Assembly: GCA_011109175.1 (NCBI GenBank)
Contig: RDEW01000037.1
Coordinates: 9,650 to 73,649, forward strand
DNA from: Dicyema japonicum
Taxonomy: Eukaryota; Animalia; Dicyemida
DNA: 64,000 nt
Direction: 5' to 3'
In this document: positions 1-64,000 of the stretch, piece by piece
Position numbering within the stretch: the stretch's first letter is position 1
Layout of the letters: each line of letters opens with the position of its first letter
Position numbers and translations under genes: made by a program
The notes under the pieces: generated by a model
Told to the model about the DNA's origin: nothing
The model's input: the letters and a program-made list of their open reading frames with translations, nothing else
Database searches by the model: none

Positions 1-14
1 TTTTTTTGTTTTTT

Positions 15-193
15 TGAGGGAACAAGGGACCGATCCTTCGACCTCTTCTATTTTCGACCATTTGCACGCTTAATCGCTTTATTGACTCAAAATAAATTTC
101 CCTGTTTTTTTGAGTGAACAAGGGACCGATCCTTCGACCTCTTCTATTTTCGACCCTTTGCACGCTGAGTGAACAAGGGACAGATCTTTCGAC
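15..193. repeat. Tandem 56-bp unit, about 2.5 copies; the first two copies are preceded by a T-run (A-tail on the minus strand)
   Basis: tgag(g/t)gaacaagggaccgatccttcgacctcttctattttcgacc(a/c)tttgcacgct at 15-70 and 111-166; partial copy at 166-193. Confidence 0.85.
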
Positions 194-344
194 GCAAAAC
201 TTAGTGCTTGTTTATGTTTTCAAATGATAAATTTGTCTTATCAACCCGGACAGTATCAACAGTCCGGATGCTATCACATACGACAATTAATAAATAAAAT
301 CGGTTCTAAAAAAGGAAGAGGAGACATTAGGGTGTTGTAGTAAT

Positions 345-1700
345 TTTCGGCCAGTTAAGAATTTTTCCATCTATAACATGATGTTCGGATGTAAATTTGA
401 ATTAAAGATATTTTTTGTTAGGAATGTCCTCGAAATAGAGTCAAAGGCTTTCTGTATATCGATAGACACCAGAACCGTCCTTAAGTGCGTCTTCATGTTA
501 AAGCCGTCTGTGATGAACTGAGAGACAGATCCCAAATGCGTTATTGTAGAACGTCCTTTTCTGAAACCATGTTGAAAATCGGGAAATTGTATACCAGGAG
601 AGATTAACATTAATACAAGCTTCTCCAACACTTTTGACAAGGCGCAAATTACGGAGACAGGGTGGTAAGAGGAATGTTTTTTGATTTAGGCTTGAGAATT
701 TGTGCAGTCAGTAAATTCTTTTATATATTTGGTATTTTTTATTAAAAATGATAAGGACAAAACATTAGTTTGGTATTTTATGGGATTTTATACAATAGTT
801 GTATAGCCTCGATAACACGATATATGCCTGAGGTCATAGGTTTTTGAGGTGAATAGCACAGACACCGCAATAGGCTCGGATGGGTCGTATAAATTTGATA
901 GTTTTTTTCACATTATAGGGAGTAAAGAATGCAGTATATGGCTTCTGTTGTGGACCACATCGCTATATGCAGAGAGCGAGAGAAATTCTTGTGTCTGATC
1001 GACACATGATATTTCATAAGAGATTTTTAAAGTTTACGTGCAGGTTCCGAGGCAATTGGGGTAACGACTTCACTCCGCCGCCATCTTCCATATAAGACTG
1101 TTGATATTTCTGTCTTCAAGAATGTGGCACAAAAGTTTTTTATGGCATAGTCGACTAACAAAACAGCTCCACTTATGTCTGTGGTTAGCACGGACTAGTT
1201 GAGAAATAGAGTGCGTATGGTCTATGTATAGTCATTTGCTTGTAACTGAGTTTTCTTCAGGGCATCCCTTTTCTCGATAAGTGCCAAGACGTGGAAAATT
1301 CTTGTAAGATGATAAAGGGATGAGCATTTTGTCAGCTTTCAGAATAACTGAAGTTAATATCTAAGGTTCACAGAATGTTCACATAATCTTATTTGGTTTT
1401 CCCTTAAATGAATCACATAGTACATCACAATTCCCTATTTCCATTAGGTTATCTGTATGCACTATTCACCGGACAGGGGGTGATGGACGTTGAGAATACT
1501 TTGGAAAACTATAACATTGAATGTAGTCATTGTCTGTTAAATTTGATGATGGAGGAAATAAGTCAGGAATTAGAATAAGTTATATGAACTTTCTCGATGA
1601 CAACTGCACATTGACGGACTCAAATATTTCTATCAATGCAAATACCAGAAATGACATAGTCGTTATAAACGAATAAAAATCAAATGTGCAAAACTTTAAA
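345..1700 (-). mobile_element. Degenerate Jockey/I-like LINE fragment (APE remnant plus 5' part of RT)
   Basis: ORF 371..640 has RT motifs QHGFRKGRST and VSIDIQKAFDSI; APE-like remnants near 1480-1570; boundaries approximate. Confidence 0.75.
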
Positions 1701-2699
1701 CTTTTGTAACGTTACATTTGTACTGCCAAAACATGAGAACTCAAATTGATATGTCGATTGAAGCATGCCATGCTTGGGTCAAAATCTCTGAATACATGTT
1801 ATGAAAAGATTAAAAAGTTCTTTTTCACAAGCTGAGATGACACCACCGTTGGAGATTTAAACTCAAGAGAACAGCTTTATTAACTCAACCAATATGGATG
1901 TTTGTAAAAAAATTAATAATATAGGATATATAAAGTCATTACTTTTTGGGTTGTTTGAAATATCCAATTATTTTACAATATTGAGACGACCACTGAATAC
2001 TATGTGGAGATTGGTGATGTTTTCCCTGAGTTATTATATTCCTTTTCATTTGGTTTATATGATAGGAAAATAACTATAACAATATTAATTATTTGCATGT
2101 CAATAACCTTTTAAATAACTATTTGGAACGCTCTACCAGGGAAGTTTGCATTTCAGCAATGACAGTGATTACGTATTATATCAAATGGAAAATCACAGAG
2201 AAAATTATAAAAAATGATAGAGGAAAGAAACTTTCTGACCCGGAATCAGTTTTGAATGTTATCGTCTCAGAGAATTATCTAGATGCTGGATCGACTATAA
2301 AGTTTTCCCTCCCGATAAGATCCGACGGGAAGTTGACTGAAAGAAAGAATAGCATACTTTCGTATAAAAAGCTGTGACCTGCCTTAGTATGTCCAGACCA
2401 TTTCAATAGTCCCTTATCTTTAATAGATGTGCCATTGAGTTTCACGGTCGTCATGGCTTCTGAACGAGGCAATACGTCCGAGTTTCTTGAGGAAGATCAT
2501 ATACTGCTTATCGCTCCGGTTGTCTTTACAGCAATCATCGGTGGAGGAGTCCTCTATACTTCTTTACTTTAGCTCTCTCTGCTTCTCTGTAGCGGAAAGT
2601 GCCGAAAGAGGGACAGAGTCAACACATGTTATATATCGAACTAACGGTTTCCCCTTTGAACGGAAATATATGAATTGTATTTTTTTGCAATTTATTTTT

Positions 2700-3030
2700 T
2701 ATTATCGAATCAGTAAATTTAAACAATAGAAGTCAGGTAGTTGCCGCCCTCACTGCGTGGCTGTTTCCTCTCAAAATTGCGAGCGAAATTCACGGAGATC
2801 ACTAGTGCATGAGGTGATCCGGTTTCCAAGACGTCCGAAAAACTCGAGTGTAGAGGGGGAGTAGGATCTGGAAGTCTCCATAGCAAGGGGAACAAATTTG
2901 ACATCATCGGGAAGGTCGACGTATTTAACGAGTTTGGCCTTCTCCGCCTTTACGGATGCTGAACAGGCCCTTGTAGCACTCTCGTGAAGATTTTTCAGGG
3001 CGAACGTGTCTGTACATGTCACATCCCAAA
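2700..3030 (-). mobile_element. 3' fragment of a CRE-like REL retrotransposon with A-rich tail
   Basis: ORF 2771..3022 (DTFA...A..KAEKAK..KY...FVPLAMET) matches the C-terminal endonuclease region of CRE-type elements; T-rich tract at 2679-2705. Confidence 0.7.
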
Positions 3031-4199
3031 CCAGTGGTTTCCCGGCCTCAAATGGAAATATGAATTGTATTGAAGAATAATATAGTTTGAGAAGATTAAA
3101 TTATTAAGCCAATAAATAAGAATTATCAGATTACTCTTTACAAGTTATTTACACCTTAAGATTTAAAGAAGACATTAAAATAATGAAAAAGGTTTTTCAA
3201 GCGTATTTGGAGACTATGTATGATGAAATAGTATCTGTAATAATATATATGAAGGATTAAGAAGATTATCTGCCTGGAAGCGAAAAGACCGGTAGTTAAA
3301 CTGAATAAGACAAATCTATGACTTAAATGAATGTCGAGTTATTAAAGAACAGATTGATGGATTCAGAAAGAAGCCAAATATCCATGAATCATAAGAATCT
3401 GAAATAATATTATGGAGAGAAAGTGCATGTGAAACATCTAAGGCATTAGTGTAGGACTCAGATAAAAATACTCCTTAGATATATCTCTTAAATTAAATTT
3501 CGATGTCGATCACCTTCCTCGTTATGTCCCACATAGCAACTAAATGATTCAAGATTCTTTTTCTACGGGATCTTCTCTTCAACGAGATCCTTGCAGTGTA
3601 TGGTTATATTGCTTCACTTATTCCATGCATTACAAGCGTAAATTATGACGTCTCTTATAATTATTTCTTTGCTTCAAATGAACCTTTTCTATTTTTGGTA
3701 AAAATGTGTATTTATTAAAATGTGATTTTAAATACCTTAGTACAGTCCGATCCCGTTTCGGGGCATTTTTCATTTGGAGTCTATTTTCCAGCATTAATTT
3801 CCAAATTTGGAAATTAAGAAAGTAGGAAAGTGTTGAACAGTTTCGAATTCATTCATGCTTTTTGGAATTGTCGACACTAATTCTTCATTGTTGAAAGCCT
3901 TGAAACATTTTTTTATTTGTATTTTCAATAATAAATGAGTTTAAATTGGCAGTTCAGGTCATATTTGAGCATATCATAGTAAATATCTGTCTTGAATAGT
4001 TTTTGAATTCTTTTTGCAGACGCTCTTGCATAGAAGCGTTTTATAAATATTCTAGCCCAATCGCCATTATAAACATTTTCTTCATTTGAAAAGTTACCAG
4101 TCGATGAATCTCCATGGAGTTTTTACAATTTTAGTCCATTTCTTTTTAGATTTTCCACGGCTTGCTTTAATATTATATTCCCTTTTCTAGAATCTTTCA

Positions 4200-4750
4200 A
4201 TAGTGTCCAAAAGGGAGAATTTTTTTCAAATTTACGAGCATTCTCCTGGTAGGCAAGAATCTCCTTTCCGAGGGGGTTTCCAGAAGACCTCTCCATTTTA
4301 GGAAGTTGTGTTTTCTGTCTGCGAGTATGACATTTATTGTATTCCTAAAGGATGTGGTAGATGTAATTATCTTATTTTAAGTAGGATTCGCAGGCACTGG
4401 TAAGAGTGTAATCCACGCCACACATGCATATTCGATTGTTGGTAGGATATATTGTTTGTATAATAATCCAAGGTGAGGAGAGAGGATATTGGGATCTAGC
4501 AAAGGTCTTGAAATCTTCGTGAAACTAATGTCTTCATGTGATGTGTGAACGTCATCAGAGGTTCGAATGTGATTCCAAAGATTGAGGGGTTCTTAAATAA
4601 GATAAGTTCTTCATTCCAAGTTAATTTAGGATCTAGCGACGTATGTTTCGTGTAGGAAGAGATAAACGACTTGCTTTAAACTTATATAACACGATTGCAT
4701 AACGTTTTCGAGAACATTCTGTCTTGGATAAAATAACAATATTGTTAATC
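4200..4750 (-). mobile_element. Decayed LINE RT C-terminal remnant ending at the hAT insertion
   Basis: Minus-strand peptides PTIEYACVAW (about 4400-4445) and NPSIFGITF (about 4565-4595) resemble the RT C-termini of other LINEs in this window. Confidence 0.5.
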
Positions 4751-4961
4751 ATTGCTAGGGCGAACTAAGTTTAAAAAGTTAAAATTTAATAATAGTAAAT
4801 AAATAATCATTAAAATGATTTTTAACTATATTTTATTATAAATAAATATATATTAAACAAAATTATTAGGTAAAAAAGTTAAATTTAAAATTTAAGTTAA
4901 AATTTAAGTTAAAATTATTTTAACCTTAAAGCAATAAATACTTTTACTCAACTTATTAAAC

Positions 4962-5402
4962 ATGCAACGTGCTTTCGATTCGGTGGCGTTAAACCTCTCT
5001 CGAGTTGTCAAAAATGTTGAAAGGAAAAAAGGAGAAGGGTCACTTGCGTTACCTGATGGTATGAATGTAATTCATGCCATATCCGAGAACGTTGTGACAG
5101 ATGATCCAAAAGAATGGGCGAGGCAGGTAGTCCTGCAGGTACGTAGCAGGCTATCTCGAATGCCCTGGAATGGTTGGCCATACTTGGCGGAGCTCTGCAG
5201 TGGCAGATTCAGTACTGCTATATCTGTGAGTGAACTCAAGAAGATGGCTGTAGGCAAAGAGGGTACTGGTCTAAAGGGGCGGGGACCAGGTGACCACAAC
5301 TGTCAAAGAGAGCACGAGCACCAGAGCTGTGATACGTTGCAGCTCAAGCATGTTTATGAGGTTTTCGCGCGGAATCTCGCTGCAGCGGCAGATGTCCGTA
5401 TT
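4962..5402 (+). mobile_element. N-terminal segment of an R4/Dong-like retrotransposon ORF, inside the hAT element
   Basis: WARQVVLQVRSRLSRMPWNGW matches the N-terminal motif in ORFs 26136..26324 and 28892..29161. Confidence 0.6.
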
Positions 5403-5799
5403 TGATCCAGATTGTTGGTAATCCCTCTTCTCTTAGAATAAGAGTGTGCCATAACCTCCCTGTTACTCCGCATCTTTACATCAGATTCAGTCAAAATATC
5501 TCCGTTAGAGTCCAGTGGGCTGTCCTCACGGCATGCCAGTTCCACAAGTTGTGAGGTAGTAAAGGCGTACTCTTCATCGTATACCTTCATCTCATGCTTA
5601 TGTTCAATGAGCATACTTTCGAGCGTTCTCTTCAGCACAACCGATTGGATGTAAGTCCTTGTTGATTCTTCAATAGATAATTTATCCATATGATTCTTGA
5701 AGCATCTTGAGACAACTCCATCCCATGTCAAAACCACTGGAATAATCTTCACTTGGCATTCATAGAGCAGCGAAAGTTCATTTGCTAGCAAGTCATATA
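5403..5799 (-). mobile_element. C-terminal fragment of an R4/Dong-like element, near-identical to about 23001-23392
   Basis: YDLLANELSLLYECQVKIIPVVLTWDG...GITNNLD; nucleotide match to the 22994..23884 ORF end, lacking the 3' UTR. Confidence 0.9.
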
Positions 5800-7599
5800 A
5801 CAAAACATCAAAATTCAATGAGTTTTGCGAAATAACGATTATTTCTTGTAGATTATCTGACCGAATCGCACCAAACACACATTGACCGATATTCCAAAAA
5901 TGATGATTGGGTTCTACAAGTAACCAGAGCATTCATAAAATCTGATATTCCACTAAACAAACTATCTATGCCGTGGCTTAGAGAATTGTTTTACGGAGGC
6001 ACTGTACGAGTTCCCTCACCATCAAAAGCTAGAAGCTGTGTGGATCAAATCATAATGGATCAATAATTGTTAATTCAACAAAAACTTGTGTATAAAAATT
6101 TACTTTATTTTGTAGCAATCAAAAAGTTTTTCCTATTACGGATGAAACAAAAATCCGGGGCCAAAGATACGTTACTGTGATGATTGGATCGTTAAATTCT
6201 CCTGAAACAACATATCTGATATCGTTTAAGGCGATAGAATCTGCTCCTAACAAGAACATCATTACTCAGTCGACGATGCACTTGGAAATAATTTGGTTCA
6301 AAGGGAAAATTTCCTTTTGTTATTTTCGGATGCTGCAAATTATATGAAATCAAGTAAAATTTTATGTTTTAGCTGGCAAAATACTTAAAAATCTTTACCC
6401 CAAGTTATTCCATGTCACATGTGCCTCTATTACACAATTGTTGTGAGAAAATAAGAGACTCTTATCTGGAAATTGATTTGATGATAGCTACTGTACAAGC
6501 AACAATTAACAAAAACAATAGAAGAAAACTAATATTCAAAAACAGAAACATCGCCATTCCACCTCGAGTGCACTTGACAAGATGGGGGACCTGGCTTAAG
6601 GCCGCTACACACTATTCAGAATATCTGATCGGAGTTCAAAATATTTTTGAATCATTCACGGATGATGGATATCTAGTTTGAACAGCTAAAGAAAATCTTA
6701 AAAACCACGTGTTAGTTAGCAGTCTATGTGATTTTATCCGAAGCTATTCAAACATTCCAGGTTTCCGAATAATGTAGCTATTGCAGATATTATTAAAAAA
6801 TTTGAAAGACACGCTTCACAACTGAACAAACATATGATAGTTTAGAATCGTTGGAATTTGGAAATGACAACAAATTTATTAAAGAATACAAAAATAAAAG
6901 GCTTCAAAACAATGATATTTCAGATATAATGAAAATGAATAATTCACATATATCTTCTGCCGACTATTCATTACTCCTGAATTGTCAGCCTACTTCGTGC
7001 TCGATTGAACAATGTTTCTCTGAGATTAAGAATTTTATAAAATCCAACAGACATTTTCTTCCAGGAAATTTAGAAAATTATGTAATTTGTATGTGTAACA
7101 AAAAATTTTAGTGTTTTTATTGTTTAGTTATAAAGTTAAATTTTTGGGTTAATTTTTTTAGTTTTTAGGTTAATAAAGTTAATTTTTTAGGTTAAAATAT
7201 TTATTTTTTAGGTTAAAAAAAATTCGCCCTAATCATTGCTCTTCAGCTTTCCATGTATTCAACAATTACTGTACATTTATTTTACAGGTGGGCTGTAGTT
7301 TGATGATCTGATTTATTCGGAAATGAATTTAAGTGCGGTTATTTCAGATAAGATAATTGGTTTTGAAAATATTACAAATTAATGGTTAAACTATTCTAAT
7401 ACAACCCTATAATCGTAGTTGACTATAAAGATGTTTATTGAACTTTAGATACCAATGATGTGAACTTTATATAAAACATAATGGTTTCCACTCATAAAAA
7501 ATAATCTCTTCAAAAAGTCAGAGGAACATTAGCTGCAACTAACATGCTTAATTAAATTTAATACCTTTTTATGTTTTTCGATTATTCGTTACAAAGCAT

Positions 7600-10500
7600 T
7601 TGCAACTCGAAACAATAATCTTTCCACTTTTGTTTGCTCAGTATCAGAACACGAACCCAGTCAAGATCCTCACCATCTCTGAGGCATCCCTAAATCATTT
7701 GAATTTTTCATGGTTACATTGGCAAAACTCAACAAAAGTTGCCATCTCGTCTCTAATATTTCCCCAGGAACTGCGAAAAAGCCACTGAAAATCTGAGACA
7801 ACGCTGGTCATTATTTACAAAACCCAGATGATAAAGCAAACCATATTGCCAAACACTTCGAGGCACAATTTAATTCAGTTGGGGTGAGAATATACCTAAA
7901 TTTATTGGAAATCCAAGAGCTCTTGCAAAAGAAATTACAATAAAGGAACTAACAAATATATTCATGCACCTAAAAGGCAATCGTTCAGCTGGCTAAGATG
8001 GGATTCCGGGCGAGTTACTAAAACATGCTCCGGTTATTGTTGGGAATATAATCACGGATATATTAAACGAGTCGATGGAACTTCACTGTTCACTTCTATA
8101 GGACATGGAGTCTTAATTCCGATACACAAACTTGGGAAAAAAGAGGGATCGGTGGATGGATTAAGCCTATTATTCTACTGTCAACTATCAGGAAGACATT
8201 ATCGATCATAGTGCTTAACCGTATACGAGAGCCAGTGGAAAAATACCTTTCCCAAAGTCAAAGTGGGTTTAGAAGTGGAAGGTCTACCTCAGATATCGTG
8301 TGGAATCATCGATGGCTTACATCAATATGTCAAAACTACAGAAAGTCATCTACATCCTATGATTTAGTTAGTTAGTTAAGAGCTCTTTCGCGTGGCCCTA
8401 AAAGGGGTTCGCTTGAGCCATGTTTTGCAGCCATCCTCCTCGCCATCCTCGCCCACGCCATCTTGTTCCTGGCCCTCATTCGAACATCATCCAGATCGTC
8501 CGCTGTCACCAATTTACGACTATTTTGTTCGTAGTCATCTTTTAAGCAGGTTGGAAGTGTGTCTCTTGGTCTGCCTCGAAATCCGCGACTTCCGGCGTAG
8601 TAGAAATATTCTTCCAATATTCTGTTACATGGCGTAGTCGGGTCCAGTCTGAGGATATGTCCAAATAGTCGCCATCTCGATAAAATAACATCGGTGCTGA
8701 GTGGTCTGGATTTACATTGTGAATATAGATTTTCATTAGAGATTTTTCTCGGCCAGAAAAATTCTAATCTACATGCGGAGTTGGTTCCTGTGAAAAGTAT
8801 CTAGCTTCTCTAAATCAATTTTAGAACATGCCCATGTTTCGGAATTGTATAGCAAAATTGGTTTAACAAACGTATAGTCTGATACGAAGTTTCAGTGATA
8901 CATGTTTTTTCCTTATCCAAATTTGGTACATTTTTTGAAGTATATGGTAGCCAGCATTTTCCTTCGACAAATATCCTCAGCATCACCTAGCAGTGAGCCG
9001 AGTTTTTTGGTATGTCTCCAGCACTCATCGTTCCTTGATTCTGCTCGTTCGACTCGTGTATAATCAGTTTTTTTAATGTTTATGCGTAAATCCCAATTCT
9101 TAAAAATACGTTCGGCTTGAAGTAAAATTTGGTCAAGTATTTCTTGGTCGGTAGACACAAAGTCTACATCATCCGCATAAATTAACTCTGTTATGTCCCG
9201 GTATTTAGGACCCATGACATTTCTCAATTCCTTGAGTGCAGCTTCGAGGTAAACAATAAATATAATTGGGGACAAGGAATCTCCTTGTGGAGTGCCCATG
9301 TTGGTACTGAAACTCTTCGAATGCTTTGTTCCTATTCTCACGGATAGGTCAGTTTCGGAAAGTAATAAACTTATTAGTCTCAGGCAGTCCTCGTCAAGCA
9401 GTTCCTTTAGAACAATCATGAGTTTTTCTCTATTGATGCTGTCAAAAGCCTTCGTTAGATCAATTCCTAAGATGTAGATTACTTTCGTGTATTTTTGACA
9501 TATTGATGTGAGCCATCGATGACTCCACACAATATCTGAGGTTGATCTTCCACTTCTAAACCCACTTTGACTTAGGGAAAGGTATTTTTCCACTGGCTAT
9601 CATATACGGTTAAGCACTATGATCGATAAGGTTTTCCTGATAACTGACAATAAAATAATAGGTCTTAGTCCGTCCAACGACCTTTCTTTTTTCCCAGGTT
9701 TATGTATTGGAATTAAGACTCCATGTCCCAAAGGAAGTGGACAGTGAAGTTCCATCGACTCATTTAAGATATTCGTGATTATACACATTTATTAGAATTT
9801 GAACTTCCCAGTTTCGAACGTATTTCTTTCTGCTGCTCAGACAATTCTCGAATTAAGGGGTCATGAATCATTCGTCTATTTTGGTCTTTTTCCTGGTATC
9901 TAACAGTCTCTATCGCCGACAGTTTTAGAATATCCAAAATCTTCCCGAGGTCAGTCGAGGGGGTGCCACTGGGTTCAACTCACGTAAACGTTTAGAGACA
10001 TTTTGTTGGTATCTCTTTTGCCAAGTGTCAAAAGTCAACATTTCCACAGCCAAACGTCTATTTAGAGGTGTGCTTTTCCTCTTGACTGCCTCAATTCCGT
10101 AGTATCGTTTGAGATTTAATCTGGCCACCGTTAGCTTATGGTCACTGTCAGTAGTGGTTCTTCCATAACTCCTAGAGTCAGACAGAAGTCTCTTCAAGGA
10201 GATAGACCAGATAATGTAGTCTATTTGGTTGAATATGCACGTGTGTTCGTCTTTGGATTTTCTTATGCCAACCCAGGTAGTTCTATGTTTTGCTGGGTGT
10301 TTAAAAGTGGTATTGCATAGATACAGATTTGATGAATTACAAAAATCCAAGAGTGAGTGTCCAGTAGAGATTACGATACCCTCTGCCATATTTTCCCATA
10401 CAGACTTCGTCGTTCCTTCTCATGCCAGCCTTGGCATCCTAGTCACCACAGATAAATATAAGTGCAGATCGATGAACTCGCATATATGTATTCGATAGGA

Positions 10501-12010
10501 TTTGATAAAACTCATCCAACTCATCCATATTTTTGGAAACTCTGCCCATGTGTGGGGCATATACATTGATAACAGTCAGCATAGTATTGTTTGTAGATGA
10601 TAACACAATTGCATAACGGCAACACGATCACTGACTGTCCATACTTTATGCAAGCAGTTCACTAGGTTCCAGTTAATTGCAAAACCAAGACCGTAATGTC
10701 GATTTTCTGATGGGAGTAGAAGAATCCGGTAGTTACCAATGGTTTCATCGGATCCTAGGGCGTTTTTTGTTTCCTGTATGCAGCAAATGTCGATTTTGTA
10801 ACGGGACAGATCTTCGGATAATAGTTCCCTCTTGATCAGAGATGAAAGGCCACGAACATTGTATGTGGCGATGGAAAACAAGGATTTTGCATTTAGACAT
10901 GATAAAGACATGAATTTTTCTAGAGAAGAAAAACAGAAGCACGTCACCACTTCAACCAAAAAGATTTAGAGAAGGTTTTTGACAGCATCAACAGAGAAAA
11001 CCTTATGGGTATTACAGCTTGACGAGGACTTCCTGAGACTAATAAGTCTATAACTTTCTGAAACTGATCAATCCGTGAGAATAAGAACTAAGCATTCAAA
11101 GAGTTTCAGTACCAACATGGGGACCCGACAAGGAGATTCCTTATCTCCAATTCTATTCATCACATACCTCGAAGCTGCCCTCAAGGAGCTGAGAAAAAAT
11201 GGGATCTAATTACGAAAATATAATTGAATTGTTATACGCAGATGATGGAGACTTTGTGTGTGGTGACCAGAAAAGCCCACGTGACCAAATTTTAGTCCAA
11301 GCCGAAATTATTTTAAATAAATGGGATCTGCGCATAAATATTACAAAAACGGACTACACACGAATCTAACGAGCCAACTCAAGAAATGACGAACTCTGGA
11401 GACATGCAAAAAAACTCAGCTCACTACTAGGTGACGCCGAGGATATTTGTCAAAGGAAAATGCTGGCCACCATATACTTCAAAAAAATGTACAACATCTG
11501 GATAAGAAATACTGAAATTTCGTGTCAGACTATTCGACACGTTTATCAAGCCAATACTGATATACAATTCCGGAACATGGAGAACCTCAAAAAACGATTT
11601 AGAGAGGCTAGATATTTTCCACAGAAGCCAACTGAGCTTATTGACTGTAATCTTCTGGTCGATAAAAATCTCAAACGAGAAACTATATGCTCTATGTAAA
11701 TCTACACCAATTAGCATGGACGCCATTCTATCAAGATGGCAACTATTTGGACATATTCTTAGACTGGACCTGACTACGCTGTGTAACGGAATAATGAAGA
11801 ATATTTCTACTACGCCGCAGACCAAGAAATACACTTCCAATTTGCTTAAATGATGATTACGAAACAAGCGGTCGTAAATTGGTGACAACAGACGACCTGG
11901 ATGATTTTCGAATGAGGGCCAGAAACAAGATGGCGAGGAGGATGGCTTTAAAGCATGGCTCAAATGAAACCCTTTTAGTGCTACGCGAAGAAGCTTTCAA
12001 CTAACTAACT
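7600..12010 (+). mobile_element. RTE-like LINE (RT to 3' end, CTAA tail), split by the insertion at 8368-10962
   Basis: RT reads KVIYIL..DL at about 8340-8367 and resumes DLEKVFDSINRE at 10963; GTRQGDSLSP, YADD, WQLFGHILR; tail caactaactaact near 11998-12010; 5' boundary approximate. Confidence 0.8.
8368..10962 (-). mobile_element. RTE-like LINE with APE and RT, internally deleted, inserted antisense into a related copy
   Basis: APE IATYNVRGL, ICCIQET, QIDYI, DSDH; RT ORF 8913..9593 with GTPQGDSLSP and YADD; RGRPRDTLP; 7-bp TSD gatttag (8361-8367, 10963-10969). Confidence 0.9.
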
Positions 12011-12269
12011 ATTTTCCCAAAAATTGTGGTGCTTACCGTCCATTCGTAAATCTTAACTGACGACATCCTACTGTGATTCCAGGGAGTATGGATTGTCAGA
12101 GCTGGTCTCTTTCAGTACTTGTCTTGTGCATGCTCAGGAACCAAGGTCGTATGATAATTCAATTCTTTATTCCAAGGTCACTTAAACCGAAAAAAACAAA
12201 GTAACTGAACCCGACAAATTTTATCCAGGCTCTCAGTTTGGCAGGGTGGTCCTCCCTCGAACTTACATA

Positions 12270-12680
12270 ATTTATTATTAACCCCAAAGTTAACAGTAAA
12301 AACTAATTAAGTGTATCCAGTTCACATTGTTACAGAAACAGAGTCCATCGATGTCATACATCCAGAACCATTCCTTACAGTAGGGGAAAACCCTCCAGTG
12401 GAGGAAAACAAATGATCATTTTTTGCATTAACCTGGCATTGGAGGCCACCTGAGACAGGTGGATCACATGACGTCACTCTAGTAGGAAAGGGAAGAGGAG
12501 GAACAAACAAAAAACAGAACCGAACCTTTAACCAGAACCTTCTGTTGGATCTTCGAGGACCCCGAACCCCGAAAACCGGGATCACTTAGTTAGTAGTTAA
12601 CTTTTAACATTTTCTAATCCGGTGATCTTTGGGTAAAAAAACCTTCAACCAATTAGCCACATTCAACCAACGGCGAATTT
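12270..12680 (-). mobile_element. SINE family B copy interrupted by a short LINE 3' tail
   Basis: Reverse complement aligns with 35306-35642 and 61575-61885 (polypyrimidine tract, catgtgatccacctgtct core, ctccactggaggg, tggatacacttaattag, ggggttaataa); head resumes at 12647-12680. Confidence 0.75.
12543..12639 (+). mobile_element. About 97-bp 5'-truncated Jockey/I-like LINE tail
   Basis: Matches LINE 3' ends at about 53490-53600 (minus) and 59281-59378; flanked by aaccttc at 12536-12542 and 12640-12646. Confidence 0.75.
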
Positions 12681-12849
12681 GGTTAGCTTATCTTATTAAT
12701 TTTCTTAACGAAAAATTTATTTTTAAACATATTTTTTTGAAATTATAAAATTAAATTCGAGTTTTTTAATAAAATATAAATTGTAGTTTAAATAAGAAGG
12801 TATCATTGTTCAATTAAATTTAATTAATAAAGTCAAATTATAAATAATT

Positions 12850-12950
12850 AGGACGACAGAATGGCAAAGGCGTTGCCTCTGATAATCGCCATTTCGAGCC
12901 TCTGCCTCAACCAGAGTCCCTCCCGTGGTGTGAGCCGAGGTATTATTGTA
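12850..12950 (-). mobile_element. Extreme 3' fragment of a CRE-like element
   Basis: Minus strand encodes EGLWLRQRLEMAIIRGNAFAILSS*, homologous to the plus-strand C-terminus near 33620-33710. Confidence 0.7.
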
Positions 12951-13900
12951 GATAACCAACTATCCAATAAAATAAAAAATTTATATTATTTTAAAACCTA
13001 AAGAAAATAAGAAATTACCAATCCATGGCTATTAAAACCTTACAAAATCTTTTCAGACTTTGGAAAAATCACCTTAAGAATCCTTATTAAAAAACTGTCA
13101 CGCGGCGAGCAATGAGTAAAGATGAGTACCCTATTGTGAGGATTACCTAATGGGCTTTCTCTTAATAAATAGTGAAGGTCCTTAAATAATAACAAATCTA
13201 CAATTTTATATAAACTTTTTATTTAAGATTAAAAGATCGCCAAGAAAAATGTTGGAAACAATTAAGAATAATTCAGGGATTCTTCTTGCGTGGTCTTTCA
13301 GTGTGCAAACTACTTTTGTATTTTTTAGTTAAACATAAATTTATTAATATGACGAATTTATTGTAAAAATATTATTTTAAGGATATGTGTGGTTATACTG
13401 ACCTTGGATTGCTCATATTAATCAATCTTCATTTTATGTGGTTAAAAATAATATTAAAATAAAATCTTACTTTAGTCAGGACATATTCTCTTGTCTTATT
13501 AACATGCCAACAATTTACGTATTATGTAAATATTATTTTTTTTGTAGGTCATTAAAATCTGCTAATTAAAGACATTTATCAAATGATTAAGGGTTGTCAT
13601 TCAAAAAGAATATGACAGGCTGTGAACTGATAGGATTAAGATAATAAAAATGTAATACGATTAATATTTGAAAATTGTAAGACAGTATGCTAATAGAGAT
13701 TAAAATAATAAAATAATAAAATAAAATAATATTTTAATTGTCAATCCAATTGTTACTGATATTGCAATAACTGTGCTAATTGCCTTATTTGAAATTTGAT
13801 TCTGGTTGTGTCAGCGCTTTTATTTCATTTGTTATTAAAATCAGTTATTTTAATAACAACAAAGCATTAATAAATTATTATTACTTATTCCTAGTCACTT

Positions 13901-15234
13901 ATGGGAGTTTTCCTATCAAAACCAAAAACGGATAAAACCTCCAGTTCTGGACATGGGAACGACTTGTCGTACGCTTTGAGCCACATGCAAGGGTGGAGAC
14001 AAGAAATGGAGGATGCTCATTCAGTCCATGTGTCACTTCCTGATCCTTTCAGTGAATGGTCATTCTTTGCAGTGTTTGATGGACATGCCGGATCTGTAGC
14101 TGCCAATTTATGTGCTGAGAAACTATTAGACACTCTACTTGGGGAGTCATCATTTCATTAAAGCAGCAGAGAATTACATAATTTGCATGAAAAATGAAAA
14201 GAACTATGAGACAGTCATAGATGAACTCAAGTATAGCATTGCCAGTGCTTATATTCGATTTGATGATGAAATGCGTGTTCAATTCTTTGATTCGTCAAAG
14301 ACTGACCCTGAGAAGAGTGGGACTACGGCTGTGGCTGTACTAATAACACCAAAACACTATGTTTTTATTAATGTGGGGGATTCTCGATGTGTCCTTTATG
14401 GTGATGAAATACGATTTTACTCAGTTGACCACAAACCAAGCAATGTTACAGAAAAATTGAGAATAGAGAATGCTGGTGGTACTGTTTCTCTACAGAGAGT
14501 TAATGGACAGTTGGCTGTTTCCAGGGCAATGGGAGATTTTGATTATAAGAATTCCCATGGATTACCGACTAGAGAACAGCAGGTGTCCCCAGAACCTGAT
14601 GTAACATTTGTTGAACGACAATGGTCTGACAAGTTCCTAGTAATCGCCTGTGATGGAATATTTGATGTAATCTCTAATGAGGATTTGTGTTCTTATACTA
14701 CTTATTTACTACAATGTACTCAATCACATGAGGATATTTGTAATGAAATAATAAACACGTGTTTTCACAAGGTAGTATATTATATTATTGTAGGGGAGTA
14801 GAGATAATATGAGTGTTATTCTGGTAACATTCCCTGCTTGCCCATCCATTGACAAAAATATACTTTCTCTTAATTCTACTTTGAATGAAAAGATTGAACA
14901 TTTAGTTAATGGTTGTTTTGCTGTATTATTTAGATATTGTCGAACAGGAGGGACCCAAGGTATATCTTGATAAAGTTTTTAAACGAGTAAGTGATCATGT
15001 GTTTGATTTCCTACCAGAGGGTGCAGGCATCCACAGCAAGTATTGTTAGTAACAATAATAGATTTGCCTTGGTTGAGAGAATATACGGGGAGAAAGTACC
15101 TGAACAGCCAGAGTCTAATTCTGAGACCAATCAAAGTAGTAGATATATATAATACAGGTCGTCGGTCATTTCAGGATATTATTAGTGGATTATTAATAAA
15201 TCAGAATCTTGAGGATACTGATGAATCTAAGTGA
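13901..15234 (+). CDS. Protein phosphatase 2C, PPM1A/PPM1B-type (about 414 aa); four 22-nt introns; one apparent +1 indel near 14152
   Basis: MG.FLSKP N-terminus, MQGWR.EMED, FAVFDGHAG, SGTTA, NVGDSR, DHKP, GQLAVSRAMGD, ACDGIFDV, GSRDNMSV after splicing; GT-AG introns 14772-14793, 14912-14933, 15040-15061, 15136-15157 restore the frame. Confidence 0.92.
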
Positions 15235-15336
15235 TAGATTATTTGCCACTTTTATTACGTTTTGATTGTTTACTATTCTGGCTTTATTATATTAGCATTA
15301 TTAGGCCCACAACAACAAATTATTAAAACCAAAAAC

Positions 15337-16343
15337 TCAATTCTTAACAAGAGTCAATATTCTATTGCATGAATCAATTTCATCCTAAAATAATGGTAAC
15401 CTCCAACCTCATAATGGTTACTATTCAAAAATCTACACAAAACACTCTCAACAGTCCTTCTTATTCTCTCACGTAGAGAAGACTCCATTACACTCTCGAC
15501 ATATCTTTCCAGAGGAAAAACTAAATTTCCAGAAACAGGTAACATTCCATTCTCAATTATATCCAAAACAACTGATATAAGAGTCTTATTTGACTCAAAA
15601 ATAGATTCTAACTCATCAAAAATAATTCAAACTCAATACATCGGCATTCTCATAGGATATTCCAGTAAGGAAGAAGGCAGCTTTCGCTACCAACTTGGGA
15701 GATACCTTAGAATTCAATGATCTAATGATGACCTCAACTCCCCAATGCTCATAAAATGATCCATAGAATCTTTATTGTTCCTGGCATAACCTATAATGAT
15801 CATAAATTAAAACAAGAGAGAGCATATAATGTTTTAACTTTTGAGTCAATGTCCACATCTGACTTGTTGACATTAACTAGTTCCAATGGAATTGAAGTCT
15901 CCTTTAGAGCATTTTGTACAAATGGGTTATTTTGCGCCAAAGAACCGATAAATTCACAAATAATAGTGTATGCCTCTGGCAATTGAAAATTACTGAAAAA
16001 TTTGGAAATGGCTTCGAGTCCTCCCAATTGAACGAAATCTTATATTTAGGTGATATTCCTACTAATAGAATAGTCAATTTTCTCGATTATGTCTTTAATA
16101 GCTTCAATTGCTGTTCGGAGAGCTGTAATGTCACTCACTCCATTGTTAAAGTCGTTAATTTTTTCAATTGACGACTTGATCATTCCATGAATATCGACTC
16201 TGTTGGCCTTAATTGCTTCTGTGAGAAAATTAGCTTTCTAAATTATTAAAATTAATTATTTCCTCTTCACTCATAGGCTCGACTGGTGTGGTTGATTTTC
16301 CTGAAGTTTTCAAGCAAAATTTAAGGAGATCGTTCATATTCAT
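15337..16343 (-). CDS. HspBP1/Fes1-like Hsp70 nucleotide exchange factor; five short introns; at least one apparent indel near 15741
   Basis: LLKFC..PMSEE N-terminus, ID...FVQLGG, LAQNNPFVQ, KVKTLYALS; introns 16238-16262 (GA-AG as read), 16039-16062, 15791-15813, about 15609-15633 (ambiguous), 15385-15407. Confidence 0.85.
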
Positions 16344-16449
16344 AATTTCATCAGATTCCGACATGACAACACGTGAATAATTTAAATATAAATAATTTAA
16401 TTAAATAACCAAAATAAAATTTTTATTAAATACCAATTTGACTAAGTTT

Positions 16450-17155
16450 GATGACCATTGCTTCTACTATTATTTTACTTACGGAGTCATGGAAAAAGAA
16501 TACAAATTAACCTGGACATCTTAATGGCTGGATAATAGAAAACTGGCTCGTGGTGAATGCAGAGAAGTCGTCTACGTCACTATTTACCAGTGGCAAAAGA
16601 TTGGGAAGGAATACAGTCTCCTTGAAGTCAAACAAGGTTGGCATCTCTTTCTACAGACGTCAAAGGATCTTGGGTGTGACAATTGATGTGTATTCTGTTT
16701 GACACCACACGTAGAAAACATTCTATTGAAATGCGAGAAGAAACTGAACGTATTGAAAAGTTCATCGGGAATATGGAAGAGTGGTACTACCAAGTCTTGA
16801 TGAACGTGTACAAATAGTACATCGAGCCATGTTTCTCATATGCATGCGCCTCGTGGGGACTGTCCATATCTTGGACAAATATGAGGAATATTGAGGAAAT
16901 GTAAAAGAGGGCTTACAGAGTAACGGAGCGTTGGATTTGTGAAGATCAGCGAACCGGACCTACCCCTCTGGAGGCCCTTATGAGACTAGACTCCAGATCA
17001 CGGAAGGTGCCCCTGAAAATTCAGGTAGCCGTTATGTACATTCATGCGGGGGCACTAAGGAACAACACTGGGCTAAGATGAGGTCTCTGTTAGAATGCAT
17101 CGGGATCACGTGATAATTAGTTTGGCTATACCGTGGTCTTGGGCTGTTAAATAAA
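16450..17155 (+). mobile_element. 5'-truncated Jockey/I-like LINE with stem-loop tail
   Basis: WLVVNAEKSSTSLF and YIEPCFSYACASWG remnants; tail cgggatcacgtgataattag...ccgtggtcttgggctgttaaataaa at 17101-17157. Confidence 0.75.
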
Positions 17156-17378
17156 AAATGGAAAGGGTTGAGGCCTTATTATACTAATATGAACCATATA
17201 CTAGCCAGCAATATTTTGGATTACATCCCAAAGACGACAGACTGGATCAACTAACTTTAAGAATCTGTCTACCCTCTCTAGATTGACAGCTGTCAATATG
17301 TACATACTCCCTCCACTATCATGCATAATGCTTGGACTCCACACCTGGCTGCTCCTGAATCAGAAAGTCATTCTCCTA

Positions 17379-19560
17379 TATTATTAAGGCATTTTCACGA
17401 AAGCCATAATGCATGTGCAACACCCAAAACAATATTTAGCGTTAATCTTTCCCATTTTTCCCTGTCGAATGCAAGCGATTATAATTCGTCTAGGTTGTCA
17501 GCCCGTTTTGAGTTTTTAATTCACCTGGTTTAGATTTTTGTTCTAGACAATCGGCAGTGTAACTGTCAAAGTAATTTTCTATCGCTTTGTTAGTGGGTGC
17601 GTCCGGGTTCAGTCTTAACACATGTCCAAATAGCCTCCACCTGGCATCTATCACATCCTTGCTGATGTACAAACACATAGACTTGTTGTAAATACCACTG
17701 GTTGATATTCTACGTGGCCAATCCATTCCAAGTAAGCTTTTTAGTTGCCCTCTGTGGAACGAATTTAGTTTCGTTAGTTCTTTGAAGGAACTTCCCCCCA
17801 AAAAAGCGTTGTAAAGCCTATATCTGATGTCAATTCCAAGTCCTTTGGCTCTTAGCCATCCATTCCTCAGTTTATCCATTGCTGCATTTGCCAGTGTTTT
17901 CCTTCTTAGTACATCTTCAGTGTTTCCTAGTAGAGTTGAGCTTATTAGTGCATCTCCATCTTTCATGATTAATATCGTCTCCTCTTTTGATTTCAGTAAT
18001 TTCGGTTTTGTTTACATTTACGCTGAGAAACCATTTCTCAAGCTCTGCAGGTGCATTTTCGAGTAGGTGTTGAAGTGCGGGCGTGTCCCGTGATACAAAG
18101 TCCACATAATCCGCATAAGTTGCTATGGCTGGCAGCACCTTGCGTATCGAGTTCAGAAGTAGGGAAAAGATTTTCTAATAATCCTTTTACTTTATTCTGT
18201 TTTTGTATGAGTATTAATAATCCATTTCCGAGTCCTAGATTGGTGTTAGTTTCAAAAATGTCATTTAGGACTTTTGCAATTGTTTCACTAAGTTTTTTTG
18301 GCCCATATTTTAAAAGCTCAGTGATTATGTTGTCTGGCTCAGCACTCTTGTTATTCTTCAGTTTTTTTAGAGCTGATTCAACTTCTTCCACTGTGATAGC
18401 ATTCATTAATGCCTTCGGTTCTCCCTGGAAAGGGGAAATTCCTTATTGTCTGTATTCAGCAACATTTTAAAGTGACATGGAATTAATTCGGCTTTTTTTC
18501 TGGGTTACCCACGAATTTTCCTTATTTGTCTTTGATTTGGAAAACGTTTTGTCCTTTCTTTGTCTGCAGCAGCCGTAAAGCCGCAAACATTTTTGAATTG
18601 TCTTTTATTCATTCCACATCTTTTAATAAGAATGTAATGATTTCCCGTAAATGTTGTTTGTTTATCTTCTTTATTTTCCATTTTAGTTTCTTTTGTTGGA
18701 ATTTTTTTTCTTTTTTATACTCTCGTCTGACGTGTTTGCCGCGTTAAGCCTTAGCTCTCTACAATGCTCTGCCATATCTGGCACGTTCGGGTGGTGATCC
18801 AATTTTAGGACGTGATGGTTTCGAACTCCAAGGCATATATCAGCAGACTTAGAGATTATCTGCTTTGTTTGATCCCAAAGAGTTCGTACTGATGATTCCG
18901 TTACGGTTTTCTCTATGAAAATCTCGATCTTTGTCAGTGCCATGTCGTCTTGTGGCGAGCTGAGTGCTTAAGGCGTGTTGCACAGGAATAGGCTATTTGC
19001 CTCGCAGAAGTTCACCAGAGAGGCTTCCGATGCCTATCTCCTTCTGCGCCCGTGTCTTTCAATTAAGGATTCTTCGAGTCCCATTTGCATTCCGGTCTTT
19101 TCATTCATATCTCCCGCAACGAAGACGCATTATTAGAATATTTTTTTGATAGTTCTAAGTAGGATTCCTCAAGCTCACCAGGGTCCTTGATTACTCGCTT
19201 GCAGTGTGGTGCATAGACATTTATCATAGTTAATAGATTTTTGGATGGGCATAAATCATTTAGTTTGACTTGTAGGAAATATATTCGGTCGTTAACTCTC
19301 CAATAGCGATGTAGTTTTTTGAGGTAATCCACGTGAAGGCAAATCCTATCTCGCTTACATTCACTCGGGAAGATAATTAGTCGGTAGTTGTTCTATGTTT
19401 AATCGTGTCCATTTTCAATTTTCGTCACTTGTAATATTTTGTATTTCTCGAGATCGTCATAAAGTACTTTCCTTGCCCAGTCTTTTGATATTCCACTACG
19501 TTAAATGTCATGAGCCTCAGAAGTTCTCGATTGTATCGTAATGAGTGTTTTTTACATATG
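17379..19560 (-). mobile_element. RTE-like LINE, near full length but frameshifted
   Basis: APE (LTFNVVEY, INVYAPH), LKNNKSAEPDNI, YAD, RLYNAFL, WRLFGHVLR; tail tatggctttcgtgaaaatgccttaataata. Confidence 0.85.
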
Positions 19561-20093
19561 TTTAACAGAGCCACGTCACCAGGTAATTGAGCCTCTGTCC
19601 TTAAAATTACATAAATTGTGTCAGTAATTATGCGCCATTAAATACTCACCATCAGTGTTCCGCTACTAATAAGAATGACATGCCCATTAGGTGATCCACT
19701 GTCAATAAAAATGATCCACTTTTCAATAAGGAAATACACGACCATTAGGTGGTACACAAGTCAAATGGAAGACACGGGCATTAGGTTATCTGGGTTTCTC
19801 CCAATAGTGTTTGCCTTGTTTATTTTTCAAAATCATTCTTAAAAGTTAATAGGTCACGTATAAAAAGCAGTCCGACTATTATTAAGAGATACTAAAGTGA
19901 CTAGAGGAGTTCTGGAATACGTCAATTGTAATTACTACCGTAATTAGGAGTCATAATTGTGAACAAAATTAAAAAAAATCAATGAACTTGAATTGCAAAT
20001 GGTATTTGTGACGAAAAACGATCGGGAATATACATTTCTTAGAACTGATTAGAATTTGCTTAAATAATTTTTTATCGTCACTCATAATTATAC

Positions 20094-21701
20094 ATGGAAA
20101 TAGAAGCGTTAAGATCAGATGTATCTTTGAAATATTATGGTGCAATATTCATTGCCGTACTTGGTTGCTCATTAATATATGGACATGGAAATGGGGTATT
20201 GGAAGGCATAGAAGAAGTAGTTTATGACTTATCCATAGCAAGCTAAAGAATTAATGTCAACTATCTTAAGTTCTAGATATGGTCATATTGTTACCAGAAT
20301 AGAATTAGATAACATTTTTTCTCTTATTTGGACTGGAATTGCCAGCATATATTTAATTGGAGCAATTATTGGGACTTTCATGGCACCATTTATCGCTGAT
20401 AGAGTTGGAAGGAAAATGGCACTTATTTATAATAGCGCTTTGTCATCATTGGGTCACTTTTTGGGGGATTAAGTAAACCATTAAATTTTCGAGTTTTTGT
20501 TTCCTTCTCGCTTTTTTTCGGGTTTGAGTGTGGGTAAGGAAGTATTGCTTAGTTTGTAGGAATTCTGGTGCCCATTGTAAAATGTACATGATCGAAATAA
20601 CGCCAATGGGATTCCATGAGGGAGTAATTGCAATCCATCATTTCGCCATTACATTGGGGATATTATTAGCTCAAATATTGAATATTTTTCCAATTTTTAG
20701 TATTTTTCATTTACATTTAAGGAAATGAACCTTATTGGAGTATTTCATTAACAATCCGGGAATGATTTCAGTGTATTCATATCATTTTTTATCTTCTGTC
20801 CCGACAGTCCTCGATATATTTTGTTCATAAAAAATGATGAAACCGAAGCTATGAATGGTAATGAAATTTTCACTTTAGCAATGAATCAGTTGAGGAAATC
20901 TGAAGAAATTAGTAAGCAAGAGATTTCAGAAATGAAAGAAGAAATAAAAAACACATCAACAACTGAAATTTCGTGGAAAGAACTGTTCACTCGTAAATCA
21001 CTTAGCAAACCTCTCACAATTGTCTCCGTTTCTCAAATTTTGGTCCAATTCACGGGAATTAATGCTGTAAATACTACAATTAATTAAGATTTTATCATTT
21101 ACCGGAACCATTTATGACCAAGCTGGGGTTAAAAAATGGGCAATACCTTATGTAGTAATCGGCACTGGGGCGATAAATTGTATTGCCACAATTTTCGCCG
21201 TAATTAATAATGTTACATTAAGATTCCATTAATTAAAAATGTGGGAGAAGGTTTCTACTATTATGGCCAACCCTAATAATTATCACAAGTTTAATTACGG
21301 AAGTTATATCTCTGGTGTATAATATAACAAGCTTGTCCATTATATCAATATACATCTTCATTATAGCATTTGCTGTTTCATATGGAATTGTCCCTCAGGC
21401 TATTATGGTTGAGTACTTTACGCAAGATTCCAGGGGTAAGGTTGCCTCTGGTGGGGTTCTCGTTGGAAATTTTGCAAACTTTGTTGTTTTTTGGATATTC
21501 AGACCAGCCCTTAGCAATGTATATGCTCTATAATTTCTGCAGGCTTCCGTTAAGAATTATATTTTGCTCGTTTTCGTCGCAGTATGCACTGGGGGATTCA
21601 TATTTCTCTTCATCTTTATGCCAGAAACTAAAGATAAGACTTATAATGAAATTTCTACTTCTTTGAGTAATTGGAATACAGTCTTTCAACACAAAAGCTA
21701 A
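20094..21701 (+). CDS. SLC2/GLUT-family MFS sugar transporter (about 480 aa); seven short introns; several apparent 1-bp indels
   Basis: ADRVGRK motif A, MYMIEITP, CPDSPRY, QFTGINA, VGRR, EYFTQDSRG, PETKDK; introns 20217-20238, 20534-20559 (or -20552), 20700-20721, 20858-20878, 21067-21088, 21200-21222, 21519-21542. Confidence 0.9.
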
Positions 21702-21961
21702 CGTCTAACAATTAACGATAATTACTAATAAAATATATACTCCTCATAGAACATATGAACTACCACGCATCCGACAGATGATCATTCAGTTTTCTTTCAA
21801 TTTTTAGTGCATTAACACTGTTCAAAACCGTAGTTTCAGATGTCAATGAATCCGTAACCTATTCCATATTCACTAGAAGACATGGCTCTTATCAATCATG
21901 AAGCAAAGTTGAATTGAGAATTAGTTAAGGTCAATTTCTGGAATGTTTAAGGTGAATTAGA

Positions 21962-22030
21962 CCAGTGGTTCCCAAAGTGTGCCTTGAGGCGCCCTAGGGT
22001 GCCTCATTTTGGATCCGGGGTGCCTCAAAA
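21962..22030 (+). mobile_element. Possible orphan left end of a hAT (Charlie/Buster-like) element
   Basis: cagtggttcccaaagtg terminus followed by three gtgcct subterminal motifs; no right end found in the window. Confidence 0.4.
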
Positions 22031-22156
22031 AAATTATGATATTTAAAAAAATTTAATTTAAATTAATATATTGTTATAATATGTCACAGTCTGATAAATC
22101 GTCACTTACAAAATACAACTAAATTGTCTAAATTTAAAAATCTACACATTAATAAA

Positions 22157-22420
22157 TGTGACCGGTTGACAACGATTTCAGGTTGAGAACGATCCGTCAA
22201 AATCGATATTGCCGTTAATACACCGTTGCGACGTAAAACCGCAAAAATATATTAGTTATTAAGTAAGAAATTAAAATTTCTCAATTATTTACAGCATTCA
22301 TTGTCATCGGGTGAGAACGACTCCAGGTTGAGTACGATCCGTAAAATCGATATTGCCGTTAAAATCGTTTAACCGTATGACCGATAGTAACGATTACCGG
22401 TTGAGACGGTTAAATACGAC
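22157..22420 (+). repeat. TGT-initiated terminal region with an internal direct repeat of about 47 bp; inverted homologue at 33335-33395
   Basis: tgtgaccggtt...caggttgagaacgatccgtcaaaatcgatattgccgttaa, repeated as caggttgagtacgatccgtaaaatcgatattgccgttaa. Confidence 0.6.
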
Positions 22421-22507
22421 CCATTAAGTATCGGAACTTAACAAACCATTATATTACTGCCACTCGACAGTAAAACAAGCGAGGCGATTAGTCTGATCCA
22501 ATCTTAA

Positions 22508-22862
22508 TAATAATAATAATAATAAGCCTTTTCACGAGAGCCATAGTATTTTATAGCTCCGCATAGGCAGGACACACACTTTATTTAAGTAAAGAACAGT
22601 TAATTTTAACTAATCGTAGAACCAAGGAATGATCTTCACTTCTTTTTTTTTCTTTTCTTGTGTGAGTGTCCTTTCTAGACAAATCCAGTTCCGCAGTGAG
22701 TATTCACTGATGACGGCGTCACTCGTCAAACCATTTCTGCATCGTAGATGCGTGGAACCTTCCACCAGGTGAACAGCAGCGAGATTCGAAGATTCGAACC
22801 CGTAGATTCGAACCCGTAGCCTAAGCCACTTAAGCCCGACACCTAACCACTACGCCACCCGG
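22508..22862 (-). mobile_element. tRNA-headed SINE (family A) with RTE-like 3' tail
   Basis: A box tggcgtagtggttag, B box gggttcgaatc (locally duplicated), (TTA)n tail, 10-bp TSD ccaatcttaa (22498-22507, 22863-22872). Confidence 0.9.
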
Positions 22863-22939
22863 CCAATCTTAAATAATGAAAAAAGTAAAATGAATATATC
22901 ACTTAGAGTTACTTTAAAAAGACAAATAATAAGTGATAA

Positions 22940-25900
22940 ATTATTTTTTATTTTTTAAGACAATAACGAGTAAATCAACTAATTAAGCGTATTTTAATCC
23001 AGATTGTTGGTAATCCCTCTTCTTCTCTTAGAATAAGAATGTGCCATAACCTCTCTGTTACTCCGCATCTCCACATCAGATTCAGTCAAAATATCTCCGT
23101 TAGAGTCCAGTGGGCTGTCCTCACGGCATGCCAGTTCCACAAGTTGGGAGGTAGCAGAGGCGTACTCTTCATCGTATACCTTCATCCCATGCTTATGTTC
23201 AATGAGCATACTTTCGAGCGTTCTCTTCAGCACAACCGATTGGATGTAAGTCCTCGTTGATTCTTCAATAGATAATTTATCCATATGATTCTTGAAGCAT
23301 CTTGAGACAACTCCATCCCATGTCAAAACCACTGGAATAATCTTCACTTGGCATTCATAGAGCAGCGAAAGTTCATTTGCTAGCAAGTCATATTTGTGAA
23401 GTTTCTCAACTTCAACTTGCTTTAGTCGGTCTTGTGAGGTAATCCCCACTTCAATTAAGGTTATTTCCTTCTTTGTTTTGTCATACACAAAAATATCAGG
23501 TTTATTGTATTGGACTTTTGTTTCTGTCATAATCGACGTGTCAACTCTAATTTCGACATTTTGATTCGTCAATATTGACTGAACCGAATGTCCTTTCAAT
23601 TTCCTGCTTCTTTTGATTCCATAAATTCGACAAAGATAAAGATAGATGCACTTTACCACTTCATTATGTCTTCGGAGATAATCACTTTTTAGCATTTTTT
23701 CACACTGAGTGGCCAAATGATCAACAGTTTTCTTGCTTTTTTTACAATGGTTGCATAATGACCCCGTGTGTGCAAAAAACAAATTTCTATCTTGCAGAAG
23801 ACAAGTACAATGCTTCGCTCCATGGGCCGTTATTTTTCTTGGATAACCATTCTGAGTAAGTAGATAGGTCGACATTTGCTTCATCCATACATTTGAACAT
23901 AATAGAGTGTAATGTTTTGCAATAAATTTTATTTAATAAATATTTTCTGAGTGTCCTTGAGGGTCTTAATATCCATGCTTTTCCTGTCGGCAATAACATA
24001 TTTAAAGGTAAAAAATCCTGCGATTGTAGCCAAGTGCCATTTTTTTGTTTTTATTACTCGCAGAATCCCCGACCTTCGCAAACACACAGTCGACTGTTTT
24101 TCCAAACTTTTAAGAAACTGGAAAAGTATTAATTCGCTCTTTAATGAAATCGAGGAAAGTCCTCTTCCAAAAGTCTTCCTGTCCAAATACAGCCTCTCTT
24201 TTTTGCAGGTTTGAGGTGCAACTTGAGTGACGTAAGCAGTTGCCGTATTTGTTGGTCAATATTATCGAATTCGTAAGGTTCAATATTAATTAATCCTATA
24301 TAATAGTTAGGGACATTGCGTATTCATTTATTGCGCGAAATAAGTTCACAGAATTTAACTTTGTTTTTGAAAGCATGGTTATTCTCTTCTTAACATTTTC
24401 AAGTATGGACTCCATAACTTTGCTTTTAAGAACATTACTTCACTCATCTTCAAAAACACCCAAATATCGATATCCACTGACTCCTTCCAGAGTCTCACAA
24501 CATGATAACGATTAAACATTAGAAAGTGACTTTTCCGAATTCATCTCCAAGCCGGCAACATAAAAGAAATCGCGAACAACTTTATCATTCTAATAACAGT
24601 ATTTTCTTTTAGCCCAAATATATTTAGGTCATCAATGAATAAGTCAGTGTATTAGGATCCTCCTGATTAATTTGGAGTCTTGGGAACATAAAGTTAAGGG
24701 TCCTGCTCAAGGGTTCCATTACCATAACAAATAGTTGAGGGGATAATGAATCTCCTTGCAGAATTCCACGTCCCAGTTTTACAGAACCAATTCTTCTTCC
24801 ATCTAAGTGGAGATTTACAGTCCACTTCTTGACTATGGTCTTTACAAAGTTACAATCCAACGGGGTATTCTTGAACAATCCAAAACATGAAATAAAAATT
24901 CATGGTTAACAGAATCAAAGGTCTTTTTCACATCCACCCAAGCAGAATAAAGGGCGTTTCCATACTCATTATTTAAGCATTGATTAATAAGGGCCTGTTC
25001 CTTAGCGCCCTGACAATGTTTCCTCGTTCCCAGCTGATTGTCAGATAATAGACCAAACGAATCCACAAAATCTGAGAGTTTGGAATTAACACATTTGGTA
25101 ATAAGTTTATATAAAGTTGGCATACACGTTATAGGACGTAAGTCTTTAGGAGTCTCACAATCATCCTTTTTAGGAATTAAATAGGTTATTCCAGTATAAA
25201 ACCAACTTTCAGGCATATATTCCCCATTAATAATTCGGTTAATCTCAGTACATAAAAAGCCATGTAAAGATTCCATTTTCTTAATAAAGAAGTTATATGA
25301 GCCATCGCATCCACACGCCTTCCAATCGGGAAGCCATTTAATAACATCCAGGATAAACTCATTCGTGAACTCTGGCAACATGCCTTTGATACCAGTATTT
25401 ACTTTACCAACACTCTCATATGACACGTACATCTCTTTTCTCTTAGACCACACTCATTCTCTGAACGACATACAGTCCTCATCATCGAAACCATATAACG
25501 TTACTTCAGTGCTTGCTGATAGGTTCCGATAAAATCTTCTTCGATGTAATTCAAAACAACAGTTGTCCTTGCCAAAGTCCTTCCTCGAATGATGTACAGC
25601 TATTTACTTTCTTAATTCTGACAAGGTCACATAGTAGAGCCTCAATCCTGGCAACCTCCCCTTTTTTGGCCCTTTTGTATCCATAGGCACAAAGAACATC
25701 CATAACCTTTTGTTTTTCATACACAGGGAGAGCTTGTCTGGAAAAGCGATTGACAAGTTCTAGTTCTGCCATCAGCTTTGAGATTTTCTTTTCAGTGTTC
25801 TCCAACCACGTACTTTGCGGTTTAACCTTCGCAGTTAAAGTCATATAAGCACACTGTGCAGCATATAGAATATCAGTAATTTGATATCTTGAGGCGGATT

Positions 25901-26560
25901 ATCTTTCGTAAATAATATATTGCAGAATTTAGTCCCGACAAAACATTAACTCTGACATACTTTCTCTGAATTTTGGGTGTTGGTTTTCGAGTATCCCTCG
26001 GAATTGACTTAATTTTCTCAATTTGTACTTTTAGTTCCTCAAGGCAATTTCTGAAGGTGGAAATTTCCACATTAGTATTATTTTGCACTTTGAAACATTC
26101 GCCTCCTTTTACATTGTTATTCCGATTTTCAGGTTTCACATCTTTTTTAGCTGACATAGACTGGAACTCTTGGAGTACTTTTCATTGAACTTTTTAAGTA
26201 CGAGGTTCCAACCACCTCTAGGTATCCTTCCAAATCTTTGTTTCGTAGCAAGAAAAATCTGAGATACCCACTCAGCTTCAGAGACACAGTGGACCTCTTC
26301 AATAATGGCAGATAGTGAATGCAAGTTGGTTTGGCACCAATATTCCCAACGATGTTGATATTAGTTCTTGTGACATTATCCAGCCCCACAGACGACGGTC
26401 CTGCTTCTACTATACTATCTTCTTTATTTGATTTTGCAGGATGGCCCATAGGATCCGATTTCTCGGTATGATTAGAAACGGACAAGTAAACACCACAACA
26501 ACTAAATAATCCTATAAGTGATATAAACAAAATATAATTTTTTATTATTTTTTTAATTAA
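22940..26560 (-). mobile_element. Near full-length R4/Dong-like single-ORF retrotransposon (RT, CCHC, REL endonuclease), frameshifted
   Basis: DLRPITCMPTLYK, GILQGDSLSPQLF, C..C...H..T.C, HNEV, KPDIFVYDK..IEVG...K..KY; ORFs from 26324 down to 22994. Confidence 0.9.
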
Positions 26561-26599
26561 CAAATATTATTTTAATATCTTAAAAGGTTAATTATAATT

Positions 26600-29200
26600 A
26601 AAATTTTACTATCCAATTTTTTTCCTCTTCGAGCAACTATGGGAGTAAACATAATTGTCACAGTCCTTTTCCTTTTCTTCAATATATATTGACATCACTT
26701 CGCTCACACTCTTCTCTTGAATTTCTTCATTATCAGACCGAGAATAAATATCCTTATCCCTTCGTTAAGTTTATCATAACGCCGCGAAACGTCGACTTCC
26801 TATATGATACAATCATACTCTCCAAAGTCTTATTGATTACCAGTGATTGACCATACGCATACTTTCTTTCACTTATATTCAAAGATCTGGCATACTTCAC
26901 GAATGTGAAGTCACTAGGCCATCCCAAGTGAGTACAATCGTGACAATTTTGACCTCTGCGTGGTGTATCAACTTCAACTCTTTGGAAAGAAGGTCATACT
27001 TCCTCAGCTTTTCGCATTCCACCTGCTGTAGATTTTGGAAAGATGTTATTCCCACTTCGACCAAAATAATTTTGTTTCTCCTTTTATCAAAAACGAACAA
27101 GTCTGGCTTGTTATGCTCAATAATTATGTCCGTTTTGATAAAAGTGTCAACTCTGATTTCAACTGAGTCATTCATTACAATGGATTGCACTGAATGAGTA
27201 TTCAGTTTCTTTCGTTTTTGAAACCAAACTCTCTGCAAAAGTGGAAATATAGACACCTCACGACTTCGTTATGTCTTTTTACATAATCCCCATGCAACAT
27301 CTTTTCACACCTTTTGGAACAATGATCCACGGTTTTCTTCCATTTTTTACAATGGATGCACATTGCATTTTGTTCTCCAAAGAACAGATTCCTATCTTGA
27401 ATAAGGCTTCCGAACTTGGGGAGTTATTCCCTTTAGAAGCCAATGAGAGGAATGCTCTATATTCACATAATCCTCCAACAAATTCTTATAAATAACGGAA
27501 TGAAATCTCTTCAATCTTATTTGATTCATTAAACCTTCTTTTTGCATGTTCGATATCAACTTTGTATCCAACTCAGAAGTGTCGCAAACAGAATACTTGT
27601 GCCTTAGAAATTCTTCAATTAATGCCAAATGCGTTTTCTCTGAAATTTTGGCTTGAAGAATTGCGGCATTTCTACTGCTAACAGTACTTCTGATTTTCAA
27701 ATCATGAAAAAATCCATATAACATCTTCTCACTTAGAAAAGAAATTGAGCGTAGCCCTCTCCCAAGGTAATTCCTCCTTAAATAAAGCCTCTGCTTGAAT
27801 GCAGGTTTGAGATGGACTCGATGTTTAATCAATATGGTGCTGATAGCTGAGTTAATCAAATCGTATTCACAGAGTTCCACATTAATGAGTCCAATATAAT
27901 TGTTATATAAAGACAGAGCGTGCTCGTTAATAGCCTTAAACAAATTCACTGCGTTTAGTTTGGTATTCACCAATTTCTTAATTTTCTGGTTTACTTGCGA
28001 AGAAATTATTTTTAACATTTCGGCTTTTGAAGTGTCCGGAAGGACCTTCCAATACACCGAGGTATTTATATTCATTCCCTCTAACAACTTGAATTCATCT
28101 GATAATAATAATATAAATTTTAAAGACATAATATTTTATGATCAAATTCTAAAGATAATTTATTACCTTGGGAGAGGGCTACGCTCAATTCATTCTTTTT
28201 CCGATATTAAAACTTTCCGAATTTAGATTCCTCCTTTTCCAAATTCTTCCCAAAAATCTGCGCATTTTTCCTTATCACTTGAGATATTAATATTATTTTG
28301 TCGTGAATTCAAGTTCCTGTAGAAGGATTTTCTATTCAATTCGAACATTTGGTTGTCCATACGAAATTTCCTTTTCGATTCAAATGTCGATATTTTTTTC
28401 TCCATGACTTTAATCCTATCTTGGATAAGAGACGTAATTCTGGTCCTTTCTTGGGATTGTTTTTTCCTGTAACCAACTATCGACAAATCATGGCACCCCA
28501 TAGACTTCTCGTCAGCAGAAAAAGTCTTCGTAAAAAACTTTTCAATAAAAACAGAATGTGATCTCCATTGTTCAATTTTCTTAGTCATATCCTCCATCCA
28601 TTTTGAGGCTCAAATTTTTTTGTAGAGTTTGATAGGCAGTTTGCCCAGCATCAATAATAGAAGAAATTTAATCAATTGACGTTGGGTGATTGACTTTAAT
28701 CCAAGCATAACACGGTTCAGGCATTCGACAACATCCACTTTTACATAAGGAATTTTCTTAGTACGGGGTTTTGAAGAATGGTCAATTGATTGATTAGTCC
28801 GTAACTCCTCAATAAAAGTGCGTTCACAACGAGCATACAACTTAGCCTCAATAAATGTCAAAGGGGCTTAGAATCTGAGGTCCCCTTCGAATCATGTCCA
28901 TTGCTTAATAATTGTTGACGCATTTTGGGCGTATATCAGTCTTTCGAACTCAGGCATTGTTATTTCCTCCCCAAACTTAGACTTGAACCCTTCCAAGAGA
29001 GTAGCCCACTCACCTCTGGGGACACGACCGAGTCTAGAGCGCGTGCTTTCAATAACTGAGGTAGCCCATTGTTCTCGACAATCAGCTGTTGAGGAAGACA
29101 TTATTGCTCGTAAAACCGGAAATTTCGTGTTGTTTTGGTGAGGACGAATCCTAGAAGACATTCAATTTACTAAATCAATAATGTAATTAAATTAGCACTA
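26600..29200 (-). mobile_element. Second, divergent R4/Dong-like element with an internal deletion, in tandem with the first
   Basis: N-terminal RLGRVPRGEW, FELNRKSFY, RLYLRRNYLGRGL, KPDLFVFDKR..IILVEVGITS...KY. Confidence 0.85.
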
Positions 29201-29399
29201 CCAACCATCCAAAGTGGACCCCGCCGACATTATCGACGTTGCGTTCCTCTCACGATTGCAACAGAAATAAAATAGTTATTATTTTTCTTAGAATTCTTGT
29301 TGCATATTTTAGAACTTTATAGATCAGGCATGTCAAACTATAATCATTTTTTCCGCATTTTTCAGACGTTTAAGAGCCACGTCAACCAAAAAGTGCTTT

Positions 29400-30480
29400 T
29401 TTATAATGATTAATTTCTCACAAATTTTCATTGTCTTAACGGCTTACATCAGAGAGAATAGTAATAGATTTTTGCTCACGCTTGTGTTTTGTTATGAAGG
29501 TTGTCTATTTTACTCTGCTACAAAAACAAGAAATAGTAACTTATCTAAAATATCAAATTTTGCCATCCAATTTGCTGAAGGAGAAACGAAATTTCATAAG
29601 AACGGCGTCATTATTCAGACTAAAAGACTCATTGCCGGCTCAACTATTTTTTTCAAAACAAGTGGAATTTTATTGCGCAACACCTATCAGAGCATATACA
29701 GTAAGAGAAAAGTACTAGTTATCTATTCTAATATCAGGTATATTTTTAATTTAGTTGATCTACGACACTATTCAAATTTCAATAAAAATTTTTGCTGGCT
29801 TTTGGTTGGATTCCTTTTCCAAATTTTACTGGACCTCTAAAGAGTAAATCGGCTACGGAGGTGTCAAGTGCAATAAAGAGCACAATTTTAATGTTTAGAA
29901 TACCAACCATTTTGGACACGGACAATGGCAAGGAATTTTTAAATGAAAAAATGTTCGAGTTATGCTCAACATATGGTATAAAACAAGTAAGGGGACGTCC
30001 TTGGGTGCAGAGACAAGTCGAGCGTCTGAATCAGACATTGAAATTTATTATTTCTTCAACCTGCTTTTCAAAGAATTTGAATTTCAAATGGATAGACATC
30101 ATTGAAGAAATTACAAGTTCCTATAATTTTGTCCAGCATTTGGTGATCGAGTTGTTAGAAGGGTCTATTTTGATAATAATAAAAAACACGAAAAAGTGGC
30201 TAAAACGAACACATTGATACATTCATATATCATGTTAAAGAAGTATCTACCACAGGAATGATTGATCTAGAAGATGGTAGTGTGATTCAGAAAAATAGCA
30301 GAGACTTAGCGAAACTAGAATAATTTTACAATATAAATTTCTTAATTTTTTCTAATAAAAACAGTTATTATTATTTTAGGGTAAATCTGATCATCAATAA
30401 CGTTGAGATCATTTATAATATCATTAGAGTTATACCTTCACGAAGTTTCTATGGGAAGATAGCGTCCCGAAAATCATCAG
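29400..30480 (+). mobile_element. Degenerate DDE integrase-core (rve) transposase, KRBA2/SCAND3- or Ginger-like
   Basis: LVDLRHYS, PLKSKSATEV, PTILDTDNGKEF, RGRP..Q.QVERLNQTLK; no RT or LTR evident. Confidence 0.7.
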
Positions 30481-30734
30481 GAAAAGTCAATTAGTAACGT
30501 TCTTCTGTTTAATCGAAATTTTAATTAAATGTATATTATCAAAAATATGTAAATTATATTTTGTTAATGTTGTGGATAATTTTACTAGTTTAAAGCAAAC
30601 TTTGTTCAGATATAAAACTTCATTTTTTCAAAAATTTAAGGTTCAATCATTAATACGGAACGATTGAACTTACGTGGTCGGCTGAGAACGGGTGGTTACG
30701 GCCAAGTATAATAGGAAGGGATCAGCTCCAAAAA

Positions 30735-32278
30735 ATTTAGGGTGTAGATCCGTGGAGTTTGATCCCTGATGACAAAAAGAAGGTGTCTGCCGATATATTT
30801 AAACACTCCGACGAGGAACTACCTATTGCTGATAGCACTGTCAGCATCTTTGAAGTGATGACGGCTATCAGGGAATGCAAGGTCAATGCTTCAGGATGTG
30901 ACCACATATCAATGAAACTTATCAAAGAGGGTCCGGATATTTTGTTTGACTATCTGCGATGTCTTTATGATAGGTGTTTACGACTTGGCCACTTCCTTTA
31001 ATATGGAAGAAAGCTGTTGTGAGGATGATTCCAAAACCAAAGATGCCAAAGAGAGATCCGGCAAGCTACCAATTAGTTTAATATGTTCTTTCGCAAAAGT
31101 GATCGAACGTATCATTTTCAAAAAGCTATGAAGACATATAGAAGAGAATGACTTTCTGATTCCGGATCAGTGGAGTTTTCGTCCCGAAAGTAGCTGTGCA
31201 AACCTTTTCTTTCTATTGGATTCTGAAATCATGAAAGAAGGGATTCAAAAAGGCAAATAAACTTATTATGACTTGATATCTCGAAAGCATTCGACAGTGT
31301 ATGAAGCGTTGTTAAAGCAGCTTGTATCAGCATGTGTTCCAAGATACCTATTTGTTTGGCTAAGAAATTATCTTCAGGAAAGACAATCTTTTGTGAAGGT
31401 GTGTGGATATATATCCGATGCAGTATCATTCAAAAGGGGAGTACCACAAAGTTCAGTATTGAGCCCTATTTTGTTTAATATATTCATTGCGAGTTTTCCA
31501 CGTCAGAGGAATATTAATAGTAGTCTTCTTATTTATGCGAATGACGTAATCGTGGTGGACACATCTCTAAAATCTTCTATATCTGAAGGAAGAATCCGGG
31601 AGTATGTCGACCAGATTGAGCATTGGTGCAACTTGAGAGGGCTAAAGCTCTCTGCTGAAAAATCTTGCGCACTCCGAATAAGCAGTTTGAAAAAGCACCT
31701 GAAACAAGAATACACACTGGGAGTAAACAATTCACACAGTCTGCGCTACCTGGGGGTCGACTATGGACACGCAGGAGATTACATGGACGACATAAAGGGG
31801 AGGAGAAAGAGAGCCTTTCAGTCGCTCCTATGTACACGGAAGTTACACGTTAGCCGTGACACTTACCTGTTTATCTTCAAGGGAGTTATTCTCCCTAGCC
31901 TACTTTATGGGTGCGAGGGGTGGTTCTTCTCTCCGAAGAGGGACAAGATCTTATCCCTCCTAGAGAAGACTAGAAGAGCTGCAATTAAGCTCTCCTTAAA
32001 CAAGAAACTGAAAGACTGTCTAAACGAGGACGAAAACAAGCTCCTGGAACCGATTAGCAAGATTGTGGAGGATCGGATCAATGGTTTCAGGAGGAGATCA
32101 AAGGTCCAGGACACATATATAAAGGTGGGAGAATAAAGATTAAAAAGCTGGGAGAAACGTTCCGAAAAAGATTAATAATAAAAAAAGAGGAAGGGTCCAG
32201 GTGTGGAGTCCAAGCCTTATGGTAGGACTCAGATGTAATACCCTCCAGAAATCTCCTTAACTCTTTTGTCAATAAATC
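30735..32278 (+). mobile_element. Jockey/I-like LINE family 2 (RT to 3' end)
   Basis: ASGCDHIS, GVPQSSVLSPILFNIF, YAND, LRYLGV, ILPSLLYGCEGW; tail gagtcc-aagccttatggta-ggactc...aataaa. Confidence 0.85.
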
Positions 32279-32319
32279 CTTGTTGTTGTTGGAACGATTG
32301 AAAAAAACGTGGTTGTTGT

Positions 32320-33275
32320 GTGGTGGCACCTACTATTCTGAAGAAGAAATACCTCTAGTTTTTAAGACACAGCTCAAAAAGATATTTTATGTGGACGATG
32401 ATGTCATTTCGGAGAAGACTTGTTACGAACTATTGTCAGAGAAAACAGCCTTTATAGAGATCTCTCTATAAGAGCTGAAGATAACAATGAGAGCTGTCAA
32501 GAATCAAAGCTAGGATGTTCAAAGAAGCCCCAGAAATTTTATTCAAAGTTCTCAAAGATATGTTCAACGCATGCATAACAATTGGTCATGTTCCACAGGA
32601 ATGGAAGAAAACTATTGTACGGATGGTAGCGAAGACAGGAAGACCGAAAAATGATCCTGATAGCTACCGTCCGAATCGGTCAATCTCAAAAATCATGAAA
32701 AAATTGTCTTCCGGAGGCTTACAAATCAGCTGGAAAAAGAAGATTACTTCAGAAATGATCAATTTGGTTTTCGCCCAGGACGGTCATGCGGTGATTGCTT
32801 ATTTCATCTCAACTCGAGTTATGCAAAGCCAGAGAATCCAGATGTCTCCTGAATGTCATGTCTCGACATATAAAAAGCAGTGTTAACCACAGATCCATAA
32901 TCGATCAGTTATCTCGGACGGAGAGTCCAAAGGAACTAGTGAATTGGGTGAAAGTATACCTAAAAGGAAGAAAATCCTATGTTAGATGCGAACGCTATTT
33001 TTCGAATATGATATTATGATATTATCAGGATTGCCCTACACAAAAGGCTCGACGAGAAGCTAGATGAAGATGAAAATTTGCTAGTAATGTCGATAAGAGA
33101 TGCAGCAGAAAAAGAATGGAAAATTACCTGAAAAAAGATGCCATCATTGATTCGTATGTTGCAGCACAGAATAAACGATAAGAGGGGTCTGAGAGCGCAG
33201 AGAAGAGTCCAAGCGTTTGCAGGACTTGCGGCATGAGGTCAACTAACTCCCTGTTTAATTATTCCTTCCTAATAA
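32320..33275 (+). mobile_element. Internally deleted family-2 LINE, related to 37550-38520 (inverted)
   Basis: EEEIPLVFKTQLK, WKKTIVRM..KTGRPKNDPDSYRP, LVNWVKVYLKGRKSYV; tail gagtcc...ggactt...aataaa. Confidence 0.75.
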
Positions 33276-33334
33276 AGTTGTTAAAGTTAAAAGGGACGAT
33301 TGCCATTTTGTTTGATTGGTTTTTTAAATCAATA

Positions 33335-33395
33335 CATTGAATATCGATTTTTGAACGGCTCGTATTCAACCGTATCTCATTCTGAACCGGTCACA
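33335..33395 (-). repeat. ACA-terminated inverted homologue of the 22157 terminus (candidate right TIR)
   Basis: Reverse complement tgtgaccggtt-cagaatgagatac-ggttgaatacgagccgttcaaaaatcgatatt aligns with 22157-22215. Confidence 0.55.
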
Positions 33396-33489
33396 ATAAA
33401 TTAAATTTAATAAATTTTATACGAATATTTTTAAATCGGTTCAGACACCTGGAGCAGCTGCTTCGACTGCGGAGAACCTAAAAATCAAG

Positions 33490-33790
33490 AAATATTCTTG
33501 CTTCGGGGATCGCTACCGATTTACTCCTGTTGCGACCGAATCATCGGGAGCCGTTGGTCCAATGACGGCTGAGTTCTTGCGAGAACTCGGAGGATTGCTT
33601 GCCAGAAAGAATAAGGATACACGAGAAGGGTTATGGCTAAGACAAAAAATTGGAACAGGCATACTCCGAGGGAACTCGTTCGCAATCCACGCAGCAGGCT
33701 TCCTCAACTGACATTTGTTTAATTGTTAAAAAAATTATTCTTTAAAAAAAATTAATAAAGTTAATGATACACGTTCAAAAAAATTTTTTA
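33490..33790 (+). mobile_element. 3' fragment of a CRE-like element
   Basis: YRFTPVATESSGAVGP...LWLRQKIGTGILRGNSFAI followed by an A-rich tail. Confidence 0.75.
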
Positions 33791-33859
33791 TTAATGGAAA
33801 TAATTTTTTTTTAAACAATAACAATTTATTGAAGAATGAAACCAAATAGTTAAAGGCTA

Positions 33860-34100
33860 CTGGCTGCTCTCAGCATTGAGAGCGCATTTCCCCTTACGAT
33901 CTGTAAGGGGATGCCCTCATCAAACAAAACTCCGGCATGCGGGAAGGTGGCCCTGCAAATACAGTCAGCCGCCCTGTACGAGTTTTTGTGGGTACGAGGG
34001 AGGAGCACCGGGAAAGAATGAGGATTTTGGCGGAGCGCATCGGGATCACGTGATAGTTAATTTTGGTTTTACCGTGGTCTTGGGTGTTAAATAAATAAAT
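33860..34100 (+). mobile_element. Short Jockey/I-like LINE 3' end
   Basis: Tail cgggatcacgtgatagttaattttggttttaccgtggtcttgggtgttaaataaataaa, as at 17101-17157. Confidence 0.65.
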
Positions 34101-34139
34101 CTTCGCATTCACTTATTATGTCGCGAGCCACAGACGTTA

Positions 34140-34700
34140 CCTTTGACAAATGAAATCAATGTCAACCATTGTCAAAAAATAAAATAATCAATTATTTCAA
34201 AGAAAACATTAACTAATTATTGATAACTATCTTTTTAAGGCGTTTAGAATGCACCTTCCTCACAATTCTCTCACTATCTTTAACGTTGACAAAATTGTTA
34301 GAAAATTTTTCAACAATAGTGGCAGCATCTCCGTATGGATGCTCAAACCTTTGCAGACGTAGTGAAGGATTAGTTCCATAGTCCTTCTGAATACGAACCT
34401 TTTAAGTAATTTGAATACACCATCTCCAATGTTAAATTCATATTTCGATCGATGCACTCCCATCTTTTTATTCATTCTTTTATAATAAAGAGAATTCAGG
34501 TCTACCCGAGGAAAATCAAATTTGTAATCACCTTTTGATAATTATAGACAAAAAACCTTTACCGTCTGGCTCTGTTGATTCAGCAATATTATGCACACTT
34601 TAAAGGTTTTCTTCACCGTCTGTCTCCGTTACAGTATTTTTCTCAATGGTGTTGTAGCCCGGAATCCCTCGATATCTCTGAAACGGACTAACACCTACAA
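34140..34700 (-). mobile_element. C-terminal remnant of an integrase-type transposase
   Basis: Minus strand GVSPFQRYRG...YEFNIGD.V...KDYGTN resembles the region downstream of the rve core in such elements; inference from motif recall. Confidence 0.45.
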
Positions 34701-34719
34701 AAAAATAAAAGCACAAATT

Positions 34720-35200
34720 TACCTGTATGAGTGAGGCGTTTGATTGTATAAAAAACACAGACCCCTCTTATCGTTTATTTTGTGCTGCAACATACGAGTC
34801 AATGATGGCATCTCTTTTTTGGAAGTTTGTCATCATTTTTTCTGCTGCATCACTGATCGATTTTCATCTTCATCTAGCTTCTCGTCGAGCCTTTTGTGTA
34901 AGGCAATCTTGATCCCTGCTCTCCTCGATTTTTCAAGAAGCAAGATAAAATGCTCTCTGTATGCAGTATAATACCATCCTTCCAGTCCATAAAGGAGTGA
35001 TGGAATGATCGTACGTGAAAAAATAAATAAAAACATATCCGTTTCGAGTCTCAATTTCCTCATACAAAATATCGCATGGTGGGCTTTCTTCCTTTTTAGT
35101 TAAAAATCGCACAATGTGGTCCCAGATTCTCTAAAGATGTTCCGAAATACTTAAGGGAGCTCACAATGTTGATTCCGCATACGGAGTTATTCTGATTTCT
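34720..35200 (-). mobile_element. Family-2 LINE RT C-terminal fragment
   Basis: ORF 34833..35063 (IIPSLLYGLEGWYY, EKSRRAGIK) is homologous to the end of ORF 31273..32136. Confidence 0.8.
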
Positions 35201-35305
35201 TTTACCATTCCGACCGAAAAACCTTATTGCACTAGATTTTTCTGTACTTTTGCAATACATACTTCACGAAATAAGGCTCTAAATAAATAAAAACGATACC
35301 GACAA

Positions 35306-35642
35306 GTGATTATATAGCCGCGTGGCGCTGCGTGGTTAATTAATTGAAGTTTTCTGCTTGCTTGTCTGTTCCTCTTCTCTCTCCTATTAGAGTGACGACA
35401 TGTGATCCACCTGTCTAGGTGACGCCCAGTGCCAGGGCGGCACGAAAAGGGATCATTTGTTCTTCACTCCACTGGAGGGGCTTCCACAACTGCATGTAAT
35501 AAACGTCTTACTTTTTATGCTGATTCCGGATAGACTCTGTTTCTGTAGAAGTGGAAACTGGATACACTTAATTAGTTGTTTACTTTAACTTCTTTCTTGG
35601 TGTATCCGGGGTTAATAAATAAAATTAAAAAAAATTAAAATT
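35306..35642 (+). mobile_element. SINE family B, complete copy
   Basis: 16-bp TSD aaaacgataccgacaa (35290-35305, 35643-35658); head gccgcgtggcg; 3' stem ggatacac/gtgtatcc then ggggttaataaataaa. Confidence 0.85.
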
Positions 35643-36074
35643 AAAACGATACCGACAAAGTCAAAGCTGAGCTATTAACGACCCCTACCTAAGAGCTTCA
35701 TATAGATGCTTATAATCATTCCCTTAGCGAAAAAAGATGCTTATAATCATTCCAAGATTACTCTCTTATTACACCGTTTCTGACGAACTATAAGTTAGAC
35801 ACCCGTTTTTATCGCTCACTCATGTTGTATTCTCCCGCTGATGGAGAAAGGTCATCAAATGTCTTTTAAGGCAATTCTTTTCTGTCGGGAAGATTCCATG
35901 AATCCATTTCAGAATGTAGTAGTTCGTAGTCTTTCAGTTTTGAATATTTTCGCATAACAACCATATCACTCATCCCCACAATCCGGTAAAAAAATCAAAA
36001 TTTTATTTAAAAAAATTTATAATAATATTTACAAATTGGCATTGTTCATTTTTTTATTTTTAGACCTAATATTG

Positions 36075-36280
36075 AAAGAATAACTCTTCCGGAAGTCCTT
36101 AATGGTGACCTGAGATCAGTAACCAGACTACTAAAGGACGGTGAAGACCTTAGTAGTCTGCGGCACTTGGCATCGGACAGGAGGGGATGGGAAAGGCTAA
36201 TTAAGAGGATTGTTCAGACGCGGCACGAATAGAATTATAGTTTATATGATTCTATGTAGTTGCTTATAATAATAATAATA
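36075..36280 (+). mobile_element. RTE-like 3' fragment
   Basis: TLPEVLNGDL...DLSSLRHLASDRRGWERL followed by (TAA)n. Confidence 0.6.
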
Positions 36281-36326
36281 TTGAAAAAAAATTCATTAAT
36301 TCATTTAGAGCCTTATTTCGTGAAGT

Positions 36327-37431
36327 TAGCAAATTTCGTAAGTGGACGCCGAGGGAAAGTGTCCGTCGGAAGCAAGAGTTCCAGATCGGGATTATTACCC
36401 AATGGTGTACCCCAAGGATCTCCTCTGTCACCAATCCTTTTTAATTTGTTTTTGAGTATCTCCCCGTACCTATGAATAATAATGGCATGTTACTTTCTTA
36501 TGCCGATGACATAGTTGTCGCATCTAGAGACGTAAATGTCGAACATGCTAAAGAAAGACTAAAGGAATACTAAATAACATATTTGGATGGTTGTGCGAAA
36601 ATCGATTAAATGCATGTTCCGAAAAGTCAGCAGTCACTCTATTTACTAAGAATAGAAAGATGGGAACGCAAACAATTGATGTCACGTTAAATGGAGTACC
36701 TATACCACAAAAGAAATCGCAGAAGATACTGGGAGTAACTTTTGATACTTTCCTCTGCTTCTCAGCCCATGTGGAATCCATCATATCAACCTGTGCAAAG
36801 AAGATAAATTTTGTAAAGGCCTTCTTTTGGAACTGTGGAGGAATTTATCCTCCAGGTATCTGGACCCTCTACAAGCAGTATGTCGAGCCAACAATAGGCT
36901 ATGCATGTGCTGCATGGGGATCTAACCTGTCGGCAACGAACCTAACAAAAATTCAAGAGATCCAGTCAAGAGCAAAAAAATTACTGGAAAAGTATACAGA
37001 TAAAGAAATTGCCCCCAGAGCACTCGAGTCTATCATAGAAACAACTGGAGGAAATTTCAGAAGAGAAAAGGAAAAAGACCCCTGTCCGTATAGAAAATGA
37101 GTGGGATCACGGTCGGAGCATCGAGAAAAAGTGGCCCGATTATTGAGAGATGCCGGGATCACATGAATGTTAGTTATTGGTTAAGATGGTGTTTCTTTGG
37201 GTTAAATAATAATAAATAATTGTCCGTGTCATAAGATTTCCTTCAGTTTGAACGTTAAACTATCAGTTTTTCCCCTATTGACTTTACGTCCTCTCAACGG
37301 ATTTCCAAAATTCAATTATTTATCATTACTGGAGATTTGAACGTGAAGCATTATTGAGAGATGCCGAGATCACCTGAATATTAGTTATTGGTTAAGACGG
37401 TGTTCCTTTGGCTTAAATAATAATAAAAAAA
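36327..37431 (+). mobile_element. 5'-truncated Jockey/I-like LINE plus 130-bp transduced flank plus a second tail
   Basis: Near-identical to 59732-60754; GVPQGSPLSPILF, YADD; tail 1 ends about 37219, flank 37221-37350, tail 2 at 37351-37431. Confidence 0.9.
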
Positions 37432-37549
37432 TGTATTGAAAAAGAACCGATTTTTCTTCTGACGGTTTTAACCCATGAAGACCGCATCAGTCTTTTATAT
37501 TTTCCATGTGCATATTGAGTCTCCTCTCTGAGATCATGCTCGATCTCTA

Positions 37550-40380
37550 CATATCAGACAGTAGCACGTCGTCTGCGTATATCAGAGATCTCGTACTCGG
37601 TGAGACGGAGACGGGAAACCGGCCATTAGAATATTAAACAATAGAGGGCTCAAAATTGATCCTTGTGGGACTCCTCTCTTCAATAATATCATATTTGAAA
37701 AATAGCGTCCGCATCTAACATAGGATTTTCTTCCTTCTAGGTACACTTTCACCCAATTCACTAGTTCCTTTGGGCTTCCCATCCGAGATATCTGACCGAT
37801 TATGACTTTGTGGTTAACACTGTCAAATGCTTTTGATATGTCGAGACATCTGACATTCAGGAAACATATGGATTCTCTGTTTTACATAACTTGGAGTTGA
37901 GATAAAATAAGCAATCATGCATGACCGTCCTGGGCGAAAACCAAATTGATCATTTCTGAAGTAGTCTTCTTTTTTCAGCTGATTTGTAAGCCTCCAGAAG
38001 ACAATTTTTTCAATAATTTTTGAAATTGACCGAATCAGGCAGATCGGGCGGTAGTTAGCAGGATCATTCTTCAGTCTCCCTGTCTTCGATATCATCAGTA
38101 CAATAGTCTTATTCCATTCTGTGGAACATGACTAATTTTTATGCTTGCGTTGAAATATCTTTGAGAACTTCGAATAAAATTTTGGGCCTTCTTCGAACAT
38201 CGTAGCTTTGGTAAAATCACTGCCCGGAGCTTTATTCTTGACAGCTTTATTGCTATCTACAGCTCTTCTAGAGAGATTTCTATAAATGCTGTTTTCTCTG
38301 ACAATGGTTCGTAACAAGTCTTTCCGATGACATCATCGTCCACTCAAATATCTTTTTAGTTGTGTTTCAAAAACTAGAGGTATTTCTTCTTCAGCATTGT
38401 AAGTGCCATCTGGTTTCTTGAGCATAATCTTGTTTGCGATTGACTCTGGGTTTCTCACTCTTCGGTATACCATCCAGAAAGAGGGATTATGTGTGTGTTT
38501 AGCTTTCGTAGTTGAGAGTTCCACTTATTCTCATTCCAACTTTTGAATTTTTCCGACAACTGCTTTGTAGTTCGCTGATTTTATGAGACAAGGCTAAGCG
38601 GTCCTGTAGGTCTACGTATCTCCTCAGTTTAGTTCTTAGATTATTTATTTTCAATACATCTTGATGTGCCATGGAATAGGGACAACATTATCGTTTCTTT
38701 AGTATATTTTTCTAGAAAAGTAATCCAGATAGTATAAGATTAGATCCGTTACTCGTTTACTTGTTTTATCAATTTCCAGACGAGTCTTGAGCTCGGTATG
38801 CCCTAACATAAATTCCTTTGCAATGAACATCCTATAGTGATTCCAGTTTAGATTCTTGGTATCGTAACCGACAAAGACTCCAGGTTCATTAATCATTTTC
38901 ATATTAACGGATATTAGCAATGGAATGTGGTCACTGCCAATATTCGGAAGAGTAATTGGTACGTCGGCGTATTCTGAAATAGCAGGGGAAATCAAGAAGA
39001 CGCCAAGCTTGTCACCTCCGTAGGGAGAGAAATAGTTATCTCTTTCGATGTAAGGACTTTTACTCCTAGGCCTGTAGATAGTTTCATCATGAGCTTGCCA
39101 TCCCTGTTACTCTTCTTGCAGCCAAAGGATGTGTCTTGAAGTTGAGATCACCTCCCAGTATAGCCATCGGGTTTTCACTTAAGAACTTTATTTGACAGAC
39201 GATATGATATTTCTTATATACTCGGACAGTGAGGTCGCCAGGTGGAATTTCCCACTAAGCTGTGGACCGTAGAGTATCAATTCCTACTTTTAGTGATCTC
39301 ATCCATATAACGTGCGATCAGTTTGTTTGAAATTAGCAAGTCAAAAGCAATCTCGTCCGTTGCCTTTTGTTTTGATCCCTTCAACAGAATGGAGATACTG
39401 TCGTGGAAGCCGGAGAAATAAAAACAAGGGGAGGAGACGGGGATGTTCTTATCTTTAATAAGGAAATTATGTAGACCGACAAGCCATGACTATTCTCCAA
39501 CGATCAGGCGTGGATACTTTCAGGACCAATCCCTATATTCGATCTTGAGTCAATCAAATTAATAAATTTCTTTCCTTTCGTTTTTTTGAGGAGATAAAAT
39601 GACATCATTATTTCTTCCCACTCATTCCCTTGACTTGCTCGCAAATTTACTAATTAATCAACATTAAACTTAGTTTGTAGTCATCCGTAAAGATCCCACT
39701 CCACTCAGTCTCCTTTTAGATATGACAGTTGACTGATGGCTTTTCTGGATATCTCGAGCTTGCTATCCAGTTCTTTTATTAAATTTCTCTGAGCGACAAT
39801 CTCAAGCTGTAAGTCAGCCACAGAAGCTGCCTTTTCCTTCAATAGCTTACAGAGATCACTGATGTCTCCCACAGAGTTGTTAGATTTAGTCTATAACATC
39901 CAATCATCACGTGAAAGGCGCTTTTTGAATTATTTCATTGAAGCTAGGTTTTCTTTGGAAGATCTTGGTTTAAATATCCGTTTGAATGAATTTCTTATCT
40001 AAAATTATTATTGTGGGTACTAAAGTCTTATGTTTTCGTGATTCCCCTTCAGATATATTTTCATGAATATCAATTGACTGGAGATGTTGTTCATTGATTG
40101 AACTCCGCGAACTGAGTTTACATAAATTCTCACACATTTTTGGATTTTTTTGATATCAGAAAGGTTGAGAAAGACAGATATCTACTTCATATGCCGATCC
40201 TATATAAATTGACTTATAACCTTTTTAGTGATCTCTCTAGTAGCAGTGTCCAGTTTATCTGTCAAAAATGACAACATTTCTGCCAAAGACTTTGAGATTT
40301 TCTTATTTTACATTAACTAGATTACAGTTTCTTCCAATTCCCTTGCAATTTGAAATTTGTAGTTTTTGTCTCTTCCAGAT
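37550..40380 (-). mobile_element. Long family-2 LINE (probable ORF1 remnant, APE and RT)
   Basis: GSDHIPL, YRPICL, QFGFRPGRS, GVPQGSILSPLLFN; the 39600-40380 part is only tentatively ORF1. Confidence 0.75.
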
Positions 40381-40399
40381 CTGGACACACTGAGTGACC

Positions 40400-40498
40400 T
40401 AGCTAAGAAAAGAAGAGCTAGGAGCAAGCTAACTAATTCTCTTATATTTTTTTGCTACACATGTGGGGTCTCGTGAAAGTGCTAATAATAAATTAACA
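40400..40498 (+). mobile_element. Isolated RTE-like 3' tail
   Basis: ctaactaattctcttatatttt...cacatgtggggtctcgtgaaagtgctaataata matches the reverse complement of 58452-58535. Confidence 0.75.
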
Positions 40499-40702
40499 AT
40501 GTAGGTAATTTAACCAAAAGTTTACAATTAAATGAGTACAGTGTGTGTCATAAGTGACCCTCCAGTGGATTAGGTCGTTTCCTGAGAATGGCGGATTAAT
40601 GACGCCTCTTAATAAGAAAGCACAGAACATAAAGGAAACCATTACCCTAATAAATTGATGATTGAATAAATAAGTGATAATTATTAAATTATAAACTAAT
40701 AA

Positions 40703-41830
40703 TTATTGTCGATTCCTCGAATCATCCCCAATGTATGGGTTAGTTCTTCTCTGTTCCATTTTAAAAGGATTTGTGACAATCTCATACGAAGGGGGTTTAT
40801 GGAAGTTTATTGATTGATTATTGAGTATTGAATGAGTATTTGCGATACATGTTGACTGGTCATTGAGTAGTGGAGGTGTATTTGCAGGAAATAATGACTG
40901 GTCATTGAGTAGTGGAGGTGTATTTGCAGGAAATAATGACTGGTCATTGAATAGTGGAGGTGTATTCACAGGAAATAATGATTGGTGATTGAGTAGTGGA
41001 GGTGTATTTGCAGGAAATAATAACTGGTTATTGAATAGTGGAGGTGTATTTACAGGAAATAATGATTGGTCAGGTGTATTTGAGTGGTCATTCCATAATG
41101 GTTGATCATTCCAAAGAGGATCAGTTTGTTCATTAACTATAACAGCATCTGATAAATCAATGAGTGTTGATGTCTTTTCATACTCAGATTTAGAAATAGC
41201 AATAGCTTTGTCCAACATTTTATTTTCCTCATCCAAAGCAGCCTCATATTGTTTGGCCTCATTAATACTAATCTCCATAACCATTTGTATTTGTTTTTCC
41301 TCCTCTTCCACCGATGAAGGAACTGATAACTTTGATACATTCATCTTGGAAATACGAGAGTTATTACTAGCAACAGTCTTTCTTGTATTTATGGCATTTG
41401 AACGTACGTCCATCAATTTATCAGTGTTCTTTAGTAGGGAACAAAGGTAGTACACTTTGGACTTGATATCAAATCCTTTCTCACTTGCAGTCTCCAAATT
41501 CCACGGAGAAACCAAATCCTCTATTTGACTAAGGTTCTCGATACATCGACTTGCCACAAACTGAGACCCTGTAAGAACAATATATGTTAACAAATTCAGA
41601 GTTTTGTTGATTCTATGCCAATTCTTGTTATCATCTGTTATTATTTTCCATACTTTTGACATTATTACATCCAATAAGGCAGAGTCATCTGTCATATCGG
41701 CAATTTCTGACATTAGTGAACTAGAGGCCATCCACGGATCTTTAGAAGTTGCCTCTCTCATCTTTACCTTCGCATTGTTTACCTTTGAATTTCCTGACAA
41801 TAATGATGTTTTGCGAAGAAGGCTACTCAT
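40703..41830 (-). CDS. Epsin-family protein (ENTH domain, two UIMs, 14-aa repeat block, NPF-like motifs); no intron seen
   Basis: KMREATSKDPW, LMSEIADMT, KNWHRINKTL; UIM-like EEEKQIQMVMEISINE and EENKMLDKAIAISKSE; TNPF and TNPY; start placed at the MSSLLRK methionine by analogy to known epsins. Confidence 0.88.
   Translation of the reverse strand: MSSLLRKTSLLSGNSKVNNAKVKMREATSKDPWMASSSLMSEIADMTDDSALLDVIMSKVWKIITDDNKNWHRINKTLNLLTYIVLTGSQFVASRCIENLSQIEDLVSPWNLETASEKGFDIKSKVYYLCSLLKNTDKLMDVRSNAINTRKTVASNNSRISKMNVSKLSVPSSVEEEEKQIQMVMEISINEAKQYEAALDEENKMLDKAIAISKSEYEKTSTLIDLSDAVIVNEQTDPLWNDQPLWNDHSNTPDQSLFPVNTPPLFNNQLLFPANTPPLLNHQSLFPVNTPPLFNDQSLFPANTPPLLNDQSLFPANTPPLLNDQSTCIANTHSILNNQSINFHKPPSYEIVTNPFKMEQRRTNPYIGDDSRNRQ
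40854..41072. repeat. 42-bp coding tandem repeat, five copies plus a partial
   Basis: Unit gactggtcattgagtagtggaggtgtatttgcaggaaataat, encoding variants of QSLFPANTPPLLND. Confidence 0.95.
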
Positions 41831-41927
41831 AGTTAACAAACAAAACAAGTATTTCAATCAATATTTAAATTATTATTTAAATACAGAATATCAATTATTA
41901 GAATATTTTATATAAAATTATATTTTA

Positions 41928-43382
41928 TAGCCCGGTGGTATAGTGGTTAGGTGTCGAGAGTCTGCCGTTATTATAATATGAATGATAGAGTCGGGGTGTT
42001 GCATCTGAAACTGGATGACCTCAACTCGTCGAAGAAATACCTAACAATAATAAACGTTTACACCCCTCACAGTGGATGGCTTAATAAAAACCCTGAGGAG
42101 ATTGATGACTTTACACCAGTCCTTCTGCCGTCTTCTCCAAGTATGCTTTCTCAACATTAGTAATGATCGCAAGAGACCTAAATTCGAAAGCTGGAACCCA
42201 GGTTACGACCGATGAGATATTTATGGGAAGGCATGGTAGGGGGAAAAGAAATCTCCCGGGAACCCTACTAGCTAACTTCTGTCAAACGAACAACCTATTT
42301 TTATGTAATACAGCCTTCATGCATCCAGCCAGACATAAATCTACGTGGTCGGGACACAGAAGGGCGAGTGATAAATATGTACAACCAGATCGACTATATC
42401 ATATGCAGGCAAAAAGATCGAGGGATTATACTTGATGCACGAGCTTATGGTGGATCGATTATCGACAGCGACCACAAAATGGTTATTGCTAGATTTTCTC
42501 CTAAGAGATTTATGGTACTACAAAGAACGAAATGGAAGAACATTGAAACCACAGAACCCAACTCTAGACGTTAAAACTTGGAATCTTAATTGGACAATCA
42601 GAAGGGGCCATAGCATTCAAAGAATATTTGGATGCAGAACTAGAAAACATGCCTACAGATTTGCCGCACGGAAAATCCTGGGATTTTGTAAAGCAGTCAA
42701 TACAAAAAGGAGTAAATCTGCATCTATTGAAAGAAAATGAGAAAATCGCACAATGACATGTACACGGTGAAGGACCTTGCCAATAAACAGAAGACCATAT
42801 GGATGCTATATCAAAATACTGACGATTCGAACGTAAAATCAAATTTGCGGCTAGAAAGAAAAACTATCAATGCAAAAATAAGAAAAACTATACGGCAGAA
42901 TAACAGAAATAGAGCACTGGACCAGATTAAGAAGATATAATCTCTCAAGGACAACGCTAAATTCTACGAGGATGTTAAACATATAAAAGGAAAGAGACCC
43001 CATCAACCGATAATGATAAGAGATGACAAAGGAACGCAGGTTGTGGACCAAAGGGAAGTGGCGGAAATTATCGCTGCCCATTTTGGAAAACTTTTCAATC
43101 CAAGAACGACACTATCATCCTAGAACGAGAAAAATTGGATGAAGAAATCTCACAATATGAAATTGAACTCACGAGTTCCAAGTTGAAAAACAACAGGACT
43201 CCTGGCCCTGACGGTCTCGGTGGCGAATTCTTCAAATATGGAACCCAAAAGCTGTATGAATGCATCGCTAGGATTCTGAATGAATAGGAGGAAGTGGATG
43301 AAACTACCAGTGATTTGCTAACTCGTGTTGCACATGCTTTGTCAAGTCCTATGACATAACGGTAAGTGCTAATAATAATAAA
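41928..43382 (+). mobile_element. RTE-like LINE (partial APE, start of RT, then tail) preceded by about 27 nt of SINE-A head
   Basis: INVYTPH, RDLNSK, NQIDYI, DSDH, KNNRTPGPDG; tail ...aagtgctaataataata near 43365-43382; gcccggtggtatagtggttaggtgtcg at about 41931-41958. Confidence 0.75.
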
Positions 43383-43476
43383 AGACCAGGCCTTCTGGCT
43401 GAACGTAACATCTGAAGGTAGTGGGGTCGAATCTGAAAAATGAAGTTTTCAACGAAGGTCAATTCTTGTAAACAGA

Positions 43477-43659
43477 TTACACCCATGAGGCAACAAGTCC
43501 TCCTGGCACGACAAAGTAGTTGAAAGGGATCCTACTACCATCTCCCAACCAAATTCTCCGGACAAGATAATGAAATACTTCAGCAACATTTTTATATGGC
43601 ATATAAAACATGTGTGTTCCTCGCTCTTTTCCCATTAACCCAAAGTAAGTTGTTTTCAT
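43477..43659 (-). other. Short ORF resembling the proline dehydrogenase C-terminal motif (uncertain)
   Basis: YFGLMG...FYMPYKNVAEVFHYLVRR resembles PRODH YFGQLLGM...KYVPYG.V.EV.PYL.RR; no upstream exons could be assembled. Confidence 0.3.
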
Positions 43660-44380
43660 GGAGAACCAGTGACATCCTCCAACAAGGATTCACACTTTAT
43701 CATAATTTATTTCTGATGGACTCAAAAATCCCAAGTAAACATAAAGAATGTTGCTTTTAAAGTTTATCCAGACAGTTGTTCGACAAGATCTGTTCGACCG
43801 ATTAATCAGTTGGTTGGAGTTAATCGATTGACTGAATGTACTGAAAGTCACTCAGTACGTTATTAAATTGACGAATTCTACATCTTCCTTGACAAGAAAT
43901 AAATTATTGTGCCCAACCAATGAGAAGTCGTAAGGATAAGCCAAGCAAGTCATTTTTCTTTGGCTTAACCCCACCGAATCCAGTTGAGTTATCGCTGTGA
44001 ACGTCCTTTTCAGGCTATTACTTTCCTTTTAGTGGCTGGACATAACTCAAATCTTTAATTATCAATAAACTAAGACAATACTTTGCCGCAATGAAGCATT
44101 GTAACTTGTGTCCTGATTAAACAGAATTGAGTTTAATGACTGTGGTTAATGAAACTAATTTTAATTAACCTTTTTCAACAAAAAAGTTTATTACTGAATA
44201 AAACATATATTTGAACACTTAAAACTCATGTTAACTCAACACAATCAGGATAAACTTTACTGAAGTATCGTAACTTATTTCTCTCATTTGAGTGATTCCT
44301 AAGGTGTAACGTGAATGATCACACAGAATTCCCAAATTTGTATATCAGAAAAGTTAAATATAAAAAATATATCCTTAATA

Positions 44381-45406
44381 TTAAGAAAAATTATTAAAAC
44401 ATTTATCAGACCCAAGAAAACGGAGGACACGTGCAACAACTTGTGTTGGTAAAAGACTAATAGTGATAAAAAGCATACTAAAACAAAGGAATTATCAATT
44501 TGAAAATATTTGGAATAATAATTTCACTTTTCTGAGTGATAATGCCATCATAAATAGTAATAGCAGTTTCTTCTACCTTCAATGGAGGTGGAAATGGTGG
44601 ATGTCTATATATTATTATTATTGTCACTTTGCTGAGTCAAACATCCCCGTTCTAATCAAATAGGGACAAACTAATGTAAGGGAAATGACATTCTCCAATT
44701 CTTGACAGACTAATTCTGCTTTAAGAGAGTTGTGTAGTCCGATAAGAGATGATTTGCTTGCAGAGTATGCAGATAAGTGACACATCCCACTATACCCAAG
44801 CAGACTACCCATAGTGACCACGTGACCAGATCCACGATTTATCATAAAAGGTAGGAATTCCCCAATTATCTAAAATGCCAGAAATGACCTACTAAGAAGT
44901 GTGCCATTACATTGACATCAAAAATATGTTTAACTAGACCAAAACACGTGTCATCAACATAATGAGGATATACTACAGCCGCGTTGTTTATTACAATATC
45001 AGGAACACCCAGAGTTTCTATAATCTTATATAAATCAATTACAAACATTTTTGCATGTAATTTCTAACTTGGTGTGGTCGGCCAAGTCCACGTGGTAAAG
45101 AAAGACGGAAGACTCATAATAATCAATTCCTTTGCAATCAGTGATTAGTTTTACGGTGTTTTGTAGTCCTTTAAAGTCAATATCCAACAGAATAAGAAGA
45201 GATCCATTTTTTGCAAATAACAAAGAAAGTTCTCGTCCTAAACCATTTGCTATGGATTTTATTTTTATATTACCAGCCCCTGTTAGTAGTACAAGTTTGT
45301 TTGTCACGTGCTTTCTCGTGAGAAAATAATCATTTGTGAGAAAATTGAAAATTGATGAAGCAACAAGCTTCAAGACATCACAAATGAGGGAGATTACCTC
45401 AAACAT
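44381..45406 (-). CDS. Short-chain dehydrogenase/reductase, SDR16C (retinol dehydrogenase-like), about 303 aa, intact after splicing five introns
   Basis: TGAANGLG (after splicing), NNAAV, catalytic S and YSASK, VCPY.IRTGMF; introns 45250-45273, 45025-45046, 44870-44892, 44605-44627, 44457-44478 give 912 coding nt. Confidence 0.92.
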
Positions 45407-45475
45407 ATAATAATATTTAATTTTAAATAATTTTAAAATATTAAAAAATTATATCTCCAAGTAAATTAACAAATT

Positions 45476-47053
45476 ATGATTTCGTTTAACATTCCAGACA
45501 GGTATAAATGATATTCAAATAAAAGTAACTTTACGAATGACCTCGACGCTATTTTTTACTGTGTGATAATTCTGAGTGTTTTTGCGGGGACTTTTTCAAA
45601 CTGGAAATATCAGAAACGCTGTGGCAAAAGTGTTTTCGACACTACTACTATAATAAGATGGATTATATACGTGTCTAGTGCCCTTGGAAATTTTATGTTT
45701 TTAATGTTACTATCATTGTTAATACATGTGCTAACAAACAAGGTAGTTACTGTGCCTATATTAGTACGATCCCTCATATTTAGAGGATAATATCAAAACC
45801 ATCCTCTATATTTCATTTGGAGGGAATGTTATCGCAATGTTGAACATTTTATATGAACAGACTGAAGTAAGGAACATTCTTCATCGATTGGGAGAAACCC
45901 TACAAAAATCTACCCGTTTCTGTTTGGAGAAAGAACTTTCTGGTAAACGAATGGAACGAACTTATTAGTAAAAGGAGGACAAGTCTAATTGTGAGAATTA
46001 TGGGAGTAATTATATTTATTATATTCTAGACATTAATAATATTCCAATATATCTGCTTTACTCCTAATACTGTCAACTTCAAGACAAACTACAATATGAC
46101 TCTGAGTTGTGTCAACATGGTTGAAAAGAATCCCAGTTTCATTATGGGAATTACCATTCTGGCTTTTATTTTCATTCTCATTGGTTGGTTCTGCTTTTAT
46201 CCCAGGAATGGTTCAGTTAATCCTTAACTTTTTCATTATTGAGCGATTCTTCACTCACCCAATTCTTTCGTATATCGATCTTTGTTCTGTCTCAAACATT
46301 AGTGTCCTTATTATGAAAAACAGTTTATACGGATATTACATTCACGGAAAATCTATTCACGGAAGCTCTGATACGAATATGCAAGGGCTTGCTCAACAGT
46401 TTGAGAACGAACAGGTCCCTTTGTTGATTTACTTTCAGAAAGATCTTGTCTCACAAAGGGGACTTGTGGGTAGTAGTGATCTCCAAACATTTGAAGTCAT
46501 TCTAAATGAAAAGGCATACCAGCAAATCATCACAGTTTATGAGAAACAGGTGGAGGACATGTTATTATAGAATCTATCAAACTCTACTGACAGGTCCAGA
46601 GTTTATGAAATAGGAGATGAACTTAATTATTTGTTAACTCAGTTTTTCAGTCATGTTTTGATTTTGAGATATTAATTAGAGTTTGCGGGGGGCTGACTTT
46701 ATAATACAAAATAAGACTTTGCCAGAAATTTTGTTAAACTATGAAGTAACTGAGAATTTAAACATTTCCACGTTATATCAAGGTTAGTTTAGGTTTTTGA
46801 ATCATAGATCCTCGACAAACGTTTACAAAGTCAATTCTTTATGGAAAGTCCATTCAAATTTTAGTCTTTGAAACAATAACAATTTCGTTTTTGGTGTATC
46901 TTGGGACTGGTTTCGAGTTTTCTTTGATTTGTACGTACATAATTTCCCAAGTCTCTGTTTTTTGTAGTTTAGGTGTTTGTCAAAGTCTTTGGGGCCATCA
47001 GCAGCCAAAATCTTGTCAGAAAAACCTTCGTGGACAAACGATTTTTGATTTAA
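45476..47053 (+). CDS. TMEM67: Meckelin (TMEM67/MKS3) homologue, transmembrane and cytoplasmic half only (about 455 aa); nine introns; one apparent +1 indel near 45870
   Basis: FFIDWEKP, PVSVWR.NFLVNEWNE, IDLCSVSNISV, YGYYIHGKSIHG.SDTNM, SQRGL, QNLVRKTFVDKRFLI*; introns 45502-45525, 45743-45764, 46006-46029, 46184-46205, 46415-46438, 46550-46570, 46655-46679, 46783-46807, 46951-46972; start codon less certain. Confidence 0.88.
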
Positions 47054-47149
47054 TTTATTTAAATTTGATTTTATGGTGGCTTTAGTCTATACAATTATAA
47101 AATTTGTTTAGATAGCCTTTTAAAAAATATAATTTAATATTAATATGTA

Positions 47150-48540
47150 GAGAGTTAGTAAGAGTCCTAGAGGACACAAAGGATATAAGTATCTGGGTGT
47201 TACCAAAACTCAAAGTCCCTTATAAAACCAGAGATAAACAACAAATCACTGAAGGCATTCGTTGAAGACCAACGTTATTATGTAAGACATCTCTAAATGC
47301 AAGGAATTTGTTCCTGACATTAAATGAGTATGCTGTCTCGCTGTTAAACTACTACATAGGTGTTGTGGAGTTTGAGCCCAAAGAGTATGATGAGATGGAT
47401 GTTATGATCCGTGGAGTACTCAGAAATAACCATGTCCATGTGCTGGCATCCAATAAGGAGAGACTATATTTTAAATTCGTCCATGGACTGAGTTGAGTAG
47501 TCCAACTATGCACGATACATTGATAGGTAGGTCAAGTGTGTCTTATAGGAAGAACGCCATAATAATGACCGAGAAAACATGAAAAACTCACTTTTTTGTC
47601 TACTAAGTATGGTGTTGATGATGGTGGGCTAGTAAATGTAAAGGCGTTGATCTAATTACTAATTATTATTAAAAAGCACTTTCACATAACCAAAGATCGT
47701 TATATTAACTAAGGTCCCGTTAGTGTCACACGTTTCACAATCTGCTTCACTAGGCGTCTCCATCGCCCTCTGCTTTGCGCATCTGTCTTTAGATCTTCTA
47801 GGTCTTTTGCAGATTTAAGATTTCATTTAATCTTATTAAGATCCTTGATTTCATTTAATCTTATTAAGATCCAGATCCACGGGTAGAGTGACTCTGGGTC
47901 TTCTTCTGAATGATAATTTGTTCTCATTGTTAAAGTAATTGTCAGGAGTCTTCATCTTCTACTATGCAATAAATATGGTATTCGCCTAAGGTGCAATCTG
48001 TAATAGAGAACACCAGAGTATAAAATCAAGGTAGAGAGTGTGATCCGAACCTCGGTGCTTGTCAAGCACAATAAACTGGACATTGTGGTACACGATAAGG
48101 AGTCTGACCAAGTCCTCATCATAGAAGTTGGTATTACGTCTCAAGACTGTCTGCAGACCGTGGAGAAGGAGAAAAAAGGAAGTATGACTTGCTTGCAAAC
48201 GAGATGGGGCAGATGCTTGGTTGCAAAGTCCTTGTTGTTAAAATAGTAATGATGTGAGAAGGAATTGCAACAAAGTACCACAAGGGTTTTCTAGAATAGA
48301 TAGTGGTAGATAGGAAGCTCCAAGCCTATCTACAGTCAGCTGTATTAAAGCAGACCCTAGAGAGCCTGACACTGGTGTGTATGAGGCAGAGCCTGGAGAT
48401 ACCATATGGGAAGAGGTTCAATCAGACAAGACGATCTCGCAGTTGTTTCAGCAACCAGAATCGATCCTGCCTGTCAACAAGCAGACGATAAATGTTGTTG
48501 ACTATTATATATTAACTTTTTTGTTGTTGGTTAAATAAAG
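47150..48540 (+). mobile_element. Third R4/Dong-like element (3' half, decayed), interrupted by an RTE fragment
   Basis: YKYLGV, LNEYAVSLLNYY, KERLY, HNKLDIVVHDK..IIEVGITSQD. Confidence 0.8.
47655..48000 (-). mobile_element. RTE-like 3' fragment with a local duplication of about 28 bp
   Basis: RRRPRVTLP and DLEDLKTDAQSRGRWRRL on the minus strand; tail gtgaaagtgctttttaataata; gatttcatttaatcttattaagatcc twice at 47819-47872. Confidence 0.65.
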
Positions 48541-48599
48541 TGAAAAATTTTATAAGTTTAAATTCTTAAGTTGATATTGCGGTTCAACTATCAGCTTCA

Positions 48600-49330
48600 T
48601 GTGCTCCACCATCGTTGGTGGTGCCAGATATAATCCTAAATTATATCTAAAAATGACCATTAGTCAACAACCATAAAGATGAGTTCCCCATGGACGCCAT
48701 CAGCTGAATTTTTTTCATTCTGGCTAATAGATTTAAATTTAATAAGTTGTGTTTTCGTCCTGATACCGTTAAATACTCGGATATTATGTTGAGTTCTTAT
48801 AACAGGGGTTTAGACAACAGAAACTTAACTTCTCCAAGAGAAGGATAGTTAGCCCAATCGGTCACTATGGAGACTCCTTCACGCACTCGTTCAAATACTC
48901 AGAAATTAAAAAACGGCGCAAACAATAAGATATCCCATCGAGCAGTGATGGAAACAACAAAGTCCTGTATGTATCGCGAAAAGTCCACATGTTTGCAAAT
49001 CTTCATAAAGGATGTAGAATGCATCGTCTTCGAAATGGATTCCAACACCTTCGATCAAGGAAGCATTGATCCACGCTTGATCTCCTAGCAACCGGACAGT
49101 TACTCCGGTTTTAATTTGAGTTCTTGAGTAATCCCACAAATTTAATTTCACACAGTAAAGATCTCTGTTTCGATCGTCTAACTTGATGATGCTCTGTATT
49201 TTTAGTCTCTAATCGTTCTTAAGCGTGTCTGACTGCGTGTCTATTCGCTCTCACGATGGCGAGTGAGATTAGCTCAAATAACCAGCAAGCTCACAGGAAT
49301 CTCCTGATTGTGTATAAATCCGACTACCTA
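48600..49330 (-). mobile_element. Possible highly decayed Merlin/IS1595(ISXO2)-like transposase remnant
   Basis: EGVSIVTDWANYPSL resembles the PG(S/T).I.TD.W..Y..L motif; neighbouring pieces are only loosely similar; no TIR identified. Confidence 0.35.
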
Positions 49331-49748
49331 GACGACTATATTAAAATATATAGTAAATTATCGTCAACATATAAATTAATTTCTCATTGATTTAACAATT
49401 GATAAAAGTGCACGACCTGTTTTTTCATAAAATAAATTTATATTCCCACATTATTATAGAATTTGGGGAGACTAAGCGATTATTCGTAGTAAAACTTGGA
49501 TATGATAATCAAAGTATTAAATCAATACCATACATCTGTCATAACACATTTTTAAGTTTAAAACAAAAATAGTAAAATTCGCTGTTAGAATTTATAATTT
49601 GTAATTTTACCATGGAGATGAGATATATTGTTGGTTGTTAAAATATTTATGTAATTTCAGTTTATGAAATATAAATAGTAAATTACTTTGTTTCGTAATA
49701 AAATCATGTATAAAGTTGGTTACGATAATAATTATTTGCGGTTCATTT

Positions 49749-51144
49749 ATGTCCTTCCTATTTTACATTATAATTAACATAAATTCATTAAAATTCATTA
49801 ATTTGCCAAATTTTTTAACAATCTCAGCAAGACACATGGAAATTAACTGTAAAACTGATGATAATTCGGCAAAGTTGAATTTAGTAGTTAAATGTAGAAT
49901 TAAATGGAAAGTCAATGGAACAATCATCAGAAAACCAATCTTAAACTTCAACGAAGCCCCAGTTGGGGATTTTCAGTGCATTGCCTCTATCAAAAACGAT
50001 GTGATATATTCCCCCACTATAAAAGTAATAAAGCCAAGTATTTTAATTAAATATTAAGAATCGGTGGAAAAGCCTGAAATTTTATTCCGGCAAATTGCTG
50101 AAGGACTTATCTTTAAATATTCCCAACTACCTCACATTTACGGAGACCAAGTTGAGTGCACAAATAATGCAAAAATAATGGATGATAGTAAATAATTATA
50201 ATTTATTACAGAATATGCATATATTATTGGAGATACTAATGTAATTAAATGTTATCTTAAATCCCTTAACATTGTCACTGCCTGGTACACCGTTTACACT
50301 CTAATTGTATCGGGTATTGGAAATCAAATGATCTCTTAGGGAGAAAGATGATTTATCCCCCAAAAATGCCTTAATTAAGTCAACCAATGTAAATTCAGAG
50401 ATTTGTGTGTCGACTAACTGGTTGAGGATGTATTAATGTATAGTAATGCGAATGAATATTTTTATAAGAAAAATGGAGTAATAGTTAACATTGGTGACAT
50501 TATAAATGGAAGTATTAAAGACATTTATACTTGCATTGATTGTAATGGGGAAATACGGCATTTTAGAGTTTATTCTCCAGGTTTAATCAATACTATTACA
50601 CAGAACCTCTGAAAATACTAAGTGACTTTAATAAAACCGTAAGAATCAATAAATATCAACAAATTGTACAAGTAGAATGCGCACATAGTGGAGAATCTGT
50701 TCAAATCAGATGGTATTTTGACAAAGAACGAAATGGTGGGATTTATAATAAGTTTAGAAATTATAAATTCTAGTCAAAAAACATTACTAGTATTGAAATA
50801 CAACGAAATATTTCCTATAGGCAGTAACCAAAGGCTGATATCATGTTTTGTGATGAACCGTGATTCTATGGATTATAAAGAGACAGTGTTTGAGAAAAGT
50901 AATGAATATTATTATTAATAGGCCAAGTTAAATACCACAGAGAAATATTAAACCTATCAAACACAATGAAATCATTAGACAACCTTCGTACTGCATTCAT
51001 ATCCCTGACACTGGTTTTGTCAATAATTATATTAATTCTTATCACTTTCAGTAATCATTATTATTTATTTTAGTTTACACAAAAAATATAAAACATAAAA
51101 AATTTGTTAAAGAAGCTAATTTTTCCTCAATATTTAATGAATAA
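49749..51144 (+). CDS. Type I membrane protein with several divergent Ig-like domains; six short introns; apparent indels
   Basis: Hydrophobic N-terminus MSFLFYIIININS, C..W..GDFQC and C..W...C patterns, TM segment TAFISLTLVLSIIILILITF; introns 50038-50058, 50188-50211, 50314-50339, 50581-50603, 50899-50921, 51051-51073; start and stop approximate. Confidence 0.7.
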
Positions 51145-51239
51145 GTTTATTTTAATTATTAAAATTTTCTTTAATTTTCACTTATACAATAAGTACAAAA
51201 CCAATTAGTAAAGTCAACAATGTTAAGAGTTAAAGTGAT

Positions 51240-51830
51240 GTCGACGTTAGCATGGTACTATGCGAATGCTTGATTGAACATTTCTGGTTGTTTTTTCTGT
51301 TCCTCCTCTTTCATTTTTAATATAGTGGTGTCATGTGATCCCAGGTGGTACAATGGTTTGGTGTCGGCCTAAGTGGCTTAGATCACGGGTTCAATTCTCG
51401 CTGCTGTTCACCTGGTGGAAGGTTCCACGCATCTACGATGCTAAAAAAACTTGACGAGTGACGCCGTCATCAGTGGAGATTCACTGCAGAACTGGATACT
51501 CTAAAGAGACATACACACAAGAAAAAGAAAACAAAAAATGAAGAGCATTCCTTGGTTCTCCCTCTACGATTAGTTATAATAACTGTTCTTTACTTAAAAT
51601 AAAGTGTGTGTTTTGCCTATGGGGAGCGATAACTGATATGGCTCCTCGGAAAGTGCGAACATGTGATCCCAATGCAGGATGGCGCGCAAAATTATTATTT
51701 GCTCTTCCCCACCCATTGGAGAGGATTTTTTTCAGATACTCTTTTTGGCTGCCATTAAACTCTTTCAAGTCACTTGTTAGTGAATCACTAATAATAATGC
51801 ACATTCGCAAAATAAAAGTTATATCCTTCC
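51240..51830 (+). mobile_element. Diverged SINE family B copy acting as target for the SINE-A insertion
   Basis: ttctgttcctcctctt...gtcatgtgatccca before the insert; atgcaggatggcgcgcaaaattattatttgctcttccccacccattggagagg after it; boundaries approximate. Confidence 0.55.
51344..51659 (+). mobile_element. tRNA-headed SINE (family A)
   Basis: ggtggtacaatggtttggtgtcgg head, gggttcaattc B box, body as in 22508-22862; 12-bp TSD catgtgatccca (51332-51343, 51660-51671). Confidence 0.9.
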
Positions 51831-52228
51831 CGTCGCTTGTTCAGCAAGTTAGTGACGTGTCTCGTAAAGTTCATGTGTGTATCGAAAGTCAGACCCAATA
51901 TTTTTTGCCATTTGCTGAACGGCGATGCTCTTCCCTCCGCAGTTACTTCGATTGTCCTGTTCGACAATCTTTTGTCCGAGGTATAGAGAGTTGTAACATA
52001 TTTTTTCGGTATTGATTGACATCCGATTTTCATTAAACCACTCGAGTAGTCGATCTATGTGGTGTTGTATTCTTTCCGTCGCTGTTTGGGTGTTCTAATC
52101 CGGTGAGGCTAAGACGATATCGTCTGCATAAGCCAGAAGCAGGTCGTCTTCTCTATTTGGCGTCGGAATGTCAGCTGTAAATAGGTTGAATAGGAATGAT
52201 GATAGCGGCGAACCCTGGGGTACTCCAT
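51830..52228 (-). mobile_element. Jockey/I-like RT fragment
   Basis: GVPQGSPLSSFLFNLF, AYADDIV, QKILGLTFD on the minus strand. Confidence 0.75.
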
Positions 52229-53440
52229 TTGGGGTCCAACAAGGAGATCCGCTCGGACCTCTCTTATTTGCCCTGACAATTGATGATGTTGTGAGATCAA
52301 TTGATGCTCAGCTAAATCTCTGGTACCTTGACGATGCCACAATTGAAAGATCATTAAAAAAAACATACGCGTTACCCAGTTTAAAACACATGGGATTGGA
52401 CATCAATATTAACAAATCAGAGCTAATTAATATCTCAAACCCATACACCGTCTTTCTTTTTATCAAGAAGTCTTTTAACGAACTGCTTACTGGGATCCCG
52501 ACTGTGTCAGTTGATAAATTATATTTCCTAGGATGCCCACTCAGCGAAGAACTCAAGAACCATCTACTTTCTAAAAATGAAGAATTAACACGCCTTGCGA
52601 AAAGATTGTCATGTCTCGACTCTCATACATCCTTCTTCCTGATGGAAAACAACATCAGACTACCCAAGCTTTTATATCTACTCCGATGTTCACCCTGCTA
52701 CAAACAAAACGACAGTCTACTTTCGATAAACAAATCTCTCAAACAAACTGTAACGTCCGCTTCGACGAACTTGGTTGGAAGCAATGTAAGCTTCCCTCTG
52801 GAATTGGGGGTGTCGGTCTAAGATCGGCACTGGAGGTTGCGTACCCGGCATATCTATCGTCTCTCTCAAGCTGCAGCCATTTGACACAGCAAGTCCTTCA
52901 TAACACTATTGGACTTCGCTGGAATGAGTCATTTGACGAAGCTTGTCGGAAATGGAACGGGTCCGGACTCAAAATCCCCAAAGACACAACGAAGCAAAGT
53001 AATTGGGATGACATTGTCTGCTCCAAAATTTTGAAAGACCTTAAAAAAGAAGCAAATCAACATCGTCTGGCTTGTTTGGTGTCAGCTTCAAGTGGAGGGA
53101 ATGGAGCATGACTTGGTGCAATACCTAGCCCAAACCTCGGGACCTTTTTGGAGGATAATTCTTTGAGGATTGGAATCGGACAAAGGCTAGGATTAGACGT
53201 TTGCCAGGAGCACCGACGCCGATGCGGGAAAACAGTCAATGCGAAGGATTGCACACGCTGTCCTGCAGAAGAAGCGCCGGAAGGGGACCACGTCATGTTG
53301 CTCTGAACGATGTGATCGTCAGAGCTCTGAAGGCTACAGGCTTCCCAGCATAGCTTGAACCAGTGGGTCTTGATCGAGAAGATGGAAAAAGACCTGACGG
53401 GATGACCCTTTTCCTTCACGTCTGGTAGATCTTTGGTCTG
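52229..53440 (+). mobile_element. CRE-like REL retrotransposon fragment (RT domains 4-7 to endonuclease)
   Basis: [52 protein letters not shown]. Confidence 0.85.
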
Positions 53441-53484
53441 GGACGATTTAAAAAATTAAAAAAAATTCAATTAATTCAAGTCTG

Positions 53485-56040
53485 GAAATTTTATTTTATC
53501 CCAAGATCACCGGATTATAAAAAGTTAAAACTTAACTAATAACTAAGTGATCTTGGTTTTCGAGTTCTGCTCTCGTTCGGGTCCTCGAAGATCAACAGAA
53601 TTGGTAAAACGGGGACGGTCTCATTCTCCATAGATTCCCCGAATTTTCTAGATAGTCAGATATAGAGATGAAAGCGGACATCCGGTTTTCATTGCCCACT
53701 GTAGAAATGACTTCACTTTCACCTTATGTCTTTAACATTCAATACGTTATCCACAGTTTTCTTATTTATTATTTTAAAGGCAGCAAGTTGTGAGGCTTCT
53801 AATTTTTGAGACGACGATTCAGAAATCATCGAGCTCCAGGAAGCATGCGTATTCGATTACTGGCAGTATGTATTGTCTGTAAATTTTCTGTAGTAAGAAG
53901 GTTTTGTGCCCGATTAATAATCGGGACAAAATTTTCAATATGTTGGTCCTCCTGACCTTGGTAATAACTTCATTGAGGTGTTGGCCGAATGTCAGGAGAG
54001 TATCCAATTTTAATCCTAGTATTGTTGGAGACTTATTCATAGGAATTTCATATCCAAACAATTTGATTTTGGGAGAATATAATGATCTTCTATATGTAGA
54101 GAAAATTGTTATAAATGACTTTCCTATAGAAACTTCCAGTCGATTTGATATGGGCCAATGTTCCAACATACAAATTTAATTTTGAAGTTTCATCTGCCTT
54201 CTCATAGTAAGAGTCTCGCGTCGCAAGAACAATGTCATCTGCGTATGAGAGTATCAATGTATCGGGATCATCATTGGTCAGAAGGTCATTGGTGTAAAAG
54301 TTGAAGAGCAGGGGAGAGAGAGGGAACCTTGGGGACATCATTCGGCAATAAACGGGATTTAGATTTTCTATTGTCCGACATCACTTGTCCTCTTCTTCTA
54401 TTTAGAATATTCGGCAGCCATCTTTTAATGTTTGGATTTATAAGCGTGTCAGAAATTTTCTCTATAAGTAGGGTCGAAAACACGGGGTCGAATGCTTTCT
54501 TCAAGTCTCTTAAAGCCATAATGGTTCTTTTATGTTGTTTTGGAAAGAGAATCCATCAGATATATTGAGTTAATTTTGTCAAGTGAGTCGTAGTAGAATG
54601 ATTTTCACGGAATCCATGCTGGACTACTCGATTTGGTACAATATCTTTGATTCGTGTTAAGATTAATTTTTCATAATCGGGACAACGCACATAATATTGC
54701 AATTGGACGATAAGAAGAGGGATCGTTTGCAGGTTGTTTGACTTCCGAATTGGCAAAATAATGGATTTCTTCCATATAGAAGGTATCATATTATTGTTCA
54801 CATATAGAGTATAAACGTATGATAGGAATTCGGTTGCCTTTTCACCAAGGTGTTTCAGTTCCATCATCGAGACATTATCAGCACCTCGGGAACATGAGTT
54901 TTTGGCATCCATGATTGCATTTTGAACTTCTTGCGGAGTAAAGACAATTAAGTCATACGATGGATACAACTTCTTGTTGACTCTGTGTTCCCTCGAGAAA
55001 TTTTTATGACTGATTGCGACATAGTGTTTCATTAAAATATTTGAGTCGATGTTGCTACATCCATGTCCGTGGAAGACTTTCTCAGAGCCTTCATTGCAAC
55101 GTCTCAAATATTTAATTTTCCTCTATATCAGCGTCTCGGATGTATTTGGGGATAGAGAATCAATAAGTGATGTCCATCGCTTCTTGATTCTAGATTGGGT
55201 AACTTGTTTAATTTGTATATTTAAGGTTTTTATTTTTTGGAAATCGTCATTTGATAAATCCTTTTACCTCTTTAATTTATTTCTTATCTAAGTGTTTTTG
55301 CATGCATATTGTAGGTAATCCTTGTTTGATGGCATTAGAATAAATAGTTTTGTTGCTTGGAGTATAATGTCCGTGAAAGTTTTGATCATGTGGTCAATTG
55401 ATGAGAATACCAATGTGTAAAATACTTCCATATTAAAGTCAATGTAATTAGAGAAGCTGGACCAATCCGCGCTATCAAAATTTTAAAAAGTGGAATTCTG
55501 TCTGATAAATTTATTTTCAGTGTTGATTTTCATCATAATAGGGTTGTGATCACTTCTTAGTTCACATTTTACAGTCCAGTTGATAAGGGAAAACATTGAT
55601 GGGGAACATAAAGAGAGGTCAGGGGATGTAGGTTTGTCTCCTGTTCGAGTAGGTATTCTTGTGTTGCTTTTGGTGTTATTCAGTATACATAATTGTCCCA
55701 AATTTCTGGCCAGTAGGGTTCCTCTACTGTTTGGTTTCTGGTCTTCATACCATAATTGATATTTGGCATTGATGTCACCGCATAGTAGTACGTTTTTGAA
55801 GTTTGAGAAGTGTAAGTTAAGGTAATACCCATTTGGACAGGAGCTATTAGGTGGAATATATACATTGACAATATAGTTTTCCTAGGAATTCTAATATTTA
55901 TGCCAACTAGTTCCAAAAGGTCTTCTGGATAGATTTTTCGGATTTTGTTTGAAATATCTTCAAATTGAATTCCATTTCTTATTAGTGTCACTAGTCCTCC
56001 ACCAAGCTTAATCTTTCTGTCTTTACGGATAACGGAGTAT
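53485..56040 (-). mobile_element. Jockey/I-like LINE, APE through RT to stem-loop tail
   Basis: GGGLVTLIR, TSPDLS, SDHNPI, QHGFRENHST, DLKKAFD, YADD, PTILGLKLD; tail stem aagatcac/gtgatctt at 53503-53554. Confidence 0.88.
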
Positions 56041-56960
56041 CCGGAAAAGGTTGGGTTCGTATGTTTGCTTGTAGCTTTGTCTCTTGGACTAGAGCAAAAA
56101 CGACGATTATAAACTTGGACGTCGCCAAATGGAATATCTGAGAACCAGAATGATTATATTTTATGCGCCAAATGTTGGAAAAGTTCTATAACAGCCGTCA
56201 AAACATATCCAGGGGCAGACTGTGGAACAGACCATCAGCTACTAGTTGCAAAAATTAAAACGAAATTTAGCAACACTTGGAATACCCCCGAGTAAAGAAA
56301 TTCGATGTCTCAAACATACCACCAGAATACGCAATGGAAGTGAAGCACAATATTGGATTACTGGATTTGAACGGAAGGATGCCTGATGAATTATGGAATG
56401 ATATGCAGTTGGTTATCAGGAACGCTGCAATAAAATATGTCAAATACAAAACGCAGGCCAAGTGCTCTGAGTGGCTCTCTGTCAACACCCTAAACATTGC
56501 TGAGGCTCGTAAAGCTGCTAAAGTCTCTGGGAATATAGATGAGACAAGAAAACTTAACTCTGAATTCAAAAAGGCAGCCAGGAAAGATAAAGAAGACTAC
56601 TGGAGGTTACCTTGGAAGATGACTATAAGAGAGGTCACACTAGGATTGCGTATTAACAACTAAAAAGATTACGAGTCCCCTTTACGAAAATGATGAGTAA
56701 AATCAAGGACAAGGATGGTGTAAAATTGCTAAGCCAACAGAACATCCGAAACCGTTGGAGATACTAAATTCAGAAACTGTGTGCCCATCCATATATGTTG
56801 ATGAAGCAACGTTGGGTGAGGGGCATAAAATCCTTGAGGCTACACGGCAATTAACAAAGAACACGGCACCGGGGATTGACAACATCTCAAGTGAATTGTT
56901 GAAGGCTAAACCGGTGACAGCTATCAACAATCTATGTCAAAAAATTTGGGAAACTGGTAT
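56040..56960 (+). mobile_element. RTE/BovB-like fragment (APE end to RT start)
   Basis: ENQNDYIL, YPGADCGTDHQLL, KNTAPGIDNISSELLK. Confidence 0.75.
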
Positions 56961-57469
56961 TTGGCCATGCTAGTGGAAAAGATCTGGCCTATAGACGTTC
57001 ACAAAGGTAATTTTTCCATTTGTTGTTTCAAGTGTGACTGCATTAAATTCAGTAACATCGTCGTCTCCCAAGATACCACTGAAGTGATGTCCACACATTT
57101 AAGGTCTTTCCGATATAAAATGAGGATGCCGCTATCCTGCTTCCTCTTTTGGTCAGTCCGTTCTGACTCGTATCCAGGGAACATCGGGGTAGGACTGTTC
57201 GCAGGCAGTTTCGTCTCTTGTATTAAAGCCATGTCGATCTTCAACTCCTCCAGGAGGGAGCGCAGCTCCAATATCTTGCCTCTTACTCCATTGATATTCA
57301 GTTGAAGAACCGTGGTCCGTTTCTTACGGTGGGCTAGGGGTTCTTTCCGGGTAGATGAGGATAATAGAGCGTGCCGCCGGGGAGACAGTTTCCTCGGAGG
57401 TGGATGTCTAATGGTTCTCTTTGGAGGAGCCCTAGTAGTAAACCCAGACAAAACGGAAAGAACTAGCAC
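56960..57469 (-). mobile_element. APE N-terminus of another Jockey/I-like LINE
   Basis: VLQLNINGV..K..EL...IQETKL in ORF 56999..57469. Confidence 0.8.
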
Positions 57470-57479
57470 GACGAGAAAC

Positions 57480-58030
57480 GAAGAAAAGTGAAGAACATGA
57501 AAGAAAATTGGATCTCTCCTCGGCGTCTCGGAGGACTTTATTCACAGAAAAGTTCTGGCGGTTGCTTCTTTCAAAAAATTGTGGGCGATCTGGATGCGGC
57601 GAAAGTACAGGCACTCGCCTTCGAATTCGGTTGTACAACTCCTTTATCAAATCAATTCAACTTTATAACACGGGGAGCTGGCTGACCAAGACGGATAACC
57701 AACGACGAGCTATATAGAATTACTCAAACAACAAAGATTGGGAATAAAGTTACTTCTGCAAAATGGCCGCTCTTTAGATATATCCTAAGAGCTTTGGAAA
57801 TGGTACCAGCCAATCAGGCCATGGAATAATACTTTTCTTTATTAAACAAAACAACGTATCGAGGTGACAAAGAACAACGTTGCCGTCGACCCTCGACTAA
57901 GAACTCACTTGCATAGGAAGAAAGCTTAAAACAGGTGAGGATCTGGATGATCTGAGGGCGGATGCGAAAAACAGGGGAGGATAGAAACGGCTCATATTCC
58001 GTATCCAGAAATGCATGGCAAAAGTGGAAT
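57480..58030 (+). mobile_element. RTE-like 3' fragment
   Basis: RIRLYNSFIKSIQLYNTGSW, WPLFRYILR. Confidence 0.65.
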
Positions 58031-58451
58031 CTCAAATTAGTTAACTTTTCTGGTTCCGCGGACATTTCTAATAATAATAGGTTACTATGTGATGGCTTTT
58101 GAGTGTGGCCGGATGCCATAGCCAGTTGAGGAAATAAATCGATTTCCTGCTTATTCGTTCAGTTGCCTCAACCACGACAGCCGGAATGCGAACCGGTCTA
58201 AAAATCATTCTTATTTCTTATCCTTAGCCTTCCCAGCATTTTTTATGGCGCAGATCGTGTCTACTGCACTTCACGTTTGTTGCAAATTTTCCCAACTGCA
58301 TCAAAAAAACGATTCAACTTCCGCCAACATCATTTCCATTGAGTGACTTTAGCGGAAAACAACTTTAAATTGTCCAAAATTAGAAGATGATTAGTTGTAT
58401 ATGTTAGTTTCTCATTTCAGTTGTAACAATTTTCTCTACATATAGAAGATC

Positions 58452-58810
58452 ATTATTATTATTATTAGCACTTTCACGAGTGCCATAATATTTTTAGCCC
58501 CGCATGTGCAGCAAAAAATATAAGAGAATTAGTTAGGTTGCTACAAATTTTCTGTTCTTTGCTAGGTCCCTCAGTGAGTCCAGATCGGCTTTCAGATCGT
58601 TTTGTAGAACGACCGGGAGGGTAGTTCTCGGTCTTCCACGAAAGCGTTTTACATTGGAGGAGTAGTAATCTTCCATTGCGATATTCGGAGGGGATATCGG
58701 GTCCAACCTCAGGACGTGTCCAAAAAGTCTCCAACGAGAGCTAATGATCTCGTGGCTTAATGGTATACAGTCAAATTTATTGTACAGTCCATTCCGCGAG
58801 AAGATCATTT
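58452..58810 (-). mobile_element. RTE-like 3' end with complete tail
   Basis: WRLFGHVLR, RGRPRTTLP; tail gcacatgcggggctaaaaatattatggcactcgtgaaagtgc(taa)n. Confidence 0.85.
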
Positions 58811-59380
58811 ACTCTCCGAAAATCAAATTATTTGGATATGTTTTTCCTATGAATAAATCTCCAACGATAGTAGGATTAAAGTTGGATATCTCCTGACATT
58901 TGGCGAACACGTAAATGACGTTATTACCTAGGTCAGGAGGAAGATAAACATATTGAAAATTTTTTCCCGATCACCAATCGGGCACAACACCTTCTTACTA
59001 CAGAAAATTTACAGACAATACATACTGCAGTAATCGAATACGCATGCCCTTCCTGGAGCTCGATGATTTCTGAATCGTCGTCTCAAAAATTAGAAGCCGC
59101 ACAACTTGCTGCCTTTAAAATAATTAGTAAAAAACCGTGAATAACGTATTGAATGTTGAAGAACACCTAAGGTGGAGAATGAAGATATTTCTACAGTGGG
59201 CAATGAAAACCGGCTGTCCGCTTTCACTCTCTATATCTGAGTATCTAGAAAATGCGGGGAATCTATGGAGAATGAGACCGTTGATCTTCGAGGACCCCGA
59301 ACGAAAGCCAGAACCCGGAAACCGTGATCATTCAATTAGTAGTTAACTTTTTCTAATCCGGTGATCTTAAGGTAAATAAA
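58810..59380 (+). mobile_element. 5'-truncated copy of the LINE at 53485-54100
   Basis: Clear nucleotide similarity to the reverse complement of 53490-54070, including the stem-loop tail. Confidence 0.85.
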
Positions 59381-59680
59381 TAGACTCTATCACAACCATA
59401 TACCTTCCAATTCGGATGTATCATGATAGTCTCGGTGATTTCGTCCTCTGTGAAATTAGCAAAAGAGTTCTCTGATCCAGTCACTCTTGCAAAAAGTGGT
59501 TAAGAGATTAGCGTTTTATTGATTTTTTTAGTTTAATTTCATTTGTGGGTTTAATGTTGTCTTAGCTTACCGATGAACTATCCTTGTAACCATGGATATC
59601 AGCAAATAATTTAATTTATGAAATTCATACTCAAACACAAAATTGAAATTTGCTTACTAATCCCTCACCCTCCCACAACC

Positions 59681-60622
59681 TAGCAAATTTCGTAAATTTC
59701 GTAAGTGGACCGTAAGTGGACGCCGAGGGAAAGCAAATTTCGTAAGTGGACGCCGAGGGAAAGTATCCGTCGGAAACAAGAGTTCCAGATCGGGATTATT
59801 ACCCAATGGTGTACCCCAAGGATCTCCTCTGTCACCAATCCTTTTTAATTTGTTTTTGAGTATCTCCCCGTACCTATGAATAATAATGGCATGTTACTTT
59901 CTTATGCCGATGACATAGTTGTCGCATCTAGAGACGTAAATGTCGAACATGCTAAAGAAAGACTAAAGGAATACTAAATAACATATTTGGATGGTTGTGC
60001 GAAAATTCGATTAAATGCATGTTCCGAAAAGTCAGCAGTCACTCTATTTACTAAGAATAGAAAGATGGGAACGCAAACAATTGATGTCACGTTAAATGGA
60101 GTACCTATACCACAAAAGAAATCGCAGAAGATACTGGGAGTAACTTTTGATACTTTCCTCTGCTTCTCAGCCCATGTGGAATCCATCATATCAACCTGTG
60201 CAAAGAAGATAAATTTTGTAAAGGCCTTCTTTTGGAACTGTGGAGGAATTTATCCTCCAGGTATCTGGACCCTCTACAAGCAGTATGTCGAGCCAACAAT
60301 AGGCTATGCATGTGCTGCATGGGGATCTAACCTGTCGGCAACGAACCTAACAAAAATTCAAGAGATCCAGTCAAGAGCAAAAAAATTACTGGAAAAGTAT
60401 ACAGATAAAGAAATTGCCCCAGAGCACTCGAGTCTATCATAGAGGCAACTGGAGGAAATTTCAGAAGAGAAAAGGAAAAAGACCCCTGTCCGTATAGAAA
60501 ATGAGTGGGATCACGGTCGGAGCATCGAGAAAAAGTGGCCCGATTATTGAGAGATGCCGGGATCACATGAATGTTAGTTATTGGTTAAGATGGTGTTTCT
60601 TTGGGTTAAATAATAATAAATA
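59681..60622 (+). mobile_element. 5'-truncated Jockey/I-like LINE with a stuttered 5' end, inserted in an older APE remnant (about 59560-61050)
   Basis: Twin of 36327-37219; the flanking sequence reads as APE (IITGDLNVKHPLW at about 60725-60765). Confidence 0.88.
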
Positions 60623-61061
60623 ATTGTCCGTGTCATAAGATTTCCTTCAGTTTGAACGTTAAACTATCAGTTTTTCCCCTATTGACTTTACGTCCTCTCA
60701 ACGGATTTCCAAAATTCAATTATTTATCATTACTGGAGATTTGAACGTGAAGCACCCTCTCTGGTTCAAGAATCAATGACAGATATGAGGAAAAATTCTT
60801 AAATGCTCACTGGACGATCTAGTAATTTTAAACTCCACATTAATGAACACAAGAACACACATAGTATTTCCCGACAAAGCACTTGCTTTCCCTAACATCG
60901 TCCTCATCTCCAGTTGGCTCAGAAGTATCGACTTTAGTAACAATCACAACTCTACCGACATCTCGATTAAAGGAAGTATCATCACGAGAAGAAATTGTCT
61001 TTTATCAGAAACCACAAGTAACCTGTTAAAAATTCCTGACTGTTAAAGACTTATATGTAGT

Positions 61062-61389
61062 TTAATAATAATAAAGCCTTTTCACGAGAGCCATAGTATT
61101 TATAGCTCCGCATAAGCAGGACACACACTTTATTTAAGTAAAGAACAGTTAATTTTAACTAATCGTAGAACCAAGGAATGATCTTCACTTCTTTTTTTTC
61201 TTTTTCTTGCGTGAGTGTCCTTTCTAGACAATCCAGTTCCGCAGTGAGTATCCACTGATGACGGCGTCACTCGTCAAACCCTTTCTATCGTAGAGATGCG
61301 TGGAATTTTCCACCAGGTGAACAGCAGCGAGATTCGAAACCGTAGTTTAATCCACTTAAGCCCAACACCTAACCACTATGCCACCCGGC
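61062..61389 (-). mobile_element. tRNA-headed SINE (family A)
   Basis: gccgggtggcatagtggttagg head, ggtttcgaatc B box, (TTA)n tail, 8-bp TSD tatgtagt (61054-61061, 61390-61397). Confidence 0.9.
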
Positions 61390-61574
61390 TATGTAGTCTA
61401 TTAGCGAGAATGTAAGGGTACAAAAGAAGGCAATCGGGTCCTCACGACAATATTCTAAATACACAATTAAAAATATAGTTTTAAGAGAATATATAAATTA
61501 ATAATAGTCTATTTAATTTTGTAAAAAGTCCTTTACATCATTTTCGTAAATAAGGACACTTTCACGGATAACAA

Positions 61575-61885
61575 TAGCCGCGTGGCGTCATGTGGTGCTT
61601 CGTGGCTTATTAGTTGAAGTTTCTGTTTGTTCGTCTGTTCCTCCTCTCTCTTTCTATTAGAGCCCAGTACCACCTGTCTAAGTGGCGCCCAGTACCAGGC
61701 CGGCACGAAAAAGGATCATTTGCTCTCCCCCAATCCACTGAGGGGTTTCCACACTACAACTATGGACGTCTTTTACCCTTATATTGATTCCGGATGGACT
61801 CTTTCTGTGAAAGTGGAAACTGGATGCACTTAATTAGTTGTTTACTTTAACTTCTTTCTCGGTGTATCCGGGGTTAATAAAAAAT
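61575..61885 (+). mobile_element. SINE family B copy
   Basis: Aligns end to end with 35306-35642; stem ggatgcac/gtgtatcc, ggggttaataaaaa tail; no TSD seen. Confidence 0.8.
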
Positions 61886-62399
61886 ATATAAGAAAATATT
61901 ACGGCCACATATCTGGGAATATGTTAGCGTGGGGTCATGTGGTTCACCTTTTATGGTGGCGCTCAGTATCGAATTTCACCAAAAAGAACCATTTTTTTCT
62001 CCACATCCAGACTCCTCGTAAACCAACTTTGTGGATCGATTTATTTACGCATGTCGAGGTCACACAGGGTATAAGATCGATGAAGAGATCTTATACGTGT
62101 GGTCCTCACGATATCCGAGAATTTTGTTAAAACACCTTGGTAATGTTGCAATCAATTCGATTACGTCAATTTTTAATTTGTCTTCTAACAAGAACGTCAT
62201 CTATGCAAATTGAAGAACTCACTTATAATACCCCTCTTAAAACCGAAAACCTTACCTTCTTCCAACCGTCCAATTTCATTAACGAAGAAACTCGTACTCC
62301 GGAAAATTAAACCCCATTTGCCCGACTGCCACAAAAATAATTCTTTTATATGCCCGTCTATCTTTACAGGAAAGTAGCGTGGCGTTATGTGGTCCACCA

Positions 62400-64000
62400 A
62401 GTCAAAAAATTCAAAGGGATTTGGCATCGCCCAGAGGGTTTCTAATGCCCTCCCGAAATGGACCATTAGACCCTTTCCTCTCGGGGTCATTATCGACCCC
62501 CTGCCGATATGCTTCAAAAAAGTCCAAACATTCCCGGAGAAAACCCTCAGCCTACTGTGGAGAAATGAAATTTACTGCTCTCAATTGAACATCAACGGAA
62601 TTAAAGGCAAAGTCAGGGAACTCCGATCAATCCTGGCAAATCAGAAGATCGACGTGACCATGATCCAAGAAACTAAAATCTGCATGAATGATCCCACTCC
62701 TTCATTCATTGGATACGAGGCTATCAGGATGGACCGTAAAAAAAGAGGGGGCGGACTACTTACTCTATTCAAAAATAACCTGAAATGCTGAGACATTACT
62801 TCGGAAGTGAGGAACCTTGTTGGAAACGACGAGGTTACTGAGGCAATTGGAATCTCGTTTGGGACAACAGAAAGAAGTCTGTGCCTCGTGAATATCTACT
62901 TGCCTCTTCCCAGCTCCTGCCCAAAGGACTATGTTATTCCAACCTATCAAGATTAGCTATAGATCATCATATGTGGAGATTTAAACGCAAAGCACCCATT
63001 ATGGTTATCAACCCAACACGCCTACACGAGAGGGAAGCTATTGTTATGGAAAACGGACTCCCTAACGATACTGAATTACCCAGCGAAAAATACAAGGACC
63101 CCACTCAGAGATACGGATCAGCCTACTTCTCCCGACGTAACACTTTGCTCCACATCACTTTCATCAAAAATTACCTGATCAGTTTTCTACGAGACAAGAA
63201 GCGATCATAACCCGATTGTGATGAAGATCAAGAGAGAAGCCAAAGTGAAGAGAACACCTACTAGTTATAATTACAATGCTGCTAATTGGGAATTGTATCA
63301 GGCAATCTCTGATGATAGACTAAAGAATTGTTACTTGGATAGCTTCAAATAGCTAGAAAATGCGATCAAATACATTACTTGCACAATCCTAGAAGCAAGA
63401 TCATTGGCTATTCCCAAGCATCGTCTAAATTCCTTTAATGGTCGAGAGAAGTCGGCATTGGTAAAAGAAAGAAATCACCTCAAAAAATCTAATTGGATCA
63501 CATCAGAAACGAAACTCAGGATCAGAGCTCTGAAGAACAAAATAAAGGCCAGAGAGTTCAAGGCCCAGAAATTGAAGTGGAATCGGATTCTTACAAAGGT
63601 AAATCGCAACCGTAGTACAGGAAAAGTGTGGAAAGCCATCCGAAATGTTTCAAAAGGCAAAGAAACTTCTCCCGACGATGACTATAGTCAACGAGACGTT
63701 AACAGTTTGATAAAATTTAATTGGAAACATCTTGATAGTCTCGGTGATTTCGTCCTTAGTGGAATCAGCAAAAGAGTCCTCTGATCCAGTCAATCTTTTG
63801 CTAATAAAGAAATTGCTCTTCATTCGCTCTTCCTTATTCCAAATACTAGTCCAAAATGGAAGACATTCCTACTCATTGAACTTGATGACCGCTTTATTAT
63901 CTCCATTTATATTTCTATAAAATCGCCTTTTATTCAACTCGAAACACTCGTTGGCACTTCTAAATTTCTTTTTCGATTCGTAAATTCGCAACTTTTTGAT
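62400..64000 (+). mobile_element. 5' part of a Jockey/I-like LINE (APE and linker), running off the window
   Basis: QLNINGIKGK, IQETKI, GGGLLT, GDLNAKH, TSPDVT, DHNPI, YN..AANW. Confidence 0.85.

Follow-up and report, generated by a model that had tools for sequence, protein, structure and literature searches.

Can an animal rely on a Meckelin that has lost its whole extracellular half? A gene of the ciliated dicyemid Dicyema japonicum raises this question. No gene is mutated in Meckel-Gruber syndrome more often than that of Meckelin (TMEM67/MKS3), and many of the mutations that cause disease affect the ectodomain or the surface where it meets the membrane domain. The gene described here belongs to the known Meckelin family, and what is new about it is that an ectodomain-less copy is the only recognisable one in the genome. 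It lies in a 64-kb stretch of contig C301, which is referred to below as the window.

The Meckelin (PF09773) gene occupies positions 45476-47053 on the forward strand and is interrupted by very short introns (Table 1), a feature also described for the published Dicyema japonicum assembly (PMC6736024). Its ATG (45476-45478) is preceded, three codons upstream, by an in-frame TAA (45467-45469). On the other side of a 69-bp spacer lies the ATG of a divergently transcribed short-chain dehydrogenase (SDR) gene, which is N-terminally complete and has an adh_short (PF00106) match of 44.6 bits on 44624-44845. Both the spacer and the window as a whole are free of N, and the spacer may be a bidirectional promoter shared by the two genes. 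A mis-join within it is unlikely because the N-terminus of the SDR is complete, because a proper Meckelin ATG is followed by a normal 24-nt intron, and because no orphan ectodomain exons were found elsewhere.

Table 1. Features of the Meckelin locus, with positions in the window, and loci of other transition-zone genes, with the contigs of the assembly that carry them.
Feature	Position or contig	Strand	Evidence or remark
SDR (short-chain dehydrogenase) gene, 5' part	44624..45406	-	ORFs; ATG 45404-45406; divergent neighbour
SDR intron, stopless, in frame, 24 nt	45250-45273	-	removal restores TGxxxGxG motif (read from sequence)
AT-rich spacer between divergent start codons	45407..45475	.	69 bp
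Exon 1: ATG, MISFNIPD + 2 nt	45476..45501	+	only ATG leading into exon 2 via 24-nt GT-AG intron
Intron 1, 24 nt (GTATAA...AAAAG)	45502..45525	+	ordinary intron
Exon 2: short acidic N-terminal tail, TM1, basic loop (KYQKRCGK), TM2	45526..45742	+	PF09773 345-415, 33.3 bits
Intron 2, 22 nt	45743..45764	+	ordinary intron
Exon 3: TM3, end ...NILYEQTE	45765..45866	+	weak alignment to HMM positions 584-610
Frame-break segment, 28 nt, GTAAGG...GGGAG	45867..45894	+	encodes (G)TFFIDWE in downstream frame
Exon 4: KPYKNLPVSVWRKNFLVNEWNEL... + start of TM4	45895..46005	+	PF09773 / 7FH1 / own HMM alignment
Intron, 24 nt	46006..46029	+	ordinary intron
Exon 5: rest of TM4, loop, TM5; poorly conserved	46030..46183	+	hydrophobic stretches read from sequence; HMM placement weak
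Intron, 22 nt	46184..46205	+	ordinary intron
Exon 6a: best-conserved block (ERF...DLCSVSNISV...GYYIHGKSIHG..DTNM)	46206..46414	+	PF09773 128.6 bits; own HMM 150.5 bits
Stopless in-frame intron, 24 nt (GTCCCTTTGTTGATTTACTTTCAG)	46415..46438	+	GT...TTTCAG bounds exact
Exon 6b: KDLVSQRGL...QTFEV..., start of cytoplasmic coiled-coil region	46439..46549	+	own HMM
Intron, 21 nt	46550..46570	+	ordinary intron
Exon 7: coiled-coil region	46571..46654	+	HMM placement weak
Intron, 25 nt	46655..46679	+	ordinary intron
Exon 8	46680..46782	+	HMM positions 864-895
Intron, 25 nt	46783..46807	+	ordinary intron
Exon 9: TM6 + start of TM7	46808..46950	+	PF09773 752-798; HMM 900-943
Intron, 22 nt	46951..46972	+	ordinary intron
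Exon 10: ...NLVRKTFVDKRFLI then TAA stop (47051-47053)	46973..47053	+	PF09773 801-825; HMM 946-970
B9-domain loci, three	C367, C290, C46		genome profile search
TMEM231	C323		genome profile search
TMEM216/TMEM17-type (Transmemb_17) loci, two	C360, C112		genome profile search
CC2D2A	C68		genome profile search

Family membership was established exon by exon. Collinear exon matches of 33.3, 37.0, 128.6, 16.9 and 17.1 bits (curated cut-off 25 bits) cover positions 345-825 of the 825 in PF09773, and a scan of the whole genome with the same model gives 136.2 bits at this locus. With our own HMM of 970 positions, built from 38 full-length Meckelins that an exhaustive protein search had collected, the gene takes up positions 493-970 and nothing earlier. 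Against the chain of human Meckelin (PDB 7FH1), exon 2 aligns to residues 534-580 (positions 498-560 of our HMM), the piece 45871-46005 to residues 636-646 and 662-691, and exon 6 to residues 746-846 with E = 3e-19. Seven hydrophobic stretches can be read from the exons, with a coiled-coil region before the last two helices. The human and Dicyema proteins thus have in common the membrane domain, the coiled-coil region and a C-terminal ...VD.RFLI, which in Dicyema reads ...TFVDKRFLI. They also share the motifs FFIDWE.P, VS.WR..F..NEWNE, DLCS.SNISV and GYYIHG.S.HG. An exhaustive phmmer search of protein collections with exon 6 returned no match above 55% identity. Among 36 Meckelin membrane halves, 31 columns are conserved in at least 90% of the sequences, and the Dicyema exons keep 29 of these, among them all 13 columns that are invariant. 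This degree of retention implies that selection acted on the truncated Meckelin for a long time.

The nine ordinary micro-introns (21-25 nt) all keep the frame, and there is no stop within any exon. One of them is itself free of stops and in frame (46415-46438); if read as coding it would insert eight residues, VPLLIYFQ, which are absent from all homologues and from 7FH1. The predicted product would be about 446-455 aa long. A model of ~455 aa had been drawn in the first-pass annotation, and its two ends stand, namely the start just before TM1 (by about 15 residues in that model, by about 20 in ours) and the KRFLI terminus. Its total of 455 codons (454 aa) does not, since it depends on splicing out 45867-45894 and includes the intron at 46415-46438 as coding sequence.

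The segment 45867-45894 is where the frame fails. Read in the frame of exon 4, these 28 nt encode (G)TFFIDWE, continuous with KPYKN..., and the FFIDWE.P motif is encoded perfectly at 45874-45900, one nucleotide out of frame with exon 3. In the assembled sequence FFIDWE is therefore out of frame, unlike in human Meckelin. The human sequence VFFIDWERP aligns at this segment, and the alignment to our HMM resumes from position 614 with 42.9 bits; exon 3 aligns up to position 610 with the frame offset by one base, and a TAA stands at 45868-45870 in the downstream frame. Among 36 homologues, at least 92% conserve each of the residues F, D, W and E of the motif. We searched for canonical splicing (GT/GC-AG introns of 15-60 nt, in combinations of up to three) that would keep FFIDWE in an open frame and found none; every open model removes exactly the 28 nt 45867-45894. 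Introns with AT-AC ends were rejected, as the only solutions are long and implausible and delete TM3. Programmed +1 ribosomal frameshifting at GUA-AGG-A, considered from the sequence alone, found no support and is hardly credible. Since no canonical splicing retains FFIDWE, the assembly must carry a 1-nt frame break at about 45864-45874. The published assembly is a haploid merge, and the heterozygosity of the sample is 1.24% (PMC6736024). The perfectly intact FFIDWE codons argue that the break is either artefactual or very young.

On balance we favour a working, membrane-only Meckelin in which the frame break is an assembly artefact or an allelic indel. The break before FFIDWE would then be an assembly error, an indel of a minor haplotype, or at most a very recent change. 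This functional reading is weakened by the fact that the assembled frame is broken and that no canonical splicing preserves the motif. Ranked second, and in our judgement unlikely though not negligible, is a recent pseudogene: a truncated gene that had worked for a long time would have acquired a real, unspliced 1-nt frameshift at about 45867-45872. Translation would run for about 150 residues, comprising TM1-TM3 and an out-of-frame tail, as far as the stop at 45966, and Dicyema would be losing Meckelin. Such a loss agrees with the stop that is reached when the sequence is read without splicing here, and with the state of the locus, which is single copy, with no second haplotig or paralogue in the assembly, so that the only assembled copy carries the break. 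The genome of Dicyema japonicum is, moreover, strongly reduced, with gene loss ongoing (PMC6736024). However, the break is the only lesion in about 1.4 kb: no exon contains a stop, the micro-introns are all intact and 29 of the 31 near-invariant residues are kept, FFIDWE included. Pseudogenisation would consequently have to be very recent. The presence of other genes of the MKS module also speaks against it. If the gene is nevertheless a fresh pseudogene, a multiciliated animal does without Meckelin while retaining the rest of the MKS module.

A real frameshift could also be bypassed by a new 28-nt intron, 45867-45894. The product would have about 446 aa and lack FFIDWE, and would equal the model of the first-pass annotation minus the intron at 46415-46438. 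No other route leads from the assembled sequence to an open frame; the segment begins with a strong donor, GTAAG, and its length lies within the range reported for dicyemids (median 27 bp in Dicyema sp., PMC6543705). The intron would, however, delete the F, D, W and E that nearly all homologues conserve. Its acceptor would be GAG, whereas the other introns of the gene end in TAG, CAG or AAG and are 21-25 nt long. Furthermore, since the FFIDWE codons are intact, the segment cannot have been drifting as an intron for long. We regard this solution as improbable.

In human Meckelin, the cysteine-rich domain (residues 37-280) contains 11 disulfides, and the beta-rich domain (281-515) contacts the membrane domain (7FH1). 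The Dicyema gene, unlike the human one, lacks both of these domains and the signal peptide, i.e. about half of human Meckelin and two of its four dimer-contact zones. For neither the signal peptide and cysteine-rich domain nor the beta-rich domain did the searches give a match, whether at the locus itself, in the rest of the window, in its flanks or across the genome. A six-frame hmmsearch (--max) of open stretches of at least 12 residues, covering the 64-kb window, C301:1-9649 (which includes 4.2 kb of N) and two 10-kb downstream stretches, returned only noise outside the gene (E > 0.4, at most 6 bits), and hence no ectodomain exons within ~55 kb upstream or in the scanned downstream DNA. The PF09773 scan of the whole genome detected no second locus besides the Meckelin gene, and an ectodomain-only profile (A1, 36 sequences) gave no candidate in the whole genome at E up to 10. 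The ectodomain is thus absent at the locus. This bears out the proposal of the first-pass annotation that the gene lacks the whole extracellular half and represents a minimal membrane/cytoplasmic Meckelin, with 69 bp to the divergent SDR start codon and no room for ectodomain exons: PF09773 matches begin at 345 and those to our HMM at 493, the locus encodes the membrane and cytoplasmic half only, and the spacer shows no trace of ectodomain exons.

Could the ectodomain be encoded elsewhere? It could lie in exons on the far side of the SDR gene, in a gene of its own (a split Meckelin), in a gap or behind a mis-join, or be too diverged to be recognised. Profile searches of the whole genome miss exons that score below about 20-30 bits. 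As a positive control, a membrane-half profile (A2) run over the whole genome recovered exons of 149, 47 and 31 bits and missed those of 15-17 bits, so a strongly diverged ectodomain in small exons could escape. Gaps make up 4.1% of the assembly (PMC6736024), the 4.2 kb of N falls within the first 9.6 kb of the contig, and rearrangement has been reported for the somatic genomes of dicyemids (PMC6543705). Against this stands the strength of the signal that should have been seen. Full-length homologues held out for calibration have an ectodomain score, in bits, of 0.32-0.74 times that of their membrane half; given about 255 bits for the Dicyema membrane half, an existing ectodomain would be expected at 80-190 bits, and nothing rose above noise in the 55 kb upstream. 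Only 69 bp, free of gaps, separate the Meckelin ATG from the complete N-terminus of the SDR gene, and an in-frame TAA precedes this ATG. Where introns measure 21-25 nt, one of at least ~1 kb with a complete gene inside it would be exceptional. Neither the profile nor the six-frame searches found an ectodomain that would point to a split gene or to upstream exons across the SDR gene. We consider an ectodomain encoded elsewhere slightly less probable than the new intron. We conclude that the ectodomain is probably absent genome-wide, the profile searches reaching exons of ~30 bits or more. Because it has vanished without a trace, its loss is not recent. Together with the retained residues, the absence of stops from the exons and the frame-keeping introns, this points to long purifying selection on the short gene.

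What such a gene would do depends on the host. The first-pass annotation had considered an aciliate myxozoan, in which Meckelin would have a non-ciliary role. This has to be abandoned, as the host is Dicyema japonicum, and dicyemids are covered with ciliated epidermal cells (PMC6736024). A survey of transition-zone genes found the MKS module, represented by three B9-domain loci, TMEM231, two loci of the TMEM216/17 type and CC2D2A, all on contigs listed in Table 1. In a ciliated host with these genes, a transition-zone role is expected for Meckelin. Genome-wide searches detected neither Tectonic (PF07773) nor the GON domain of ADAMTS9/20 (PF08685); both were run without a positive control, so these absences are only hints. 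The assembly contains a single Wnt gene, and one Wnt-domain gene has been reported for Dicyema japonicum (Lu et al. 2019, PMC6736024). When the ectodomain was lost, its extracellular partners in the system (Tectonic, GON-type ADAMTS and most Wnt ligands) may have gone with it. Meckelin, TMEM67 and B9 go unmentioned in the supplement to the genome paper (Lu et al. 2019, PMC6736024), and we found no paper linking dicyemids with Meckelin.

For a working membrane-only Meckelin we propose the following arrangement. The gene would encode the sole Meckelin of a ciliated dicyemid, which has lost the signal peptide and the cysteine-rich and beta-rich domains and would retain the seven-helix membrane domain, the cytoplasmic coiled-coil and the C-terminal tail. 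TM1 would act as an uncleaved signal-anchor, with no need for a signal peptide. According to the positive-inside rule, basic loops stay on the cytoplasmic side of a membrane. In Dicyema the tail before TM1 (about 20 residues) is acidic, with D residues, and the loop after TM1 (KYQKRCGK) is basic, which by this rule suggests that the native N-out topology is kept. The dimer would probably form via membrane-domain contacts, which are one of the four dimer zones in the human structure (7FH1). The short protein would fill the place of Meckelin in the MKS module of the transition zone, together with the B9 proteins, TMEM231, TMEM216/17 and CC2D2A. The extracellular Wnt-receptor function would have been dropped, with no arch left for Wnt5a. 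The topology, the localisation and the function, as well as the nature of the frame break, are what we infer from sequence. Tentatively, and with rather less confidence than we have in the gene being functional, we suggest that the only Meckelin of Dicyema is natively a membrane-plus-coiled-coil protein and that its transition zone is built without the cysteine-rich and beta-rich ectodomains. If this is true, the animal provides a natural experiment showing that the transition-zone role needs no more than the membrane and coiled-coil half, and it offers a minimal Meckelin of ~450 residues for structural and rescue work.

The nearest functional parallel is found in mammals. Cleavage of mammalian TMEM67 by ADAMTS9, around residues 331-343, yields a C-terminal product (delta-342) that is the form present at the transition zone and suffices to rescue ciliogenesis, and uncleaved TMEM67 serves Wnt signalling, roles that were assigned to the two forms in 2025 (PMC12119803). 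The delta-342 form resembles the Dicyema protein in being a Meckelin without the Wnt-binding N-terminal part, and the Dicyema gene would, if functional, provide a genome-encoded equivalent, reduced even further, of this ADAMTS9-cleaved ciliary TMEM67. The two differ in origin and extent. The mammalian form arises by proteolysis, starts at F343 and retains the beta-rich domain, whereas the Dicyema gene starts roughly where the beta-rich domain gives way to the membrane domain. The functional reading is weakened here too, because the cleaved mammalian form still has a beta-rich domain (343-515) that is missing in Dicyema.

Other short Meckelins provide a second comparison. Most of those in databases are partial models of full-length genes (Apolygus, Branchiostoma, Ciona), and they were rejected as a known class of short Meckelins. 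In the rotifer Adineta steineri, a predicted Meckelin of 473 aa (CAF0721030.1; P0149) begins some 10 residues ahead of TM1, spans HMM positions 492-970 and contains every conserved block, and there are no ectodomain exons in the 6 kb upstream. It is a paralogue located about 6 kb downstream of a full-length Meckelin of 989 aa, so the rotifer keeps an ectodomain-bearing copy, whereas no second or full-length copy is detectable in Dicyema. The transcript-like Logan contig SRR32906212_18717 (P0062, L010) has an ORF of 486 aa that spans HMM positions 499-970; two codons ahead of its ATG there is an in-frame stop. As an mRNA-like sequence the contig documents an ectodomain-less Meckelin, which may be one isoform of a gene that also makes a full-length product. 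The paralogue and the contig suggest that ectodomain-less Meckelins arise repeatedly; what is special about Dicyema among them is that no full-length copy is detectable. The N-terminal tail encoded by the Logan contig is 41 residues long and Ser/Thr-rich, and the contig has 39% identity to Dicyema exon 6. In the Dicyema tail, the stretch ISFNIPD of exon 1 resembles the V.F.V.Y pattern; this stretch is very short, and at most the last beta strand may survive in it.

The Meckelin gene of Dicyema japonicum was compared with two other Meckelins that lack the ectodomain, one from Adineta steineri and one from a Logan contig. The short Adineta steineri gene, found in two assemblies, lies about 6 kb from a full-length Meckelin gene on one strand. 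The N-terminus of the Logan protein is a 41-residue Ser/Thr-rich tail immediately preceding TM1, with a stop two codons 5′ of the ATG.

Across the 55 kb upstream of the Dicyema japonicum gene, the sole unreadable part is a stretch within the contig's initial 9.6 kb (RDEW01000037.1, positions 1-9649), which contains 4,235 N and may represent an assembly gap. The whole genome does encode B9 genes, TMEM231, TMEM216/17 and CC2D2A; neither the Tectonic domain (PF07773) nor the GON domain of ADAMTS9/20 (PF08685) was detected in it, in searches run without a positive control. Loss of the Meckelin ectodomain may have been accompanied by loss of the MKS system's extracellular side.

The first exon of the divergent short-chain dehydrogenase (SDR) gene contains a micro-intron, removal of which turns TGAGNIKIKSIANGLG into TGAANGLG, the classical TGxxxGxG motif. 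The exon had no match in a Pfam search, probably because this intron was left unspliced. In this genome, ORF reading cannot reveal a micro-intron that lacks a stop codon and has a length divisible by three.

Coordinates of the features described, in the window and in the two compared sequences
Feature	Sequence	Position	Strand	Remarks
SDR micro-intron, 24 nt (GTAATATAAAAATAAAATCCATAG)	window	45250-45273	-	stopless, in frame; inside first SDR exon
Broken ORFs	window	42163-44400	+	non-LTR retrotransposon-like; by-eye reading of ORF translations
ENTH-domain (epsin-like) gene	window	40703-41857	-	PF01417, 83.7 bits
Full-length Meckelin gene, 989 aa	Adineta steineri CAJOBB010000171.1	1-3631		same strand as short gene
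Membrane-only Meckelin paralogue, 473 aa	Adineta steineri CAJOBB010000171.1	10001-11847		same strand as full-length gene
Meckelin ORF, 486 aa	Logan contig SRR32906212_18717	27-1487		transcript-like contig, Logan SRR32906212

Between the SDR gene and the epsin-like gene sit broken ORFs (for example ...PGPDGLGGEFFK...) that, judged from their translations, look like fragments of a non-LTR retrotransposon; two pieces tested against Pfam gave no match. In the epsin-like gene, near-perfect tandem repeats of the LFPANTPPLLNDQS type make up the C-terminal half.
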